IMG/VR virus record: IMGVR_UViG_3300008120_009632
Location: 1 to 64,000 of that record
Source: a virus
Length of the DNA stretch: 64,000 nt
Reading direction: 5' to 3' (one strand)
The position numbers were made by a program, and so were the translations under genes. The notes beneath the pieces are model-generated. The model did no database searches. It had not been told where the DNA came from and saw nothing but the letters and a program-made list of their open reading frames with translations. This document shows, piece by piece, positions 1 through 64,000 of the stretch; positions within the stretch are counted from its first letter, which is position 1; each line of letters starts with the position of its first letter.

Positions 1-258
1 TTATTGTGTAGATATGATTCTAATTCTGGTTTCTATGAACCAGTATCTAAGCAATCTTTTATAGTATTTGGTAAAATTACGGCTAATAATAATGCAGTAA
101 TATCATTAACATATGTACAAGGATCAAGAAAACCAGAGAATGCTCCACGAATTCCTGTATTATTTGACAATACCAGATTTAACTTTACTATATCGGTAGG
201 AAATACAGGAATGTTTATGTTCGAAAATGGAAAATGGATTATTATAGCTAGGAATTAA
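1..258 (+). CDS. hypothetical protein, 5'-truncated by window edge
   Basis: Frame is open from base 1 to TAA at 258 and abuts the next + strand gene. Confidence 0.6.
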   Translation, partial: LLCRYDSNSGFYEPVSKQSFIVFGKITANNNAVISLTYVQGSRKPENAPRIPVLFDNTRFNFTISVGNTGMFMFENGKWIIIARN

Positions 259-960
259 TTGATGGCTAAAAATTGTATTTTTTATGATAAATCTTTTTTA
301 GATGATATGTGTGCATATAGATATGACAGTACAGAGGATCATATTGTATACGAAGACGACCATGCAAGCAGCTCAGTTTATATAAAGAATACTATAGACT
401 TGATCACACAAAAGATATATAAAGGAGACAATAATGTATGGTATCCTGTTTTTATTACAAGTGATACTAGTCAAATTAACGATATGTCTTTGTACAAGGG
501 CACCACTACTCTGAGCAATAATGTTGGACTACAGAGTGCAATAGAGATTTTTAATCCTAAATTTAATCATTGGGAGATTGATCAAGTTACTGGTGACGCA
601 TATATGTCTACTGACTGGATATTAACTTCTGATCTTTGTCCTTTTTATCCAGAATATGGTTTAATGTTTTGGTTCAAATACGACCCTATACTCGATCAGC
701 CTTTAGCTATAGATAACATTCCTATAGGAAGTTCGGCATATATAACTTTAGGCCCAGAATCTATTAAGATTAATGATATAGAAGTAGTAATGAAAGATAA
801 AATACTAATTAAACAAGATCTAAATACTTTTTTGATCTCAGATATCGATGCAATAAAACAAAACCAAAATGAATTTTTACCATCTAATGAATATAGACAT
901 ATTACTAGATACATACACATACTTCAAATCTCCACAAATGAGAAACGAAGCATATTTTAG
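259..960 (+). CDS. hypothetical protein (probable virion-region gene)
   Basis: 233-aa ORF (TTG 259, ATG 262) tightly packed with neighbours; no recognised motif. Confidence 0.6.
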   Translation: MMAKNCIFYDKSFLDDMCAYRYDSTEDHIVYEDDHASSSVYIKNTIDLITQKIYKGDNNVWYPVFITSDTSQINDMSLYKGTTTLSNNVGLQSAIEIFNPKFNHWEIDQVTGDAYMSTDWILTSDLCPFYPEYGLMFWFKYDPILDQPLAIDNIPIGSSAYITLGPESIKINDIEVVMKDKILIKQDLNTFLISDIDAIKQNQNEFLPSNEYRHITRYIHILQISTNEKRSIF

Positions 961-3900
961 CGGCTCATCTTCATCATCTTATATATCTCCAGCGTTATCT
1001 CATATATATAGAGAAGTTTATGATACTTTATCGGCAGGATTAAATACTAGAAAAATTACAAATATAGAAGGGAATTTAATACCAGAACCCAATTTCAAAC
1101 CCAATCAGTCGAAACACTTTAAAAGACTATGTCACGTTTTATCTACTCACCCATTAGTGGATAGAACAACAGTATCTTTATTGCGCACACCATATATTAC
1201 ATCTTTAATTAAACAATATATAGATACATTACCTAGATCTATTAATGAAGAAATTAGATCTTTAAAAAATATCTTAAATTTAGTAAGTAAACAGTTTATT
1301 GACCTGTCTAATAGTCGTCATACTAACACACAAGATACATATTCTCATGGTTTAGTAACAACAAAGAAAGATCTATTTAATAAATTAATATCAAAGTATG
1401 GATCCAAACTTGTAATAGATCCAGAAAGCAATATAAAAATTAAATATAAAAATGGACTAAAAAATGGTCCACATGTTAAAATTAATCAAGAAATAACTAG
1501 CAAATGTTCTAAAGTATTAGAAAATCAAAGCGTTTATAATAATATAAAAATTTCTGCAGGATCTTTTAATATCAAAACACAATTTAGTAATAATGAAACT
1601 AAATTAATTTTAGAAAATACTCAGAAAAAAAATGAAAAAATTATAATCCCATTATGGGATATAGAAAAAACTAAATTTAAAAATATTAGAATTCCAGTAA
1701 CAGCTGGTCCAGATATTCGAATAGATTTTGGAAAACAACAAATAGACACTTTGAAAGAGATAGAATACTTTTTTACAGGCTCAGCTATAGACTATAATGG
1801 AAAATATGATACTACTATCATAGGATCAGAAGAACCAGATATCTTATGGAAAAAAATATCAGGCCCTGACTGCATAAGATTTGGTAAGGTCGGACAACCA
1901 TCGATGAGATATGAAACATCGATTGATGCGTCCCCAACAGTTTACATCAAATCTCCAGGAAGATATGTGTTAGAAGTTAGGGTTAGAACATCATTTGGTA
2001 TTATATATGATACTGTGACTATTCATGCTATTGGAGAAATAAAAGGTAAGGATGATCAAAATAAAGATATTGTGATCAAAACATATAGTCTGAAAGAAAG
2101 ACTAAGACCAGCCTCTGTTCAATACATACAGGCAAAAAATAATTTATCAATTATGGTCCCCAATATCAGAGAGTGCTATATTGGCAAACAAGGTGTTTTT
2201 TGGCCATCATATACAGACTGTTCAGTAAAAGTACCACAAGGATTAGCCAATCCCGACGCGCCTCCTGGACCAGGAAATAGTTTACCTCCAGTAGTTTTGC
2301 CTCTTGGAAATAATTATCATAAATTTGCTATGCCTATGACATATGTAAATAATCCAAAATATTCTTATAGAAAAAATATACAGAATGGCCCGGTAGATTT
2401 TGATATTAATTATCAATCTCATAATACAAAGATAGAATTAAATCGAATTATATTAACTAACTTATCTTCTCATGAAACATCAGCGTCTAAAGAGTATGAT
2501 TTAACAAATAGAGTAGGGAGAGACTTGTCTGTTTATGATCCCGACTCTAATGGCTGTGAATCTATATATGAAGGAGTTTTAGATAATAGAGGATTTATTT
2601 TAGATGGAGGATCAGAAAATGCTAGTTTTTCTTTTATAGATCCTTCAAACAATAATCAAATAGTAACAGTTAATGGATTAGATAGCCTACAAACAAAAAG
2701 ATTTGCAACAAAAACATACGGAGGATTTTCTAAAGCACAAGTTGATAAATTAGGAATTAAAATACCATTTCATCCATCTGTAAATAATTATCTAACTCCT
2801 ATTAGAACAACAGGTAATTTTTTAAGTGCTCCTAAAAGTGAAACCGATGGAAAAATTACTCAATTATGTCATGATACGGAGCTTCCGGTTAATTGTTCTG
2901 TAGAATTTACTAAAGGATGTTTTCATCCGTTTCATGGATGGACAGATCGCTCCAGCACGAATTTATCTTCTGTAGTTAATTTTGACCCATACAACAGAGC
3001 GGTACAAGTTTTTAAAGGTCCAGGATTTTATGATCTAAATAATAGTTTTGAAGATGGAAAACCTAAAATATACAAGAGTTCAATAACTTTAAGTGTTCAT
3101 CCAGAAGCCTATGATCCTGTGGACGAAGAGGCTAAAAATCCAGAAATTATAGACAAAAAAGAGATCACTGACCACATAGATAACTACGGATATAGAAGCA
3201 TTGGAGGTATTGTAGATCTTAAGATGTTAAACTATAATGATGAATTTGCTGTTGATTTTCCTATTGTTGATGATGCTCCAGTATCATCTGAAAATTATTG
3301 CTTAGATGCTACTCTGGAAGAATACAATTATGGTTCATCTTATGTATTTACTAGACCAGGAGCATTTATACCATTTAAGGATAGAAAAACCGAAAAAAGA
3401 TTGAGATGGAAAAGATATGGAGGAACAAATATATCAAATATAGAAGTTAAACTTAATTTTCTCAATTATGTTAATCCTAAAAATTTAGTAGTTTGGTTGG
3501 AAATAGATACTTGCGCCTTTGTCGCGGAAAGCCTGAATCCTCCAGCACCAGATGATGGTGGCGTAGCTCCACCCCCCAAAGATCCTTGGTTTAAAGGCTC
3601 GTATTACGATACATATCAAAATTTTTCATTACTATCTGGAGATACAAAAAAATATTTATCTTCATTATGGAATATGAACGACAATATCCCTTTGAGTAAT
3701 TCTGAAAAATTAATAGACTTTTCTGGTAGTCCTAAGGTTCCTAGAAACTCTACATATAGGATATATTTATTGAATCAGGACCACATAGCAAACTATGAGT
3801 ATAATGCTAGTCTTAAATTTTCGGATCTTTTAGATTTGATTAATAACCCACATAGTAATAATAATAATGCAGATACGTATAATTCCAATTTATCAACATT

Positions 3901-6900
3901 ATATATAGATAATAATATTTCAAATAAAATCAATAATACGATAGATTTGGCCCCAACATTATCAGCAGCAGGATATGATGATAATCAGGTGGCTTCATAT
4001 AAGAAAATTATTACAGAAAATAAATTATTAAATAATAGTCATAGATTTCAAAAAATTTCCAGTATGCCCATATTCTCTCAGAGTAAATCTGCAAAAAGGA
4101 AAGCGGGTAATTCTTCTGAAACTACATTTAAATTATGTATTGCGGTTATGGACGAAAGCGATCCTTTTGAGCCATATGATAGAATCTTAGCAACCCAAGA
4201 ACTAATAGGATATAATACATGTACCACTAGAAATAGATCAAACCTAGTAGAAAATAGTCTCTGTAATTGGGAATTAATAATACATAGAATTGATGAAAGT
4301 AATGGATTTATTCCTGGCGATTCTTTAGGTAATATTAAATACGAAGATAATAATCCAAATATTCCTGGATATAGTTTTATCGCAGATCTAACAGATATGC
4401 TGCATCTACTACCTCCGGCAGTGATCAATGCTCCTAATTCATATACTATAGATGGAAGACTTTGCAGATATTCGAAAGAAAGTTTAAACGTCCCAAAATT
4501 TTCTCAACCCCTTCCATTTGTAATATTTCCTCTGATCTTGATGTTGCCTACTAGCATTTTAGGGGCATTGGCAGCTATGCCGGGCATAGAAATGGCAATG
4601 AACGAACAAACTAGACAAATAGCTAATTATTTACATTCTTTGAGAAAAGATAGACAGCGAGACATCTTTAATAGGGCATGGTATGTCGCAAATTATGATA
4701 AATATCCTATGGGATCGTCTGACAAGATATTAATCAGCGCATCAAAAGATAATGAATTATTTTATAAAACAGAAGCATCTATATTTAGGTATAGCAATTC
4801 TATTGTAATGCAAAAGCACGACTATAAGTTTTACAAATTACACTATAATAGTTATTTAAGACACTTATCTATATTTAAAATTAATTTAATTGACGATAAT
4901 AATTTTATTAAAACTATTTACAATAATTATCTTAGATCTGCAGATAAAGATTATGTAGGACCATCTGATATATATCAAGACAAAATAGACAATACTAATA
5001 GAAAGAATATTCGAATTTCAAATTATGCGTTAGGTATAGATGCTTTTAAGGATTTATTTTATAGCGATTTATATGTTAAACATAATAATATTTTTGATTT
5101 GTCTAAAAACCCAGATGGGTTTGATAAACTTCTTGAGGAAAAAAGGCTATATGCTATTGATGGATTACGAGCATATTATTTTTTTGAGAACAATAAGACT
5201 ATAGTAGAACTGGCCCCTAAAGAAACAAAGGACATAAATAACGAAAAGATAAAAGAATTAAAGGACAGACTTGCTCAATTACAAGAAGCTAAAAAAACAG
5301 ACTATGAGCAGTACGATGAAGATGAGGTCAAAAACATAGAGAATGAAATTTTCTTGATGTCCTATAACATTATTCCTAATACTATTCAAAACATAGGATA
5401 TATATTTAATAATGTAACATATAAAACAATTATTATTCTACAAAATAAACCTCAGGGAAATATTATATCAATAGATCCAGCTAATAGTAACAGAATTATT
5501 ATGTTGGATAACGATAAAATAACTATCAGTGAGAATGAAACTGTACCATTAGATATATGGTCATTTAATGATTATAATTCACATAGTATTGATACGGCAG
5601 AAAATATTAAAGAATCAGCTTGGGGAGTTAGTAATTATGGATATGGTTCAAATTTAACTACCAGATACATGTTATCCCAGCCGGACATTAATAGTAAAAT
5701 AATACCTTTAATCGATAGAATACATTATGCTAAAAATTCTACTGTAGACTATAACTCGTTTGCTTCACAATTAACTCTTAGTAAGAATACAATACCGGCT
5801 AGTGGTACCACTAAAGGAAATGCCTTTGTTTATACCTTAGATAATATGAATGGTGACCGTAAGAGATATGGTAATGTCTATAGTGATGATAGTCTAAAAA
5901 AATATGTACAACCTGTCATATCCGGCATTAATTACTCTGTTTATGAAAATCAATCCAACTATGGCTATATGACAGAAATTGATGTCTCATTTAATTATGA
6001 CACTCAATCATATGATAAGGGTACTATATCTTTTAATAAAGATATTAATCCTATAGAGATTATGAAGCTTGATAAAGATAGTAAGATTTCAGATCTTATA
6101 GATCGAGATATTCAATTAAACGGTATTATTAAAACTAAATTAGATGAGTTAAAAAATTTATCTAAAATATATAGCTCAGGTACGACAGAACAATTTCCAG
6201 TATCTGAAAAAGAAACAGCAACGAATCAGTTACAAATGCTTTATATAGAAAAGGGTGGTATCCAATACTATCTCAATAAACTAGCATCATCTGGTAATAT
6301 CAGTACCATACCTCATATATCTGTAACGTTAACAAAAAATGACGATGGTTCACTCATTATTACTGAAAAGAAAAATGATAATTTTTATTGGATTAATATA
6401 GATCCTGAACAAGGATGTTCTATAGATAAAGATAGAACTCCCAAAATACTGAAAACGGTTAAATATACATGTTTACAATATGATGATATAATTAGTTCAA
6501 ATGCCAGCAGCATATGCCCAGACGCTACTGCCACAAATATTATAGATGGCGCAGACGAGTCTTTCCGTAATATCGGAATAGACCACATCTATGAACTATC
6601 TGATAAATTAATAGAAGAGACAAAACTTAAATATCCTAATTTAAAATGGCCAGAAGATAATACAATTAATCATGTTGTAGAAAGAACTTTCTTTTTAAAT
6701 TTTCATGGATCAGAAAGGGCTCAAGGCATTACTGCTATCTATAGTTACATATGCCCATTAGGACCAGCGGTCCCAGAGGTAGAACCAGATGGGAATATCA
6801 CAAATAAAGTTTATAATATATTTAACCTAGATAAAACAACAAAATTATATGTTGACTTTAAGAGAATACCACGATTATTAAGAAATAAAGATCCCCAATT

Positions 6901-7171
6901 TGACATGTATGAACCAAATGACTTTGGAGAATTAAGCAAAAGCATATATCCTGCCCCAGGAGGTCCAATAGATGGATCATTTAGAGTTTGGAAATGTATC
7001 GATGCAAAAACTGGAGAATATGTGGTTCCTTATAACCCTTATTATATATGGTTAAATGAGATGTTATTTAGGACTTATTTTGGTAGTGTTGATGGTATCG
7101 AATACCAAGGCAGAGAAACTGTTCAATCTAAAGATGAAGGATACTGGATACCATATGATTTTAGTTACTGA
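869..7171 (+). CDS. very large (2100 aa) putative virion structural protein
   Basis: Long ORF. PKD/Ig-like segment (ILWKKISGPD...PGRYVLEVRV...DTVTI), proprotein-convertase P-domain-like segment (ISNIEVKLNF...NLVVWL...NWELII), one hydrophobic stretch. Function inferred from size and composition. Confidence 0.6.
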   Translation: MNFYHLMNIDILLDTYTYFKSPQMRNEAYFSGSSSSSYISPALSHIYREVYDTLSAGLNTRKITNIEGNLIPEPNFKPNQSKHFKRLCHVLSTHPLVDRTTVSLLRTPYITSLIKQYIDTLPRSINEEIRSLKNILNLVSKQFIDLSNSRHTNTQDTYSHGLVTTKKDLFNKLISKYGSKLVIDPESNIKIKYKNGLKNGPHVKINQEITSKCSKVLENQSVYNNIKISAGSFNIKTQFSNNETKLILENTQKKNEKIIIPLWDIEKTKFKNIRIPVTAGPDIRIDFGKQQIDTLKEIEYFFTGSAIDYNGKYDTTIIGSEEPDILWKKISGPDCIRFGKVGQPSMRYETSIDASPTVYIKSPGRYVLEVRVRTSFGIIYDTVTIHAIGEIKGKDDQNKDIVIKTYSLKERLRPASVQYIQAKNNLSIMVPNIRECYIGKQGVFWPSYTDCSVKVPQGLANPDAPPGPGNSLPPVVLPLGNNYHKFAMPMTYVNNPKYSYRKNIQNGPVDFDINYQSHNTKIELNRIILTNLSSHETSASKEYDLTNRVGRDLSVYDPDSNGCESIYEGVLDNRGFILDGGSENASFSFIDPSNNNQIVTVNGLDSLQTKRFATKTYGGFSKAQVDKLGIKIPFHPSVNNYLTPIRTTGNFLSAPKSETDGKITQLCHDTELPVNCSVEFTKGCFHPFHGWTDRSSTNLSSVVNFDPYNRAVQVFKGPGFYDLNNSFEDGKPKIYKSSITLSVHPEAYDPVDEEAKNPEIIDKKEITDHIDNYGYRSIGGIVDLKMLNYNDEFAVDFPIVDDAPVSSENYCLDATLEEYNYGSSYVFTRPGAFIPFKDRKTEKRLRWKRYGGTNISNIEVKLNFLNYVNPKNLVVWLEIDTCAFVAESLNPPAPDDGGVAPPPKDPWFKGSYYDTYQNFSLLSGDTKKYLSSLWNMNDNIPLSNSEKLIDFSGSPKVPRNSTYRIYLLNQDHIANYEYNASLKFSDLLDLINNPHSNNNNADTYNSNLSTLYIDNNISNKINNTIDLAPTLSAAGYDDNQVASYKKIITENKLLNNSHRFQKISSMPIFSQSKSAKRKAGNSSETTFKLCIAVMDESDPFEPYDRILATQELIGYNTCTTRNRSNLVENSLCNWELIIHRIDESNGFIPGDSLGNIKYEDNNPNIPGYSFIADLTDMLHLLPPAVINAPNSYTIDGRLCRYSKESLNVPKFSQPLPFVIFPLILMLPTSILGALAAMPGIEMAMNEQTRQIANYLHSLRKDRQRDIFNRAWYVANYDKYPMGSSDKILISASKDNELFYKTEASIFRYSNSIVMQKHDYKFYKLHYNSYLRHLSIFKINLIDDNNFIKTIYNNYLRSADKDYVGPSDIYQDKIDNTNRKNIRISNYALGIDAFKDLFYSDLYVKHNNIFDLSKNPDGFDKLLEEKRLYAIDGLRAYYFFENNKTIVELAPKETKDINNEKIKELKDRLAQLQEAKKTDYEQYDEDEVKNIENEIFLMSYNIIPNTIQNIGYIFNNVTYKTIIILQNKPQGNIISIDPANSNRIIMLDNDKITISENETVPLDIWSFNDYNSHSIDTAENIKESAWGVSNYGYGSNLTTRYMLSQPDINSKIIPLIDRIHYAKNSTVDYNSFASQLTLSKNTIPASGTTKGNAFVYTLDNMNGDRKRYGNVYSDDSLKKYVQPVISGINYSVYENQSNYGYMTEIDVSFNYDTQSYDKGTISFNKDINPIEIMKLDKDSKISDLIDRDIQLNGIIKTKLDELKNLSKIYSSGTTEQFPVSEKETATNQLQMLYIEKGGIQYYLNKLASSGNISTIPHISVTLTKNDDGSLIITEKKNDNFYWINIDPEQGCSIDKDRTPKILKTVKYTCLQYDDIISSNASSICPDATATNIIDGADESFRNIGIDHIYELSDKLIEETKLKYPNLKWPEDNTINHVVERTFFLNFHGSERAQGITAIYSYICPLGPAVPEVEPDGNITNKVYNIFNLDKTTKLYVDFKRIPRLLRNKDPQFDMYEPNDFGELSKSIYPAPGGPIDGSFRVWKCIDAKTGEYVVPYNPYYIWLNEMLFRTYFGSVDGIEYQGRETVQSKDEGYWIPYDFSY

Positions 7172-7508
7172 TCTAAATGATATATTTTGTAATTTTGTCA
7201 AAGTAGAAGGAATTTATGAATGTTCCAAATGCGGCAATAAGGTATCTTTTGATGATACTGATGATCCGCCATTGTTTCCTTGTAGGAGTCCACTAAAAAA
7301 AGAAACTAGCAAAGTCCCATCTTCTATTCAGTCTATGATCCCAAATAGTTCTTTAGAAACCATAGAACGCAGATATAGTATATGCTTATCTTGTGAATTT
7401 TTACAAAATAGCACTTGTGCAAAATGTGGCTGTAATATTACCAGAGATAGGAACTATATGAACAAGCTCGCTAGTGAAAGCGAGTCTTGTCCAATAGCAA
7501 AATGGTAA
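7155..7508 (+). CDS. small Cys-rich protein (DUF6171-like zinc-binding)
   Basis: RYSICLSCEF...CAKCGC...KLA...SCPIAKW pattern. ATG 7155 overlapping the upstream stop is preferred over 7056. Confidence 0.65.
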   Translation: MILVTDLNDIFCNFVKVEGIYECSKCGNKVSFDDTDDPPLFPCRSPLKKETSKVPSSIQSMIPNSSLETIERRYSICLSCEFLQNSTCAKCGCNITRDRNYMNKLASESESCPIAKW

Positions 7509-7829
7509 TCAGTCTTTCTTTTGATACTTATGCCAACCCTTATTAGGTAGCCAGTTACCATCATCATCTTTTCTTTTGGGAAATAGTGTGCCGCCCTTTT
7601 TGTGCTGCCCAAAGGTTAATAGAGCACCACAGTCAGCACATCTGATTTCATAATAATCATTACCGTCAACATTTCTTACCACGAACCTCAGATTAGTGCT
7701 TCCGCACATTCCACATTTTTCTTCACTAAAAATTTCCTGAATCAAAGCAAGATCTTTAAAAAGCTCTTTTTGTCCAGCAGATTCTAATTCAAAGGTTAAT
7801 TTATCACTAGCCTTATAAAATACTTTCAT
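7509..7829 (-). CDS. zinc-ribbon protein
   Basis: CGMC...CADC pairs; 106 aa. Confidence 0.7.
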   Translation of the reverse strand: MKVFYKASDKLTFELESAGQKELFKDLALIQEIFSEEKCGMCGSTNLRFVVRNVDGNDYYEIRCADCGALLTFGQHKKGGTLFPKRKDDDGNWLPNKGWHKYQKKD

Positions 7830-7832
7830 AAA

Positions 7833-8558
7833 TTATTTCCATTCATTATTATAGCCTATAATATCTTCTGGTATTTCACCAACGCTTTGCTGATATTTAG
7901 ATAAGAGTCTAATTATATCAACAGCATCTTGATGAGCAAGATCATAGACATTTTTAACTTCCATTGACTGTTGCTTCAACAATTTGCTTATGTTTATATT
8001 AAGTCTTTGAGCAATAACGTCAATAAAATTTATCTGATTATTGGTAACTTTATTTACAGAATTAGCATCAGGATGATCTTCTGCTTCTTCTGTTAATTCT
8101 TCGGCAGCAACAACTTTTCTTAATTTTAACGCTCTTCTGAGAGCCCTTCCTTCAGCCCTTGTTTCTGCAACAGCTACTGGGTGATTTCTATAAATCTTAT
8201 CGCAATTCCCCCAATAAACATCTGCTGCTCCCGTGGTTGATCTCATTAATAGTTCTGGAGCAAGACTACTATCATTTAAAATATATGTTAGCTTATGTGT
8301 AACAGTTGCCCTTTTTTCGTTCTCTGGCGAAGGAGACTGGATCACATCTGTATCAGATCCAACAACTGTGCATTTTAAAGCAATTTCAAAAATCCTTCTT
8401 AAACCATCGGTTGTTGGATTGCCCTTAATTTTTTCATCTTCCGATAACAAACTCAGAACATAGTCGGTCCATTCTAAGTCGTTGTGCGATGGTATCTTAA
8501 CCGTTTCCTGGGCCTCTGGCTTGACTTCTGCGACGTCTTTTTTAAGTTTGCTCATCAT
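7833..8558 (-). CDS. putative single-strand annealing protein (Rad52/Sak-like)
   Basis: AVAETRAEGRALRRAL resembles the AET-A-GRAL helix of phage Rad52-like annealing proteins; C-terminal T..Q...I helical motif. Confidence 0.45.
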   Translation of the reverse strand: MMSKLKKDVAEVKPEAQETVKIPSHNDLEWTDYVLSLLSEDEKIKGNPTTDGLRRIFEIALKCTVVGSDTDVIQSPSPENEKRATVTHKLTYILNDSSLAPELLMRSTTGAADVYWGNCDKIYRNHPVAVAETRAEGRALRRALKLRKVVAAEELTEEAEDHPDANSVNKVTNNQINFIDVIAQRLNINISKLLKQQSMEVKNVYDLAHQDAVDIIRLLSKYQQSVGEIPEDIIGYNNEWK

Positions 8559-8561
8559 TTC

Positions 8562-9374
8562 TCATGTGTCCTGTATATTAAAAGTATTTGTGCCTGATCC
8601 TGTACTAGACTTAATTTCGGTCAATATATCTATTAGTTGACTATAGATAAAATTAGCTCGACTTTTTGAAAAATCCTTGGTTTGTTTTATTCTTACCAAT
8701 TTCCATCCTTTACCAATAATCAATCCTTCTTTTTTATTGTCGTATGAGATATTTCTTTTTAGAGCTTCATCACCCCAAACTGGTTTGAAATGAGAAGGTC
8801 CGTCTATCTCTATGGCTGTATCAATACTAGGAACAAAAAGGTCGATCTGCAACTTAGTATTTAGTAAGGTTTGTTCTTTATGGAATTCTACCCTATATCC
8901 ATCATTGATCAGATTGACAAGAATATACTTCTCCAGTTTTGATCCTACCTTGCTAGTCTCTCTAACAGCATTATTTGCTAATCTGAGCATTTGCTGTTTT
9001 TCGTCCTGAGATAAATTTTCCCAATTCTGTTTTGCCTTTTTTCTTCTATCATCAATTTCAGATTCTGTTAGATTATCCCACGAATCCATAACAGCTTTAC
9101 CTATTTTATTTTTTGTATCCTCAGACCTTGTGGTGCCTTTTGTGGGATGTTTATGCTTACCTGTGATCAAAGCATTTTTTTGAGCCTCTGATTTATCTCT
9201 TATTTTAATTTTTAACGATACAGCATCTCGTCTAATTTTATTAGCATATGTACCGTATTCACTTGCTATGTCTGCAAAACTCATTTTCTTTTCAACGTAC
9301 ATTTCTTGTAGTATTTTATACTTCTGATTATCATCTAAATTAGAGTATAAGTTTGTTGACTGTTTCATAATCAA
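8562..9374 (-). CDS. free-standing PD-(D/E)XK (Vsr/DUF559-like) endonuclease with N-terminal HTH and NUMOD3-like repeats
   Basis: IDLFVPSIDTAIEIDGPSHF...DNKKE nuclease motif; HPTKGTTRSEDTKNKIG NUMOD3-like segment. Confidence 0.7.
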   Translation of the reverse strand: MIMKQSTNLYSNLDDNQKYKILQEMYVEKKMSFADIASEYGTYANKIRRDAVSLKIKIRDKSEAQKNALITGKHKHPTKGTTRSEDTKNKIGKAVMDSWDNLTESEIDDRRKKAKQNWENLSQDEKQQMLRLANNAVRETSKVGSKLEKYILVNLINDGYRVEFHKEQTLLNTKLQIDLFVPSIDTAIEIDGPSHFKPVWGDEALKRNISYDNKKEGLIIGKGWKLVRIKQTKDFSKSRANFIYSQLIDILTEIKSSTGSGTNTFNIQDT

Positions 9375-9804
9375 ATGCCTCCGAGATACCTACCGAATTG
9401 GACCATACTATATTGTACATATCATGAATATACTTATTAGCAGATATAATACTCAAATTAGTTTTACTAAATAATTCCTTCCATTGAGCATAATAAGACT
9501 GATTATTAGACCATGGAATATTTTGAGCATAATAGTATATTTTGTTTATTAAAGGAAACGAGCCTGAGAGTTGCAAACAATGTAAATCAAAAACTATTAA
9601 ATCGCCATCAAAAAACTTAGCCTGATTGATATGCACTAATGGAATATGTTGAGTATTAATTCTTTCAGAATAACTATTAAATATGCATACTTGCTGTCTG
9701 GGTCTTGATCTTATGAAGCCAGATACTGTATTACATATTATATTAGAATGTTGATTATTATCTAGTACAGGGATTAGAAAACCGAGATCTTTGTTTTGTT
9801 TCAT
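9340..9804 (-). CDS. glycosyltransferase-like (GT-B N-terminal-like) protein, degenerate
   Basis: FDGDLIVFD...KIYYYAQNIPW...IISANKYI pattern; lies in GT cluster. Confidence 0.4.
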   Translation of the reverse strand: MKQNKDLGFLIPVLDNNQHSNIICNTVSGFIRSRPRQQVCIFNSYSERINTQHIPLVHINQAKFFDGDLIVFDLHCLQLSGSFPLINKIYYYAQNIPWSNNQSYYAQWKELFSKTNLSIISANKYIHDMYNIVWSNSVGISEAFDYETVNKLIL

Positions 9805-10511
9805 GTTAAGATTTTTCCTAAATACTCATTATATGTTATATAATTTGTAAAATCGTAATTTTTTGTTATATTTTTATCTAGATCATTTATATCCAGTATA
9901 TCACACCCGCATAATCCAGCCTCTAATGCATAATAATCATTATCGCAGGCAAAGAAACGAGATTCTTGTAAAACTTCTGCTCTTGTTGTTTCAGATAAAA
10001 ATCCTATATTTTGATCATTCTTAATATTGGCATTATTAAACATTAATATACTCGTATCATTAGGATATAATTTATTTTTTACTCCTTCTGGTATATCGGC
10101 TTGTTTTTCCAGAAATACAATAATATGTTCTTTCTTACCAATATTCTTATTACTCTTGTAAAGATTAGGATTTACAATATTCTTTGGAAATTTAATACCA
10201 TTACCAGTATAATTATCTTCGTCTATGATATGATAGCACTTTGGCATAATACTCATTAAATATTCATTATATATATCATGATAAATATAAATTTTAATAT
10301 CTGGATTATCAGAATGATCATTAATAAAGGATACTATCTCATCATTAATAGATGATGATGAAAATATAAAAGCAGATAATTTTAGATTATAATATAGCTT
10401 ATACAGATTATTATTTACAGTATCAAAATAAAACTTAATTTCAGGGATATTAATATAATGTAAATTATTAATTAATTTATTATACGTGTTTTGAACAAAT
10501 ATATTTTTCAT
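9801..10511 (-). CDS. glycosyltransferase-like (GT-B) protein, degenerate
   Basis: C-terminal LQESRFF...YALEAGLCGC resembles the GT-B donor-binding region. Confidence 0.45.
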   Translation of the reverse strand: MKNIFVQNTYNKLINNLHYINIPEIKFYFDTVNNNLYKLYYNLKLSAFIFSSSSINDEIVSFINDHSDNPDIKIYIYHDIYNEYLMSIMPKCYHIIDEDNYTGNGIKFPKNIVNPNLYKSNKNIGKKEHIIVFLEKQADIPEGVKNKLYPNDTSILMFNNANIKNDQNIGFLSETTRAEVLQESRFFACDNDYYALEAGLCGCDILDINDLDKNITKNYDFTNYITYNEYLGKILT

Positions 10512-11190
10512 AATATTTTTTCGCTTTCGATAAGTCTTTGATTGTATTAATTTTAATAGCTGATGTTTTGTGTATCTCTTTAATTTTTAACGGGTGTACG
10601 CTCTCAGATAGAATGTTTAATCCTTCAAACAAGAATAATTTAGATATATCTTTTACTTTTGAGTACTCCAATAATGTATGTATAGCATTATTGTCAATAA
10701 AAGCACATTCTATCCATTTGTGAGGTAAATCATAAAAGAGATAATTTGTATGAGAACCAGAAACATTACACCCAATTCCAAAATCTAATTTTTTAGGAGA
10801 ATTTATAATAAAAATTTCTGTATTATTTTCTAGATAAATTTTTTCTGAAATTAGTACTCCGTTATTTATTACCAAAGCATGATCCAATTTGTGTCTATCT
10901 AAACATAAAAGTAAAGAATCCATCTGATTATGCTTTATATAGTTTTTATTATAGATATATTTTATATCTTTATATTTTTGTGTTTTTTTAACAATCTTGT
11001 CATGATCAAAACCAGTACATATGTATATCTCTATTGGGTTATAAAATCTTTTTAGGTACTGTATCTGATAGTCTATAATGGTTACTGATCCAGATATTGG
11101 TAAAAGAGCTTTGGACCCTATGGACTTCATTCCTTTGGTTATTTCCGATGCTAAAATTATAGCAGATAGAGGGGCTTTATTTTTGATCAT
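10480..11190 (-). CDS. sugar-phosphate nucleotidyltransferase-like protein (GlmU/LicC fold), catalytic motifs eroded
   Basis: AIILASEITKGMKSIGSKALL aligns with AIILAAGxGTRMKS.PK.LL; also IYICTGF, YIYN..Y...N...SL and INTIKDL. Confidence 0.7.
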   Translation of the reverse strand: MIKNKAPLSAIILASEITKGMKSIGSKALLPISGSVTIIDYQIQYLKRFYNPIEIYICTGFDHDKIVKKTQKYKDIKYIYNKNYIKHNQMDSLLLCLDRHKLDHALVINNGVLISEKIYLENNTEIFIINSPKKLDFGIGCNVSGSHTNYLFYDLPHKWIECAFIDNNAIHTLLEYSKVKDISKLFLFEGLNILSESVHPLKIKEIHKTSAIKINTIKDLSKAKKYYEKYICSKHV

Positions 11191-11929
11191 ATGTAGATAG
11201 TGAGAAGTCTGTTATAGTGGAGAGAGCTGTTAGGATATCCCTATGTATTAGAGTAATAATAGACTTATACAATGATATTGGGAGGCATAGTCCATCAAAC
11301 ACAGCAGTTTTAAAGCCAAAAATATTATTTTGTTGAATATTTCTAACAAAAAATATATGATTGATTCTATTATTGGTTGTGCTGAAACAAGAAACATTAA
11401 GGTCCCAAAAATACAACATAGACGAGTTGCTGGTTTGTATGTTGGTTTCTGCTGCTACATTTGCTGCCTCATTAAAGGATACATCATTCAAAAAGGCATG
11501 CAGTTTCCATTTTATGCTTTTATTTATATTATTGTGTAAAGCTTTAAAAATAACAGTATTGTTGGTATGATTAATATCTATAAGTATTGATACAAGTTTT
11601 GGTGGAATATCTAAAGAGTTAATATCATTGGCTATAGTAATAAAATCTCCTACATCAGATAAATGTCTGGCGTCTATTATAAGATAATACGAGATATGTG
11701 CCTGCTGAATAATTTTGTTTTTTACATATTCTTTGTCTAGATTATGATCTATTCGTGTTTTTTCAGCAAATGCATATTTACATCTATAGTTTTCTATATA
11801 ATAGAACCCATCTTTAGTACTTATAGGCTTTAAGTCTTTGATATGATACGGAATATCAAATTCGCAAGAATGTTCTAGATCTTTATTCTCTTTTACGAAT
11901 ATGCATCCCTTACAGTGAGTATTAGCCAT
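11177..11929 (-). CDS. hypothetical protein (N-terminal CxxC; possibly degenerate GT-A fold)
   Basis: 250-aa ORF overlapping its neighbours; HCKGC...C...C N-terminus. Confidence 0.55.
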   Translation of the reverse strand: MANTHCKGCIFVKENKDLEHSCEFDIPYHIKDLKPISTKDGFYYIENYRCKYAFAEKTRIDHNLDKEYVKNKIIQQAHISYYLIIDARHLSDVGDFITIANDINSLDIPPKLVSILIDINHTNNTVIFKALHNNINKSIKWKLHAFLNDVSFNEAANVAAETNIQTSNSSMLYFWDLNVSCFSTTNNRINHIFFVRNIQQNNIFGFKTAVFDGLCLPISLYKSIITLIHRDILTALSTITDFSLSTYDQK

Positions 11930-12350
11930 TGGTGATAGGATTCTTGATTATCGTAATGTTTGTTATTAATTGATCTTTTTTAATATCAGCCAATATAATA
12001 TCTTTTTTATTTGATGAGAACTCTACAAAATCAGATAGTGATACGCAATTGTTAATATTTTTCATTAATCCCAAATAATCTGTACTTTGAATCTGATTAT
12101 TGGTATATAAGGCAGCTATTCTGCGTGTGTCATATAGGGAGATTATCAGTTGTCCGTTGGGTTTTAATTTATCTATCAAAATTTCTATGATAGTCCAAAA
12201 TTTTCCATGATCAAAGAAACTACCAATAGAACAATTAATAGTATCACAAGAAAAACTATAAATAGATGATATCTGATCTATAATAACATTTTCAAATCCT
12301 ATTAAATTAGCATTCATATTTTGAAGAATGACATTTATATTTTTACTCAT
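11922..12350 (-). CDS. truncated class I SAM methyltransferase-like protein
   Basis: SCDTI...LIDKLKPNGQLIISLYD matches the post-motif L+PGG.L segment; no GxG SAM-binding motif. Confidence 0.45.
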   Translation of the reverse strand: MSKNINVILQNMNANLIGFENVIIDQISSIYSFSCDTINCSIGSFFDHGKFWTIIEILIDKLKPNGQLIISLYDTRRIAALYTNNQIQSTDYLGLMKNINNCVSLSDFVEFSSNKKDIILADIKKDQLITNITIIKNPITNG

Positions 12351-13204
12351 AGTAAAACGGCCTTTGCTGAATAATTTGTTATTGCATTACTGATATTTTT
12401 AACAAAAGACGCATAATCATATTTATTTTTTATGTAGTCTTTCATTGTATGGGTATCTATATGTGGTATTGATAATACTTCTTTGACTATTCCAATTAAT
12501 TGCTGATAGTCAGATATATGATATATGTAATCGTCTTGATACGATTTTTTGGTTGTTATACCATAGCATCCAACGGATACCCCACACAATACATTGTAAT
12601 ATGATCCTAGATCAACACATATTCTATATCTAGATATAATGTTCATTATGTCTGTATAGGATTTATTATTATCTATAGTAAGCATATCGGTATTAGGATA
12701 AGATTGTTTTAGATTATCATATATCAATTGGGTTTGTTTATTATTGTTAATAGTTAATATAATAATATCTTTATCTTTGGTGGTCTCTATGTCGATATTC
12801 TTAATGCCATAATTGATTGGAATTATATTGGAATTCATCCATGATTCGTGATTCATCCCAAAATAAAAAGATGGAAACTTATTCAAAGATGATTTTAACA
12901 AAAATAAGTCTTCTTTTTTAAGCGATGGTGGTGGGCCATCATGGAAAAATAATATTTTGTTCGAAAATAGATTATTATATACTCCAATATTTTGTGCAAA
13001 ATCAAGCGGATCGTTTATAATGCACAGCCCATAAGATAATGCCACATTCAAAAACACCTGATTATTGATGATATTAATATTAGGAATATCCTCAATAACT
13101 TTATCGAATAATGTTCCAGTATATGTATAAAGAACATTAATAGGATAGTTTTGTCTAGCTAATATATTATGAAATATATTATGTATCTGATAATTTATGG
13201 ACAT
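12347..13204 (-). CDS. glycosyltransferase-like (GT-B) protein, degenerate
   Basis: IPINYGI, IISRYRICV...GC..ITT and C-terminal YIKNKYDY..F pattern typical of GT4 C-termini. Confidence 0.45.
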   Translation of the reverse strand: MSINYQIHNIFHNILARQNYPINVLYTYTGTLFDKVIEDIPNINIINNQVFLNVALSYGLCIINDPLDFAQNIGVYNNLFSNKILFFHDGPPPSLKKEDLFLLKSSLNKFPSFYFGMNHESWMNSNIIPINYGIKNIDIETTKDKDIIILTINNNKQTQLIYDNLKQSYPNTDMLTIDNNKSYTDIMNIISRYRICVDLGSYYNVLCGVSVGCYGITTKKSYQDDYIYHISDYQQLIGIVKEVLSIPHIDTHTMKDYIKNKYDYASFVKNISNAITNYSAKAVLL

Positions 13205-14196
13205 AAAATTTGATCTATGGTTTCAGTAGTATTACTATGAATGGTTTTGTTTTGCACAGCACGAATCATCGATTCTGACACAGATGTGACATTTGTGTTT
13301 AGTGTTAGTTCACCAAAAAAATAACTATCACCATATCCTGGAACAATATCATAGACCATGTTCGTATTGGATTCATCTATAATAGAATTGTCATATTTTT
13401 CTGCAATACTTTTATGTATATTTGATTCTATTCCAGAATTGTGTAGAGAAATATAGATATCACAACTGTTATGTATGGATAGTACCTCATCATCTGATAA
13501 CATTTTAACTATAATTTTATGAGCATAATTATTAGTTAAGATGTTTAATTCTTTTTTAAGATCATCAATAAATTTTTGTAGTTCTTGTTTAACGCTATCA
13601 GAATTATCTGTAATAAACAGAATTAATGATATGTCTGACTCTGAACTAAATGCTACATAAAAACTAGTAATAATCAGTTTTATCATTCTTTTATTATGGC
13701 TGAATGATCCAATAAAATAGAATTTTTTATTTTGATTATGTATATCTAAGTTGATTTTATTAGTGCTGTCATTTTTAGTATCATAATTAAATAACTTGAC
13801 ATTACTTATATTATAGGATTGAGTCAGAATAGCTTGAGTCACTTTATCGTCTATAAGAATTTGGTCAAATCCAGACAAGGTACTGTTGTATTGGTACTTA
13901 TTAATGGTTTTATTTATGATTGGTATGGCTATATTTTTATTTGTTATATTCAAATTTTTATATGTGGCTAGCAGATACGGGGTAGAATGTTGAATGATAA
14001 TATCATAATATCCTTCTATATCTTGCTTTTCTAGATCTAATAAGCTATCATTTATTTTATAATCATTATTATTCTGGATATAAATATGTCTAATCGTCAA
14101 ATCATTATTTTTTGATAATGAAGAAACGATATTTCTTGATGCATGACCTATGGATAGCTCATTTCTATACGGTCCTATATATAGTATTTTCATCAT
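13195..14196 (-). CDS. glycosyltransferase family 4-like protein, degenerate
   Basis: MKILYIGPY...GHASR, YDIIIQH, FYFIG...K, IHNSCDIYIS; the ExxxxxxxE motif is absent. Confidence 0.6.
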   Translation of the reverse strand: MMKILYIGPYRNELSIGHASRNIVSSLSKNNDLTIRHIYIQNNNDYKINDSLLDLEKQDIEGYYDIIIQHSTPYLLATYKNLNITNKNIAIPIINKTINKYQYNSTLSGFDQILIDDKVTQAILTQSYNISNVKLFNYDTKNDSTNKINLDIHNQNKKFYFIGSFSHNKRMIKLIITSFYVAFSSESDISLILFITDNSDSVKQELQKFIDDLKKELNILTNNYAHKIIVKMLSDDEVLSIHNSCDIYISLHNSGIESNIHKSIAEKYDNSIIDESNTNMVYDIVPGYGDSYFFGELTLNTNVTSVSESMIRAVQNKTIHSNTTETIDQILCP

Positions 14197-15857
14197 GTAT
14201 TACTTTTTATATTTGAGTATTCGATAAAATCTTCATTAAATAACATTTTAGACGATCTGGCATACTCTGCTTGATTATGATTATCTATAAGTATTTGTAG
14301 GTGCTTGTATGTCTGGCTTATATCTGTTCCAGAAAAATTCATACCATTCTGAACAAAGCCGTAGTCTGCATCCTTTAAAATATCCAAACATAAAGATGTT
14401 CCAAAAAATGAAGGATCTCCAAGATTATTTGAGCATACAGAATACACAGACATAAAATTATCCTTTGGTGGATTCTGCATATTTTGTTGAATTGACTGCA
14501 AATATTTTGGAGGATCGTCCCAATTTCTCTTAGCGGTAAATAGCATTTCTGAATCTAAAAATGTTTCCCATATTTTACTAATATTATCCCAATTATAATG
14601 TTTTTCTGTTAATTTTCTTGTTTCTTTTCTTTTTTCTTCTTGTCTGCTTTTGGTTTGCCTCATAAACTTGAGAATGAATTTCACCAGATCATTATTATCT
14701 GGATAAACTCTAATAGCTTTTGTTTCTAATTCTTTAAAATATGATTTAATCTTAACTGGATGAGCATTTAATTTATGTACAACGTCTTCCATTGCGCTAT
14801 AATTTACTGTTGCTATGGGGACACCACAAGCACCAGCCTCTACTTGAGGCATACCGAATCCTTCACAAATAGCATATTGAACATAAATATCTAGCATATT
14901 ATATATATCAGATAATGTTTCATTTGAAACACCATTTGTTACAGAAGTAAATCTACTTGTTGATTCAAGACAATTTTTACAAACCTTACACGGATGAGTA
15001 TATACTTCTGAGTGTGTTGACTGACATTTAGAGCAATGATAAGAAAAATAAACCTTATTTAAGAGTCTATTTTGTCTTAAAAGTTCTGGTATATCCCATC
15101 CGGCATCAGGATAGCTTGTATGTAAATATAAATATGTCTTATTAGCTAAAGGACTATTATCATTTTCTAATTCGTTTAATAGTTGTCTAAAAGCTACTAA
15201 CAATTCCGGTATTAATTTTCTTTTTTGATTCCTCATCACCGAACCAATAACAAAACTATCTTGTGGTAAGCCATATTTTGCTTTAATTAATTCCCTGTTG
15301 GGTTTCATGCAAAATGTTTCCAGATCAACACCAGGAGATGCTGTTCCAACATAATTGATCTTATTGTTGCTTTGTTGTTGGAGAATTTGCGCTCCCCAAT
15401 CAGAATAAGTAAACACAGCATCGGCATGTAAAAATGTGTCTATCCATGATTCTTGTTGTGGTGCAGAGTCAACTGTGGGCATCAGAACCCAATTAAAAAA
15501 TGGTCTTAGAGGCGACTGAGACTGATAATGGTTCATCCAATAATCTCTGATATCAATGACAACATTTGGACGGAAATCTAGCAATACTTTATCAAATCTC
15601 CATCTTCCAAATTGATTATCTGATCGCGAAGAGTATTCTTGTGCTCTTGGGTCATTGTCTCTTACTGCATTGGCATAATATTTCCAGTGTATATTCCTAT
15701 CTCTTGGATCATTAACCATTCCGTATGAGGCAAATTCTGCTATTTCATACTTATTTGTTTTATGTAATCTTGTTAAAAGTTCTCTAGTATAATTACCAAA
15801 ACCAGAGTTAATAAAGCTGGCCTCAGAACACATTAATACTTTTAATTTTTGTTTCAT
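14193..15857 (-). CDS. glycosyltransferase family 4 (GT-B) with zinc-ribbon insertion
   Basis: SGFG, GVDLETF, VMRNQKRK, YNMLDIYV...EGFGMPQVEAGACGVP, YNWD; CSKC...CKNC insert. Confidence 0.85.
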   Translation of the reverse strand: MKQKLKVLMCSEASFINSGFGNYTRELLTRLHKTNKYEIAEFASYGMVNDPRDRNIHWKYYANAVRDNDPRAQEYSSRSDNQFGRWRFDKVLLDFRPNVVIDIRDYWMNHYQSQSPLRPFFNWVLMPTVDSAPQQESWIDTFLHADAVFTYSDWGAQILQQQSNNKINYVGTASPGVDLETFCMKPNRELIKAKYGLPQDSFVIGSVMRNQKRKLIPELLVAFRQLLNELENDNSPLANKTYLYLHTSYPDAGWDIPELLRQNRLLNKVYFSYHCSKCQSTHSEVYTHPCKVCKNCLESTSRFTSVTNGVSNETLSDIYNMLDIYVQYAICEGFGMPQVEAGACGVPIATVNYSAMEDVVHKLNAHPVKIKSYFKELETKAIRVYPDNNDLVKFILKFMRQTKSRQEEKRKETRKLTEKHYNWDNISKIWETFLDSEMLFTAKRNWDDPPKYLQSIQQNMQNPPKDNFMSVYSVCSNNLGDPSFFGTSLCLDILKDADYGFVQNGMNFSGTDISQTYKHLQILIDNHNQAEYARSSKMLFNEDFIEYSNIKSNT

Positions 15858-15867
15858 GTTTGATAAG

Positions 15868-15912
15868 ATGTAAAATAAAAGGGGTCTTGCAACCCCTATT
15901 ATTTTTTTACAT
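15868..15912 (-). terminator. intrinsic terminator downstream of ssb
   Basis: Minus strand AGGGGT-tgcaag-ACCCCT followed by TTTATTTT; outer ATGTAAAA/TTTTACAT inverted repeat. Confidence 0.75.
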
Positions 15913-15934
15913 TCAGTCCTATTTAATTAGATTA

Positions 15935-16300
15935 TTAAAATGCAACAGCTTCCTCAGATTGGTTATTCTTTGATAACTTGGTGATCTTGGAAAAGTTATT
16001 TACTCGTACCTTTAGAGTACTATGCTTTACTCCATCCTTTTCCCACGAATCATTTCTCAAAGAGCCTTCAATCAAAACTAAATCACCCTTCTTAAATGAA
16101 GCGGCAATTACATCAGCACCACTATCCCAAGCTTCGCAATTAATAAAAGATGTAATCTTATCCTTCTCCCCATTAGCCTTTGTGTATTCCCTAGAAGTAG
16201 CAACCGTAAAATTCACAACAGAAGTTTGCTTACCTCCAGCAGAAACTGTCCTTAACTCTGGATCCCTAGCAAGATTACCCTTTAACAAAGTGATATTCAT
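15935..16300 (-). CDS. ssb: single-stranded DNA-binding protein
   Basis: MNITLLKGNLARDPELR...FINCEAW...KGDLVLIEGSL...W; acidic C-terminus ending in F; SD GAGGAG before ATG 16300. Confidence 0.95.
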   Translation of the reverse strand: MNITLLKGNLARDPELRTVSAGGKQTSVVNFTVATSREYTKANGEKDKITSFINCEAWDSGADVIAASFKKGDLVLIEGSLRNDSWEKDGVKHSTLKVRVNNFSKITKLSKNNQSEEAVAF

Positions 16301-16345
16301 ATCAAATCTCCTCAAAAATAAAGTACAAATTCAACTCACACAGCT

Positions 16346-16374
16346 ATTATAGCCCGGTCGGACAAGAATGTCAA
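16346..16374 (-). promoter_or_regulatory. consensus sigma70-type promoter for ssb
   Basis: Minus strand TTGACA-N17-TATAAT, a perfect match, overlapping the dnaE-C stop codon. Confidence 0.85.
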
Positions 16375-17987
16375 GACCTGGGAACAAAACATTTATCTAC
16401 GACTAGCCCATCCTTGGTCTTGCTTTTATTTCCCACAAAAATCAAAATATTGTTTTCGAATAAATGATGCTTATATTTTGCATATGTTTCTGGAAAAAAG
16501 ATAACAGAATCTAATGAGCCTGTTTGATCTTCTATTGAAACAAAAGACATCTCCTGTCCAGATAATTTACCCTTTTTAGTTTTTATGACATTAATATTTG
16601 TGATTTCACCAGCAATGACAATATTAGAAGTACTATCATTATTTTTAAATGCTCTACAATCTACATTAGTCATATCTATATCATAACTATCTAACTTAGA
16701 ACAAGATATCGCAGTTCCAAGCAACGAAGCCTCTGTGTCTGCTAGCCATTCTATTTTATCTATTAAAGAATATGGTGGTTTATTAATACTCTGTAATAAT
16801 CCTTGTATTATTTGTTTTCTCTTTAGATTAACCTTGGGATGGCTTAGTAAATAACTTAATATATCTTTTACAGACGTTGTGTTTTTGGTCACTATAATAG
16901 CATATTCTATCTCTTTTTTGGTTAGAGAGCTAATAATATCAAGCTCAAATAACATTTCTGTTCTATTCTTAGATAAATAATCAATAGCTCCACTAGAAAT
17001 CAGAGCTTTAGCTGCTATAGAGTTGATATTGAGCAACAGCTTTATTAAAAGGTCTATCCATCCTAGCTTATACAAATCTATATTTACGCAAATATCTAGG
17101 ATTTTAGCGAATACAGAGTCTCCGACACCTTTTATGTCTGTTAAACCAAAATAAATTTTATTATCAAAGATTCCGAAGTTAGGATTCTTTAATCTTAAAT
17201 CTGGTAAGCAAACAGAAATATCCATTTCGCTTGCGTTCTTAATTAATTCTTTTATTTCCTGTTGAGGATCTATTTTGTCTTTGGCAAATTTTAAATAGGA
17301 TACAAAAAATGCCTCAGGAAAATGAGCTTTTGCATAAGCAGATAAATATGCGTTCATTGCATACGATATGCCGTGAGACTTATTAAAGGAATATCTTTGA
17401 CTTTTTTCGATCCAGCCGAAAATTTCTTCTGCTTCTTGTATATTTACAATTCCTAGTTTTTTTGCTCCATCTAAAAACTTTTGTTTAACCTTGGCCATTT
17501 CTTCTGGTTTTTTCTTACCAATGGCTTTTCTTAACGAATCAGCTTCTTGCAAATCGAATCCAGCTAAGTCTTTAGCTATTGACATAGCTTGTTCTTGATA
17601 AATCATTTCTCCATATGTTGTACTTAAAGATCTTTCAAGAGATTCATGAAAATAATTTATGGATTCTAATCCATTCTTTTTATCTATATAATGATTTGTT
17701 ACGCTTTTGCCGTCTCTGATAGCCTCTAGACATCCTGGTCTTAAGATACTAATAAGACCCGATAATTGTTCTATATTTTCTGGTTTTAATTTTTTTGCCA
17801 TCATTTGTCCAAGTCTGGACTCTAACTGAAAGCAACCTTTAGTATTACCAGAAGAAATAAGCTCCCATGTTTTGGAACATGATAGATTAATAGACTCTAT
17901 TTTTGGAGAAAAAACAAGCTTATGTTTATTTCCAGATGATCCTATTATATCGAAACAACATCCACAATCAAATGACCATTTAGGCAT
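16371..17987 (-). CDS. dnaE: DNA polymerase III alpha subunit, C-terminal half (fingers, HhH, OB fold)
   Basis: GNTKGCFQLES, RPG, TYGEMIYQEQAM, ADSLRKAIGKK, YSFNKSH, GLTDIKGVG, OB-fold C-terminus. Confidence 0.92.
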   Translation of the reverse strand: MPKWSFDCGCCFDIIGSSGNKHKLVFSPKIESINLSCSKTWELISSGNTKGCFQLESRLGQMMAKKLKPENIEQLSGLISILRPGCLEAIRDGKSVTNHYIDKKNGLESINYFHESLERSLSTTYGEMIYQEQAMSIAKDLAGFDLQEADSLRKAIGKKKPEEMAKVKQKFLDGAKKLGIVNIQEAEEIFGWIEKSQRYSFNKSHGISYAMNAYLSAYAKAHFPEAFFVSYLKFAKDKIDPQQEIKELIKNASEMDISVCLPDLRLKNPNFGIFDNKIYFGLTDIKGVGDSVFAKILDICVNIDLYKLGWIDLLIKLLLNINSIAAKALISSGAIDYLSKNRTEMLFELDIISSLTKKEIEYAIIVTKNTTSVKDILSYLLSHPKVNLKRKQIIQGLLQSINKPPYSLIDKIEWLADTEASLLGTAISCSKLDSYDIDMTNVDCRAFKNNDSTSNIVIAGEITNINVIKTKKGKLSGQEMSFVSIEDQTGSLDSVIFFPETYAKYKHHLFENNILIFVGNKSKTKDGLVVDKCFVPRS

Positions 17988-18681
17988 TTATAAAAGATCC
18001 TTTAAATTTTACCTTATTAGATAAATTTCTATGTAGTTTTAAAAATCTAATCATAATTTCTGCTGTATCTTTAACATCTTTTAGAGCATCATGAGCATTT
18101 TCTTTATCTATACCAAGATAATCTCTTAAGTTATCTAATGTATAGTTTTTTAATTCATTATTATACTCAAACCAATAAAATAGTAAATTCATAACATCTA
18201 TCACATCTCTTGGATAAAATAGAGAAGATCTACCTTCTTTATTTAGATTATCATACTTTTTACTTAATCTCTCAATGATTCTCAAATCAAATCTATTAAT
18301 ATTGAACCCTGCCGCGATTGGTGCAGAAAAGCAGGACTTTTTATTTCCATTTGATCTGGTATGATACATTTCCAAATAAGAAACAAACATCTTCCATCCG
18401 GCTTCTTGAGGTTGATGTTTCTTCCATGAATCAAGAATAGCCGCCTTAGAACATCCTCTTACTTTAGAGTGAAAGTCTAACACATCGCTATCTTCATAAG
18501 CATAGCCGGTATTGTCCTGTAAAAGTTCTGGTTTAAGATTTATATTAAACTCTGAGTCTTTAACTATCTCTAGTTTTATTGGATCTATAATAATCGCAGC
18601 AATTTGTACTGGACTGCATACATCCGGATTGACTCCATCTGTCTCCATGTCGAAAACACATATTTTTTGAAAATTAGGCAT
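17980..18681 (-). CDS. DEDDh 3'-5' exonuclease (DnaQ/epsilon-like)
   Basis: FDMETDG (ExoI), GFNINRFD (ExoII), HDALKD (ExoIII). Confidence 0.9.
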   Translation of the reverse strand: MPNFQKICVFDMETDGVNPDVCSPVQIAAIIIDPIKLEIVKDSEFNINLKPELLQDNTGYAYEDSDVLDFHSKVRGCSKAAILDSWKKHQPQEAGWKMFVSYLEMYHTRSNGNKKSCFSAPIAAGFNINRFDLRIIERLSKKYDNLNKEGRSSLFYPRDVIDVMNLLFYWFEYNNELKNYTLDNLRDYLGIDKENAHDALKDVKDTAEIMIRFLKLHRNLSNKVKFKGSFINA

Positions 18682-18853
18682 TAATTGTCACCGTTGTGGA
18701 TGCTTGAACGAATGTTTTGGTTGATGGATTGTTAGCGTCCTGAGCGTTGATAGATCTGCAACAACTAACTCTAACTTCTTGAATCTTGATATAAGATACT
18801 CCATTTAATTCGAATCTATCTCCGACAGCTAATTCTGAAAATACTTTATTCAT
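18674..18853 (-). CDS. 59-aa hypothetical protein (not in ORF track)
   Basis: Read by hand: MNKVFSELAVGDRFELNGVSYIKIQEVRVSCCRSINAQDANNPSTKTFVQASTTVTINA; preceded by AAGGAG; fills the gap between dnaE-N and the exonuclease. Confidence 0.75.
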   Translation of the reverse strand: MNKVFSELAVGDRFELNGVSYIKIQEVRVSCCRSINAQDANNPSTKTFVQASTTVTINA

Positions 18854-18855
18854 AA

Positions 18856-20736
18856 TTAAACTCCTTCTACTGATAATATTTGGGAAATATTCATAATTTT
18901 ATCTAACATTGCTATTCCAAGAATATCAAATTTGATTACACCTAAAGATTCAAGATCTTGCATTTCCATACCAGCTATTAACTGTTTATTTTTATTATCA
19001 TAAACCATTGGGCATATTTCAGATAACTTTTCTTGAGATATCACAACACCAGCAGCGTGTTTTGATTGGTTAGATTTTGTTCCTTCTAAACGAATCGCTT
19101 GTTCAAATCTTTTAGCGAGAGGACCGGACAGCGTCCCGTCATCTAGTAAATAACACCATTCCTTGAGTTTGTCAACATTATTTTCTAAAGCCCATCGTAT
19201 AATAGATGCTTCTCCCGTTTCCTCTTTCATTTCCTGCAATTCATCTGCTATCTTGGCTTCGTCAGGGATGTATTTGGTTATTTTATTCATTTCATCAAAA
19301 GAAATATTTCCGTATACTCTTAAGACCTCTTTTAATGCTCCTCTTCCTTTCATAGTATTAAAAGTGATCATTTGAGATACTTTATCATGACCATATTTAT
19401 CTTTGATGTATGCAACAACGTCCTCTCTTTTATTGATAGGAACGTCAACGTCTATATCTGGCATGGATACCCTATCCTCTGTATTTCGTCCAGCATTATA
19501 GAATCTCTCAAATATAAGATCATTTTTTATCGGATCTATACTGGTTATGCCTATCAAATATGAAACAAGACACCCTGCCGCACTACCTCTTCCAGGCCCA
19601 GGAAGCCAACCATTAGAGGCCACGTAGTTAACTATATCCTGCACTATTAAAAAGTAGCTAGACAGACCAGCACCCTGTAAAACAGATAGTTCGTATTTGA
19701 TCCTATTGACATACTCTTCTTGTTTATCTTGTTCTATAATATTTGCAATCTTTTCTTTCCAGCCATTTCTACATAATTGTCTCAGATATTCATCCGGATT
19801 ATCATCGTTCGGACACTTAAACAAAGGCAACATTGGTTTATTTGTAATGTCATAATCTTCACACATAGATGCTAATTCTATGGTTTGTTCTAATTCGTCT
19901 TGATTATGTATTTGTGTCATTTCTTCAAATGAAGGAATATGATATTTGTCGGATTTAAAGAAACAAGACATTGGAGTCTCTTCATCAGAAATTAGTTTTC
20001 TGTTAATGTCTGTTAACGTTGTCTTTAAATTATTACACAAGAGAATTCTTTGATCAACAGCATCATCAGACTCACAATAATGAGCATCAGGAGTTGCTAT
20101 TATTTTAGTATTGGTTATTTTAGCCAATCTTCTAATTTCTTGAGTAAGTTCTATCTGGTCCTTATTTTGTTCTTGATCGATTAGTTGTGCTTCAAGAAAA
20201 AAATTATTTTCTCCAAATCCAGCTTTGAGTTTTTGAATAAGATTAATAGTTGCGTTGGAGTCATTATTCTTTATACTATTTGCTACTAACGATCCAAGAT
20301 GACCAGCAAAGCCAATAATATTACCATCTAAATACGGCAATAGAGTATCTATATCTATTCTTGGTTTGTGATAAAAAATATCAGGACTATTAGACTTTGA
20401 AATAATTTTTATTAAAGATTTCCATCCATGATAGTTTTTAGCCAAAACTATAAAATGACTTAATTTAGAATTTTCTGGAGTTTTGACTGTACAATCATTA
20501 TTGGATATATACAATTCACATCCTAATATTGGTTTTATACCATTCTTCTTCATGGAAGAATAAAATTGTACAGCACCAGATATTGTTCCGTGATCTGTGA
20601 TTGCACAAACTTTAGATCCAATTTTTTGGCATCTTTTAGCTATTTGTTCTGGTTTACTGAGTCCATCCAAAAGTGAATAATGAGTCACTTAGGAATGGAC
20701 GTGTAAAGGGATATATTCCTTAATCACGTCCATCAT
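18856..20736 (-). CDS. dnaE: DNA polymerase III alpha subunit, N-terminal half (PHP + palm), with in-frame TAA at 20691-20689 after codon 15
   Basis: MMDVIKEYIPLHVHS*VTHYSLLDG; TDHG, GCE, DAHY, GPGRGSAAG, FERF, MPDIDVD, KHAAGVVI, KFDILG; SD AAGGAG before ATG 20736. Confidence 0.92.
20695..20733 (-). other. RNA hairpin at the dnaE 5' end (candidate recoding/regulatory element)
   Basis: Perfect 9-bp inverted repeat ATGGACGTG (20733-20725) / CACGTCCAT (20703-20695) with inner AAGG/CCTT pairing. Confidence 0.65.
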
Positions 20737-21786
20737 TTATTCTCCTTCTATGCTTCCTGGAGCTTTATATTTTCCAAACGAATGATTTGGATGTTTATAT
20801 GATTGTACCACAGAATCAATCCCATGCAACTCTAAATCATGTTTGATTTGTTCGCATTTGGTCATAAATTCGCCCTGCTTGCACGTTTGATTATCTCTGT
20901 ATTCTAGTATTGGTAAAATGCTAGAATCAGAAAAGTTAGTTTTTCCAAAATGGCACAATTTATTACACATCCAACTTTTATGCAATTTTGGCTTTTTAAC
21001 CGACTTGATAATCTCAAATTTTTGTCTTAACATATCTTCTGTTTTTTGAAGATCACTCTTATCAAAACATATAGAGAATGGACCACCATCATTAATGAAA
21101 TAGATGGAAAATATAATATGATCTATATGAGGATATAATTGGCTAATAGCATAATGGTATATTCTCAATTGTGGATCATTTTCTAATTTTTCTTGAGTCT
21201 TTTCTTGTCCTGTAGCCCAATCTAATCTTCTTCCAGTTTTCCAATCGATTATTTCAATAGTATTATCATTAACAAGAGTTATTAAGTCGATTGTTCCTTT
21301 TAGCGCCAGATTACCCGTTAAGACCCCGTCTGGTGTTTTAAAAGAGTATTCAGACCACGCTTTATTTATAGTAAAGTCGAAGTGTTGCTCCGGCTCAAGA
21401 ATTTTCCTATTTCTGGGATCAAACATACCATTATTGAATTTGATTGCCTTGTACACCCATTCTGTACAGTCTTTTTTGTCTTTAGGGCTCCATTTATGGT
21501 GTTTGGCAGATACCGAATAATGATTATAGACTACATCTATGATTTTTTCTAGATCATAATTGTTGATATCTATTAAGCCCGCTATATCATCATTGATGTT
21601 TGATTGGTTATCTTGTTCGGCTTTTTTAATAACAGCTAAAATTTCAAGAACTTTATGTACTATTGTTCCTTTATCAGCCTTTTGTCCAGACGGTCCTCGC
21701 CAACCAAGCACATATTCGATAAAATACTGCTGCTCACACATTGAATGAGCATTAAAGCTTGATGATCTAAAATATGTTATTATAAT
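20737..21786 (-). CDS. PD-(D/E)XK nuclease, Cas4/AddB-like with four Cys (Fe-S staple), probable non-AUG start
   Basis: GTIVHKVLE, GTIDLI, IIDWKTG, QLRIY; Cys at HSMC and WMCNKLC...KCE; frame extends upstream as IIITYFRSSSFNAHS to ATT 21786 / ATA 21783. Confidence 0.8.
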   Translation of the reverse strand: MIITYFRSSSFNAHSMCEQQYFIEYVLGWRGPSGQKADKGTIVHKVLEILAVIKKAEQDNQSNINDDIAGLIDINNYDLEKIIDVVYNHYSVSAKHHKWSPKDKKDCTEWVYKAIKFNNGMFDPRNRKILEPEQHFDFTINKAWSEYSFKTPDGVLTGNLALKGTIDLITLVNDNTIEIIDWKTGRRLDWATGQEKTQEKLENDPQLRIYHYAISQLYPHIDHIIFSIYFINDGGPFSICFDKSDLQKTEDMLRQKFEIIKSVKKPKLHKSWMCNKLCHFGKTNFSDSSILPILEYRDNQTCKQGEFMTKCEQIKHDLELHGIDSVVQSYKHPNHSFGKYKAPGSIEGE

Positions 21787-22421
21787 GATAGTGCTCCTTT
21801 GTTCTTAAGAAAATCCAATAACAGCTTATTTTGTTCTTCTATAGAAATTTTGCTATTATTAATAATAAGATCAAAACTTTTTTGGTTGTATACGTTTTCG
21901 TCAAAAGCTATTTCGCTGGCATGATCAGAGTTAAATGGATTCCTAGTAAGTTTAATTACAATACCATTGTTATTTGATACTATATCTTTTTCATTGGGAA
22001 ATCTACAATCCGCTATAATAGCATAATCTGGATTTTCTGTTCTGATTTTATTTATAGTTGAAACAGCCCATATATCATTTTTTATATTTCTAAAAATCTC
22101 TGTACCAATAAATTGCATCACTTGTCTAGCGGTCATTCTTCCGCTCTCGTCATGATCTTTACTAAAAGTCCATGATATATTATATCCCGGAATATTTTTC
22201 CATTCTATTTGGGTTAGAGAATTCTTATGATTATCGTCCCCGTAGCATTGTTCATATGTTAAACCAAGCATATTAATACATATATCTTGCTTTAGAGAAT
22301 CTGCAAAATTATAGACTTTACATGATCCCAGATTATTAGAGACTATCACATCTTGCAGGAATGATGAGCAAGTTGTTTTACCTGATTGTTTTCTTCCTGC
22401 GAATGCTATTATTTTTGTCAT
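21780..22421 (-). CDS. deoxynucleoside monophosphate kinase
   Basis: IIAFAGRKQSGKTT P-loop, FADSLK, RQVMQFIGTE, DCRFPNE, HASE. Confidence 0.9.
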   Translation of the reverse strand: MTKIIAFAGRKQSGKTTCSSFLQDVIVSNNLGSCKVYNFADSLKQDICINMLGLTYEQCYGDDNHKNSLTQIEWKNIPGYNISWTFSKDHDESGRMTARQVMQFIGTEIFRNIKNDIWAVSTINKIRTENPDYAIIADCRFPNEKDIVSNNNGIVIKLTRNPFNSDHASEIAFDENVYNQKSFDLIINNSKISIEEQNKLLLDFLKNKGALSL

Positions 22422-23578
22422 AGAGATAATTTTTCTAGTTCGGGTAATATTTCTTGTTTAATTTCATCAACACTCATTGAGGCTATATCTTCTTTTTTAA
22501 TTACTATATTATGAATGTTATATATTTTGTGACATTTTTTTATCATAGCTTCTGTTGCTTTTTTGCCAGCATCATCATTATCCATAATAAGAACTAGAGT
22601 TAAGGCGCCAGAAATATCTAATAGCATTTTTTGTTTATCAGATAGGGAGCAACCAAAAATAGCTACAGAATTATGTATACCTGATTCTTCTAATCTCCAT
22701 ACATTACCTGGGCTTTCTACAATAATAGCACAGCCAGTTTTTTTAATGAAGTCTTTTGCAAACCAATAATTGTATAAATACTCTTGTGTTTTAAAGTCTT
22801 TATTGTGTCTCCACTTTGACATCAACCAAGAATATTCATTATCTGGACAGGATGCGGCACCATCATGAAAATATGAACATTTATTACATTTTTCATGTAT
22901 ACTGCGTCCTGTGCAACCAACCATGTATTTGTAATCGACATCATATACTGGCACAACAGCACGACTAGTCATCTCTTTATTTTCTGTTACGCAGTCGCCA
23001 ACATCATATTTATTCAGTATGTTTTCAGAAAATCCTCTATCAATAAAATATTTTGATGGTATAACTAACGATTTTCTAATTTGTTGTTTGGTTACCCTAG
23101 ATTGATTATTATTTTGCTTGGTATTAATATAATTGATAGTATTTACAAAGCTGCTTTTTTCTATCGTTTTTTTATCAATTTTAATATCTGATAAATTTTG
23201 CTTTATAAAACTTTGTGCAAATGCTAAGGCTTCGTCGAAGGAGCATACAGGATCTCCATTCTTAACCCAATTATGATTATTATGGGATATAACTCCTCTA
23301 ATAAAACCTATAATCGAAGACTTAAATATTTCCTCACAATTATGAGTACGACATTTCCAATTGCCTCTATAGGTCTCTCCTTCTGGATATAGATTAAGTG
23401 CTGAAGAATTGTCTCCTCCATGTATGGGACAACTCATGGTTATCATTTTGGACAACCTTTTGTATTCTATTCCAAAATAATCTAATAAAGATTCTATATT
23501 ATCGCATAGTTTATCTGATAATAGTTTTAATTTATGTTGATTATACGAAACTGATTTCTTCGTCATTATTGTCTTCAT
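22418..23578 (-). CDS. dnaG: DNA primase (CHC2 zinc finger + TOPRIM)
   Basis: CPIHGGDN...WKCRTHNC; IIVESPG; DNDDAG; likely start ATG 23566. Confidence 0.85.
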   Translation of the reverse strand: MKTIMTKKSVSYNQHKLKLLSDKLCDNIESLLDYFGIEYKRLSKMITMSCPIHGGDNSSALNLYPEGETYRGNWKCRTHNCEEIFKSSIIGFIRGVISHNNHNWVKNGDPVCSFDEALAFAQSFIKQNLSDIKIDKKTIEKSSFVNTINYINTKQNNNQSRVTKQQIRKSLVIPSKYFIDRGFSENILNKYDVGDCVTENKEMTSRAVVPVYDVDYKYMVGCTGRSIHEKCNKCSYFHDGAASCPDNEYSWLMSKWRHNKDFKTQEYLYNYWFAKDFIKKTGCAIIVESPGNVWRLEESGIHNSVAIFGCSLSDKQKMLLDISGALTLVLIMDNDDAGKKATEAMIKKCHKIYNIHNIVIKKEDIASMSVDEIKQEILPELEKLSL

Positions 23579-24998
23579 TTACTATAAATCCATCTTTTTC
23601 ATGTTTAACACCGTTAGATATCTCTAGTTTTGTTTGTCCTTCTGTAATCTTTGCACACCACCCCTTAAGATTAAAATTAATATAATCATTATCGTCTAAA
23701 CAACCACCATGTCTAGATATTAGTGGAACCAGTTTTCTGTTTCCGCTTTTTCCAGAGTCCTCTGCCATTTCCTCGTCAGACTTTCTTTTAAAAATAGAGA
23801 AATTGCTACATAGCCAGATAATCCTATCTGATCCAGACGCTGTGTCGGTGCTCTCTTTAGAGATCCCGTCTCTGTTTAATTGTATGAAACTCAAAATTGG
23901 TATTTGGTACTTAACAGCAAAATTATGCAGTGCTGTCATCATGAATCCTAGAATTTGGTATTCTTTTAGGTCCTGACTAATCCCAGCACTATCCATAAGT
24001 TTTAAATAATCATATATAATAACGCAATCCTTGGCTGTTCCATCTGCATTTAATCCAACATCTTTACATAACCATCTTCTCATTATGCTCAGCTGTTCGT
24101 CGAATGGTTTGCCAGCAATAGACTTATAGTATAGTTTGGTATTCTTTAATGATTCTGTTGCCTCATTGATCTTTTTATTTGTTACTGGAATGGATGCAAA
24201 TTTACCTGTTTCAATACTATTAATTTCTGTCTCTGTCATCATAGCTAATATTCTATGAATATGATCATTCGTGCTCATTTCTGTATCCATATTCAATACA
24301 GGAATGCCCAGTTTATTAGCTATATAAAATCCTATATTGTCAGCCAATAATGTTTTACCAACCTTTGGTCTTGCCGCAATAACATTAACTGTTCCTTTTC
24401 TGAATCCTCCGCCGATAGCATGGTCATATATTGGGAAACCTGTTGATATGCCAAGCTGATCTACAGGATTGCTTTTTAAATAATCAATATAGGTATCTAT
24501 TCCATCTCCAATAGATTTTGGTTCATTATCATTTGATAAATGAGAACCAAAGTCTAATAATGTATCTTCAGCAATAGATAATATAGATGATATTGGTTCT
24601 GAGCCAGTAACATCTAATAATTTTTCTTGTGCCGTTTCTAGCTCCTTATGTAAAGATCTTGCTATTTCAAGCTTCTTTATTTTAGTTGCGAATTGATTGA
24701 TGTTCTCTATACTTGCCGGAAAATCCAAAATAGCCTTTAAATGCTGAGCTTCTTCTTTTTTGCTCAGAATATGCGACATACCCAAATCTTGGGATGCAGA
24801 GTATATAGAGGCTATATCGAGAGTAGTAACTTGTCCATTGGCAAATATATTTTTGATACAACTATAAATTAGTTGATTACTATCTATAGTAAAACATGAT
24901 TCGCTTATGATATCATTAATCTCATAATATGCTTTTTCCCCATATTGCATTATGCAGCTAAGCACCGCTCTTTCCGCTGACGGATCACACAAAACCAT
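23541..24998 (-). CDS. dnaB: replicative DNA helicase
   Basis: SAERAVL, ISTGF..YD, AARPKVGKT Walker A, DTEM, IYDYLKL, QLNR. Confidence 0.93.
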   Translation of the reverse strand: MVLCDPSAERAVLSCIMQYGEKAYYEINDIISESCFTIDSNQLIYSCIKNIFANGQVTTLDIASIYSASQDLGMSHILSKKEEAQHLKAILDFPASIENINQFATKIKKLEIARSLHKELETAQEKLLDVTGSEPISSILSIAEDTLLDFGSHLSNDNEPKSIGDGIDTYIDYLKSNPVDQLGISTGFPIYDHAIGGGFRKGTVNVIAARPKVGKTLLADNIGFYIANKLGIPVLNMDTEMSTNDHIHRILAMMTETEINSIETGKFASIPVTNKKINEATESLKNTKLYYKSIAGKPFDEQLSIMRRWLCKDVGLNADGTAKDCVIIYDYLKLMDSAGISQDLKEYQILGFMMTALHNFAVKYQIPILSFIQLNRDGISKESTDTASGSDRIIWLCSNFSIFKRKSDEEMAEDSGKSGNRKLVPLISRHGGCLDDNDYINFNLKGWCAKITEGQTKLEISNGVKHEKDGFIVNEDNNDEEISFV

Positions 24999-25399
24999 TA
25001 TCCTGGCTCCTTTGAACATCTGTTACATTTATATCTATTCGGTGCATCATTCATTAATGCTGGATTAATACTTTCTTCTCTTCCGCATACCCTGCATTTT
25101 ACATCGACAGGAGAAAACTCTCGCGACCTGATTGTTGGTGGATACTTTGATAATAATTTATCAATTTCGAGATCTTCTTTATGTAAATTTTTTTCCATCA
25201 TCAGGTCAAACTTATTTGCAGATCCAGACCTTTTTGTACGACCGCTTTGTTTTGATACAGAGACGTCTGCCTGCTGTATCTTACCCCTTTTACGTTTGGG
25301 CTTCTCTATTACTTCTGGAACAGATTCATCTTGGTCAGATGACAGCCCCTTCTGTAAAATTGCTATTAATTGTTTGATATCATTATTATCAAGAGGCAT
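24998..25399 (-). CDS. hypothetical protein with C-terminal zinc ribbon
   Basis: CRVC...CNRC. Confidence 0.65.
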   Translation of the reverse strand: MPLDNNDIKQLIAILQKGLSSDQDESVPEVIEKPKRKRGKIQQADVSVSKQSGRTKRSGSANKFDLMMEKNLHKEDLEIDKLLSKYPPTIRSREFSPVDVKCRVCGREESINPALMNDAPNRYKCNRCSKEPG

Positions 25400-25880
25400 G
25401 TTTCACCTTGGTTCTTTGTATAGAAAGAAGTATATCTGATAAATTTTTAATATTATTGGCCAAATAACTTAGTCTATCCATGCGTTGTTGTGCATATTTT
25501 TTAATCTTATATAGATTAGAGGCCCTATCATTGTGTTTGATGGCCTGTAATGATTTCTCTAAGTATCCATAACCTTTATAATTATTTATTTCGTCAGCTA
25601 TGGTCTCTTTGATACTTTCTTCTGCCCAATTAAATCTGGCTATTTCCCTGTTCAAACTACGTTGTAAATAGAATCCGAATTGAGATAATCTATAAGATAT
25701 TTGAGCACAATCTTCTGGATTTAATTTTTCTATCTCATCTCTAGACATACTAAGATAATGGTTTATTTCTGCCTCAGGAACAGAACATCCAGATGAATAT
25801 TCTGGTAGAGATAATGTTTTCTCATAATCGTCTAGAATTTTATCCCAATGCTGTATTTCTTCTTGTGTTGTTTTACTCAT
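25389..25880 (-). CDS. helical hypothetical protein (possible UvsY-like recombination mediator)
   Basis: Coiled-coil-like 163 aa near recA; assignment from size and position only. Confidence 0.4.
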   Translation of the reverse strand: MSKTTQEEIQHWDKILDDYEKTLSLPEYSSGCSVPEAEINHYLSMSRDEIEKLNPEDCAQISYRLSQFGFYLQRSLNREIARFNWAEESIKETIADEINNYKGYGYLEKSLQAIKHNDRASNLYKIKKYAQQRMDRLSYLANNIKNLSDILLSIQRTKVKHAS

Positions 25881-26280
25881 ATTTTAGCTTTTCTTTCCAT
25901 TCTGATTCAGATTCGTGACATGCCAATACTATTTGTCTGATATTATTCTTTTCGCACCATTCTGTTTTTTCTTTGTCTCTTTTCTGAGATTTTAAAAAAC
26001 TAAGAATATTATTATGATAAAATGGAACAAACTTAAAATGCTGTTCACCATGAACTTCTATGCATAATTTAGGTAACGGTAAATAAAAATCTAAATATAG
26101 TGTTTCTGATTTCCTTAAGGGTATTGAAACTTCTTCCAAAATTTGTAGAGTTGGAAAAGTATCAGTAATGAGCTTTCTTGCCATCAGATGGAAAGAAGAC
26201 TTATTGGTAAGTTTACCCTTCGCTATATGACCTGTCAAGTGCCAAGTATGGATATTTCCATCCAAGTCTACGATTTTCAT
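25873..26280 (-). CDS. PD-(D/E)XK-like endonuclease
   Basis: LYLDFYLP...IEVHGEQH...RDKEKTEWC. Confidence 0.75.
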   Translation of the reverse strand: MKIVDLDGNIHTWHLTGHIAKGKLTNKSSFHLMARKLITDTFPTLQILEEVSIPLRKSETLYLDFYLPLPKLCIEVHGEQHFKFVPFYHNNILSFLKSQKRDKEKTEWCEKNNIRQIVLACHESESEWKEKLKYE

Positions 26281-27290
26281 TTGATTCCCAAAACACTCTT
26301 AACATCTTGTTCTATCTTTTTATACGCTTCATTATTTTCTAATAGGAATGCCCTTACTTTTTCCGTTCCTTGAAACTTTGGCTTATCTTCTAAATTAGTG
26401 ATAGTATACCATGCACCACCCTTATTAATAATACCAACATCTGAAGCGAGATTAACAAGTTCTGTATATTTATCTATCCCCTGACCATATCTAATATAAC
26501 TTGTTGTAGTTGCACCAGGAGGGCCAAGAGCAGAGCATACCACTTGCCATTCTATCTCTTGGCCTATTTGTGTATTATCGGTACCAATAATCCATGGCTT
26601 GAATGTTTTTGCTCGTAATTTTATATCCGTTTGATATGCAATAGCTTGTCCGCTCTTTTCTTTAAACTCTGCACCATATCCTGTTGGATTGCCCATTAAG
26701 TGAGTAATACCAATAACTATGTTTTTATTGACAGGTATAACATTTGCAACCTTGCGACAAAATTTTGCTAATAATTTAGCCCCATCAGCTCTTTGCATTT
26801 TATCCATATCGCTTGTAATTTCGGCTTCTGTGCATAATGCTGAATAAGAATCAATAATTAGAATACATCCAGGTATTTCATTAATAATTCTTTCTGCTAT
26901 TTGTAAATACTCTTCAGCATGTAGTATTTTTCCTTGTTGACTACCTATGATATGAAATTTAGTTAGATCTAATCCTGGTATACCTTCTAAATCTCTTTTC
27001 TTAAGTCTACCCTCAATGTTAAGGTAGTACACTTGCCTACCATCTTTAAAAGATCCATAAGCATATTCTTTCTTTTGTGCGGTAGCTGCAAAATCTAATG
27101 ACGTTGTTGTTTTACCGCATTTTGGTTGTCCTGTTAGAACAACGAAACTTCCTTCTGGAATACCTCCATTTAAGGCAATGTCTAAAGATGGTCCTACGGG
27201 AATAGTAAGAACTTTTTTATCTACTAGTGCGTTACCACTTAAGATAATTTCGTCACCAAAATTCTTAATCACATCCTCTTTAAGTGTCAT
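26277..27290 (-). CDS. recA: RecA/UvsX-like recombinase
   Basis: SLDIALNGGIPEG, GQPKCGKTT, IIDSYSAL, GIDKY, KGGAWY, KFQG. Confidence 0.92.
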   Translation of the reverse strand: MTLKEDVIKNFGDEIILSGNALVDKKVLTIPVGPSLDIALNGGIPEGSFVVLTGQPKCGKTTTSLDFAATAQKKEYAYGSFKDGRQVYYLNIEGRLKKRDLEGIPGLDLTKFHIIGSQQGKILHAEEYLQIAERIINEIPGCILIIDSYSALCTEAEITSDMDKMQRADGAKLLAKFCRKVANVIPVNKNIVIGITHLMGNPTGYGAEFKEKSGQAIAYQTDIKLRAKTFKPWIIGTDNTQIGQEIEWQVVCSALGPPGATTTSYIRYGQGIDKYTELVNLASDVGIINKGGAWYTITNLEDKPKFQGTEKVRAFLLENNEAYKKIEQDVKSVLGIK

Positions 27291-27697
27291 TCTAATTCCT
27301 CTAATCTTGAGATAATACTATTCGTTTGTTGCTTGGGCCTAAGAGTCAACTTATCTTTTCTATCAAATTTTTGTGTTAATACAGTATTTTGAGCGTTGAT
27401 CTCATTTTGCATTTTTTCTATTATAGCAGGAAGGTGTGGCGCTCGCAATGAGTATATTTTTTCTGCGTCCTTGTGCCTAAGTGCTGCTATGATAGCTTTT
27501 ACATCATACTTTTCTATTAGTTTATTAGCTGATGCTATTTGATTTCTGTAATATGCAGACCATGATTTCGTAGTCCAAAATCTATAATGTAAATCTAATT
27601 TATCTTTTTTAGCTTTATTTTCACATATTAATTCTGTTATATATTGTGCTGCTGATACCAATTTTCCATTCGAATATTTTGAAGTATATTTATCCAT
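27287..27697 (-). CDS. hypothetical protein
   Basis: ORF; ATG 27697 overlapping the upstream gene end is preferred. Confidence 0.65.
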   Translation of the reverse strand: MDKYTSKYSNGKLVSAAQYITELICENKAKKDKLDLHYRFWTTKSWSAYYRNQIASANKLIEKYDVKAIIAALRHKDAEKIYSLRAPHLPAIIEKMQNEINAQNTVLTQKFDRKDKLTLRPKQQTNSIISRLEELE

Positions 27698-28025
27698 TAC
27701 TCTTCGGTCTAAAGATAGAATTTTCATTGTTATTCACTGTTTGTGTTTTATGTCTTGCTGCGTCATGTTGTTCAGAAGCCTCTTTGGTCATAATTGCTAC
27801 GTTTTTTGTTCTCTTACCAGAGGTTTCTGTTATCATACTTGATTGTTTTACCGGGCTTTGTTTTTCTTCTATGGCATTGCTTTTGTCTGATGAACCATAT
27901 TTTTCCAATGTCTTTATAACTTGTTCTATATTAAGATCAAGCTCTGCTGCTATTCTTTCTTGTGTGGTTCCTTGATTAGCCAACCATCTTATAGCATATA
28001 TCTGTGTTTTATTTAGTTTTGACAT
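27690..28025 (-). CDS. helix-turn-helix protein
   Basis: QGTTQERIAAELDLNIEQV HTH pattern. Confidence 0.6.
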   Translation of the reverse strand: MSKLNKTQIYAIRWLANQGTTQERIAAELDLNIEQVIKTLEKYGSSDKSNAIEEKQSPVKQSSMITETSGKRTKNVAIMTKEASEQHDAARHKTQTVNNNENSIFRPKSNG

Positions 28026-28414
28026 TATATATCCTCTCTTTCAGCGTTTAAGATCCATGAACCATTACCGGTTTTAAGAAACATTAGATAAAAATCAAAT
28101 GCTTTTTTATTAACTTCTTTGAATAATGTTGTCTCTTTACCAATAGAATGTAATAGTTTAATATTTTTAGTTTCTGGCAAATCTAATGTTGGATTAAATA
28201 ATTTTTTAGTATCATCTATTCGTATTAGATATTTTGGCATACCATTAGGTTTGTATTTAATCTTTGCTAATACTTTATTATCTTCTGTATTACATCTTGG
28301 ATTATTTTCTTTATCAATAAAGTCTTTATCTGCTAACAAACAGAAAAACCTATCTTTATTGGTTTCTAAATTATTAGATGAATTTTGTTGAAAAATAAAA
28401 TTATTTTCTTTCAT
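28025..28414 (-). CDS. hypothetical protein, paralog of 29093-29506
   Basis: Shared FID...PR, AK, Y.I..D...L.NP, F.EV...F..Y..FLKT...A.RE. Confidence 0.7.
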   Translation of the reverse strand: MKENNFIFQQNSSNNLETNKDRFFCLLADKDFIDKENNPRCNTEDNKVLAKIKYKPNGMPKYLIRIDDTKKLFNPTLDLPETKNIKLLHSIGKETTLFKEVNKKAFDFYLMFLKTGNGSWILNAEREDI

Positions 28415-28740
28415 TTTGAACTTTCTTGTATTCCATTTATTAAACAGGTTTCAATATGATCAAAAAATGTTTTCATAAATATTTCGTAATCTTTATCTAT
28501 TGGTACAGGGATGTGGTAATTTTTGGAACACACCTCTCTTGTTCCTGTTAATTCTCCTTTTTCATTTTCCATTAATACTGTTGCATTTACAGAAAATACT
28601 ATTTCATGAGGACATGCTATTAGCTTTTGATTTTCATCAGTCTCATATTCACTTTTAATCTCTAGAATATTTTTAAGTTCTTCTATACTAAGATCTTGTA
28701 ATTCTTTTAGTTTTTCATTCATTAAATTTTGATCTAGCAT
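28411..28740 (-). CDS. hypothetical protein
   Basis: 109-aa ORF with operon-like packing. Confidence 0.6.
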   Translation of the reverse strand: MLDQNLMNEKLKELQDLSIEELKNILEIKSEYETDENQKLIACPHEIVFSVNATVLMENEKGELTGTREVCSKNYHIPVPIDKDYEIFMKTFFDHIETCLINGIQESSK

Positions 28741-28744
28741 AATA

Positions 28745-29089
28745 TTATGTCCATTTTACCTTGTTTTGTTTTTTAAGTCTTGTCATTCCTTTTGGGAGTG
28801 GCTTATCGCTAACTTCTTCTTTATACGAATTATGTTTTATATAAAGAGCATTTTTTTCATCATCAGACATTCTATCTCTATTTCTATTTGCGAGATCTCC
28901 AATAGTTTTTAATTCTGTATCAGATTTTTTAACGGACGAATTGAGAGTGAGCATGTCTATGCTGTAGTCGCGATCTGTAGTATTCTTATTGCATTGTGGA
29001 CACTGTGGATGTTCAGTATAATCCTTAATATACAAAAATAATTCAAATCCACAATTACAATTATTGCACAAATAAGAATATGTCGGCAT
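28745..29089 (-). CDS. FmdB-family zinc-ribbon protein
   Basis: MPTYSYLCNNC...FE...CPQC. Confidence 0.85.
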   Translation of the reverse strand: MPTYSYLCNNCNCGFELFLYIKDYTEHPQCPQCNKNTTDRDYSIDMLTLNSSVKKSDTELKTIGDLANRNRDRMSDDEKNALYIKHNSYKEEVSDKPLPKGMTRLKKQNKVKWT

Positions 29090-29092
29090 AAT

Positions 29093-29506
29093 TTATATTT
29101 CTCGTTGAGCCGAGACTAAAAATTTTTTACTTTTTGTTTTCAGAAAAGAAACATATTGGTTAAATATGCTATGAGTAACTTCAGTAAAGATTTGCTCGTT
29201 CTTGCAAACTTTATTGATATATGACTGATTCTTTGTTGTAATAGATAATAGCGATGACTCTTCTATTGGATTATAGAGATTATTATTGGAATCTGTTAAT
29301 ATATAATATCTATACTGAAGTAATTTATTGTGAATATCTTTTGATGAATAACTTTTAATAGCTTTAGCATATATCTTATCAGACTCTGCTGTTGTTCTAG
29401 GATCTCCATTATCGTCTATAAAAGATTCTAAGCCATTGATAGTATAAAACTTATCTTCTGTGGTATCTCTGGTACTAATTTTATAATCAGATGCATTTAC
29501 TCTCAT
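29093..29506 (-). CDS. hypothetical protein, paralog of 28025-28414
   Basis: Same shared motifs as 28025-28414. Confidence 0.7.
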   Translation of the reverse strand: MRVNASDYKISTRDTTEDKFYTINGLESFIDDNGDPRTTAESDKIYAKAIKSYSSKDIHNKLLQYRYYILTDSNNNLYNPIEESSLLSITTKNQSYINKVCKNEQIFTEVTHSIFNQYVSFLKTKSKKFLVSAQREI

Positions 29507-30089
29507 TATTAATATAACCTTCTATAAATGGAGCCCATTCAGGAAAACTACCATCTATAGTAAAAAAGTCACGATACCACGGCAAGTAGACGGAGCAATA
29601 TTTTGGTATAATTGGCTGATTAAGAAGTTTCATATTGGCTTCTTTTGGTGTTCTATTCCCTTTTTTATTATTGCATTCCCAACAACAGGTTACGATATTA
29701 ATCCAATTTGTGCATTTATGTTTATTGTTTCTGTCAAATCTACTTTTTGGAACAACATGATCATATGTCAACTGTGCAATAGGTAATTTTTTGGCACAGT
29801 ATTGGCATGTATAATTATCTCTTATGAATAAATTTTTACGAGAAAAATTAATGGTTCTATGGTAGAGATTAAAAAAGTTTCGGATTTTTGCTACGGCAGG
29901 AACTGGGTATCTTTTCCCACAACTGCCTTGTATAAATTCATCATCATAATAAGATATTATTTCAATAGCATATTTATGTTCTAAAGTATATTTCATAGAC
30001 CATATAATGGCTTTTTTCCAAGATATTATATGTATCGGTGTGTAGTCAGCATTTAATAAAAGGCACTGTTTATGATTTATTTCTTTCAT
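29487..30089 (-). CDS. HNH endonuclease (McrA-like)
   Basis: LLLNADY, RDNYTCQYC, TYDHVVPKS, NIVTCCWECNNKKG. Confidence 0.9.
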   Translation of the reverse strand: MKEINHKQCLLLNADYTPIHIISWKKAIIWSMKYTLEHKYAIEIISYYDDEFIQGSCGKRYPVPAVAKIRNFFNLYHRTINFSRKNLFIRDNYTCQYCAKKLPIAQLTYDHVVPKSRFDRNNKHKCTNWINIVTCCWECNNKKGNRTPKEANMKLLNQPIIPKYCSVYLPWYRDFFTIDGSFPEWAPFIEGYINNESKCI

Positions 30090-30798
30090 AAGTATCTAAT
30101 CTTGATAAAATATCTGATATAATTGCATTTCTAACAATATCAGATGATTCTAATTTACAATATCCTATTCCAGGTACTCCTTCAAGGGCTTCTATCATAG
30201 TAATGAAGCCACCCTGCAAATGCCTGCTGAGATCAGACTGTCCTATGTCTCCTGTGAGCACCATTTTACTTTGCTGGCCTGTTCTTGTCAATAACATCTT
30301 TAATTGTTCGTATGACGCATTTTGACACTCGTCGGCTACGATGAAACAATGATGAAAATTTCTTCCTCTCATTAATCCTAGTGGAACAACTTCTATTTTA
30401 TTATTTAGTTTGAAGGATGCATATTGGGCTGGAGTAATAAAATGATGAATTTCATCAATGATTGGTAACAGATACGGATGGAGTTTTTCTTCTGCCGATC
30501 CTGGAAGATATCCTAATTTTTCTCCAGCTTCTATCACTGGTCTTGTTATTATGATTTTATTAACTTTATTTTCTAATAGTGATTCTATTGCCATACCAAT
30601 AGCAATATGTGTTTTTCCACTACCAGCTAATCCTTGACAAAATGTAATAGTATTATCTACTATGGATTTAGTATAGTTTTTTTGATTTTCAGTTCTAGGT
30701 TTTAATTTATTTCTATAAGACAATCCGGTAGGTTGAATATTGTTTGTTGCGTCGATTACTTTTTGTTTGTTCTTACCAGTTTTATTATTTTTTTTCAA
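30070..30798 (-). CDS. phoH: PhoH-family ATPase
   Basis: GLAGSGKT, TRP, LGYLPG, MRGRNF, DECQN, GDIGQSDL, DIVR. Confidence 0.95.
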   Translation of the reverse strand: MKKNNKTGKNKQKVIDATNNIQPTGLSYRNKLKPRTENQKNYTKSIVDNTITFCQGLAGSGKTHIAIGMAIESLLENKVNKIIITRPVIEAGEKLGYLPGSAEEKLHPYLLPIIDEIHHFITPAQYASFKLNNKIEVVPLGLMRGRNFHHCFIVADECQNASYEQLKMLLTRTGQQSKMVLTGDIGQSDLSRHLQGGFITMIEALEGVPGIGYCKLESSDIVRNAIISDILSRLDTYERNKS

Positions 30799-30840
30799 TT
30801 GAGCCTCTCTTTACAGAAAGATGTAAGCAATAATATGTAA

Positions 30841-30851
30841 TATAATACACC
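30841..30851 (-). promoter_or_regulatory. candidate phage promoter motif GGTGTATTATA upstream of phoH
   Basis: One of six similar motifs located just upstream of gene starts. Confidence 0.55.
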
Positions 30852-30864
30852 TTACTATAAAATA

Positions 30865-31290
30865 TTATTTAGTTCCAGATGACCCAAATCCTTTCTCAGA
30901 TCTTTCAGAATCACTCAGGTTATCACTCCAACCAAATGATTCTTTATGATATGTTTCTATAATTAGTTGAGCAATTTTATCACCAACATTGATTTCATAG
31001 GAATTATCCTTGTCTGTATTATATACAATAACACCGATAGTACCTCTGTATCCTTCATCTATAACGCCAGCCAAAATATCAAGACCATGTTTAAATGCTA
31101 GACCAGATCTTGGTGCAATGCGACCGTATACATTTTCTGGTAATTCTATAGTAATACCCGTACTGATTAAAGCTCTAGTTAATGGTTCAATGATTTTATG
31201 CTCAACAGAATATAAATCTGCACCAGCATCATTATTATTTACTCTGGTAGGAAGTTTAGCTTCTGGATGTACACTTTTCACTTTTATCAT
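30865..31290 (-). CDS. dut: trimeric dUTPase
   Basis: AGADL, IAPRSG, GVIDEGYRG, KIAQL, R..KGFGSSG. Confidence 0.95.
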   Translation of the reverse strand: MIKVKSVHPEAKLPTRVNNNDAGADLYSVEHKIIEPLTRALISTGITIELPENVYGRIAPRSGLAFKHGLDILAGVIDEGYRGTIGVIVYNTDKDNSYEINVGDKIAQLIIETYHKESFGWSDNLSDSERSEKGFGSSGTK

Positions 31291-32940
31291 TTATGCCTCG
31301 CATGATGAACAGGTTAAAATACTACGTACTAATTCTTGAGCAGGATTGGATGACCTTTGATAATAAAATGTTTTCACTCCATTCTCCCATCCGTATATTA
31401 ATAGCTCACTCACTTCTTTGGCCTGACAGTTTGGCGGAATCATTAGGTTTAAGGAAATAGCTTGATCGATATATTTTTGTCTTTGAATATTTTGAATAAC
31501 AATCTCTTTCTGAGAAATCTCACCAAAAGTTTTAAAAATATCCTTTTCTTCCTGTGATAAAAAATCTAAATGTTGTACAGATCCTCCTCTGATCAAAATA
31601 TCTTTCCAGATATGCTCTTTATCTTGATCTTTATCTTTTAATAATTTTTTTAGATATGGATTTTTATATGTAAAATTACCCTTAGCTAATTTTTTAACAA
31701 AATAATTTGAATTAAGCGGCTCAATAGATGGGCTAACCTGACCAAGAATAAAAGAACTTGAAGTAGTTGGTGCAACAGCTAATGTTGTTACATTTCGTCT
31801 ACCATATCCCTTTAATAAAGGAGGTTCTCCTAAAAGTTTTGCTAATTCAACAGTTGCATTATCTGCTTTTGATCTTATAATTTTCCAAATTTCTGTATTC
31901 AATAATTTAGCCTGCATAGATTCGAAACCAATCATTTTAGACTGCAATAAAGAATGCCATCCTAGAACACCCATACCCAAAGCTCTTTGGTTCATGGCGA
32001 AATTTCTAGCAGCCTCCATAAATCTTAAATTTTTTGTCTTACGAATAAATTCTTCATTAACAGAGTCTAAGAAATATATTAATGTCTCTATAGCATCTGT
32101 ATCTTTGATCTCATCCCAATGAAGTAGGTTCAGAGAAGACAAAACGCAAACAAATGAATTTTGCTCATCAGTAAACAAGGTTATCTCTGAGCATAGATTG
32201 CTATTTTTAATCTTTAATTTTTGATCTATGTATGGTTGTGGGGCATGATTATTAACATTATCTATAAATACAAGATAAGGATATCCTGTCTCAAATCTTT
32301 TTTGAATAATTTTAGCCCAAATTTTTCTCTTGTCTTTATCTCCGTTAACCATGTCTTTCATCCAATCATCAGTGATTGTGACACCAATACTCATATTTTG
32401 AATATTATGTCCTTCTGATCTGATTTGTAAGAATTCGTTAACATCTGGATGTTCTATTGGTAAATAAGCAGCAAATGATCCTCTACGTGCTGACCCTTGA
32501 GATACAACTTCGGCAACTTTATCAAAAAGTTCCATAAAATGTACAGGACCACTGGATTCTCCACCAACACTAATCTTGGCTCCTCTTGCTCTTAGATCGC
32601 CAAAGAATCCTGATGTTCCTCCGCCCAACTTACTCATCATTCCAACTTCTGCTACTTTATCTAATATTCCATCCATAGTATCAGGAATATAGGAACTAAA
32701 ACATGAAACAGGAAGTCCCCTATTGTTACCGTAGTTCGTCCACACAGGCGTTGATAAGGAATAAAATCCCCTACTCATATAATCTTCAAACTTATCTGCA
32801 AATCCAGGAATATGTAAAATACTCTCTGCATTTTCAGCAATCTGTCTGATTCTTTCTTCTGGAGTAATACCTTCTTTTAGATAACCTCTCTCAAGGAAAA
32901 TTCTGCTATGAGAATTTAACCAGTAATATTTCTTATTCAT
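31291..32940 (-). CDS. nrdA: ribonucleotide reductase alpha subunit (short, no ATP cone; NrdAi-like)
   Basis: PVSCF, GGGTS, SNLCSEI, VCVLSS, APTTSSS, KTFYY, C-terminal CSSCE. Confidence 0.93.
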   Translation of the reverse strand: MNKKYYWLNSHSRIFLERGYLKEGITPEERIRQIAENAESILHIPGFADKFEDYMSRGFYSLSTPVWTNYGNNRGLPVSCFSSYIPDTMDGILDKVAEVGMMSKLGGGTSGFFGDLRARGAKISVGGESSGPVHFMELFDKVAEVVSQGSARRGSFAAYLPIEHPDVNEFLQIRSEGHNIQNMSIGVTITDDWMKDMVNGDKDKRKIWAKIIQKRFETGYPYLVFIDNVNNHAPQPYIDQKLKIKNSNLCSEITLFTDEQNSFVCVLSSLNLLHWDEIKDTDAIETLIYFLDSVNEEFIRKTKNLRFMEAARNFAMNQRALGMGVLGWHSLLQSKMIGFESMQAKLLNTEIWKIIRSKADNATVELAKLLGEPPLLKGYGRRNVTTLAVAPTTSSSFILGQVSPSIEPLNSNYFVKKLAKGNFTYKNPYLKKLLKDKDQDKEHIWKDILIRGGSVQHLDFLSQEEKDIFKTFGEISQKEIVIQNIQRQKYIDQAISLNLMIPPNCQAKEVSELLIYGWENGVKTFYYQRSSNPAQELVRSILTCSSCEA

Positions 32941-32954
32941 ATTCCTTATATGTC

Positions 32955-33929
32955 CTAATTAAATAAATCTTCTTCTGTAAAACTTTGTGTGCTTTTTGCG
33001 TATTCTACTGGTCTGCTATGGAAAAAATCTGTCATATTATTTCCTAGTACCTGTTCATCAAACCACGATGTTTTCCCTATAACTTCTTCATCGATATCAA
33101 ATACGGGATCAAATCCTATTTTAATTAATGATTCGTTCATTCTGTTTTTAATGAATTCTTTTAAGAGCGGTGAATTTAACTTATCATGATCATACCCATT
33201 TACAATCCACTCTATTATTTGGCATTCATATTTGATCGCTTCTGATGCTTCTGATATTATCTTGTCTTTTAGCTCATCATCAAACAATTCTGGATACTCT
33301 TCTTGGATAGCATTGATAATCTTTATGCCTATCATAGCGTGTAGATTTTCTTCTCTGGATGTATATTCTACTTGTTTGTTTGTATCCTTAAGAAGGTTTT
33401 TATATCTACCAAACCAACTTATTGTATAAAACTGAGAAAATAAAGCGATATTTTCAACAAACAATGTAAATAGTATTAAAGAGTAAATGAATTGTTTTTT
33501 ATTATTTTCATGGAATTTATGCAAATGTTTTCTGAGATAGTTTACTCGTCCTTTGATGATATCCAATTTTAGAATCTCATCAAAACTATCATCGATACCT
33601 AATACTTCTAGTAATCTTTCATAAGCATCTCCATGAATGACCTCTACATTGGCCATCACATATCCCATATCATTAATCGATGGATGAGGAAGATTATCTC
33701 CTAGTTTAGCCCAAAATTTCTTTACTGATATCTCTAATTGACCTATTGTAGATAAAGCTCTTATAACAATCTGTTTTTCTTGGTCTGTTAAATTAACAAG
33801 AAAATCTTGAACATCACTTTGGAAATTAAATTCTCTATGAGTCCAAAATCCGTTGTGCATTGCCTCTATAAAATCTTGTGTCCAAGGATAATGATCTGGT
33901 TTTCTGGTAATTTGTTCATCAAATATCAT
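32955..33929 (-). CDS. nrdB: ribonucleotide reductase beta subunit (class Id/NrdBi-like)
   Basis: QLEISVKKFW, EVIHGDAY, ENIALFSQF, EENLH, DFF..RPVEY. Confidence 0.93.
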   Translation of the reverse strand: MIFDEQITRKPDHYPWTQDFIEAMHNGFWTHREFNFQSDVQDFLVNLTDQEKQIVIRALSTIGQLEISVKKFWAKLGDNLPHPSINDMGYVMANVEVIHGDAYERLLEVLGIDDSFDEILKLDIIKGRVNYLRKHLHKFHENNKKQFIYSLILFTLFVENIALFSQFYTISWFGRYKNLLKDTNKQVEYTSREENLHAMIGIKIINAIQEEYPELFDDELKDKIISEASEAIKYECQIIEWIVNGYDHDKLNSPLLKEFIKNRMNESLIKIGFDPVFDIDEEVIGKTSWFDEQVLGNNMTDFFHSRPVEYAKSTQSFTEEDLFN

Positions 33930-33996
33930 ACACTTATTCCTTTGTCGAGTATTTTTACGCAGAATGACGTAGACTGTTGTAAAATTTTAGGTGATA

Positions 33997-34464
33997 TCAT
34001 AATACACCGCAAAGATTCTTAATCCACGAAAGATCAGGTTTTACTATCAGTATTTCTATTCCGCTCATTTTTACAAAGTCATCAAATCTTTTTTTTGCTT
34101 CACTATCAAATAATTTTGTCCCATGATCATCTGTCATAAAAACTTTTGTCACTCCTTCTTGCCACAATGCCATAATACAATCATTGCAGCATTGACCAGT
34201 AACATATGCAACACCATTATCTGGCCTAACAACACAATTGGATAAAGCGTTTCTTTCGGCATGAATCATCCATGGATATTTTTCTGGCCTGGTTTTTGGT
34301 AATTGTTGATCATCCAATCCTCTGGCAAAGCCATTATATCCGGCACCCAAAATTCTATTATTTACGTCCGTGATAATACAACCGTGTTTTGTATGAATAT
34401 CGTGACTACGTTGAGATACAACTTTAGCCATGCCCAGAAAATAGTTTGTCCACGATGGTCTCAT
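33997..34464 (-). CDS. dCMP deaminase
   Basis: MRPSWTNYF, GYNG, HAERNA, CCNDC (PCxxC variant); ATG 34464 preferred as start. Confidence 0.9.
   Translation of the reverse strand: MRPSWTNYFLGMAKVVSQRSHDIHTKHGCIITDVNNRILGAGYNGFARGLDDQQLPKTRPEKYPWMIHAERNALSNCVVRPDNGVAYVTGQCCNDCIMALWQEGVTKVFMTDDHGTKLFDSEAKKRFDDFVKMSGIEILIVKPDLSWIKNLCGVL
33998..34008 (-). promoter_or_regulatory. candidate phage promoter motif GGTGTATTATG upstream of nrdB
   Basis: Embedded in the last codons of the dCMP deaminase gene. Confidence 0.45.
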
Positions 34465-34470
34465 GAAGAT

Positions 34471-34498
34471 ATGATACTCGATGCTGATCAAAAGTCAA
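34471..34498 (-). promoter_or_regulatory. sigma70-like promoter, probably giving a leaderless dCMP deaminase mRNA
   Basis: TTGACT-N16-TATCAT ending 6 nt before ATG 34464; no SD. Confidence 0.5.
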
Positions 34499-34507
34499 CA
34501 GTGTTTT

Positions 34508-35983
34508 TTATATCGTGTCGAGTATGATTTTGGGCGCTGAGAATTCTGAAATTATATAATCAATATTTTGTGTTGTTTTATTTGGTGTTTTATTGAGATT
34601 TAAATTTTTTAGTTTTCTAGAAATAGTATTGAGATCATTGTTATGATCGTATAAAATAATAAAATTTTCTAGTTTTTCTTTTGGATGTTCATAGTGGATA
34701 TTTTTATCTAATACTATGATTTTTTTATTCATATACAGATTCTCTAATACAACAAAGGGACAAGGGTCGGATATACTTGTTAAGAAAAAATAGTCCAGAA
34801 TATTGAAATACTTGTACGGATTTTCTGTTGTTGAGACAATAAATAAATTCTTGATATTCTTGTATTTTTCTTCTACCTTCTTAGGATCTGCCCCAATCCA
34901 TAAAAATTGTACATAAGGGTGCTTAGAGCATAGATTAGCAAAGAGATCGAAATTTTTCCTTTTACATACGGTTCCACACATACCTATAATGACTTTATTC
35001 TTGTCTAATCTATTTTTTCCATTAACACTAATAATAGGCTGGTCTATATTCTCATGTTTTAAAAGATCTATCTTGGATTGTTCTTCTGTTGGTAAGAATG
35101 GTGGAGAAACGTGGATATTTGTAAACCCTTTAGATATAAACTCATTTTTAATTTTTTCTGTTACCACATAAATTGGTTGATTTTTTAATAAGTTATTATA
35201 TTTATCATTAGTAAAAATGCTAAAACCATTATATGTTTCATGAAAGTATAATGTTGTATATTTTAATTCTTCTATAAATTTAGACACATATAACAAATAA
35301 ATATTTAATGAATTAGAATATATTTTAGATGGATTACTTTTACTAATAATTTGTTTTAATAGGTGCATATTGTTTAGATGATACGCTTGATTGTCAACAT
35401 TTAAACAATTAGTTGGAAGAATATCAACAAATAATACCTTTAAATTTTGTTTAATTAAATGATGATATATATTTACTAGAGCTTTTGGTGCCCCGGTTAA
35501 CGACGACGCATGATTAATTAATAATATATCTGCTTTTTGTATTTTTGCTATACTTTTACTGGAAGTTTCTAATATATCATTATATTTATAATCTGTTAAA
35601 TATTCTCTTTTCTCTTGTATTCCGTGTCGTAAAAAATGTAACGTGGCGTCCTCATCGGTAAAATAAGATAAATCCACATTTAATATTTTATATATTTTTG
35701 GATCAAATTGATAATTTTGTAAAATATTTTCATATTCTTTTAAAGAAAATGTTTTGTCCACTAGTTTTTCTTTATAATTTCTATATTCGCTTTTACCATA
35801 TAATACATAATGAATTTTAGCTTCTAATTCTGTGCTAAATTCATAAACATGTACAAGATCAGCACTATTTTTGAGATATGCTTTCCAATCAAAATCATCA
35901 GGAATTAGACACGGATGATCTGTTAAGAGTTTTTGAAAAATAGGATTGTGTATTAAATCTTTAATTGATTGAATTTTTTGCAT
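34508..35983 (-). CDS. glycosyltransferase family 4 with two N-terminal FD..Y...DL...HY..G..E.R repeats
   Basis: HASSLTGAPK, GTVCKRKNFDLF, FLWIG, SISDPCPFVVLE. Confidence 0.8.
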   Translation of the reverse strand: MQKIQSIKDLIHNPIFQKLLTDHPCLIPDDFDWKAYLKNSADLVHVYEFSTELEAKIHYVLYGKSEYRNYKEKLVDKTFSLKEYENILQNYQFDPKIYKILNVDLSYFTDEDATLHFLRHGIQEKREYLTDYKYNDILETSSKSIAKIQKADILLINHASSLTGAPKALVNIYHHLIKQNLKVLFVDILPTNCLNVDNQAYHLNNMHLLKQIISKSNPSKIYSNSLNIYLLYVSKFIEELKYTTLYFHETYNGFSIFTNDKYNNLLKNQPIYVVTEKIKNEFISKGFTNIHVSPPFLPTEEQSKIDLLKHENIDQPIISVNGKNRLDKNKVIIGMCGTVCKRKNFDLFANLCSKHPYVQFLWIGADPKKVEEKYKNIKNLFIVSTTENPYKYFNILDYFFLTSISDPCPFVVLENLYMNKKIIVLDKNIHYEHPKEKLENFIILYDHNNDLNTISRKLKNLNLNKTPNKTTQNIDYIISEFSAPKIILDTI

Positions 35984-36941
35984 TTTTATCTTTAACTATT
36001 GTATGTTTATCTATAATAATATAATTTTGATATATAATAGTTGGCATATGAAGCCATTCTATTAGCATAGTATCTTTATTTTTGTCTATAATATTACCAT
36101 AGGCATTTAGATCTTCTGTCAAATAACAGTGATTATCATAAGTGATGATTAAAGAATAATATTGCTCATTCGGAGCTTGGTCATTCAAAATTTTAATAAC
36201 ATCGTGCTGAGGGAAATTAAATGTTTTATAATTTGCTTTTATAATATAGCCAAATATTCTTTCTAAAGAATGAGCGTATGTTCCGCTTGCGGTATCATCT
36301 ACTTTACCTTTTTCTTGTTGTAGATAAAAATTTAATTTTTCACATATTTTTGGAGTAAAATATTTTTTATAGATTGATGTTTTTGACCAAAACATATTAC
36401 CAGCTGGAAATGATGAATTTGCCACATAGTCATAATCTATATTCATCATATTGACAATATTTTTTATAATATCAGTATTTCTGATTTCTCTATTGTCTAA
36501 TAACAGATTTTGATTACATATCATACCAACAGTCGGATCTAATAATTGTACTATATTATTATCAAATATTTGTTTTGATCCTATGAGATCATGAACCAAA
36601 ACAGATCTCCACTGGATATTGTTCTTGACGCCCCACGATGATTTCTTAGAGTGTATTTTAATAAATGTGGGTTCAGACACTGTCTGTATTTGATTTAAAA
36701 ATGGCGCAACGTCACAGCCATAATTATTTTGATAATATAATTTGTGATCCAAAGTTTTGATATCTTTTTCTATTTGTGGATAATCAGAAATTGTACTATC
36801 ACACAAACCTAAATATAAAACAATATTATCAGATAATGGTTTTAACAGATTATAGAATTCTGGCCATAGATCAATATGATACAACCAAAGAATAACTGCT
36901 ACTTTATCTTGCTGTTGAATTGAGTTTGTTATACAGGACAA
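35961..36941 (-). CDS. rhamnan synthesis protein F (RgpF)-like protein
   Basis: LYHIDLWPEF, NYGCDVAPFL, KIHSKKS, FPAGNMFW, AHSLERIFG; start codon uncertain. Confidence 0.8.
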   Translation of the reverse strand: MSCITNSIQQQDKVAVILWLYHIDLWPEFYNLLKPLSDNIVLYLGLCDSTISDYPQIEKDIKTLDHKLYYQNNYGCDVAPFLNQIQTVSEPTFIKIHSKKSSWGVKNNIQWRSVLVHDLIGSKQIFDNNIVQLLDPTVGMICNQNLLLDNREIRNTDIIKNIVNMMNIDYDYVANSSFPAGNMFWSKTSIYKKYFTPKICEKLNFYLQQEKGKVDDTASGTYAHSLERIFGYIIKANYKTFNFPQHDVIKILNDQAPNEQYYSLIITYDNHCYLTEDLNAYGNIIDKNKDTMLIEWLHMPTIIYQNYIIIDKHTIVKDKNAKNSIN

Positions 36942-37158
36942 GGGTTAGAATTCCTCCGGCTACCCCCATAAATATACCAGCAGGGCTAAGACTACTATAC
37001 TCGCCCAGCATATATAATACGGCTCCACCCATATATGAGCCAGCTACTCCTAGTGCTACAGTTTTTACAAAACCAAAATTTTCTTCTCCTGGCACTATTG
37101 ATTTGGCTATACTGCCGACAAATAAACCATATACACACCAAACTAATAAATTAAACAT
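36904..37158 (-). CDS. GlsB/YeaQ/YmgE (transglycosylase-associated) membrane protein
   Basis: W...GL.VG.IAK.IVPG...T..LGVAGS..GG; three hydrophobic helices. Confidence 0.85.
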   Translation of the reverse strand: MFNLLVWCVYGLFVGSIAKSIVPGEENFGFVKTVALGVAGSYMGGAVLYMLGEYSSLSPAGIFMGVAGGILTLVLYNKLNSTAR

Positions 37159-37552
37159 TGGATGCCTCCAGTAGTGTTAATGCTTCGCCATCCGTGATAG
37201 TTTCTCCTTTATCTAGCAGAACTTCAGTTAATTTTATAGCATATTTATGATAGTCTTCTTTTGAGAGCTGTTGACGCATAATACGTTTGATTCTTAATCT
37301 GGTAAACCAGCCTCGTTTGAGACTGTAGGATCGTATTTCTGCACCATAAAGACCACCGACTTCTTTGGATGTCATATTTAAAGTTTTATTTTTATTACAT
37401 TCTTGTAAAACTCTAATTACAGTTAATATTATACTAATTACCATTAAGATAGCAATTATGCTTCCAAAATTCTGATCTTCTGGAATATTAGCTTTTTTAA
37501 GAACATCTTTAGCTATATTTTCTAATTGTTTATTATTTTTAGATTTAGCCAT
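37151..37552 (-). CDS. membrane protein
   Basis: FGSIIAILMVISIILTVIRV transmembrane segment. Confidence 0.7.
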   Translation of the reverse strand: MAKSKNNKQLENIAKDVLKKANIPEDQNFGSIIAILMVISIILTVIRVLQECNKNKTLNMTSKEVGGLYGAEIRSYSLKRGWFTRLRIKRIMRQQLSKEDYHKYAIKLTEVLLDKGETITDGEALTLLEASNV

Positions 37553-37553
37553 A

Positions 37554-37886
37554 TTATTGCCTCACATTTATTGGCTTACAGGAACCCGTAGTGCAATTCT
37601 GCTCCAAAACAACAGGAGGATGAACAACAACTTTAGATGGTTGTTTGGTGTCTGGCTCGCAGTACCCACAGTCTACTTTCTTAATTCCGTCACCGCTTAT
37701 ATACCATCCTTTACCTTTGCATACTGGGCAATCTTTTCTTTTATATTTATTGGTGGTTTCTGAGTGTTGAGCTTTTATAATTGATCCTGCTAAAACTACT
37801 GATGCTTTTGTAGAACCATTATATTCATAGCTCATAGGCAAAGCTACTACAGATAGTAATAATATAGTATTAAGTATTTTGATCAT
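37554..37886 (-). CDS. secreted Cys-rich protein with CxxCxGxG zinc motif
   Basis: Signal-peptide-like N-terminus; CPVCKGKG...CGYC. Confidence 0.65.
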   Translation of the reverse strand: MIKILNTILLLSVVALPMSYEYNGSTKASVVLAGSIIKAQHSETTNKYKRKDCPVCKGKGWYISGDGIKKVDCGYCEPDTKQPSKVVVHPPVVLEQNCTTGSCKPINVRQ

Positions 37887-38037
37887 TGTTTCTCCATGGT
37901 AATATTTTTTTACGTTTTGGTTTTGGTATTTCTATATCATCTATGGATTTAGGAGCAAAAATTTTTAATATACCCAGTATAAAATTAGTAATAATGCTAA
38001 TTAATCTATTTAATGCTATTTGATCTAATAGTCTCAT
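37870..38037 (-). CDS. 55-aa hypothetical protein (not in ORF track)
   Basis: Read by hand: MRLLDQIALNRLISIITNFILGILKIFAPKSIDDIEIPKPKRKKILPWRNNDQNT; TAATG coupling with the upstream stop. Confidence 0.65.
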   Translation of the reverse strand: MRLLDQIALNRLISIITNFILGILKIFAPKSIDDIEIPKPKRKKILPWRNNDQNT

Positions 38038-38768
38038 TATGGAATATCTACTCCTCTAATATAAAAATTATTTCCTCGTTTTAAAACTCGCGCTTTATTA
38101 TTGGTCATTCCAACAAAAACATTTGTTGTGTATGAAGATGTTCCGGTACCGCAAGTATCTGACATATCTAATGTAGAGATTATTCCTGAATCACCATGGG
38201 TACTTACTGTCCAAACGTCACCAGTTCCCGCTCCATCACTAATAGGAGGTTCCGATGCACTACCACCAAAAGTATAGTATTCATCAGTACCACCTACTGG
38301 ATAAATTCTCCATTGATTATAAGTTTGTACTATTCTAAATAAATTATTACTATTAACAAAACTATGCCCATAATCATCTGTAGCATAGGTATATGTTCCG
38401 TTTATGTCGCTAGTACCTCCTTCCGTCCCTGCCCCTGTAATAATAATTTTATTAAAAACATAGGATCCATTTACTTGCGTACTCCAATTATATGCATATG
38501 TTTTTATGGCTGGTGCAATTCCATTTACGGCCGACCAGCTATCGTAACTAATAGGTAAAGATGGATTCACGGATGTTAGTAGAGTATATAATACTAAACT
38601 ATTTTGATTATTAATAAGTTGCCAAGTGGTACCACTATTTGTTAAATAAATAGCTCCTATTGTCCCAAATATATCATTTGGTTTTGTAAAAGTAGTATCA
38701 AAATTATCTCCATCATAAATACCATTAAATGTGGATGAACCACCACAAGCAACATAAATTCTTGTCAT
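38037..38768 (-). CDS. hypothetical beta-rich protein with an internal duplication
   Basis: Two similar units (I.V..GG...FNGIY...W.L / IIITGAG...INGTY...WRI). Confidence 0.6.
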   Translation of the reverse strand: MTRIYVACGGSSTFNGIYDGDNFDTTFTKPNDIFGTIGAIYLTNSGTTWQLINNQNSLVLYTLLTSVNPSLPISYDSWSAVNGIAPAIKTYAYNWSTQVNGSYVFNKIIITGAGTEGGTSDINGTYTYATDDYGHSFVNSNNLFRIVQTYNQWRIYPVGGTDEYYTFGGSASEPPISDGAGTGDVWTVSTHGDSGIISTLDMSDTCGTGTSSYTTNVFVGMTNNKARVLKRGNNFYIRGVDIP

Positions 38769-39691
38769 AAATAATCCTCAAAACCATAAGAAGGAAGTTT
38801 TTGTACAGGAAATCCGTCAAAGTTACTAAAAGCATATGAGCCATTTGCTGCTAACATTCCAGCGGCTACTTCGGCACGGATTAAAAATGATCCATCAGGA
38901 ATAGGACCCCATTCTGGATGACCTCCATCATTCCATTTGCCCCAACTATTTTGAACTAAGAATAATGGTTCACTGCCAGTATCATCACAGGCTATCCAAG
39001 CCATACAATGGGCCCAGTTACCACTAACATTAGCTATGCCTTTTTTATCTCTTTTATTGCTAAAGCCATAATTAGAGCATACTGCTAATCCATATCCATT
39101 AGCAAGAGCATCTCGTGCTTCTTCTATAGTAGTAACTAAACTTACTGTTTTTATTTGATGGTCATTAGCTATATCTATAACTTTATCTGGTAGTCCTCTT
39201 GCTCCCCAGCCAGCTCCAAGATTACCATTATATTTGCTAAAATCTGCTACTCCGTTATAGTTTTTTCTTAGTACTATTCCACCATTTTTATTTACAAATT
39301 CTGCTGCTCTGGCACAACTCATGCCTTGGCCACCATGACCTCTTGCTCCATAAATAGCCTCTGTTGCTCCTCTTGCTACCCAAGATTCTTTTTCTCTATT
39401 TATATCTATCTCAACAGCTCTACTAACATCACAAGCATTTCTTGTGCCATGACTTACACAATCTCCAGTAGTTTGTCTCTCTTCGTAAGCTTTTTTATCA
39501 AACTTTAATACGCTTTTATATGGCGTACTTAATTTTCCTTTACCACTATTACTAATCCTTTTGCTAGCATCTCCAAATAACGGATATTTACTATTTTCCA
39601 TTAAATGATCAAAAACATGCTGTTCCCATAAACAGCCACTAAAACCTTTTCTATAATTAGTATATAATTCTTCTGGCGTAAATCTAGCCAT
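38765..39691 (-). CDS. papain-like (C1) cysteine peptidase
   Basis: Q.TGDCVSHG (oxyanion Gln + Cys), WAHCM (His), QNSWG (Asn). Confidence 0.88.
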   Translation of the reverse strand: MARFTPEELYTNYRKGFSGCLWEQHVFDHLMENSKYPLFGDASKRISNSGKGKLSTPYKSVLKFDKKAYEERQTTGDCVSHGTRNACDVSRAVEIDINREKESWVARGATEAIYGARGHGGQGMSCARAAEFVNKNGGIVLRKNYNGVADFSKYNGNLGAGWGARGLPDKVIDIANDHQIKTVSLVTTIEEARDALANGYGLAVCSNYGFSNKRDKKGIANVSGNWAHCMAWIACDDTGSEPLFLVQNSWGKWNDGGHPEWGPIPDGSFLIRAEVAAGMLAANGSYAFSNFDGFPVQKLPSYGFEDYL

Positions 39692-40182
39692 TATTTAGCT
39701 CCTTGATCGTATGCCCATGCTAAATACCTAAAAGCTTTTACTGCTTCTGCTCGTAGTTCAGCACTTAATGGTACAGAATCATCACCTATGACTGAGACAA
39801 TAACATCTTTGCTCTCCTTAGCAAGATTTTGGTATTTATCTTTTATATCCAACTTAAGCATAAGACCAGATAAACTATTAGCCTGTTTAATCTCTTCTGT
39901 ATTTCTAATAACTTCATTTTCTTGATCCAAAGCTATCAAATCAGCAATATCTGCATAAAGATCTCTTAATCTTATAGCATCAGTTTTATTTCCATTTTTT
40001 ACAACAGCTATAACATCGTCACATTCTTTTTTGATAGTATCATCTGTGGGAGCTTCAAGATTTAATACTACTCGATTAGTATTATTTTTTGATGGGATAA
40101 GATTAGATAAATTTGGTTTTAATAATCCTATAACAACTAAAATTCCAGCAATAATTAATAAAATACTATTTTTGTCTTTCAT
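39691..40182 (-). CDS. membrane-anchored hypothetical protein
   Basis: N-terminal TM segment ILLIIAGILVVIGLL. Confidence 0.7.
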   Translation of the reverse strand: MKDKNSILLIIAGILVVIGLLKPNLSNLIPSKNNTNRVVLNLEAPTDDTIKKECDDVIAVVKNGNKTDAIRLRDLYADIADLIALDQENEVIRNTEEIKQANSLSGLMLKLDIKDKYQNLAKESKDVIVSVIGDDSVPLSAELRAEAVKAFRYLAWAYDQGAK

Positions 40183-40544
40183 AGAACATTTCCTTTATCT
40201 GGTGAACAAGCATTTGGGGACAAGTGTGGAAACATTTCATCTGCTACTTTAACAGCTTCTGAGCATCCACTTTTAACAGCCAAGTCTCTGGTTTGTTTCC
40301 AGCTTGCTACTAATTGAAAAAATACATCCTCAGACGATTTGGGTTTGGATACAACAACTGGAGTTTTAACATCCACTGGGAGAGAGAATTGATCTTTATT
40401 AAAGAGTTTTAGCAAAGCGGACTGAACCGGACTTAATTGATCTTTGAACAAGACCCATAGAATTAATCCAACACCAGCATAAAGAGCCAAATCCATGGCA
40501 CCGAGTCCTTTAGAAAATTCTTCAAAACTTTGTGTAACGTTCAT
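40179..40544 (-). CDS. membrane protein
   Basis: LALYAGVGLILWVLF TM segment. Confidence 0.7.
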   Translation of the reverse strand: MNVTQSFEEFSKGLGAMDLALYAGVGLILWVLFKDQLSPVQSALLKLFNKDQFSLPVDVKTPVVVSKPKSSEDVFFQLVASWKQTRDLAVKSGCSEAVKVADEMFPHLSPNACSPDKGNVL

Positions 40545-40561
40545 ATATTTTTCCTTTTTAT

Positions 40562-40984
40562 TTATGGCACTTCATTGACTGTTACTGCTGACAAATAATC
40601 TTTTGATGGGAATATTCCAATCTCTCTGAATGTTGCAACCATTGCATCTATACTGGAACTAACCAAAATCATCAAAAAACTTTTTGTGTACTTATGTATA
40701 ATAGATTCTGCAACAGATGGAACAAGGGGAATATCTATCGCTATAAAGACAGCATCATAAAATTGTGATAATAGTGACATTGCTATTTCTTTTTTATCTT
40801 TTCCTGCTAAACTTTTGCTTTTATTTTCTATACTTTGTACTATTTTAGCTACTGCTAGTTGCAAAATTTTCCATGCTTGTGCAATAGCAACAGATTTAAC
40901 TTCGCCTAGGATTTTTTGATTTTCTTGAATTAGGTTTTCTAGATCTACTTTTAGATTTTCTGCTTGGTACTGGAACTGGTTCAT
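40562..40984 (-). CDS. hypothetical helical protein
   Basis: GKDKKEIA..L...YD...DIPLVP..AE; ATG 40984 preferred over 41056. Confidence 0.6.
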   Translation of the reverse strand: MNQFQYQAENLKVDLENLIQENQKILGEVKSVAIAQAWKILQLAVAKIVQSIENKSKSLAGKDKKEIAMSLLSQFYDAVFIAIDIPLVPSVAESIIHKYTKSFLMILVSSSIDAMVATFREIGIFPSKDYLSAVTVNEVP

Positions 40985-41249
40985 TTGATTGAGTATTTTC
41001 TGTTGTTGTTGGACTAGTAGAAGAATAGAATGTCTTTTTGATCTCTTTCCTACCATTTAAATATTTAACTAATATGGCTAATTGACCACCTATTAGTATA
41101 ATACTTTCTACACCATGACTAACATCTCGTATCAAATCTTCTTTTTGTTGAGAATCTTCGCCAAATAACCCTATTAAATATAGTCCACTAAATATGAAAC
41201 TGACTAATGTAAACCAAAATTCACTAGTTTTATAACCTGGTTTGATCAT
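40896..41249 (-). CDS. putative holin-like membrane protein
   Basis: KPGYKTSEFW N-terminal motif, two hydrophobic segments, very basic C-terminus. Confidence 0.5.
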   Translation of the reverse strand: MIKPGYKTSEFWFTLVSFIFSGLYLIGLFGEDSQQKEDLIRDVSHGVESIILIGGQLAILVKYLNGRKEIKKTFYSSTSPTTTENTQSNEPVPVPSRKSKSRSRKPNSRKSKNPRRS

Positions 41250-41271
41250 ATTATATTTCCCCTAAAATATA

Positions 41272-42342
41272 TTAATATTCTAATAGCATACAATCTCCGG
41301 GATTTGCTGCCCAATCAGAGCATCCAACAGTATAACCAATTACAGAACCATTATTCACATGTCTTTGTCCAATAAGACCTCTGTTTACAAAACTTATTCC
41401 TCTTAACTTACCCACCATTTCATTTGAATCTTGGTATTTATATACCATCGGTATTTTAACATATCTTCCAGATGGAGTTCTGAGTGAAGAAGAACCATTG
41501 CTTTGATTGGGTGTCATAACTAAATTTGAATATTTTATAGTACTTGTTCCAGGAGCAAATAATCCACAATGAGCATTAGAACTGCTTGATGCATGACCAT
41601 GAATAAATCCTCTAGCGGCATTATTATAAAATGCACTACCAACAGCGGTACCATTAAAATGATCTATACCCCATATACCATAAGTATTCCAAGGAACGCC
41701 ATAAGCTGTAGAATGACCGCTAGTAATCATTCCATAAAGATTACCATCAGTTTCAGCATCAGAAGAGTGAGAACTTTCTGGATCCCATAAAGCTCCAGCA
41801 ATACCTCCATTACTATATGATGCTGCAGTACTAACTCCTGTAGATATAAAGAAGACCGCTACTGACTCTTTACTTTCATATAAATGTATATTTCCAGTAA
41901 AAGTAGTTAATCCAGAATTTGCTGCTGCTCTGGATCCTAAAATTTTCCAATATCCAAAAGTTGAGCCACTAGTAAAAGGATTAGAATTATTCCAACTAGA
42001 AAAAGCACCAGCATTTTTAGTAATATTCATCATTAATGTATTAGTAGTATAAGTATCAGGACTAGCCATCGTAGGAGAAGGAGATGGTGTGGTGCTACTT
42101 CCAGCAATTAATATTTTTGCTGATCCTGCATTAGGTGTAACATGTAATGCTTCTGTTGTTCCAGCATTTTGATATCTGTCCCATGTTCCTGCTGAACCTG
42201 TGCCATTAGAACGCGATGATCCGTCTTGGTATGTGGAAGATGTTGCTAGTGTGTATATAGCATTCATTATAGTGTCTACAGTACCATTACTACTAATAGA
42301 TGCTACTCCAACATATCTCCATTCAACCGGCATTAATGACAT
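41272..42342 (-). CDS. hypothetical Ser/Gly/Thr-rich protein (probable virion/tail protein)
   Basis: 356 aa; composition typical of tail proteins. Confidence 0.55.
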   Translation of the reverse strand: MSLMPVEWRYVGVASISSNGTVDTIMNAIYTLATSSTYQDGSSRSNGTGSAGTWDRYQNAGTTEALHVTPNAGSAKILIAGSSTTPSPSPTMASPDTYTTNTLMMNITKNAGAFSSWNNSNPFTSGSTFGYWKILGSRAAANSGLTTFTGNIHLYESKESVAVFFISTGVSTAASYSNGGIAGALWDPESSHSSDAETDGNLYGMITSGHSTAYGVPWNTYGIWGIDHFNGTAVGSAFYNNAARGFIHGHASSSSNAHCGLFAPGTSTIKYSNLVMTPNQSNGSSSLRTPSGRYVKIPMVYKYQDSNEMVGKLRGISFVNRGLIGQRHVNNGSVIGYTVGCSDWAANPGDCMLLEY

Positions 42343-42351
42343 GTTTTACTC

Positions 42352-42543
42352 CTAATTAATGGTAGCTTCATACGAAATAAATTGTTCATAATTAATAGAT
42401 CCAACATATACATCTAAAATATCAGAAGAATAATATTCTGGAGTAAATCCACTTGGAAAAATACTCTGATCATATATTAGAATATTTCCTAGATATATTT
42501 TAGATATATTATTATTTAATATTATTGGCATAAATGTAATCAA
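42352..42543 (-). CDS. small protein with fibre-adaptor-like motif
   Basis: NISKIYLGNILIY, shared with 43905-44525. Confidence 0.5.
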   Translation of the reverse strand: MITFMPIILNNNISKIYLGNILIYDQSIFPSGFTPEYYSSDILDVYVGSINYEQFISYEATIN

Positions 42544-42566
42544 TATATGTATATTAATGTATTATA

Positions 42567-42577
42567 TATTATACACC
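42567..42577 (-). promoter_or_regulatory. candidate phage promoter motif GGTGTATAATA
   Basis: Intergenic, about 25 nt upstream of ORF 42543. Confidence 0.55.
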
Positions 42578-42586
42578 AAAAATTGA

Positions 42587-43831
42587 TTATATTTCTAGCA
42601 GTCCTGGAAATCTAGGATTTTGATCTTTGATAGATATTAAATCTGCGAACACAACAGGAATATTATTTATTCTCCACCAGCTTGAAGGATAATCTGTTTC
42701 TAGTCTGGAAATTTGGAACTTCACAGTATCATTTCTTATATATCGGGCCTGTTGTTGTTTAGTATAATACCAAAAACTATTTTGATTCCAAAAAGAAACG
42801 TGTGTAGGATCTTGAAATGCTCCTCTACCATCTGTTGATGGAACTTGTATAAAGACCCATCCTCCATGAACTAAAACTCTATGTATTTCTTTCATAGTTT
42901 TAAATGGATCTCGTAAATGTTCTATCACATGACTAGCATTAACAACATAACAGGAATTATCTGGCATTGGTATTTCATCATTTAAATCACAAATAATATC
43001 TGATCCTTCTTGATCAATTGATATGTATCCTTTTCTACCATCTATGCCTCCGCCTATATCTATCATTTTTAGATTCTTTAGTTCAGCATCTCTTTCTGCA
43101 AGGCTTTGAATCCATTTATTTCTAAGTTGTACTGTTCCTGTTTGTATTTCTTTATTTCTTTCTAACCATGTATTTTCTCCATGTATCCTGTAAATGTATA
43201 ATGGTTCTGGTATATGATAAAATTTAGTAATTAAATATGTTCTAATTATTAATTCTTGATCATCTAATATAGATAAGTTATCATTATGGCCGCCAACTTT
43301 ATGGTAAATTTCTTTTCTCCATGATCTAACATGATCTGGCGCGAACCATATTAATGATACTGAATGACTACTTGGTTCAAATGATTGAGGAACCCATAAG
43401 CTTTTTCCATTATAGGATATTTTTTGGTGTTTCCATCCGTATGCTGTGTTATATGGTTTAAAGTTCTCGTTAAGTTTAGCATTATCAGAATAAACAAATC
43501 CAACATCAGGATGATTCTCGTATGCTTGTTTTAGTTTTTCTAAGCATTGAGGTAATAGTATATCATCATGATCAACTTCTACCAAAATATCTCCAGAACC
43601 TAAATTAAATGCTTTATTTTTATGGTATCCTACATTAGTATTATTAGAATAGTCACAATATATTTTAACTCTATTATCTGGTGTTAAAAAATTAAAATGA
43701 TCATGCGTTGCAGATCCATTGATATATATAATCCATTCCCAATTTTGATAGGTTTGTTTAGTAATAGATTGATATAATTCTTGTATATATGAAGTATTTT
43801 TATGTGTGGGAGTTATAATAGAAAATTTCAT
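42587..43831 (-). CDS. GT2 glycosyltransferase fused to a class I methyltransferase domain
   Basis: FSIITPTH, QTYQNWEWII, VEVDHDD (DxD), DDQEL; C-terminal DIGGG, SHVIEHL, RVLVHGG, DPTHVSFW. Confidence 0.88.
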   Translation of the reverse strand: MKFSIITPTHKNTSYIQELYQSITKQTYQNWEWIIYINGSATHDHFNFLTPDNRVKIYCDYSNNTNVGYHKNKAFNLGSGDILVEVDHDDILLPQCLEKLKQAYENHPDVGFVYSDNAKLNENFKPYNTAYGWKHQKISYNGKSLWVPQSFEPSSHSVSLIWFAPDHVRSWRKEIYHKVGGHNDNLSILDDQELIIRTYLITKFYHIPEPLYIYRIHGENTWLERNKEIQTGTVQLRNKWIQSLAERDAELKNLKMIDIGGGIDGRKGYISIDQEGSDIICDLNDEIPMPDNSCYVVNASHVIEHLRDPFKTMKEIHRVLVHGGWVFIQVPSTDGRGAFQDPTHVSFWNQNSFWYYTKQQQARYIRNDTVKFQISRLETDYPSSWWRINNIPVVFADLISIKDQNPRFPGLLEI

Positions 43832-43904
43832 AATATGTCCATGAGAATAACTATTGCATATCTAATATAATAGTTACAGATCCAAAATAGTCCAGATAAT
43901 CTAT

Positions 43905-44525
43905 TTAAATTGTGTTTTGATCAACAAAGCCAAAGCAAAGAGTACAATAATACTCTGGAACTGTATAATTAAAAGTTACTGTGCTTGCTGTACCGTCTAT
44001 TCTAATAATATTAAATCCTTCTTCTCCAGTAAATTGATAATATTGAGTACCATTTACTCCGCTCTGATATGTTGTATCCATACTCCAAATTGGAGTAAAT
44101 GGCACTGATACTATAACAGGAACAGGTAGTCCAGGTTGGCCAACACTAGCAAATGCGACCAAAGCATCTGTAACAGATTCGCTAAAAACTGCTGTGAATA
44201 TTCCTGCTTGACTATTTAATATTTGAGTTCCACTAATTGGAATACCATATTGTTCTGGAAAAGTAGATGCTCCATACATACCATCATGAGTATTCATACC
44301 TCCGCCGTCTTGAGTAATTGACACCGTAATATCATTCTGGCCAATTCCAGATGCTGAAGTTGCTGTGACAGAATTAATTGTCATCCATTGAAAACCAGAA
44401 CTACCAAAAGAGGTTGTTGAATATACTATATTATTTCCTAAAAATATTTTAGAAATATTATTGCTTCCTAATTTAGCAGAGTTAATGTTGAAACTATTTA
44501 AGTATAGATCGCTATCTATTGGCAT
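43905..44525 (-). CDS. putative fibre-tip/adhesin protein
   Basis: N-terminal KLGSNNISKIFLGNNIVY motif directly after the collagen fibre gene. Confidence 0.5.
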   Translation of the reverse strand: MPIDSDLYLNSFNINSAKLGSNNISKIFLGNNIVYSTTSFGSSGFQWMTINSVTATSASGIGQNDITVSITQDGGGMNTHDGMYGASTFPEQYGIPISGTQILNSQAGIFTAVFSESVTDALVAFASVGQPGLPVPVIVSVPFTPIWSMDTTYQSGVNGTQYYQFTGEEGFNIIRIDGTASTVTFNYTVPEYYCTLCFGFVDQNTI

Positions 44526-44534
44526 AAAGATTTC

Positions 44535-46420
44535 TTAATCATTGATTATATATAATGTATTTGGGTCGGGACTACTTATACTATCATAATTAGTTTGACT
44601 AAGTTGAACAATATTAGTAATAGTAGAGGCTCCTGTTATGCCAGTTATATCACTAACAACCAAGTTATTAGGAAGTATTGCCTGTTCGCCTTGGTAACCC
44701 TGACTACCTTGTTCGCCTTGGTAGCCCTGATCACCTTGGTAACCCTGACTACCTTGTTCGCCTTGGTAGCCCTGATCACCTTGGTAACCCTGACTACCTT
44801 GGTCTCCTTGATATCCTTGATCGCCCTGATAGCCTTGATCTCCTTGGTAACCTTGTTCTCCTTGGTAGCCTTGATCACCTTGATAACCTTGGTAACCCTG
44901 ATTTCCGTCATTACCTTGGTAACCCTGATCTCCTTGAAAACCTTGATCACCTTGGAATCCCTGAGTTCCTCCATTACCATCAGCACCTTGAGCACCTTGA
45001 TCACCTTGGTAGCCTTGATCGCCTTGATCGCCTTGAAAACCTTGATTGCCATCTGGGCCTTGAGACCCTTGTGGGCCTTCTAATCCTTGATTTCCGTCCG
45101 GACCTTGGTTTCCGTCCGGACCTTGGAATCCTTGATTACCATCTTGCCCCGGAAGGCCTTGATTGCCATCTGGTCCTTGGTTTCCAGAATCTCCTTGAGA
45201 TCCTTGGAATCCAATATCTCCTTGGTTACCTTGATATCCTTGTTCCCCCTGATAACCTTGATAACCTTGATCTCCTTGAAAACCTTGATCGCCCTGATAG
45301 CCTTGGTAACCCTGGTCGCCTTGTGGACCTTGATTACCAGAAAATCCTGCCTCTCCTTGATAACCTTGATCACCTTGATATCCCTGATAGCCTTGATCTC
45401 CTTGGTATCCTTGTTCACCTTGATAGCCTTGTTCGCCTTGATAACCTTGATCTCCTTGAAAACCTTGAGCACCATCATTACCTTGAAATCCTTGATCCCC
45501 TTGATTTCCTTGATTACCCTGTTCACCTTGGTAGCCTTGTTCACCTTGGGATCCTTGATCACCCTTGCTAAGAACTAATGTCCAATTTCCAGGATATGCT
45601 ACTGGATTATAACCAGCAGCACCAATATAAGCTGTCATAACATACAATGATCCGTTATATGTAATTGCCTGACCTTCTGAGTAAGTCACGCCGTCATTAT
45701 ATGCTCCTAAATAATTAAATGCTTGAGATCCTTGAGGACCAGCATCTCCTTGTGGACCTTGATCTCCTTGACTACCTTGCGGACCAGAATCTCCTTGAGA
45801 TCCCTGATCTCCTTGCACTCCTTGATCTCCCTGAGATCCCTGATCTCCTTGACTTCCCTGACTACCTTGAGATCCTTGGTCTCCTTGGTTTCCTTGATTC
45901 CTTGAGATCCCTGATCTCCTTGCACTCCTTGATCTCCCTGAGATCCCTGATCTCCTTGACTTCCCTGACTACCTTGAGATCCTTGGTCTCCTTGGTTTCC
46001 TTGATGGCCTTGTTCTCCTTGGAGTCCTTGATTACCATCTGGCCCTTGGTTACCGTCTGGCCCTTGATTACCGTCTGGCCCTTGATTACCGTCTGGACCT
46101 TGATTACCGTCTGGACTACCTTGAAAACCTTGCGGACCAGTATCTCCTTGATCTCCTTTGGACCCCTGACTACCTTGAGAGCCTTGAACCCCTTGATATC
46201 CTTGAGGGCCTTGAACTCCTTGAAAGCCTTGGTTACCTTGGGTTCCTAAACTTCCTTGATATCCTTGTGGGCCTTGAGCACCAGAACCTGAGGACAATAA
46301 TGAATTGACGGTTATATATTCAGTAATAGCAGACCCACTAGGGTCACTCATTATGACTAATAAATCGTTGCCGTTTATGTTTTCATTTTCTGGTAATTCA
46401 TTAATTCTAATAATAGGCAT
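44535..46420 (-). CDS. collagen-like (Gly-X-Gln) tail fibre with internal CBM-like domain; frameshifted by a 107-bp duplication
   Basis: N-terminal IRINELP anchor motif; long GxQ repeats; YLGAYNDGVTYSEGQAITYNGSLY...W CBM5/12-like segment; C-terminal YD....DPNTLYII. Removing one 107-bp copy gives a single 593-codon frame. Confidence 0.8.
45792..46005. repeat. perfect 107-bp tandem duplication
   Basis: 45792-45898 is identical to 45899-46005; the period is not a multiple of 3. Confidence 0.85.
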
Positions 46421-46425
46421 TTATA

Positions 46426-46662
46426 TTAAACTCCTAATACGTTGCCATTAATACTTCCGCCACCGCCACCGCCACCATAGTAGTAACTAGGATCATCAAA
46501 TCTAGTTTCATATTTGGTTTCAATACTTGCAATATTAGGAGTATTGTTTACGTATGTATTTAAAAAATCTTTATTTGTTGATCCTGTAACTTTTGTACTA
46601 ATTATAATTGAACCATTTTTAATTGGATTGTTTTCTATACTCTTAACTATATCTATAGCCAT
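46426..46662 (-). CDS. hypothetical protein
   Basis: 78 aa; SD AAGGAG; Gly run near the C-terminus. Confidence 0.65.
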   Translation of the reverse strand: MAIDIVKSIENNPIKNGSIIISTKVTGSTNKDFLNTYVNNTPNIASIETKYETRFDDPSYYYGGGGGGGSINGNVLGV

Positions 46663-46692
46663 AATTAAACTCCTTATTATAGTATATAATTA

Positions 46693-46703
46693 ATTTATAC
46701 ACC
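46693..46703 (-). promoter_or_regulatory. candidate phage promoter motif GGTGTATAAAT
   Basis: Intergenic, about 30 nt upstream of ORF 46662. Confidence 0.55.
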
Positions 46704-46732
46704 ATATGATATATTATATATTAGCCAATTAA

Positions 46733-48112
46733 CTAGAGGCTATCAATATGAGAATAACTATTATTTTTAGTACATCCAGCCTGATAATATGTAATTCCAT
46801 TAATAATTACAGTATCTTGTGCTGATCTAGGATCATCAAAATCACAAACTGCTATTCTGGAAAGAACAGCATTAGTAGGAGGTGTTCCGGTTGTACTAGT
46901 ATACGGATTACCACAAGGACTACCAGTATTAAAAGTATAACTATTATCCCATGCTCTAATATTCATTTGATCAGCAATTTCATCTATTCTACAGAATAGA
47001 GCAAAATTTGTTCCAGCAGCAAATACCAATCCTACAATTTTTAACACACCTCCTATATCTGCTATTACAGCAGATCCAGAATCTCCAGGTACTATCGGAT
47101 AATCTCCTCCATCTTCATATATAAAATATACAATATTATTAAATGTAATAACATGACTATTCATAGAAACAGAGCTGGACGCTCCGACTAGATAAGGGAT
47201 AAGCCTACAAGATACTGTTTCTTCCCATCCTTTTGGTCCAGTGGTTCTACCTGTAGAATATAATCTATTATTATCTGATAATAAATTATCTATTTCTAAT
47301 GTTGTAGCGAATGGTAGTTTTGAAGTCATTTGTGGTAAAGTTGAGGGCTTATGTATAGCAAATGATTGATTAGTGACTATATTATTATCTAAAAATAACA
47401 CAGCACAATCAACAGTATTTCCCAATGTTTTTCTAAATGAAGAATACCTTTTGATTCTTGGGCCAGAAAGGAATAGGCCACCGGTACTAGTATCGTTACA
47501 GAGAGATCCTGGCGCTCCACTTATTGATGGGATTGGCGGCCAAGCTCTTTCTTCATATATATTATATGGATCATTTGTCTCTTGATTTTTTATTCTATCA
47601 GAAGCTAGAAATGGATTATTGCAAACAACGTGAGCATTTGTTATTCCAATAATATTATTATCTACATTATCTATAGCTAAAAAACCCAATGTTCCAACAG
47701 TAAATGACCATTGTGTTTGTCCCCCAACTACGGAAGATGTTGCTCCGGTTGGGAATTGATATATTTCTTGTCCTCCTTTAATAGGATATAAAAATGCGGG
47801 ATTTCCACGAAGTCTATTTATTTCGCTATCTAATGGTGATCTGCTATAACATTCTATACCTGATGGCAAAGTTGATTGCTCGATAACATCTGTAGTATAA
47901 GAGTTACCTCCAATATTTACAGAAGACGGTAGAATTTCATCAGGATTTAATTCTGATAATGGTTTTTTCTTATAAACACTAAAGACTATACCTATTTCAT
48001 TTGTTCTTTGATTATTAACAAATTTATATCCTAATCCAACAGAGTGTACATTTTCTGGAGTATCATTATACAAATCTGGTATTTGAGATTTTAACGCTTC
48101 TGTTAAATTCAT
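46733..48112 (-). CDS. trypsin-like (S1) serine protease
   Basis: GTLG, TNAHV (His), DCAV (Asp), GRTTG, PGDSGS (Ser), VGLVFA. Confidence 0.85.
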   Translation of the reverse strand: MNLTEALKSQIPDLYNDTPENVHSVGLGYKFVNNQRTNEIGIVFSVYKKKPLSELNPDEILPSSVNIGGNSYTTDVIEQSTLPSGIECYSRSPLDSEINRLRGNPAFLYPIKGGQEIYQFPTGATSSVVGGQTQWSFTVGTLGFLAIDNVDNNIIGITNAHVVCNNPFLASDRIKNQETNDPYNIYEERAWPPIPSISGAPGSLCNDTSTGGLFLSGPRIKRYSSFRKTLGNTVDCAVLFLDNNIVTNQSFAIHKPSTLPQMTSKLPFATTLEIDNLLSDNNRLYSTGRTTGPKGWEETVSCRLIPYLVGASSSVSMNSHVITFNNIVYFIYEDGGDYPIVPGDSGSAVIADIGGVLKIVGLVFAAGTNFALFCRIDEIADQMNIRAWDNSYTFNTGSPCGNPYTSTTGTPPTNAVLSRIAVCDFDDPRSAQDTVIINGITYYQAGCTKNNSYSHIDSL

Positions 48113-48122
48113 AATGTTTCTC

Positions 48123-50477
48123 CTAGTTGTAGTCTGTCCATGCTATAAACATGGTTTTTAGGGTTTCTGGCAATGTAGGGGTTGGTGTTGGTGTTAGAGT
48201 TGCGGTAGGGGTAGGTGTTGAAGAAGATCCTGGTGATTTTGTTGGTGTTGGTGTCAATGTGGCTGTTGGGGTTTGTGTTACTGTTACTGTTGGAGTTGGC
48301 GTTTGGGCTCCAAATAATAATTCACACGAGGCTTTGTAGAGATATTCTGATCCATTACTACCTGATCTTCCACTTGCAGAAAGATAAACCATATCTCCAC
48401 TGCTAGATATTGCAACACCAGTCATATATCTGATTACCGGTTCATTTTGATCTGATAATTGAACCCAAGAATCGCCACCATCTTTGCTAACGATATAAGA
48501 ATAAGTTCCATATCTTATTCCAACTATAGTATTTAAATTATTAGAACATGTTAAATTTCCAGCAAACCCATCTATATATTGTATATTTGTCCAAGTTAAT
48601 CCTCCATCAAGACTTCTCCATATTCCGTTAGCAACATCTGGTCTACCATAACCAGTTCCATTTTCTCTTACAGATACTATCATTTTTGTGCCATCAGAAG
48701 ACACACATCCGCCACTTAAATTAACTACAGGATTTGGTCCTAGAACATATGGTGTCCATGAAAATCCACCATTAGTACTGATGAAAACATGGCCAGCTGA
48801 GAAACTATTTCCAACAGCTAATAGTTTTGAACCATCGCTAGAGCAAGCAATGGAGCTTATTGCAAAAGATACGTCCGACGTTATACTATAAGAAGTCCAA
48901 TTTAGACCATAATCTGTTGTTTTTAAGATGTTTCTATAATTTCTTTCTACCACATATATAGTGCTTCCATCGTCTGATGAGCATATACTAGAAGCTTCTA
49001 TATCAAATCTGGTTGGCGAAGCAACAGAAAATTGGGTTGCTTGATCCCAAGATGCTCCACTATTACTTGATATCCATATATTATCGCTATCATGTATTAC
49101 TCCAATCTGTCCATTTTTAGAGATAAAACATGATATTAAAGAAGATGGCGCTAATATTTTTGTCCATGTTGTTCCTCCGTTAGAACTAATATGAACTCCT
49201 ATCGCGTTGGCATCAGCTGAACTTGAGTTTGCAACTGCAATTAATTTTTGTCCATCAGCAGAACAGGATATGTCTGTCCAATACCCAGCAGTATTTATTA
49301 TTTTTTGAAAATAGTTACAAGCATTGATTATTGGTGAACTTACTGTTGGGGTTGGAGTCGGAGTTGAGGTGGCTGTTGGTGTCGGAGTATTTGTTGCTAT
49401 CGGACACATTAGTAATAAATTATCTCTATTATCATCATTTGGATTATTATAGATAATATTTGAAATTATATATTCACCAGCTATAGGAGTAGTAAAAGGA
49501 TTTAATATATCAGGAGTATTAGACCATACTGCTCCTGAAGTTAATCCAGAAATAGATCCACCAAAAGCAACTTGTTGCCATCCTTCAAAACAAGATGTAT
49601 CTGGGTTAAAAAAAGCAACAGTAGGTGTTGGCGTAGGAGTACATGTAGATGTGGCACTAGGAGTTGGGTTTGCTGCTGATGTTGCTGTTGGGGTTTGTGT
49701 TACCGTTGCTGTTGGAGTTGGTGTTACCGTTGCTGTTGGAGTTGGTGTTACTTGTGGACAATTACTATCAGCAGTTACGAATCCAGAAATGATTTGATCT
49801 TTAACATAGCCTGATACTAGACCATTTTCTTTCACTTTCCATTGTCCAAAAAGACTATCTGAATAAAATGAATCTATCATTTCTAAATTCATTTTCCATA
49901 ACTGATCAATATTATCATAATATATATATGTGTTTAAATTAATATCTAACCAAATATAATAACCAATATATACAAAAGTAAAATCTCGTAATCCACCACT
50001 TGTATATGGAATAGAACAACCGTATATTCTAAATGGATATGGAGTGTCATTATTACATTCTTCAATATCTTGATGACGTGTTTTATTTACTATATTAGTA
50101 TCTATAGATTTACTATATTGATTTTTATTCATAGAATAAACTATAGATAATTTTTGTTTACATAATCTGTAAAGAGATGTTTGCGGCCATCCGTTGCTAA
50201 AGTCACCAGTTTCTAAATTAAATTGATTTGTTCTTATAGCTTCTGCTATTTTATTTATATATATAGATCTAGCTTCATTAATTCCATTCTCTTTAAAATT
50301 AAATTTTTTGTTTTGATTTAGTACTGGATCAAACTCTATTTTTTCTTCTCCATATTCTGAATATTTTTCATTATATGTTTTTTGATATTGTTTAGATAAT
50401 ATTGGTTTATCATTGATACCTGTATTTAATATTACTCCTGAAATCTCTGTAGTTTTAGGATTAAAAATATGTGACAT
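48123..50477 (-). CDS. BNR/Asp-box beta-propeller protein with Pro-Thr linkers
   Basis: Repeated S.NGGxTW / S.DGG.TW Asp boxes and CSxDG blades; several (TP)n tracts. Confidence 0.8.
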   Translation of the reverse strand: MSHIFNPKTTEISGVILNTGINDKPILSKQYQKTYNEKYSEYGEEKIEFDPVLNQNKKFNFKENGINEARSIYINKIAEAIRTNQFNLETGDFSNGWPQTSLYRLCKQKLSIVYSMNKNQYSKSIDTNIVNKTRHQDIEECNNDTPYPFRIYGCSIPYTSGGLRDFTFVYIGYYIWLDINLNTYIYYDNIDQLWKMNLEMIDSFYSDSLFGQWKVKENGLVSGYVKDQIISGFVTADSNCPQVTPTPTATVTPTPTATVTQTPTATSAANPTPSATSTCTPTPTPTVAFFNPDTSCFEGWQQVAFGGSISGLTSGAVWSNTPDILNPFTTPIAGEYIISNIIYNNPNDDNRDNLLLMCPIATNTPTPTATSTPTPTPTVSSPIINACNYFQKIINTAGYWTDISCSADGQKLIAVANSSSADANAIGVHISSNGGTTWTKILAPSSLISCFISKNGQIGVIHDSDNIWISSNSGASWDQATQFSVASPTRFDIEASSICSSDDGSTIYVVERNYRNILKTTDYGLNWTSYSITSDVSFAISSIACSSDGSKLLAVGNSFSAGHVFISTNGGFSWTPYVLGPNPVVNLSGGCVSSDGTKMIVSVRENGTGYGRPDVANGIWRSLDGGLTWTNIQYIDGFAGNLTCSNNLNTIVGIRYGTYSYIVSKDGGDSWVQLSDQNEPVIRYMTGVAISSSGDMVYLSASGRSGSNGSEYLYKASCELLFGAQTPTPTVTVTQTPTATLTPTPTKSPGSSSTPTPTATLTPTPTPTLPETLKTMFIAWTDYN

Positions 50478-50501
50478 TATAATAACCTTTATTTTATATT
50501 A

Positions 50502-53441
50502 TTAAGTATTTAAAATAATACCATGACCAGTACTTGTTGCGGTTACCCATCCAGGGAGACTATTACTCTGAGTAGCATAAGTCCAATAATTAGCTGTTGT
50601 GTTATTAGAGTTAGTTCCAGCATAATATGCCGCTTTATACCATTCATTTTCATCAGGAATAAAGTAAAGAGCACAATTTGACCTGAGCCAGCCACTAACG
50701 CTGCTATCAAACGAGGATCCATTATTATCAAATTGATAAACTCCACTTTGTTGATATTTCCATCCATTCTGTTTATTATTATGCAACCAATTGATATATC
50801 TACAAGCCATTTTTCTATTAATAAATCTCACAGGCTTGTATAACATATTTGTTTGTTCTGTAAAAACATATGGATTTGCTATAGTGCCGCTACCTGATCT
50901 ATTTATACCACCATAGCATCCACTCATGTATGGATGATATACCCATTCTACAACAGTTGGAGAAGTATTACTTTGTCCATCTATTCCTGTGGTCGCAGTA
51001 CTATTTAAAAATTGAGTGTATTCTGAATTATTTACTGGATAAATACCAATTTGGTATGAATAATTAACAGAACCATATCCTGTGTCAGGATCACTATTAT
51101 TTCCTGTTGGTGGAGAACCTATATCAGTTATTGGTATCATTCCACTAAAATTATATGGATTAGTATATGACCCTACTCTAAATCCAATATAATCATCATA
51201 TTGATTATTGGTGTCAGTGTCAAATGAGAATCTTGCATATTTTCCAATAATAGTACTATTAAACGAACCTCCTCTATAAATATATCCACTACTTTGACTT
51301 ATAGAATTTGTAATATAACATACTTCTAAAATATTTCCATCTTGGTCATAAGTTCCATAAGAACTTGGACCACCATTCGTTCCTACTCTAGTAACGCTAG
51401 CAAATCTTCTTAACTCTGGAGGTTTGCCAGGACAATCAGAACTACAATATCCCCAAATAGACCTATTGTTATAGTTTGCATAATTTTGATAAGCATTATC
51501 ACAACTTTCTGCACACCTAACAGCGACATAGTTTGATACACTATAAGGAATATCTATTCTAGATAGTGTTACTTTAGCAATAGCATTACTATTATTATTT
51601 AATGCTAATAAAGAAGTGATTCTATTAGGACTACCGCTAGCTCCACCAAATGATACTCTACCACTATTAGGCATAAATATTACATCTTCAGTGCTTGAAG
51701 ACAGAGTAAAGGAATATATTTTTCCAGGTTGAGGGTCTGTTACATTCATTACTAATGGGACATATTGATCACATAGTCCACCGCTAATGTTAATAATATT
51801 TTGAGATAGTGGTGACTGAAATGCTATTCCAGCTTTATCTAATTGAGAAATAGTTGGCAATAAATTTTGATCTAAAGATATTCTTAAAGAATCATTACAA
51901 CCAGGACAATAATCAGTAGATATGTCTAAATTTAAAGTATTATAAATATCTATATCTTTATAGATTCTAAGCTCATCTTGTTCTAGATGGTTATAGTCTA
52001 AATTAGTATTAAATATAATTGTTCCATATATATCATTTGGTTTAAATTTTAAAATAGCATTAAGATAATAGTTGTCAGATGATGCAATAAAGGAACCGGA
52101 GAGTGGTTCTATTCTACTAGGCCAATTTGATCCTTCTGAAGAAAATCCATAAAAATATTTTTGTCCAATATTTAGATTTGATATCTTAGCTTTTATTGGA
52201 AAAATATAATTACCAGATGATGCATTTTCTAGATTCTCTAATTGAACTGATGGACAGTAATTCTGTGATAAAGCATAGTTATATTTATTATATGAATTAG
52301 CATCAATAGAATTTTCTATAAGATATTTCATATCTTTTTTATTTATAAAACTATTGATAATATCATTACCAGTAATGATCAATGGAATAGTTTGTTCTAC
52401 TGATGCTTGATATTCTGAAGATATGACATTTCCAGTTAAATCACATATTACGGCTGTTGGATCTTCATCACTTTTATTACCATATTTCCAATACTTGTTA
52501 TTTAATACATCATAATATGCAGCTTTATACCATTCGTTCTCGCTTGGTAAGAAATATTTTGCTGTATCTTGTCTGTAGCATCCAGATACAGTTATGGGAT
52601 TAGTATATAATGAAGCTATATCATACGATCCTGATGTGATACTTAGAATATCCGACTGTTGGTCATTTGTAAGCCAATTGCAATATTGTGCTGCCATTAT
52701 CCATTTAATAAATGTAACTGGTTTATTACCAAAATTATTTTTTACAGAATATAGGAATCCTACATCATTGCAACTGTTAAAGGCGATGCCTCCAACTGGC
52801 GACTCATTCATTCTTTCATCGTATATCTGATATTTTTTTGATCCGGATGGGTCTATTATATTTAAATAATTACAATATTCTGTATTAGTAACTAATTGAT
52901 CTTGTATATTATATAAATAATTAACCTGACCTAATTTAGAATCTAAACCATATTCACAATTATCTGGAGTATTTCCAGTATCTGATATAGTTGTATATAT
53001 ACTATTTGAATTTAATGGTTTTGCTGTATTAGATGATTCATTATTAGCAACTCTAAATCCTATGCATCCATAATCTAGCATTGAAAAAATATCAAAATGC
53101 TTACTGTGCTCTTTGCTTAAATTAGCTGGATCTGTATCAGCAAAACATCCACCTCTTAATATTTTTAGATTATTGTTTTTTTGAGATAATCCAGATTTAA
53201 ATAATGATGACGTGGATGGTGGCAATTCAGAGAATGGGCAAGAATCAGTCCATTGATATAGTTGTCCAGCCATATCATATATTGAGTATGCTGATGAATC
53301 TCCATTAGATCCTGTAACCGTAACATTACCATTGATAGAATTATTCCAGTTGGCTAATTTTTTATAATTAGCAGTAGTAGTACTAGAATTTTTAGGTTCT
53401 ATATTAATTACTAATTCTATATTAGAGTATATATTATTCAT
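50502..53441 (-). CDS. protein with two circularly permuted FGE-sulfatase (CLec-fold) domains flanking Ig-like modules
   Basis: Two sets of DxxGN/Q..E/QW, RGG, IGFRV, VTN/VNN..Y, KPV, NWL, P.ENEWYKAAYY. Confidence 0.8.
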   Translation of the reverse strand: MNNIYSNIELVINIEPKNSSTTTANYKKLANWNNSINGNVTVTGSNGDSSAYSIYDMAGQLYQWTDSCPFSELPPSTSSLFKSGLSQKNNNLKILRGGCFADTDPANLSKEHSKHFDIFSMLDYGCIGFRVANNESSNTAKPLNSNSIYTTISDTGNTPDNCEYGLDSKLGQVNYLYNIQDQLVTNTEYCNYLNIIDPSGSKKYQIYDERMNESPVGGIAFNSCNDVGFLYSVKNNFGNKPVTFIKWIMAAQYCNWLTNDQQSDILSITSGSYDIASLYTNPITVSGCYRQDTAKYFLPSENEWYKAAYYDVLNNKYWKYGNKSDEDPTAVICDLTGNVISSEYQASVEQTIPLIITGNDIINSFINKKDMKYLIENSIDANSYNKYNYALSQNYCPSVQLENLENASSGNYIFPIKAKISNLNIGQKYFYGFSSEGSNWPSRIEPLSGSFIASSDNYYLNAILKFKPNDIYGTIIFNTNLDYNHLEQDELRIYKDIDIYNTLNLDISTDYCPGCNDSLRISLDQNLLPTISQLDKAGIAFQSPLSQNIINISGGLCDQYVPLVMNVTDPQPGKIYSFTLSSSTEDVIFMPNSGRVSFGGASGSPNRITSLLALNNNSNAIAKVTLSRIDIPYSVSNYVAVRCAESCDNAYQNYANYNNRSIWGYCSSDCPGKPPELRRFASVTRVGTNGGPSSYGTYDQDGNILEVCYITNSISQSSGYIYRGGSFNSTIIGKYARFSFDTDTNNQYDDYIGFRVGSYTNPYNFSGMIPITDIGSPPTGNNSDPDTGYGSVNYSYQIGIYPVNNSEYTQFLNSTATTGIDGQSNTSPTVVEWVYHPYMSGCYGGINRSGSGTIANPYVFTEQTNMLYKPVRFINRKMACRYINWLHNNKQNGWKYQQSGVYQFDNNGSSFDSSVSGWLRSNCALYFIPDENEWYKAAYYAGTNSNNTTANYWTYATQSNSLPGWVTATSTGHGIILNT

Positions 53442-53444
53442 AGT

Positions 53445-55700
53445 TTATGCCGGGGTTGATGATGGAGTTGGCGTTAATGTTGGTGTTGGCGTTGCTTTTA
53501 ATAAATTAGCATTCTGTCCTCGGACAGCATCCGCACAAAATTCAAAGATGCTAGATATCGTAGTATTATTATGAGACATAATAGTTCCAGATAACGGATA
53601 TATAGAGCATGCTTGGTTTGCATCTTTAAGTCTATAATAGTATGTAACATTATACTTATCCAGATCAGGCAATCCAGACAGAGATATATCTATTTGTTTG
53701 ATTAGACTACCGCTACCGGATACTGGAATAGTATGAGTATCAGTATTGATATCTATAGATAATGGCTCACTATAAATTAAATTAGAACTATTTGAAACAT
53801 AGATATTTAAACAATCTTTAGATGTATTAATAGATTTTATACAATTATCATTGTATTCAGAATATTCAAATATAATATCTTCTAATAATGCTTCCAGCTC
53901 TTTCTGTTTAATAGTATCTGATGAGTATTGTTTGATATCTTTCTTAGTTACATTTATTGCAGTAGTGTAAGCTACATGACTATTATCTGTTACTAAATTT
54001 TTAATATCACTACCATCTAAAGATAAAGACTTAATTTTTTGGATCAGATATTGAGATAAATACGGTGTTTTTGATTTATGTATTAATGGTAATTTTAGAG
54101 GTAATTTTGCATCCGCATTTGTTATAAAGTAATATGATTTTCCGGGATCTAATGATGTTAATGTAGATTTATTATTAGGTATAGTATGATTACCACTAGA
54201 AGTCGTATTAAAAAATATAGTATTATTTGAAGTAGAATAGATAGTTGAAATATTATTTATGAAGTTATTCCAATCTTTAACAATTTCATTATTATGACTA
54301 AGTCCAGTAGGGGCGGACAACAATGATAAATTTCCCATAGCATATGCAGGATATTCTTTAATACTATATATTTTATCCAAAATTTCTGGATCACATACTG
54401 GTTCTTTTGATGGTGTTATAGAGATTGTCGGTGTAACTGTTGGAGTCCTTGTCGGAGTCTTTGTTATTGTAGGAGTAACCGTTGGAGTTCTAGTTGGTGT
54501 TTTTGTTGGTGTTGCTGTTTGTGTTCTGGTTAGTGTTATTGTTGGGGTTATTGTAACAGTGGGAGTAGGGGTTTTTGTCGGGGTTTTTGTTGGAGTTTGA
54601 GAGATTGTTGGTGTTATTGTTATAGTATTAGTGATTGTTGGAGTTACCGTTGGAGTAGTACTAATAGTAGGAGTCAAACTATTAGTTGGAGTAACCGTTT
54701 GTGTTGGTGTTGGAGTTTGACTAGCCCCAATACTTTGAGTTGGTGTGGGAGTTGGAGTTGTGGTAGAGGTTACAGATACTGTTGGAGTTGGAGTTGGTGT
54801 TGGATCTTGATTTGTGACACCACCATCTCCTATACTGCTATCAAAAGGGACACAACCAGTAGACCCAACCGGACAAGGTACGGTATCTGTTTGAGTGGCA
54901 TAAGTCCAATATTTTGGTACAGAACTATCATAAAAAGCTGCTTTATACCATTCATTAATTGTTGGTATTGCATAGATGGCATCTATATTTCTAGTAAAAA
55001 TAGAATTATTAATTATAGTATATGCACCAGAATTAATATCACTAGCAGATCCATTGTGTAGCCAATTACACATTCTAGCAGCACTAATAAAGGATACATA
55101 ATTAACTGGTTTATTTTGAAAATTTGTTTTTGTAACATACTTCGATCCTGACGGATTAGTTGTAACAAAATTTATTCCACCTCTTGGATTATTATTTCCA
55201 TTTAATAATTTAGACATCAAATTAGAATATAGTCCATAAGTATTTAATCCATTGGGATCGACAGCATTTAGAAAGGCCGCATATTGACTATTCGTAACAG
55301 GTTCGATCATTATCCTATAGTTATAAGCTACGGATCCATATCCTGTTCTACTGTCATTACTATTGTTGATATCAGGAATATCTACACAAGAAAGAAAACT
55401 ATTTAATACTGTAAAACTAACAAGTCGAAAACCAATATTATTTGATAATGTTGAATAATTAATAGTATTTTTACCATAACACGATAATGAATCACTATTT
55501 GTATTCCATGATCCTCCAAAAATATCAGAATATATTAAACTATCAATATCATTTAAGGATTCTAGCCATTCCCATACATTACCAGACTGATCTAATGTTC
55601 CATATGAGCTTGGCATACCATTAGTACCAACGGATGTAACATTACCATTAACTCCGTTCCATACTGCTTCACTATTATAGTTAGCGCTATTATAGGACAT
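53445..55700 (-). CDS. protein with an N-terminal circularly permuted FGE-sulfatase domain and long Pro-Thr linker
   Basis: [56 protein letters not shown]; about 130-aa TP tract. Confidence 0.8.
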
Positions 55701-55712
55701 AAAATTTCCCTA

Positions 55713-57368
55713 CTATGTTGGTAATGTTGGTATTTTGTTTGGACATCTTAATATGATATTATCAACTGCATAAATATTAGTAGTTGGATCGGAGACTACT
55801 AACCTTACAGTGGTTCCAGGTCTATTATTAAGGTTGTAAACTGCTCCTATTTTACCTACGCCATTTCCAAAGGATATAGTGCCAGATAGTGGTGTTATAG
55901 ATACTAAACTATTACTATTATAAAATCTATAGTTATATTGTTTACCACAACAAGCTCCACTAACAGTAGCCATAAGAATTTGATCTTTATTACAGCATAG
56001 AGTATCTGATAAGTTAATCTCAGATCCTGGTCTATTATTTTCTGTTAATCCTCCTGATGGATAGATATTATCAGTATTATCAAATTTAATATATAGACTG
56101 TCAATACAATCTTCATTTCGAGATTCTATATTCCCTTGAATAACAATAGATTCTCTATAAATATTATTTGAAGATTCATTAACAGATAAAGTTAGAATCG
56201 TATAAATATTTTGATCAATAAATTTTTCAGTATAAAAAGGTTCTAAATTATATTGTAGATTAGGCCAAGAGTCAAACGGATTGTAGACTGTTGACATAGA
56301 AAAATTTGTTTCTATTACACCTGTCCCATATATCATTTGTGATTCATTATCTTCATACATGCTTTTTGGTCTGATAGTTTGTGATTTAGGTAAAATCTTG
56401 CACGGCCAATTGCTCCCAGCAGAAAAAAATCCGTATGTATAGGTTTTTGAAGGATCTAATCCAGAATAGTTTATATATATTGGCATAGTTCCGCTGCAAT
56501 ATACTCCACTAACCGATGCAAAACTACCTAGAATATTAGATAATTTAAAAATTGGAGTTTTTCTTGTTGTATTAGGTAAACATTCATTACACTTAATATT
56601 TATTTGATCATTAAATAATAGATTCATATCTTCTGAATATAAGGATATATTCAATACCGTAAAAATATTTTTATAGTAAAAATTACTATTTGTATCTATA
56701 TTTGAATCATACGGAATACTATTAAGATAGTTATCTCCACTTGGATAATAACTAAATAAAGATTTTATAATACCACTAGTAAACCCAGAAGGATTGGTGG
56801 TATTTGATCCTTGTAGATATCCGGATAAAGAAGATAATTTTGCTGGCCAATTAGAATATACTGGTATTATTTCATAAAAATATGTTTTAGATGGATATAT
56901 ATTATCTATTTGTAAATTGATATCATATGTATATTCATTACTAAGTTCTATATTTTGATATGATTTATCTATAGTATTTGGTTTTCCATAACATGAATAC
57001 GATAGATTGCACTCATGATCATGACGATGACAATCATGATTATTTAAAAATTCTTCTGAATCAATATTTTTAGGAATAGTCAAAGGCAAATTTTCTTCTG
57101 ATATTAATACTATATAATATGTTTTATTTGGATCTAGACTACTTAATGTACTACCTCTATCTGGCTCTCTCTGCGTAGTTGATGGTATAATCTTAGTAAA
57201 AAAAACAGGAATTGTTCCATCAAATTTAGTTTGACCATAAACATATAGTATGCTATTAATAAACTTATTATATTCTGATTTACCTTTAGAATCCTGTGGA
57301 CTATTAAATAAATCAAATGATGTCTCGCCATCATATTTAAATATTGCAGTTTTAGAATATATGATCAT
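55713..57368 (-). CDS. hypothetical protein built from repeated Ig/FN3-like modules
   Basis: Three units of Y.Y....SNWP....SG / PLSG, shared with the two neighbouring FGE-domain genes. Confidence 0.65.
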   Translation of the reverse strand: MIIYSKTAIFKYDGETSFDLFNSPQDSKGKSEYNKFINSILYVYGQTKFDGTIPVFFTKIIPSTTQREPDRGSTLSSLDPNKTYYIVLISEENLPLTIPKNIDSEEFLNNHDCHRHDHECNLSYSCYGKPNTIDKSYQNIELSNEYTYDINLQIDNIYPSKTYFYEIIPVYSNWPAKLSSLSGYLQGSNTTNPSGFTSGIIKSLFSYYPSGDNYLNSIPYDSNIDTNSNFYYKNIFTVLNISLYSEDMNLLFNDQINIKCNECLPNTTRKTPIFKLSNILGSFASVSGVYCSGTMPIYINYSGLDPSKTYTYGFFSAGSNWPCKILPKSQTIRPKSMYEDNESQMIYGTGVIETNFSMSTVYNPFDSWPNLQYNLEPFYTEKFIDQNIYTILTLSVNESSNNIYRESIVIQGNIESRNEDCIDSLYIKFDNTDNIYPSGGLTENNRPGSEINLSDTLCCNKDQILMATVSGACCGKQYNYRFYNSNSLVSITPLSGTISFGNGVGKIGAVYNLNNRPGTTVRLVVSDPTTNIYAVDNIILRCPNKIPTLPT

Positions 57369-57409
57369 AATACGGCTAATATCCCACTAGAGAGTTATTC
57401 CTGATATTG

Positions 57410-57420
57410 ATTTATACACC
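57410..57420 (-). promoter_or_regulatory. candidate phage promoter motif GGTGTATAAAT
   Basis: Spans the GGT GTA TAA end of ORF 57412-57780, about 40 nt upstream of ORF 57368. Confidence 0.5.
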
Positions 57421-57780
57421 AGTAACACTATCTATGTAATTAGCGCAAGCTATTCCAGAATAATGCTCACCGGGAATTAAATTATCAATATTGATATTAA
57501 CAGAATATTTATTATTTTGTTGTATTCCAAAATCAATTATACAATTATTTGAACAGGAGCACCTTTCATTAGCGTATAAGAAATACGTTTCAGTTTTATC
57601 TGTTCTAGTATTAGTTAATTGTATTTCTACAATAACAGCATCTGATCCCGATGGCTTAATAATATCAAAAGCTAAATTCTGACGTCCTGTCCCAAAACAT
57701 CTTTCATCTTTATGAGAGTTTTGCCCTGGACAAAAAAATAAGAATTCATTTGGCTCTACTAATAAGCAGTCTTTAGTCAT
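57412..57780 (-). CDS. hypothetical Cys-containing protein
   Basis: 122-aa ORF; INIDNLIPGEHY resembles the neighbouring module. Confidence 0.6.
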   Translation of the reverse strand: MTKDCLLVEPNEFLFFCPGQNSHKDERCFGTGRQNLAFDIIKPSGSDAVIVEIQLTNTRTDKTETYFLYANERCSCSNNCIIDFGIQQNNKYSVNINIDNLIPGEHYSGIACANYIDSVTGV

Positions 57781-57782
57781 TG

Positions 57783-58103
57783 TTATTTATTTTCTATCTT
57801 TTCTTCCAGAGCTTCTAGTGTCTTTCCCAATGTTGCTAACTGTACTTTAAGATCATTCATAACATCGCTATTTCTTTGTAAAGCATTAGCAAATGCTGCT
57901 TGTGTTTCTTTATTAATAGCTAGCCTTTCCATAATAAATTGCTTATCTTGTAAATAAGGAGAGTCATTTTTAACCATTTCTGAAATTTCTTCTCTGGATA
58001 CAATTTTTCTCCCTATTCCAACCCAAAATCCTATCAGAGTAACTATTATACCTAAACTAACAGTTGCGAGTGATTGCCAGAAATGGGTAATTGGTTCAGA
58101 CAT
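57783..58103 (-). CDS. single-TM coiled-coil protein
   Basis: TM segment LATVSLGIIVTLIGFWVGIG followed by coiled coil; SD GGAG favours ATG 58103. Confidence 0.65.
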   Translation of the reverse strand: MSEPITHFWQSLATVSLGIIVTLIGFWVGIGRKIVSREEISEMVKNDSPYLQDKQFIMERLAINKETQAAFANALQRNSDVMNDLKVQLATLGKTLEALEEKIENK

Positions 58104-58118
58104 ATTATGGTTCTCCAT

Positions 58119-58149
58119 AAAAAAATAAGCCAGATCTCTCTGGCTTATT
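58119..58149 (-). terminator. intrinsic terminator
   Basis: 11-bp stem AATAAGCCAGA / TCTGGCTTATT with 4-nt loop and a T-run on the minus strand. Confidence 0.75.
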
Positions 58150-58156
58150 ATACACT
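58146..58156 (-). promoter_or_regulatory. candidate phage promoter motif AGTGTATAATA overlapping the terminator
   Basis: One-mismatch variant of the recurring motif. Confidence 0.45.
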
Positions 58157-58176
58157 ATAAATATAGTTATATTTGA

Positions 58177-58707
58177 TTATCTCTTAGAGTCATATGATCT
58201 GGAAGATGGGATTGAGCCGACTAAATATACCATCTTACCAGTATTAGACCTATTAGCATTCGCTGCCGTATCGATATACTGAGTAGATGATCTGGCTTTA
58301 TGAAAGGTATCTGTTACTGTAGATGGCTCAACGACGAACTGACCAGTATATAGATTATAGTCGCCGTCTCTAAACGAAGTCGATTGTTTACGAGTAATTA
58401 TACTTTCAATTTTATGAATTCCAACTATTAATCCTGGAACAGCTGCTCCACTTAATAGTGTAGTATCTGGTAATCCACCTAGTTTTGTTGACACTCTTTT
58501 AGCTACTGGATCTCTGCTATTGTGAGCAAAATCCCCACCAACAAGAGCTGGATCAGTATCTGTGCCATCAATAACAATAGAGCCTAAAGCTACTGCTTCT
58601 AGTCCCTGTCCTATTGAGCCTAAAACAGATGAATTACCTAGGTTAATACCTGTACCAGAATTATTATCAATATTAGAATTATCATCTTGGGCATTATGTA
58701 GTGACAT
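58177..58707 (-). CDS. hypothetical protein
   Basis: 176 aa; SD GGAG. Confidence 0.7.
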   Translation of the reverse strand: MSLHNAQDDNSNIDNNSGTGINLGNSSVLGSIGQGLEAVALGSIVIDGTDTDPALVGGDFAHNSRDPVAKRVSTKLGGLPDTTLLSGAAVPGLIVGIHKIESIITRKQSTSFRDGDYNLYTGQFVVEPSTVTDTFHKARSSTQYIDTAANANRSNTGKMVYLVGSIPSSRSYDSKR

Positions 58708-58764
58708 GGGTTTTCTCCATTGGAAGAATTACATCAATAGATATTACCCCAAAATCTTTATTTT

Positions 58765-59445
58765 TTATTTTTTTAGATTAATATGCTCTATAAACATATG
58801 CAAACTGTTAATATTAAATAGTCTTATACCATATAATTCAGCCATTTTTATTACACTATTAGCGTGTTTTTCATTATAGATATTTCCCGTGCTAATAGTA
58901 TTAATTCTACTTTTACTCATTAAAAAATTACAAGCGATTAAATTATCATTAATATCATCAATCATAGTGCCAGAAGAAGGTAAGACTGTATGGATTCCAT
59001 AGTCCATCAGTATTTGACAAACTTTGGCTAAGACATCATGATTATATATACGATATTCCAATATATATCTAAGTTGGATATTAAACTCATTACATGTTTC
59101 TAAATTAGATTTGATATCATCTCTAAATTTATCATATTTTCTATTGGTAATAATTTTTGTAGGAATAAATAAATCTATAGTTTTAATAAGATTATTGTAT
59201 GTTTTGCACAGATTGGACACTGCAAATGATCGTGTTTTCAGGTCGGCAACGCCCGTAGGGAAATCTATTGGGCATGAGATATTGATATTTTTTTCTTTGA
59301 TATCAGGTAGAGATCTGATAGTACTTAAAGTATATGGTAATACAGAAATATTCGTTATACCGTGTTTAATAGCGTCTGTTATGTTTTTAGCTGTCTCGAT
59401 TTCATTAATAGAATAATCTAGACAAGCATATTCTGTATAAATCAT
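58765..59445 (-). CDS. deoxyribose-phosphate aldolase (DeoC)-like protein lacking catalytic lysines
   Basis: CPIDFPTG (cf. VIGFPLG), TIDLF (EIDMV), LRYILE (LKVILE), TVLPSSG (FVKTSTG). Confidence 0.65.
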   Translation of the reverse strand: MIYTEYACLDYSINEIETAKNITDAIKHGITNISVLPYTLSTIRSLPDIKEKNINISCPIDFPTGVADLKTRSFAVSNLCKTYNNLIKTIDLFIPTKIITNRKYDKFRDDIKSNLETCNEFNIQLRYILEYRIYNHDVLAKVCQILMDYGIHTVLPSSGTMIDDINDNLIACNFLMSKSRINTISTGNIYNEKHANSVIKMAELYGIRLFNINSLHMFIEHINLKK

Positions 59446-60119
59446 AATTTTTTAGCATAATGTTTTATATAGTCTATATTTGGAAATTGTTTCGAACCCA
59501 AAATACCATCTGCAAAACCATAATCTACTGCTTCTGGAGCTGTTAATATCCAATCACATTTATTAGCAATTTGAGATATTATATGTTTTCTTGCGATCAT
59601 TTTTTTCCATTTTTTTTCTTTTGCTATCTTACTTGATATACACCTATCTGTGAAGATATCTATCATCTTATCACACTCTTGTTCATTCCAGTGAATAGAA
59701 CTGGCTGCTGCTTTACTATGCTCTTCATTAATACTAAATGACCCATAATGGATCAATACGTTTGTATTTGGCATCAAAATTCTTAAATCTGCAGATTGTA
59801 ATAAAACACTACTAGAGGATTCAGCTTTGGCATAAGCAAGTATTATTATATTACATGTACATGATTGTATCGCATCGTACATACCTAAGCAGTCTTGCCA
59901 TTCTCCGCCTGGTAAATGCATATGAACCAATATGGGATCCATAGATATCATATTTAGATATCTTAAATTTTTTTCAAATACAATCGCACTTCTATAGTCT
60001 ACTCCTCCTTCGATTTCGCCATCAGATATATAAGAGTGTAGATAGATTTCTCTATTATTGATATCTATGTTATAGTTATGAACATAGTCTATGTCTTGTG
60101 TTTCTTTATTTATCTTCAT
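59442..60119 (-). CDS. clpP: ClpP-like protease
   Basis: NREIYL, PGG...MYDAI, AESSSS (Ser), LIHYG (His), DWILTAPEAVDYGFAD (Asp). Confidence 0.85.
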   Translation of the reverse strand: MKINKETQDIDYVHNYNIDINNREIYLHSYISDGEIEGGVDYRSAIVFEKNLRYLNMISMDPILVHMHLPGGEWQDCLGMYDAIQSCTCNIIILAYAKAESSSSVLLQSADLRILMPNTNVLIHYGSFSINEEHSKAAASSIHWNEQECDKMIDIFTDRCISSKIAKEKKWKKMIARKHIISQIANKCDWILTAPEAVDYGFADGILGSKQFPNIDYIKHYAKKL

Positions 60120-60555
60120 TATTATCTGCTATTTCGTAAACGGTATCTTGAATATTTTTTTTGACATCAGAGTCATAAAAGGCTTTGCCTATTGCGACTC
60201 TAAATCTATATCTAGTAAAAATATCTAAACATTCTACTCCATTGATTTGCTCTATAGTTTCTGCTATTTTTCTTGTAATATCAAAATTAGTATGACCGAT
60301 CCAGAAATTAAAAAGTTTACCACTAGCTGTATTTTCATTAACAGGTATAATACCCATTGGAGTTGCAATAACTTTTATTTGTTTTTTACCAAACTGATTG
60401 AATGCATTATTTAATTCATTGAGATCTTCTTCTTGATTGTCTTCATCGTCATAAAAATTACTATACGGCTCTTCGTCTATATCGTTATCATCTTTTTCTC
60501 CAAATGGATCTCTCCATTTTTCCCACATGATAATTTTTGTTTCGTTGTTACTCAT
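60106..60555 (-). CDS. hypothetical protein with acidic tract
   Basis: 149-aa ORF; WEKWRDPF...FWIGHTNFDIT...GVE.L..TRYRFR. Confidence 0.65.
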   Translation of the reverse strand: MSNNETKIIMWEKWRDPFGEKDDNDIDEEPYSNFYDDEDNQEEDLNELNNAFNQFGKKQIKVIATPMGIIPVNENTASGKLFNFWIGHTNFDITRKIAETIEQINGVECLDIFTRYRFRVAIGKAFYDSDVKKNIQDTVYEIADNNEDK

Positions 60556-60586
60556 TTTATTATCGCAAAAGAATAGATTAAATCTA

Positions 60587-60982
60587 TTATATCTTAAATA
60601 CTTGAGATGGTTTGACTACAGGTTGATTATATTGTACATAATTTTTTTTATTTTTTTTGTATTGCTCATATAATAATCCCCAAAATGAAATAATATTATC
60701 TATAAATAGATACTGCTGATTATTATTTTGGTCTATTTTAGATTGCAAAATAGTGACTATATTATTCTTATGAAGGCCTTGATTAATTGACAATAAAAAT
60801 TCAGCATATCTTTCGGCCACGACAGCTATATTGTCTGGAGTAGCTTTCGACATATCTGGAAGATCTACATTAATATCAACAGAATAATTATCTAATATAG
60901 AAAAATTAATTGATCCAATAATCCCATGTTGTTGTGGTTTATTACGCCACGTTAGTAATTTTTCTAAGTAACGGATGATCAT
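60587..60982 (-). CDS. hypothetical protein
   Basis: 131-aa ORF. Confidence 0.6.
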   Translation of the reverse strand: MIIRYLEKLLTWRNKPQQHGIIGSINFSILDNYSVDINVDLPDMSKATPDNIAVVAERYAEFLLSINQGLHKNNIVTILQSKIDQNNNQQYLFIDNIISFWGLLYEQYKKNKKNYVQYNQPVVKPSQVFKI

Positions 60983-61292
60983 TAACTAAGTCCTCTGTAT
61001 AAAGTTTATAACAATTTTTCAATTCTATATTATAGGGTATCCAACAAAAGTATGATAATATTACATTCTTATTCTCTATCCTCGGTTCAAGATGAATAAA
61101 TTTAATATAATCAGATGATATAGATATATAATTTTCTATTAGTTTAGATAGAATAAAATTGAGACTATTTGTGTCTTCTTTTATCTCATCTGATAAAACA
61201 ATAAACTTCTCTGAATGTTTAGATAGTGTTTGATACTTTTGTGTATCTCTATCAAGAACGATACAATACAGTTCAACTATACATTTGGTCAT
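60942..61292 (-). CDS. hypothetical protein
   Basis: 116-aa ORF. Confidence 0.6.
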   Translation of the reverse strand: MTKCIVELYCIVLDRDTQKYQTLSKHSEKFIVLSDEIKEDTNSLNFILSKLIENYISISSDYIKFIHLEPRIENKNVILSYFCWIPYNIELKNCYKLYTEDLVNDHPLLRKITNVA

Positions 61293-61878
61293 ATGTTTTG
61301 ATAGTCTCTATTGCTCTTTTTATACTTTGTCTAACTGCTTCACGAGACACTCCAAAATGTTTACCAATTTTTGATAGTGTTAGATTATCAAAATAATACA
61401 TCATAATTTGTTGTTTTTGTTTTTCTGAGATATTTGCATTATCAAGTAGTTGTGTGATATTTTTTGAAACTTCTTGTTGTTCTTCTTTTTCTATAATTTT
61501 TTCTAGTGGATCTTTTTCAGAAGATGACGCTAACAGATCATAAGCATTAACGTGTTCTTCTATTGAGCTTAAATTATTATCTAAACTTAAAGATTTTTTA
61601 TTTTTATTCTTATATTTATGAGTAACATATGTTTTAATTGCCCATATGGCGCATTGGTTTCTGTAAGAGTAAAGTGTCTTTTTCAAGCCAGTTTTTCCTG
61701 ATCTTTCTGGATCAAATCTCCAATCGGCATACATAATAGCAGTAGCAACATCTGAGACTGCTTCTTCGTTTGCAAGCATTTCCTTTGCTAGTCCATTATA
61801 AAATCTTGGAGCAAATTTTGATATGGTCTTTTTTGCTAAAGATACATATATAGACAAAGTATCAAATTCAGTATTCAT
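61273..61878 (-). CDS. sigma70-family RNA polymerase sigma factor (regions 2 and 4)
   Basis: A..RFDPERS...YSY...C..WAI (region 2); SLSLD; ISEKQKQ.I.MYY..NLTLSKIGKHFGVSREAVRQ (region 4). Confidence 0.88.
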   Translation of the reverse strand: MNTEFDTLSIYVSLAKKTISKFAPRFYNGLAKEMLANEEAVSDVATAIMYADWRFDPERSGKTGLKKTLYSYRNQCAIWAIKTYVTHKYKNKNKKSLSLDNNLSSIEEHVNAYDLLASSSEKDPLEKIIEKEEQQEVSKNITQLLDNANISEKQKQQIMMYYFDNLTLSKIGKHFGVSREAVRQSIKRAIETIKTYDQMYS

Positions 61879-61922
61879 TGGTGTCCTTTCGTGTCCTTAA
61901 ATCTTAAATCTTAAACTATAAA

Positions 61923-62420
61923 TTACTTATCTTTTTTAGTCAGCTTTTTCCACTGTTCGGGATTTGGTCTATCTTTATCTCCGGGTTTGGCTGGCTTATA
62001 TTTTTTACCCATTTTTTCTTTTTTCTTTCTGATATTTTCCCATAAGCCCGGAAGGTTTTTAGCAGCCTCTGCTCCTTCTGTATCGGTTTCACTTTCTCCG
62101 AACATGAGGAAATTGTGGATGGTGATCATATAATCTTCCGTTACCGCGATTTTACCCTGTAACCAGCTCTCTGTCAAGCCTTCTTTGACAGACGGATTTT
62201 CTAGTGCATCTACTATGGCTTGTGCATGTTTAGCAATTGACATTATTGATCCTAAACTCATTTGATAAAAATCATACTTATATTCCATCAATTCCATCTC
62301 TGGAGTTTCAACTTCCATTTCTTCTACTTTTGTAAAATCTCCGTCTTCACCTTTAGCTTGTTGATTTTTTTGTACTAAGGTCTCATTGACAGCATTTAGT
62401 ATATCATGTAAACGGTCCAT
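61923..62420 (-). CDS. hypothetical phage protein
   Basis: LTESWLQGKI; PGLWENIRKK...KPGDKDRP motif seen in large phages; SD GGAGG before ATG 62420. Confidence 0.65.
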   Translation of the reverse strand: MDRLHDILNAVNETLVQKNQQAKGEDGDFTKVEEMEVETPEMELMEYKYDFYQMSLGSIMSIAKHAQAIVDALENPSVKEGLTESWLQGKIAVTEDYMITIHNFLMFGESETDTEGAEAAKNLPGLWENIRKKKEKMGKKYKPAKPGDKDRPNPEQWKKLTKKDK

Positions 62421-62421
62421 A

Positions 62422-63078
62422 TTATTTACCTCCAGCAAGTTTTGTATATAGTATTGTAGCTAATTTATTTCCAGCAATAACATCCGACTTATAGTGAACA
62501 CCCTGAATCATTCTTGCCAATCCTGTCATGTTTACTATATTATCTATTTTTTGTGTTATTTTTGGATAATATTTTTTTATCATATTTGCGGCTAAACTAG
62601 TATACACCACATGTCCAGAAGGATATGACGGAGTATGATGAGTTTCACTTTCTAAGATTTCTATATTTAGGCCGTAAAATATTCCCAATTGATATGGTCT
62701 AGGTCTATTATATATAGATTTAATATTTAATAATATTGGTTTTATAATATTATACAATATATCAAATTCTTCTCTTGGAAATTCTATCTTTTGTTTTTCT
62801 AAATAATCGTACAAATATTTATTTGGATCTCTATCAATAGTATATACAAATTCAATATCTTGTTTTGATCTTGATAGCGATAGATTATAAATTTCTAATA
62901 ATTCTTTGTAGGTTTGCGCAGACGAGTTTTCTGGCGGTTTATTTAAAATATTTTTCCATTCAAAATCAATTATATCTGGTATAGGATATTCCTCTAAAAT
63001 ACCATAATATTTTATTTTATCTATATCTATTTTTTGTGATATAGCATTTATTTCAGATAGTATCTTGTTTGATGACAT
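62422..63078 (-). CDS. PAP2-family phosphatase / vanadium-haloperoxidase-like protein
   Basis: K....RPRP, SYPSGH, R...GVHY.SD; all three motifs intact. Confidence 0.88.
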   Translation of the reverse strand: MSSNKILSEINAISQKIDIDKIKYYGILEEYPIPDIIDFEWKNILNKPPENSSAQTYKELLEIYNLSLSRSKQDIEFVYTIDRDPNKYLYDYLEKQKIEFPREEFDILYNIIKPILLNIKSIYNRPRPYQLGIFYGLNIEILESETHHTPSYPSGHVVYTSLAANMIKKYYPKITQKIDNIVNMTGLARMIQGVHYKSDVIAGNKLATILYTKLAGGK

Positions 63079-63617
63079 TATACTTGTAATGTTAAGAAAT
63101 TATCTATTCCCATCTGATCAATAAGCTTTAGATAGCTTTCATATAATTCTATTCCATTTTCACTACCTTGTAGTAGTGGTATCATACTATTGGCTGTTAG
63201 TTCATCTCCAACAGCTCTTGCAGCAGTTATAGTGGCTCGTTCTGTTGCTGCTGCTTCTCTAACGGAAGCTAAATTATATTGGATCATAGCAACCATATCA
63301 TGTCTGGTCCATGTTGGAGGACTAACCACCAGTGGTTGATAATCGACATCAAAAAATTCTAATCTTTTAATATTAATAATAGCATGTCGATGTTCTTCTT
63401 CTGCATCATCTTTTAGTACGGCTGCTAGTTTTTTATATCCCCATCTTTCAAGGTGTACAGCTTGTGCTGATAATGCTGTTGTTTGTTGCCAGTGAATATT
63501 TAATGATTGTTTCAATAATTCTATTACTGGATTAGCAGAATAACCTTCTACTGTTTGTGCTTCTGCTTCCATTTGATCCCCTTGTTCGTTTTTTAATAAT
63601 TCATCTATAGTTTTCAT
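63078..63617 (-). CDS. bacterioferritin-like protein with altered ferroxidase centre
   Basis: WGYKKLA...EEEHRHA...RL.F, GDELTA, LIDQMGIDNFL (Bfr C-terminal signature). Confidence 0.8.
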   Translation of the reverse strand: MKTIDELLKNEQGDQMEAEAQTVEGYSANPVIELLKQSLNIHWQQTTALSAQAVHLERWGYKKLAAVLKDDAEEEHRHAIINIKRLEFFDVDYQPLVVSPPTWTRHDMVAMIQYNLASVREAAATERATITAARAVGDELTANSMIPLLQGSENGIELYESYLKLIDQMGIDNFLTLQV

Positions 63618-63622
63618 ATTAT

Positions 63623-64000
63623 TCACCATGCTCTACATGACCAGTATCGAGCTTTCCATTTAGGACCAGGATTATCGCAATTATGTCTTGCTCTAAAGCT
63701 CTTACGTCTTTCCGGAATATTTTTTTTGATTTTCATATTAGGATCACCAAAATTAACTTTGACAACATTACCCTTATCATTTTTAACATATACACTAGAT
63801 TTTTTAGGACCATTAGGAGTTCTAAAAGGTTTGTTTAGCTGAACCTTTCTTCCCTGATACTCTGATCCTTTTCCTATATATATCAATTGTCTTCCATCTT
63901 TAGTGTGAATTCCTCTTCTGTCGTAATAATATAATTCATTTGTCACCGGATCCCTATATTCAAATTTAGAAAAGATAAGGTCAAATTCTTCTATATCTTC
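63623..64000 (-). CDS. DUF6321-like phage protein, 5'-truncated by window edge
   Basis: LNKPFRTP.GPKK..VYVKN...VKVNFGD...RRKSFRARHNC...ARYWSCRAW; frame open to base 64000. Confidence 0.7.
   Translation of the reverse strand, partial: EDIEEFDLIFSKFEYRDPVTNELYYYDRRGIHTKDGRQLIYIGKGSEYQGRKVQLNKPFRTPNGPKKSSVYVKNDKGNVVKVNFGDPNMKIKKNIPERRKSFRARHNCDNPGPKWKARYWSCRAW

Follow-up and report, generated by a model that had tools for sequence, protein, structure and literature searches.

The DNA studied here comes from an uncultured lake phage, and by "the window" we mean the whole stretch analysed, i.e. 64,000 nt of IMG/VR record IMGVR_UViG_3300008120_009632 (87 kb in full). Neither a cultured host nor a cultured phage could be identified for it, as searches against cultured phages gave no DNA match with blastn and only relatives at about 34% identity with tblastn. 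Candidate hosts are freshwater bacteria of low GC content in which Shine-Dalgarno sequences are used. We found no tRNA genes either in the window or in the remainder of the 87-kb record, and thus no phage tRNA-Ser. The phage polymerase is split into an N-half and a C-half, with the exonuclease as a further separate piece. The 5′ end of the gene for the N-half of DnaE lies directly downstream of a PD-(D/E)XK nuclease gene (20737-21741), whose TAA immediately precedes the first ATG of the following features:

18856-20688, minus strand: main ORF of the dnaE N-half, 610 aa as listed from GUG; PHP domain without HxH, plus palm domain
20692-20736, minus strand: mini-ORF MMDVIKEYIPLHVHS, 15 codons, ending in PLHVHS; uninterrupted relatives have homologous residues at their start (the first 13-15, M..Y.PLH.HS)
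20742-20747, minus strand: Shine-Dalgarno (SD) sequence AAGGAG of the mini-ORF, 5 nt from the first AUG and 8 nt from the second

The minus strand reads AAGGAG (20747-20742)-N5-ATG ATG GAC GTG ATT AAG GAA TAT ATC CCT TTA CAC GTC CAT TCC TAA GTG ACT CAT TAT TCA CTT TTG GAT GGA, which translates as MMDVIKEYIPLHVHS*VTHYSLLDG. The mini-ORF ends at a UAA (20691-20689, minus strand), and the main ORF, in which the domains PHP and DNA_pol3_alpha are recognised, continues downstream of this stop in the same frame. Residue 2 of the main ORF aligns with residue 14 of Thermus aquaticus DnaE (2hpi), and thus the first strand, bearing HxH, is absent from it. Judged by its homology, the mini-ORF is the true N-terminus of DnaE and carries both His metal ligands of the PHP motif. 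A reading made earlier from the letters of this DNA (the sequence-only reading) had stated that most of the other PHP ligands are intact and that the GTG after the stop has no SD of its own. Both statements agree with our results, as the DHG, GCE and DAH motifs of the main ORF align with their counterparts in Taq DnaE and the only SD present serves the mini-ORF.

Reality and conservation of the interruption

The HxH codons are separated from the Tyr/Phe codon by exactly 6 nt in all 43 distinct uninterrupted relatives, while in the window this distance is 15 nt; nine extra nucleotides are thus present, in frame. Together with the minus-strand reading, this invariant spacing confirms the central claim of the sequence-only reading, namely that the DnaE PHP motif is split by 9 in-frame nt containing a stop codon. 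The insert is neither an assembly error nor a private lesion. An independent contig, obtained from one of 20 sequencing runs (13 studies) that contain at least half of the sampled words, is identical to the window across 20419-21000 (one contig compared), and the same 9 nt are found in near-identical contigs of three further IMG/VR samples. Two runs compared at the level of raw reads gave no coverage of the stretch, and the sole RNA run listed was tiny and without a match. The possibility that all close relatives are uninterrupted, raised earlier as the case against the idea, is not what we found, as the interruption is conserved in many lineages.

At least 22 distinct interrupted 5′ ends, all at the same dnaE site, were collected from IMG/VR and metagenome contigs, alongside the 43 uninterrupted relatives. 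A pattern scan of metagenomes gave, among the matches listed, mostly chance hits in unrelated sequence and at least two new distinct variants. The DnaE proteins of the interrupted set are 67-94% identical, and an AGGAG/AAGGA motif occupies the SD position in every member. The extra length is 8, 9, 10, 11 or 12 nt (1, 6, 8, 6 and 1 distinct sequences, respectively), and all three reading frames are therefore represented: 15 of the 22 sequences are out of frame, and the window and six others (the 9- and 12-nt classes) are in frame. What remains constant is the form UCY(Ser)-UAR-2 to 6 nt-UCN/ACU-CAY, whose parts in the window are as follows:

20692-20694, minus strand: proposed take-off codon UCC (Ser15); UCY followed by UAR in 22 of 22 distinct sequences
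20686-20691, minus strand: non-coding gap UAAGUG, i.e. the stop plus 3 nt; 5-9 nt in relatives
20683-20685, minus strand: proposed landing codon ACU; UCN in 17 of 22 sequences, ACU in 5 of 22 including the window
20680-20682, minus strand: resume codon CAU (His), followed by UAU UCA; coding-type variation in relatives

A hop from Ser(UCY) to the Ser position would restore the canonical HxH-S-H-Y-S, with its 6-nt spacing, in every length class. The stop codon of the gap is UAA or UAG in the interrupted sequences, never UGA. AGY never occurs at their landing codon, although 12 of the 43 plain relatives have it there, and the Ser codon after Tyr is always UCN in interrupted genes, unlike in plain ones. 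The variation seen is mostly of the kind expected of translated sequence. Upstream of the gap the mini-ORF keeps Y-x-P-L-H-V-H-S with synonymous changes in Pro (CCT/CCG) and Leu (TTA/TTG/CTT). Downstream of it, changes in the landing, His and Tyr codons fall mostly at third positions, and the His codon (CAT/CAC) and the Tyr/Phe codon (TAT/TAC/TTT/TTC) vary even where no in-frame start precedes them. By this pattern of change, both flanks of the gap are under coding constraint.

The landing codon of the window deserves a separate comment. ACU could pair with the Ser anticodon at codon positions 2 and 3 only, and this mismatch at the first codon position, shared with four other sequences, speaks against bypass. 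So does a perfectly matching UCA, one base beyond ACU and out of frame, which could capture hopping ribosomes unproductively.

RNA helices around the gap

Three helices, one forming a hairpin that we call SL1 and two forming the stems of a take-off hairpin, are predicted around the gap:

20725-20733, minus strand: 5′ arm of SL1, AUGGACGUG, which includes the second AUG; pairs with 20695-20703
20695-20703, minus strand: 3′ arm of SL1, CACGUCCAU, the His-Val-His codons; pairs with 20725-20733
20671-20690, minus strand: upper stem of the take-off hairpin, AAGUGA (20690-20685) with UCACUU (20676-20671, Ser-Leu codons)
20661-20700, minus strand: lower stem of the take-off hairpin, GUCCAUUC (20700-20693) with GGAUGGAC (20668-20661, Leu-Asp-Gly codons)

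All nine pairs of SL1 can form in 22 of 22 interrupted sequences; G-U variants occur among the pairs, as does one compensatory change from GC to AU. The folding energy of SL1 is -18.4 kcal/mol (z -5.3). SL1 is absent from 43 of 43 plain relatives once five chance matches are set aside; the 8/9 complementarity seen in these five genes is artefactual and due to a TTGCATGTG palindrome overlapping the HxH codons. The upper stem, whose loop CUCAUUAU contains both the landing and the resume codon, is a helix of 5-8 bp in all interrupted sequences. Its arms come in compensatory types (GUGA/UCAC, GAGA/UCUC, GCGA/UCGC and ACGA/UCGU), with both-side changes at two of six pairs by a formal count. Cognate arms form 7.0 bp on average, as compared with 4.5 bp for non-cognate ones. 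For the lower stem, which excludes SL1 and is excluded by it, complementarity is 8/8 in 23 of 23 interrupted sequences and 3-8 (mostly 4-6) in plain ones. Synonymous choice is constrained here in interrupted genes only: Asp is GAT in 21 of 21 and Gly is GGR in 21 of 21, as compared with GGY in 20 of the 43 plain genes. The whole take-off hairpin reaches -18.5 kcal/mol (z -5.1).

Overall, 98.1% of cells are paired versus 32-57% with the partners slid, both-side changes occur at three pairs, and the covariation score exceeds that of 500 of 500 shuffles. The minimum free energy of the 90-nt region is -27.4 ± 1.8 kcal/mol in interrupted genes and -11.0 ± 2.4 kcal/mol in plain ones. G-U pairs, found in 10 of 22 and 7 of 22 sequences at two positions, fit a structure of the sense RNA and not of DNA. 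Compensatory changes and synonymous-site constraint support three helices confined to the interrupted genes. A search of Rfam gave no meaningful match, with just three weak, below-threshold hits to unrelated families at E<=1. The helices could alternatively serve initiation control or mRNA stability, which counts against bypass. The earlier suggestion of a switch that controls PHP activity would be compatible with two mutually exclusive and equally stable hairpins.

A candidate translational bypass and its alternatives

We propose, with a probability of about 70%, that the nine nucleotides are the coding gap of a programmed translational bypass, a short, independent parallel to gene 60 of phage T4. 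A literature search found no description of a bypass in dnaE. In the proposed scenario, ribosomes would initiate at the AUG behind the strong SD, translate the 15-codon mini-ORF and pause, the P site holding UCC with peptidyl-tRNA-Ser and the A site UAA. Rather than terminating, the peptidyl-tRNA would release its codon, the mRNA would slide by 9 nt (8-12 nt in relatives), and the tRNA would re-pair at the landing codon (ACU here, mostly UCN in relatives), which itself would not be decoded. Decoding would then restart at CAU and yield a single DnaE N-half with normal HxH-S-H-Y-S spacing. Two RNA structures would drive this movement. In the take-off hairpin, the 5′ strand comprises take-off codon, stop and gap, and the loop offers the landing codon. 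SL1, which competes with it, could re-form behind the ribosome only as the HVH codons leave the exit channel, and would pull the mRNA forward by approximately one hop length. What the comparison shows is a conserved, frame-independent gap, the co-varying helices and, in relatives, the link to an endonuclease; that ribosomes hop, what each helix does and that the cassette arose by homing (see below) is what we infer from these patterns.

Two other recoding events were considered and rejected. A His-to-His hop (CAU to CAY) would remove two residues from the spacing that is invariant in the 43 relatives. A +1 or -1 frameshift has no slippery site here, and no single shift would suit all five length classes.

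In the window, where the gap keeps the frame and the stop is immediately followed by GUG, a product could arise by reinitiation or readthrough as well, which is a point against bypass. In the former case, ribosomes would terminate at UAA and the same ribosome would restart at the adjacent GUG, the outcome being a DnaE N-half that lacks the HxH strand and a separate peptide of 15 residues, which would either complement the PHP domain in trans or be dispensable. UAAGUG is indeed an ideal stop-start overlap, like those of known stop-start coupling (UAAGUG/AUGA), with the UAA of the window followed immediately by a GUG that is in frame in the window, L093 and L063. Moreover, the polymerase is already made of several pieces (N-half, C-half, exonuclease), so that such an assembly would be tolerated, and 70S sliding followed by reinitiation is established (PMC11194080). 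However, most relatives have no in-frame start, and the codons before their first possible start are coding-constrained: 11 of the first 20 distinct sequences offer no canonical start in frame from the last in-frame stop up to S-H-Y-S, L011 has a UGA directly before these codons, and the start-less S-H-Y-S codons still show coding-type conservation. In the 10- and 11-nt classes the GUG is out of frame and its presence is explained by UCAC pairing, and L037 has CUG in place of UUG, the next candidate start. A non-covalently held strand of 14-15 residues that supplies two metal ligands would also be, to our knowledge, unprecedented for PHP domains. We thus regard reinitiation as unlikely; the earlier idea of a trans-acting peptide made by restart at TAAGTG might apply to the window alone, but it does not hold as the general case.

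Readthrough of the UAA, which in the window would place three extra residues between HVHS and HYS, seems very improbable to us. A downstream hairpin can stimulate readthrough, and the gap is in frame in the window and six other distinct sequences, but 15 of the 22 distinct sequences are out of frame, and readthrough would add 3-4 residues to an HxH-Tyr spacing that is invariant in 43 plain relatives; UAA is, in addition, the least leaky stop codon in bacteria. The sequence-only reading had offered readthrough and ribosome hopping as one option, of which the comparative data favour the hopping half and not simple readthrough, as only the 9- and 12-nt classes are in frame. Exact excision of the 8-12 nt from RNA, either as a micro-intron or by endonuclease-plus-ligase splicing guided by the two hairpins, would likewise account for frame independence and restored spacing, and the removed piece does lie between or within conserved helices. 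Yet this is the least probable of the readings considered. The micro-intron suggested earlier found no support, as no Rfam family matches and 8-12 nt is far below the size of any self-splicing intron. We know of no such splicing machinery in bacteria or the phages that infect them, a scan of the genes nearby revealed none, and an invariable stop after the Ser codon, together with a UCN/ACU landing codon, are features of decoding and not of splicing.

A quite different view is that the insert is a tolerated scar, i.e. a neutral or mildly harmful remnant of homing that leaves a truncated DnaE whose PHP domain lacks two ligands, with the hairpins serving only initiation control or protection from the endonuclease. 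DnaE of the E. coli type functions with a degenerate PHP site. Some relatives have HNH genes linked to the cassette, and in T4 the gap protects from cleavage by MobA (bioRxiv 10.1101/2022.08.31.505936). Nevertheless, coding constraint acts on PLHVHS of the mini-ORF in every lineage, the remaining PHP ligands are intact, and the start-less downstream codons are conserved. Covariation of the upper stem, whose loop contains the landing codon, also persists across lineages in which the endonuclease was lost long ago. It is thus hard to credit that the insert is a mere scar, and we hold this as improbable as readthrough.

Known bypass systems and the origin of the cassette

Natural examples of efficient programmed bypassing are scarce (T4 gene 60 with its homologues, the yeast mitochondrial byps, and candidate phiHau3 inserts), and its rules are still debated. 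T4 gene 60 has a stop behind its take-off codon and a stem-loop at take-off. Forward movement is proposed to result from a 5′ stem-loop that re-pairs at the exit, and the MobA homing cassette is often lost with the gap retained (bioRxiv 10.1101/2022.08.31.505936; 10.1101/2024.12.09.627546). The resemblance to dnaE is considerable: an essential replication gene is split by a non-coding, frame-independent gap (see also PMC5462505), the stop directly follows the take-off codon, a stem-loop has both of these in its 5′ strand, another stem-loop further upstream is able to re-form behind the ribosome, an HNH-type homing endonuclease gene adjoins the cassette in some members and is often lost with the gap kept, and the distribution on the host-gene tree is patchy. 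On the other hand, the host gene differs (the dnaE PHP motif versus the Toprim domain of a topoisomerase), the gap is 5-9 nt instead of 47-50 nt, and take-off is from Ser UCY instead of Gly GGA. Here, unlike in gene 60, the take-off hairpin carries the landing codon in its loop, and the two hairpins have a strand in common and exclude each other. As the hop would come after just 14-15 codons, a long nascent-peptide signal is impossible here, in contrast to gene 60; that gene 60 requires such a longer signal, and that the nascent peptide here has just 15 residues, may be held against bypass. We saw no sequence homology between the two cassettes, and the hop in dnaE is a prediction from sequence. 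The dnaE cassette would work like gene 60, but it is not a member of the gene 60/MobA homologous family, whose gap of 50 nt lies in the gene of the topoisomerase II large subunit together with conserved gene 60 sequence elements.

In the terminase gene of Streptomyces phage phiHau3, too, blocks of about 10 nt split a conserved phage gene, a slow-to-decode A-site codon opens the gap and local stem-loops bring the landing codon near (PMC10732093). The 10-nt inserts are bypassed in E. coli according to mass spectrometry, which supports bypass rather than a frameshift (PMC10732093). The gene and the host are different, and only a few natural examples of the phiHau3 inserts are known, as opposed to about 22 co-varying variants of dnaE. 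The byps of Magnusiomyces capitatus are likewise mobile, hairpin-forming non-coding inserts that are skipped between matched codons; they are, however, mitochondrial, 27-55 nt long and present in many copies per genome, with no link to a homing endonuclease (summarised in PMC10732093). The dnaE interruption, unlike these multi-copy elements, occupies a single site in one gene.

If the bypass reading is true, dnaE would provide a second phage system, unrelated to that of gene 60 and much shorter. Its variants amount to a mutagenesis experiment done by nature, with gaps of five lengths in three frames, stems of several kinds, and landing codons that match or mismatch, which allows direct tests of how mRNA folding at exit and entry of the ribosome drives sliding, of the minimal nascent chain and of landing-codon strictness. 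We tentatively extend the proposal to a portable minimal hop module of about 95 nt, an idea that in our opinion falls a little short of even odds. In such a module, two exclusive hairpins of equal stability would share the HVH strand, one of them freeing the start codon and presenting the landing codon, the other ratcheting the mRNA by about the length of an arm; it would be spread by HNH endonucleases, and the gap would confer immunity to their own cut. If this is true, no long nascent-peptide signal would be needed, an imperfect landing codon could be tolerated, and the module would be a second natural system of bypass, evolved independently, whose roughly 22 variants cover all gap lengths between 8 and 12 nt. 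It would be a further case for the idea that homing endonucleases gain immunity through inserts that translation must skip. For annotation, it matters that these dnaE genes are called as N-terminally truncated ORFs without two metal ligands.

As to the origin of the interruption, an HNH homing endonuclease gene most likely introduced the cassette of about 95 nt and was later lost from the window; no HNH gene adjoins the cassette there, and the stop of the PD-(D/E)XK gene abuts the AUG. In the 90 nt after the cassette, identity between interrupted genes (0.669) is not raised over that of other pairs (0.656-0.660), and thus recent homing with long co-conversion tracts is not supported. In L082 and L108, an HNH homing-endonuclease gene for a protein of some 240 aa lies directly upstream and ends 2-3 nt past the 5′ arm of SL1, with the SD inside its 3′ end, and a 34-aa HNH relic is kept in L164 and L189.

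Interruption of dnaE in the window and in its relatives

The site of interest lies in a replication module on the minus strand. The window (GC content 31.6%) covers the first 64 kb of an IMG/VR virus record of 87,451 bp with a CheckV completeness of 63%, and at least half of the window's sampled words occur in each of 20 runs from 13 studies, mostly freshwater or lake metagenomes by label.

Genes of the replication module in the window
minus strand, DnaB-like helicase
minus strand, Toprim primase
minus strand, dNMP kinase
20737-21741, minus strand, PD-(D/E)XK nuclease
18856-20688, minus strand, dnaE N-half with PHP and palm (610 aa)
between dnaE N-half and exonuclease, minus strand, 59-aa ORF
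17980-18681, minus strand, DEDDh exonuclease
16371-17987, minus strand, dnaE C-half with fingers, HhH and OB (538 aa)
minus strand, SSB

Directly after the TAA of the nuclease gene, the minus strand opens with ATG ATG GAC GTG, preceded at 5 nt from the first ATG by AAGGAG, and runs through ATT AAG GAA and TAT ATC CCT TTA to CAC GTC CAT TCC, where a 15-codon mini-ORF (20736-20692) ends at TAA; it goes on with GTG ACT CAT TAT, then TCA CTT TTG GAT GGA. The sequence-only reading had described this as a split DnaE motif, and sequence and translation confirmed every detail. Its remark that most other PHP ligands are intact held as well, as DHG, GCE and DAH are in place in the 610-aa ORF aligned to Thermus aquaticus DnaE (2hpi). 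Because residue 2 of this main ORF aligns with residue 14 of 2hpi, it lacks the first strand, which bears the HxH ligands.

The window's dnaE consists of two separate genes (16371-20688, minus strand) with the DEDDh exonuclease gene and a conserved, roughly 60-aa ORF in between, and this order is common to all related loci compared. A Pfam scan of the dnaE-module ORFs (16371-20688) found no intein domain, and the whole record contains no tRNA or tmRNA genes. A 2100-aa ORF at 869-7171 is on the plus strand; nearly all the window's remaining genes are on the minus strand.

A related-locus search gave 80 IMG/VR loci, with 67-94% identity to the window in the DnaE N-half. In 63 of them (43 distinct 5' ends) the gene is uninterrupted and reads M..Y.PLH.H-S-H-Y-S-LLDG, and its HxH and Tyr/Phe codons are invariably 6 nt apart. 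The remaining 17 are interrupted at the window's site, as are further viral and metagenome contigs collected by the pattern TTNCAYGTCCATTCYTAR; pooled, they amount to at least 22 distinct sequences. Moreover, an independent contig from another study spans the site with 0 differences from the window. An assembly error and a lesion private to this virus, both raised earlier as ways of dismissing the interruption, are thus excluded.

Every interrupted gene follows the pattern HVH-UCY-UAR-(2 to 6 nt)-[UCN or ACU]-CAY-UAY/UUY-UCN-CUN, and the extra length is such that all three reading frames are represented.

Extra length relative to uninterrupted genes, in distinct sequences among the matches listed
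8 nt, 1 sequence
9 nt, 6 sequences
10 nt, 8 sequences
11 nt, 6 sequences
12 nt, 1 sequence

If the Ser of HVHS is kept and reading resumes at CAY, the canonical spacing is regained in every length class. The mini-ORF maintains Y-x-P-L-H-V-H-S while its Pro and Leu codons differ synonymously among interrupted relatives, and changes in the landing, His and Tyr codons lie chiefly at third positions; both flanks of the gap therefore appear to be protein-coding, each in a frame of its own. Of the first 20 distinct interrupted sequences, 11 lack an ATG, GTG or TTG in the downstream frame on the stretch from the last in-frame stop to the S-H-Y-S codons (in the related locus L011, UGA stands immediately 5' of these codons), and the sole SD of interrupted genes is that of the mini-ORF. 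For these reasons, the downstream frame would have to be reached by ribosomes coming from the mini-ORF.

Two mutually exclusive hairpins restricted to interrupted genes

In the 9-bp hairpin SL1, the 5' arm AUGGRCRUG includes the start codon, and its partner CAYGUCCAU consists of the HVH codons. Pairing is 9/9 in 22/22 interrupted sequences, where G-U variants and a single compensatory change from GC to AU occur, and none of the 43 distinct uninterrupted genes has it. The alternative long hairpin consists of two stems. The upper one joins the stop codon and gap to the Ser-Leu codons following Tyr, and its arms co-vary (AAGUGA/UCACUU, UAGAGAAU/AUUCUCUA, AGCGAAU/AUUCGCU, UAACGA/UCGUUA, AAGUGAGA/UCUCACUU, AAGUGGGU/ACUCACUU). 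In the lower one, GUCCAUUC, made of part of the SL1 3' arm and bases 1-2 of the take-off codon, pairs with GGAUGGAC of the Leu-Asp-Gly codons; complementarity is 8/8 in 23/23 interrupted sequences versus 3-8 in uninterrupted ones. Synonymous constraint at the Asp, Gly and Ser codons is confined to interrupted genes: GAT, GGR and UCN are each used in 21/21, versus GGY in 20/43 and AGY in 23/43 uninterrupted genes.

In a covariance-model alignment of 22 sequences, 98.1% of cells were paired versus 32-57% with partners slid, three pairs showed changes on both sides, and the covariation score exceeded 500/500 shuffles; this alignment was fitted to the structure, which biases its pairing and covariation counts in favor of it. 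Comparison of upper-stem arms is free of that bias and gave a mean of 7.0 bp for cognate versus 4.5 bp for non-cognate arms. The frequent G-U pairs fit a structure in sense RNA, not DNA. Predicted folds of the window reach -18.5 kcal/mol (z -5.1) for the lower and upper stems together and -18.4 kcal/mol (z -5.3) for SL1, and the two are mutually exclusive, with the GUCCAU strand common to both. Over a 90-nt region, folding energy is -27.4 +/- 1.8 kcal/mol in interrupted and -11.0 +/- 2.4 in uninterrupted genes.

Programmed bypass as a candidate mechanism

Judged by sequence comparison, the 5' end of dnaE carries a conserved recoding cassette, and we consider programmed translational bypass its best explanation, with a probability of roughly 0.7. 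We infer the following course. Formation of the long hairpin would leave the SD and AUG accessible, and 15 codons would be translated until peptidyl-tRNA-Ser sits on UCC (20692-20694) with UAA in the A site. The A-site stop, together with a stem-loop starting at the take-off codon, would disfavor termination, as in T4 gene 60 (10.1101/2022.08.31.505936; PMC5462505). At this point the SL1 5' arm would be outside the ribosome and its partner, the nine bases that immediately precede the P-site codon, still inside. SL1 could then re-form only with a forward shift of the mRNA by some nine bases, equal to the hop length; for gene 60, pairing of exiting mRNA has been argued to drive forward bypassing (10.1101/2024.12.09.627546). 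Finally, peptidyl-tRNA would re-pair with the landing codon, which the hairpin loop presents, and decoding would restart at CAU (20680-20682).

A weak point of the bypass reading in the window is the landing codon, ACU, which can pair with a Ser anticodon at just 2/3 positions. The 8-nt group of related locus L062 also lands on ACU, and does so without a start codon, which argues that ACU may be workable. Compared with cassettes of the L108 type (another related locus; UAAGUGAA-UCU), that of the window looks like a 2-nt deletion turning an 11-nt gap into an in-frame 9-nt one. A perfect Ser codon, UCA (20683-20681, inside ACUCAU), lies one base 3' of ACU and out of frame; a ribosome landing there would read nine further codons and then meet a stop, the UAA of GGA UGG ACU CAG UAA.

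Because GUG follows UAA in frame in the window, reinitiation there, giving a two-piece product, is conceivable, as is readthrough of UAA into the in-frame gap, which would add three residues. The former seems unlikely to us and the latter highly improbable; among relatives, gaps occur in all three frames and a downstream start is often missing. That the interruption is a tolerated scar, in genes that keep both flanks coding and the stems paired, is just as improbable as readthrough, and RNA excision, which like a hop would restore the motif, has the slimmest chance.

The element is gene 60-like in its working but outside the gene 60 family. The host gene differs, the gap is 5-9 nt instead of about 50 nt, the hop comes after just 14-15 codons, the take-off hairpin has the landing codon in its loop, and two hairpins compete for one common strand. 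A precedent for natural gaps this short is the phiHau3 terminase, which has 10-nt inserts and for which a junction peptide was detected by mass spectrometry in E. coli (PMC10732093). Our literature search found no paper describing a dnaE bypass.

Distribution of the cassette and homing endonucleases

Interrupted genes are scattered over a FastTree phylogeny built from 62 distinct N-halves, with 10 parsimony changes between states, at least 7 being required by starred branches. Gene order is identical in interrupted and uninterrupted loci, and the identity of cassette flanks gives no sign of recent transfer. In two interrupted loci, L082 and L108, the nuclease gene and dnaE are separated by a gene encoding about 240 aa, with HTH and HNH/EndoVII-type domains (PHROG 3322, 374, 1035; E 1e-22 to 1e-14); its 3' end spans the SD and the SL1 5' arm, stopping 2-3 nt past the arm. 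Loci L164 and L189 retain just a 34-aa C-terminal relic of it (82% identity), and such a gene is absent at the window and most other interrupted loci. MobA and gene 60 show the same pattern, frequent loss of the endonuclease with the gap retained (10.1101/2022.08.31.505936). The gap may confer immunity to endonuclease cleavage.

Several loci have additional endonuclease genes or domains, or a divided N-half (locus-internal coordinates). L059 has an extra 231-aa HNH endonuclease gene (4866-5561; PHROG 374, E 8.5e-24) that separates the small ORF from the dnaE N-half and is missing from the sister locus L075; it is a second homing site within the same polymerase module. In L122, the upstream PD-(D/E)XK nuclease gene (1274-3328, 684 aa) includes a LAGLIDADG domain, either an intein or a fused homing endonuclease, and the dnaE N-half (3442-5584) is apparently divided into a 433-aa and an overlapping 309-aa ORF. 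The N-half of the endonuclease-bearing L082 (1575-3866) is likewise divided, into a 456-aa and a 277-aa ORF, which suggests a further interruption or a frameshift. L030 and L031, with uninterrupted dnaE, carry a related HNH endonuclease gene at about 1423-1929, which is some 1 kb upstream of dnaE. Free-standing members of this endonuclease family are therefore common in the phage group.

Follow-up and report, generated by a model that had tools for sequence, protein, structure and literature searches.

How is a phage DNA polymerase gene translated when a stop codon cuts off its first metal-binding motif? This question is raised by a 64,000-nucleotide stretch of viral DNA (positions 1 to 64,000 of IMG/VR record IMGVR_UViG_3300008120_009632, hereafter the window), in which a stop splits the H-x-H motif of the PHP domain from the remainder of DnaE: the leader ends LHVHS*, and the next ORF begins (V)THYSLLDG. 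Judged from the sequences compared here, a hairpin in the leader, H1, is part of a conserved RNA device around this 9-base, stop-containing break in the lake phage's polymerase gene, and we consider it likely that H1 is one part of a cassette for short programmed translational bypassing (a ribosome hop) at the dnaE 5' end. All coordinates of the cassette are given on the minus strand.

The interrupted dnaE locus

The gene upstream of the cassette (20737..21741, from the ORF list) encodes a PD-(D/E)XK (Cas4/RecB-like) nuclease that matched Pfam PF12705 (E 1.9e-16) and PHROG exonuclease families, and the same neighbour was present in most interrupted and most uninterrupted relatives. Its stop codon TAA (20739-20737) abuts the first ATG of the dnaE leader (20736-20734), and a Shine-Dalgarno-like stretch, AAGGAGAATAA, occupies 20737..20747. 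The leader ORF (20692..20736), translated as MMDVIKEYIPLHVHS, encodes the first PHP metal-binding motif (H-x-H) and was colinear with M-K-x-Y-I-P-L-H-V-H-S-H-Y-S-L-L-D-G, the form of the N-terminus in 43 uninterrupted relatives. The rest of the N-terminal half of DnaE (18856..20682) comprises the PHP domain from HYSLLDG on and the pol III alpha catalytic core; its match to PF02811 begins at profile position 6 of 164, and PF07733 was found with an E value of 5e-76. The 610-aa ORF that starts at a GTG is without the first PHP motif, and its residue 2 aligns to residue 14 of Taq DnaE 2HPI.

Three independent freshwater runs, all belonging to different studies, yielded contigs with an identical 401-nt stretch (zero differences), indicating that the DNA of the interrupted locus is real. 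A megablast search of the region against GenBank phages gave no match, and by tblastn the nearest phages among the matches listed were approximately 34% identical, suggesting that the phage group is uncultured. There were no RNA runs among the listed holders of the window sequence, and the phage was absent from raw-read run X21. Neither the window nor the 87-kb record (63% of the genome) showed any tRNA gene, and hence no phage-encoded helper tRNA was seen there.

A gap independent of reading frame

The sample of interrupted genes comprised 69 distinct dnaE 5' ends, taken from contigs of lake and marine phages. In the 43 distinct uninterrupted relatives, ..LH.HS.YSLLDG is read straight through, and the flanks of the interrupted genes were colinear with these N-termini once the gap was skipped (..PLHVHS joined to HYSLLDG..). 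The Y..LH.HS of the leader was retained in 69/69 variants, with the Pro replaced by Ser in one. The remaining PHP metal ligands (D32, H33, E58, H78, H130, D201, and H203) did not vary among 36 interrupted and 45 uninterrupted proteins, which makes a loss of H-x-H unlikely.

The proposed take-off codon is UCC (Ser, 20692..20694), which was TCT in 48 and TCC in 21 of the 69 variants; this codon was left free in the search pattern, yet it was always UCY. It is followed by the in-frame stop UAA (20689..20691; TAG in 36, TAA in 33, and TGA in 0 of the 69) and by GUG (20686..20688), which forms the rest of the coding gap and is also the in-frame alternative start of the 610-aa ORF. The proposed landing codon is ACU (20683..20685), from which decoding would resume at CAU (20682-20680). 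Landing codons in the 69 variants were TCT (26), ACT (13), TCA (13), GCT (10), TCC (4), TTT (2), and GCC (1). All of these can pair at two or three of three positions with a GGA anticodon, 30/69 being cognate UCY, and in 67/69 the landing codon was the first such non-overlapping triplet. In the window, the move would be from UCC to ACU, the latter being non-cognate for the tRNA-Ser (2/3 positions).

The shifts from take-off to landing were 6, 8, 9, 10, 11, 12, 14, or 15 nt, and frames 0, 1, and 2 were represented by 19, 22, and 28 of the 69 variants, respectively, indicating that the gap is independent of frame. No ATG, GTG, or TTG was available to the downstream frame in 21/51 variants, and three variants (L011, L149, and L151) carried a TGA in the downstream frame immediately before the landing codon. 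Other ways of reading the gene thus fail in many variants, for want of a downstream start, through a TGA in the downstream frame, or because an in-frame gap carries a stop. Simple +1/-1 frameshifting was considered and rejected.

The window has a gap in frame with a GUG at once after the stop, and this genome's sequence alone would also fit readthrough or reinitiation. Readthrough of the in-frame UAA would add three residues to DnaE (HVHS-X-V-T-HYS), as the 9-nt gap of the window permits. We regard it as highly improbable: sister cassettes with the same leader type (L128 and L164) have 11-nt gaps, the gap shifts the frame in 50/69 variants, TAA ordinarily terminates genes in this genome (47/83 long ORFs), and the added residues would change the spacing of the metal-binding motif. 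There was also no sign of stop-codon reassignment, the ORFs being normal under table 11.

Termination after the leader, followed by reinitiation, would make the leader a 15-aa regulatory upstream ORF and would have DnaE start from GUG 20688 (AUG in some relatives), with H-x-H dispensable and the hairpins gating the start codon and coupling translation. Several features agree with this reading: the GUG lies directly after UAA and in frame in the window, some canonical start for the downstream frame occurs in 30/51 variants, and the leader's start codon is sequestered in H1. In addition, the first downstream codon, at which decoding would resume after a hop, is AUG in 15/69 variants, a hint that some lineages may reinitiate. 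However, the 21/51 variants without a downstream start have no codon for it to use, and the GUG is out of frame in many. The leader motif Y-x-P-L-H-x-H-S is moreover held in 69 diverged variants, even in those with altered H1 arm sequences, and all other PHP ligands are invariant. We therefore consider reinitiation unlikely as the general explanation.

A bypass here would differ from the classical case in its nascent peptide. The leader is 12-15 aa long (15 in the window), and its conserved Y-x-P-L-H-x-H-S is identical to the corresponding segment of uninterrupted genes; in the comparison of interrupted and uninterrupted sequences, no bypass-specific nascent-peptide signal was visible in the leader. 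A gene 60-like signal acting in the exit tunnel is unlikely because the leader has only 15 aa. We know of no precedent for efficient bypassing without a nascent-peptide signal.

Three helices around the stop codon

The earlier note had described a perfect 9-bp stem covering the second ATG and ending at the base before TCC TAA GTG (20694-20686), and this was found exactly so. H1 is formed by ATGGACGTG (20733-20725) and CACGTCCAT (20703-20695) around a 21-nt loop. Its 5' arm, AUGGACGUG (20725..20733), includes the start codon, and its 3' arm, CACGUCCAU (20695..20703), consists of the His-Val-His codons and ends one codon ahead of the stop. Within the loop, AAGG (20721-18) and CCUU (20709-06) form an inner stem with an apical loop (20706..20721) in both the minimum free energy (MFE) and centroid structures; inner stems in relatives had 3-7 bp in differing registers. 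RNAfold of 20660-20760, the calculation that the note had suggested, placed H1 in the MFE and centroid structures, together with the 4-bp inner stem and a second hairpin (-25.7 kcal/mol, z = -2.29; 3/200 shuffles folded equally well). The note's remark that the stem codons look atypical also agrees with codon usage in this 30.9% GC genome, in which GAC makes up 19% of Asp codons and CAC 20% of His codons, Val is encoded by GTG in 9% and by GTC in 11% of cases, and Ser by TCC in 8%. A genome-wide scan for stops between two hairpins gave 56-83 hits per strand versus 52-70 in shuffled sequence, so the pattern says little in a genome this AT-rich.

Comparison of homologous 5' regions, likewise proposed in the note, bore out the stem. 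H1 positions were paired in 96.5-97.4% of cases (96.5% in an alignment of 59 distinct leaders), whereas slid controls were 25-45% paired. Four pairs were changed on both sides (26 cells) among the 59 leaders, and 0/500 shuffles reached the observed values. H1 comprised 6-12 contiguous bp in 69/69 interrupted variants versus 0-5 bp in the 43 uninterrupted genes, and 21 distinct arm combinations preserved the pairing, such as AUGGCAG/CUGCCAU, AUGACGAUG/CAUUGUCAU, and GUGGGCGUG/CACGUCCAC. The compensatory changes and the many G-U pairs indicate that H1 acts as sense-strand RNA. Together, the comparative sequences support the view that H1 has been under selection as an RNA structure and goes with the stop-containing insert.

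The second hairpin, H2 (20671..20690), is formed by AAGUGA (20690-85), the loop CUCAUUAU, and UCACUU (20676-71). Its 5' arm is made up of stop nucleotides 2-3, the gap, and the first landing base, and its 3' arm of Ser-Leu codons; the stop plus gap paired with the downstream Ser-Leu codons in all interrupted relatives. The gap covaried with the Ser codon, native arms giving -5.8 kcal/mol versus -2.5 for swapped arms. An extended take-off stem, H3 (20661..20700), pairs GUCCAUUC (20700-20693) with GGAUGGAC (20668-20661) in the RNAalifold consensus; it encloses H2, excludes H1, and puts UCC inside the stem. H3 was 98.5% paired, mostly at invariant positions, although the nucleotide patterns by which most sequences were gathered prescribe some H3 positions and, in one scan, some of H1 as well. 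In a protein-based sample, H3 had 8/8 bp in 12/12 interrupted versus 2/39 uninterrupted genes. RNAalifold on a 92-column alignment gave H3 and neither H1 nor H2, and MAFFT split the H1 5' arm in the most divergent rows; for these reasons H1 and H2 were counted on named structures with anchored scripts. The predicted H2/H3 structures and the covariation of H2 suggest a take-off stem-loop whose 5' strand would contain both the take-off codon and the stop. State energies for the window were -21.1 (H1+H2) and -20.8 (H3+H2), and H1 and H3 compete for GUCCAU, implying that the free mRNA may be bistable, with the start codon hidden or exposed.

The earlier note had proposed a different two-state switch, in which the H1 loop UUAAGGAAU pairs alternately with AUUCCUAA, hiding or exposing the UAA and tuning termination. 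The pairing itself, TTAAGGAAT (20723-15) with ATTCCTAA (20696-89), is present in the window, where its duplex energy of -6.5 kcal/mol was reached by only 1.2% of shuffled loops. However, it was strong only in the window's own lineage: the mean over 51 variants was -2.5 kcal/mol versus -1.8 for shuffled loops, and it was absent (0 to +1.3 kcal/mol) in several short-loop lineages. The purine-rich half of the loop is, moreover, already paired with CCUUU within H1. The switch as proposed is therefore very unlikely, and the mutually exclusive helix that was found instead is H3. Coupling to translation of the upstream nuclease, which the note had also put forward, is plausible, since the start codon lies in the H1 stem and abuts the nuclease stop.

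The location of the gap within a conserved structured region could also accord with its removal at the RNA level, by a micro-intron or editing, ahead of translation. We give this hardly any credence because excision of 6-15 nt from one strand of a helix has no known mechanism, the ends and the size of the gap differ freely between variants, and an invariable stop flanked by Ser-like codons is a ribosomal rather than a splicing feature.

A ribosome hop could combine these elements as follows. Initiation would occur at the AUG in the H1 5' arm, ribosomes probably arriving by coupling to the upstream nuclease ORF. After synthesis of M-M-D-V-I-K-E-Y-I-P-L-H-V-H-S, peptidyl-tRNA-Ser would sit on UCC in the P site with UAA in the A site. 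Instead of termination, the tRNA would release its codon, the mRNA would slide by 9 nt, and the tRNA would re-pair on ACU, so that decoding resumed at CAU and yielded a continuous PHP motif (..PLHVHS-HYSLLDG..), as in uninterrupted relatives. At take-off, the H1 3' arm would be inside the ribosome, and H1, like the 5' stem-loop of T4 gene 60, could draw the mRNA onward by roughly one H1 length as it re-formed behind the ribosome. The stop codon and the gap would be kept by H2, with H3 extending it, on the 5' strand of a stem, as in the take-off stem-loop of gene 60, which hinders access of release factor. This role of H2 is a guess; its geometry is unlike that of gene 60. The anatomy of the cassette, its conservation and covariation, the indifference of the gap to frame, and the link to an endonuclease in relatives are results of the comparison; the hop, how efficient it is, and what each helix does are inferred from the sequences.

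The endonuclease link and known bypass systems

An HNH/EndoVII-like gene, whose product has approximately 240 aa in a relative such as L128, was found directly upstream in 9/74 interrupted loci, with remnants in five more, and in 0/43 uninterrupted loci (Fisher p = 0.002). In these relatives, the endonuclease ORF ends within the H1 loop. No endonuclease gene was found in the window, which contains only approximately 11 nt of its 3' end. In the alignment, the loci bearing a homing-endonuclease gene (L128, L164, L188, and L085) have ..AAGGAGAATATAAAGT ATGG.. at the 3' end of that gene. The nuclease of uninterrupted relatives ends ..GSTE* without AAGGAGAATAA, and that of the window ends ..GSIEGE*. 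AAGGAGAATAA is thus probably all that is left of a homing-endonuclease gene that was deleted, and it would now be joined to the C-terminal end of the nuclease. The cassette probably came as part of an HNH homing-endonuclease element, of which the window would retain the bypass part and a few endonuclease bases. The interruption was scattered over the DnaE tree (12 changes, at least 6 of them forced). A co-conversion signal was not seen in the flank trees, in which the 300 nt next to the cassette gave 15 and 16 gains/losses versus 11 for the distal 1100 nt.

The linkage to a homing endonuclease, whose gene is decayed in most loci, might suggest that the break is a non-functional scar of endonuclease activity in a dead or dispensable gene. 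This is extremely unlikely: 69 diverged variants preserve the coding sequence, the PHP ligands, and the three helices, and dnaE was the sole DNA polymerase detected in the record (63% complete). The phage probably has no replicative polymerase other than the dnaE product.

To our knowledge, programmed bypassing has been described in very few natural systems, namely gene 60, yeast mitochondrial byps, and a Streptomyces phage candidate. Several bypass signals of T4 gene 60 (10.1101/2022.08.31.505936, 10.1101/2024.12.09.627546) have counterparts in the proposed dnaE cassette. In both, the take-off codon, putative in dnaE, precedes a stop that is placed on the 5' strand of a take-off stem-loop, and a stem-loop of its own on the 5' side could fold again once the ribosome has passed. 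As in gene 60, the dnaE gap may end at a codon resembling the take-off codon, although this codon is cognate in 30/69 variants and matches at two of three positions in the rest. The earlier note had pointed to stem-loops at the gene 60 take-off site, and that likeness fits the comparative data. Both breaks also affect an essential replication gene, which is also split, and both are linked to a free-standing HNH endonuclease (MobA in T4; PMC7026636) that is decayed in many genomes. In contrast, the gene here is dnaE rather than a topoisomerase subunit (the gene 60/39 context), and the gap is 6-15 nt (9 in the window) rather than 50. The break follows codon 12-15, leaving a nascent chain too short to make the kind of tunnel contact on which gene 60 depends. 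Unlike in gene 60, the landing codon lies within the take-off hairpin, at the top of the H2 5' arm, and is often near-cognate only, and the 5' stem-loop both contains the start codon and is in competition with pairing at the foot of the take-off stem. Sequence homology between the two was neither seen nor expected.

Short inserts are also known from the terminase of Streptomyces phage Hau3, in which bypassing of 10-nt inserts after UUA has been proposed and partly demonstrated (PMC10732093). Like the dnaE gaps, these inserts are short (7-10 nt in Hau3) and break the frame of a conserved phage gene, flanking secondary structure and an SD-like sequence have been proposed as signals, and the main argument is comparison with uninterrupted homologues. 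However, the slow A-site codon in Hau3 is UUA, a sense codon that is rare and depends on the tRNA supply of the host, whereas that in dnaE is a stop, and the Hau3 case comprises only three genes with no reported endonuclease link, compared with dozens of covarying variants in dnaE. Non-programmed stop-hopping in E. coli, as summarized in 10.1101/2022.08.31.505936 and PMC10732093 (Weiss 1987, Kane 1992), covers 6-9 nt over a stop or hungry codon. There too the peptidyl-tRNA leaves its codon, skips a stop, and lands on a similar codon shortly downstream, and dnaE variant L157 (UCU UAA UCU) has exactly the form given in these summaries. In the same accounts, the E. coli hops are rare errors without dedicated structures, whereas dnaE has three conserved helices. 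The byps of Magnusiomyces capitatus mitochondria, as outlined in 10.1101/2022.08.31.505936, resemble the dnaE gaps in being many mobile inserts tolerated via ribosome bypass. According to that outline, they differ in being mitochondrial, longer (27-55 nt), and GC-cluster-like, with an unassigned sense codon in the A site. No published report of bypassing in dnaE was found.

We lean, with some reservation, toward the view that the dnaE cassettes constitute a second independent phage bypass family and the shortest known. Its hop of 6-15 nt after 12-15 codons would proceed without a tunnel-filling peptide, and its driving force would be the hairpin around the start codon, closing again behind the ribosome and competing with the lower part of the take-off stem (bistable H1/H3). 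The family would be carried by an HNH homing endonuclease and persist after its loss.

Gene callers cut these polymerase genes at the internal GTG and so lose the first metal-binding motif. The approximately 70 natural variants of a minimal system of about 75 nt in total vary informatively in gap length, landing codon, and the three helices, and make RNA folding on the exit side, the take-off hairpin, and codon re-pairing directly testable with small reporters. The cassette would be the second case in which a homing endonuclease has left a gap with which the gene copes by recoding. On the bypass reading, ribosomes most likely hop over the break, which would make the dnaE cassette a miniature counterpart of the rare bypass in T4 gene 60.

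Layout of the dnaE 5' region and its interrupted relatives

The TAA of the upstream PD-(D/E)XK nuclease gene (20739-20737, minus strand, as for all features below) directly precedes the dnaE leader ATG, and two ATGs lie directly 3' of it, at 20736 and 20733. The leader frame reads from its ATG as MMDVIKEYIPLHVHS*, followed in frame by VTHYSLLDG..., and its continuation past the stop is a 610-aa PHP and pol III alpha protein. LHVHS, the first PHP metal-binding motif, lies in the leader; in the GTG-started ORF the Pfam PHP match begins only at profile position 6 and the alignment with Taq DnaE at residue 14. The gene is also split without an intein (16371-20688): the N-half stops after KFDILG.. 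and is separated from the C-half, which carries the finger, HhH and OB regions, by a 59-aa ORF that matched no family and then a DnaQ/RNase T-like exonuclease.

From 148 relatives identified in a protein-based scan of viral contigs, the 80 best loci were retained. All 80 matched only the length of the N-half; the split is therefore ancestral to the family. It is common to all these relatives and has no tie to the insert. Among them, the uninterrupted form M-K-x-Y-I-P-L-H-V-H-S-H-Y-S-L-L-D-G was in the majority, and a stop followed the Ser codon in a minority. The interrupted set was enlarged to 69 distinct sequences by three viral and one metagenome pattern scans, two of which left the take-off codon unconstrained. 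The 401-nt stretch around the insert was identical in contigs of three independent freshwater runs, one study each. Neither tRNA genes nor a further DNA polymerase were detected in its source record, an 87-kb viral contig that is 63% complete according to CheckV.

Hairpins at the start codon and the take-off site

The earlier note had described a perfect stem of atypical codons covering the second ATG, and this observation was confirmed. ATGGACGTG (20733-20725) pairs perfectly over 9 bp with CACGTCCAT (20703-20695) in a stem termed H1; TCC TAA GTG (20694-20686) starts right after its final base, and the stem codons are rare in the usage of this 31% GC genome. RNAfold placed H1 in both the MFE and centroid structures, together with an inner 4-bp stem. 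The start codon pairs with the His codon 5' of the take-off codon in 69/69 interrupted genes, in a contiguous helix of 6-12 bp. The arms occur in 21 distinct combinations, including AUGGCAG/CUGCCAU, AUGACGAUG/CAUUGUCAU and GUGGGCGUG/CACGUCCAC, among which the start codon itself covaries. On alignments H1 was 96.5-97.4% paired, compared with 25-45% for slid controls, with four compensatory pairs and a signal reached by 0/500 shuffles. Its frequent G-U pairs show H1 to function as RNA of the sense strand. At this position, pairing in the 43 uninterrupted relatives amounts to 0-5 bp, and their 5'-end folding energy is -0.07 kcal/mol per nt, versus -0.36 in interrupted genes.

RNAfold also predicted a second hairpin (H2), AAGUGA/UCACUU (20690-20685 and 20676-20671), beginning inside the stop codon. 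Its 5' side takes in the stop and the gap plus the first landing base, and its partners are downstream Tyr, Ser and Leu codons. The gap covaries with the H2 Ser codon (GUG with UCA; GCG or ACG with UCG; GAG or GGG with UCU), and UUU is recruited where the gap is longer; native pairs gave -5.8 kcal/mol, versus -2.5 kcal/mol for swapped arms. RNAalifold indicated an extension of H2, termed H3, that pairs GUCCAUUC (20700-20693) with GGAUGGAC (20668-20661) and places the take-off codon inside the stem. Covariation support for H3 is weak because it is mostly invariant and partly fixed by the nucleotide search patterns; in the protein-based sample, all 8 bp were present in 12/12 interrupted versus 2/39 uninterrupted genes.

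GUCCAU is common to H1 and H3, making the helices mutually exclusive, and the energies of the two states are almost equal (-21.1 versus -20.8 in the window; means of -22.86 versus -22.90 over the 69 variants). The balance between them would set exposure of the start codon before translation, and H1 would be opened by the ribosome completing the upstream ORF. The interpretation proposed earlier is partly supported, but its specific two-state switch is not: the pairing of loop and stop codon exists in the window (-6.5 kcal/mol) but is not conserved in relatives.

A predicted hop over the stop codon

The take-off codon (UCC in the window, 20694-20692) is TCT in 48 of the 69 variants and TCC in 21. 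The cassette stop (20689-20691) is TAG in 36, TAA in 33 and TGA in none, yet TGA ends 25/83 long ORFs of the window's genome; TAG, at 11/83 there, is strongly enriched. Landing codons (ACU in the window, 20683-20685) are TCT 26, ACT 13, TCA 13, GCT 10, TCC 4, TTT 2 and GCC 1. All can pair with a GGA anticodon at two or three positions, and in 67/69 the landing codon is the first such non-overlapping triplet past the take-off codon. Distances from take-off to landing were 6 nt (1 variant), 8 (4), 9 (13), 10 (22), 11 (23), 12 (4), 14 (1) and 15 (1), giving frames 0, 1 and 2 in 19, 22 and 28 variants; single-base gap indels distinguish closely similar cassettes. The downstream frame lacks any ATG, GTG or TTG in 21/51 variants, and some carry a TGA in it immediately 5' of the landing codon. 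The leader Y-x-P-L-H-x-H-S is kept in 69/69 (one with Ser for Pro), and none of the seven other PHP ligands varies in either interrupted or uninterrupted proteins.

Reinitiation, frameshifting and readthrough were each considered. None alone fits variants that occupy all three frames, lack downstream starts or carry TGA before the landing codon, while keeping the leader and the PHP ligands. A frame-independent hop of peptidyl-tRNA-Ser, predicted from sequence, does account for these facts. By analogy with the bypass in T4 gene 60 (10.1101/2022.08.31.505936; 10.1101/2024.12.09.627546), termination at the UAA would be slow with the stop held in the take-off stem. H1 would re-zip at the mRNA exit, drawing the message forward by about its 9-nt arm, and tRNA-Ser would re-pair on the first NCU-like triplet, with decoding restarting at CAU (20682-20680).

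At L157 (3757-3830) the device is minimal, with UCU UAA UCU, a 6-nt hop and H2 nearly absent; its start codon is possibly a GUG paired with CAC, in which case the first H1 pair covaries from A-U to G-C, and an in-frame ATG is present farther upstream. In 15/69 variants (L084, L089, L092, L102, L113, L149, L152, L205 and others) ATG replaces CAY right after the landing codon. GGUGGG often stands before this ATG, and Met is absent from the position in all uninterrupted relatives. Some lineages may use reinitiation in addition or instead.

Linked endonuclease genes and known bypass systems

At 9/74 distinct interrupted loci a gene for a ~240-aa HTH and HNH/endonuclease VII-like protein separates the nuclease gene from dnaE, and at 5 further interrupted loci its C-terminal remnants are in place; 0/43 uninterrupted loci carry one (Fisher p = 0.002). 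Its ORF ends (..K-Y-G-R-D-stop) within the H1 loop, so that the H1 5' arm is the 3' end of the endonuclease ORF. The window contains no endonuclease homologue and retains AAGGAGAATAA 5' of the ATG, joined to the nuclease C-terminus. Elsewhere, a paralogue from this HNH endonuclease family (37% identity) directly follows the dnaE N-half, at the split, in L059 (4869-5528) and L100; another HNH copy lies 5' of the nuclease gene in L030 and L031. At two divergent loci, a TnpB-like ORF (Cas12f1-like TNB domain; L156, 6272-7504) or an N6/N4 DNA methyltransferase (L148, 1446-2180) lies 5' of interrupted dnaE.

The DnaE tree required 12 changes for the interrupted state; six or more of these fall on branches with good support. 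L075, an uninterrupted gene nested among interrupted ones as sister of L059 and L063, has the 14-aa leader length typical of interrupted genes (VSIERNYVPLHVHS) without the gap or H1. This points to loss, with the gap apparently removed precisely. Flank trees did not separate transfer from loss.

Full-text literature searches turned up no account of a dnaE bypass. The logic of the predicted device resembles that of gene 60 and its linked MobA, and its gap is similar in size to the 10-nt inserts in the terminase gene of phage Hau3 (PMC10732093). Differences lie in the gene, the length of the gap, a nascent chain that is very short, a landing site within the take-off hairpin and a start-codon hairpin. 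Judged from its sequence, the putative dnaE device is best viewed as a variation on known bypass systems.
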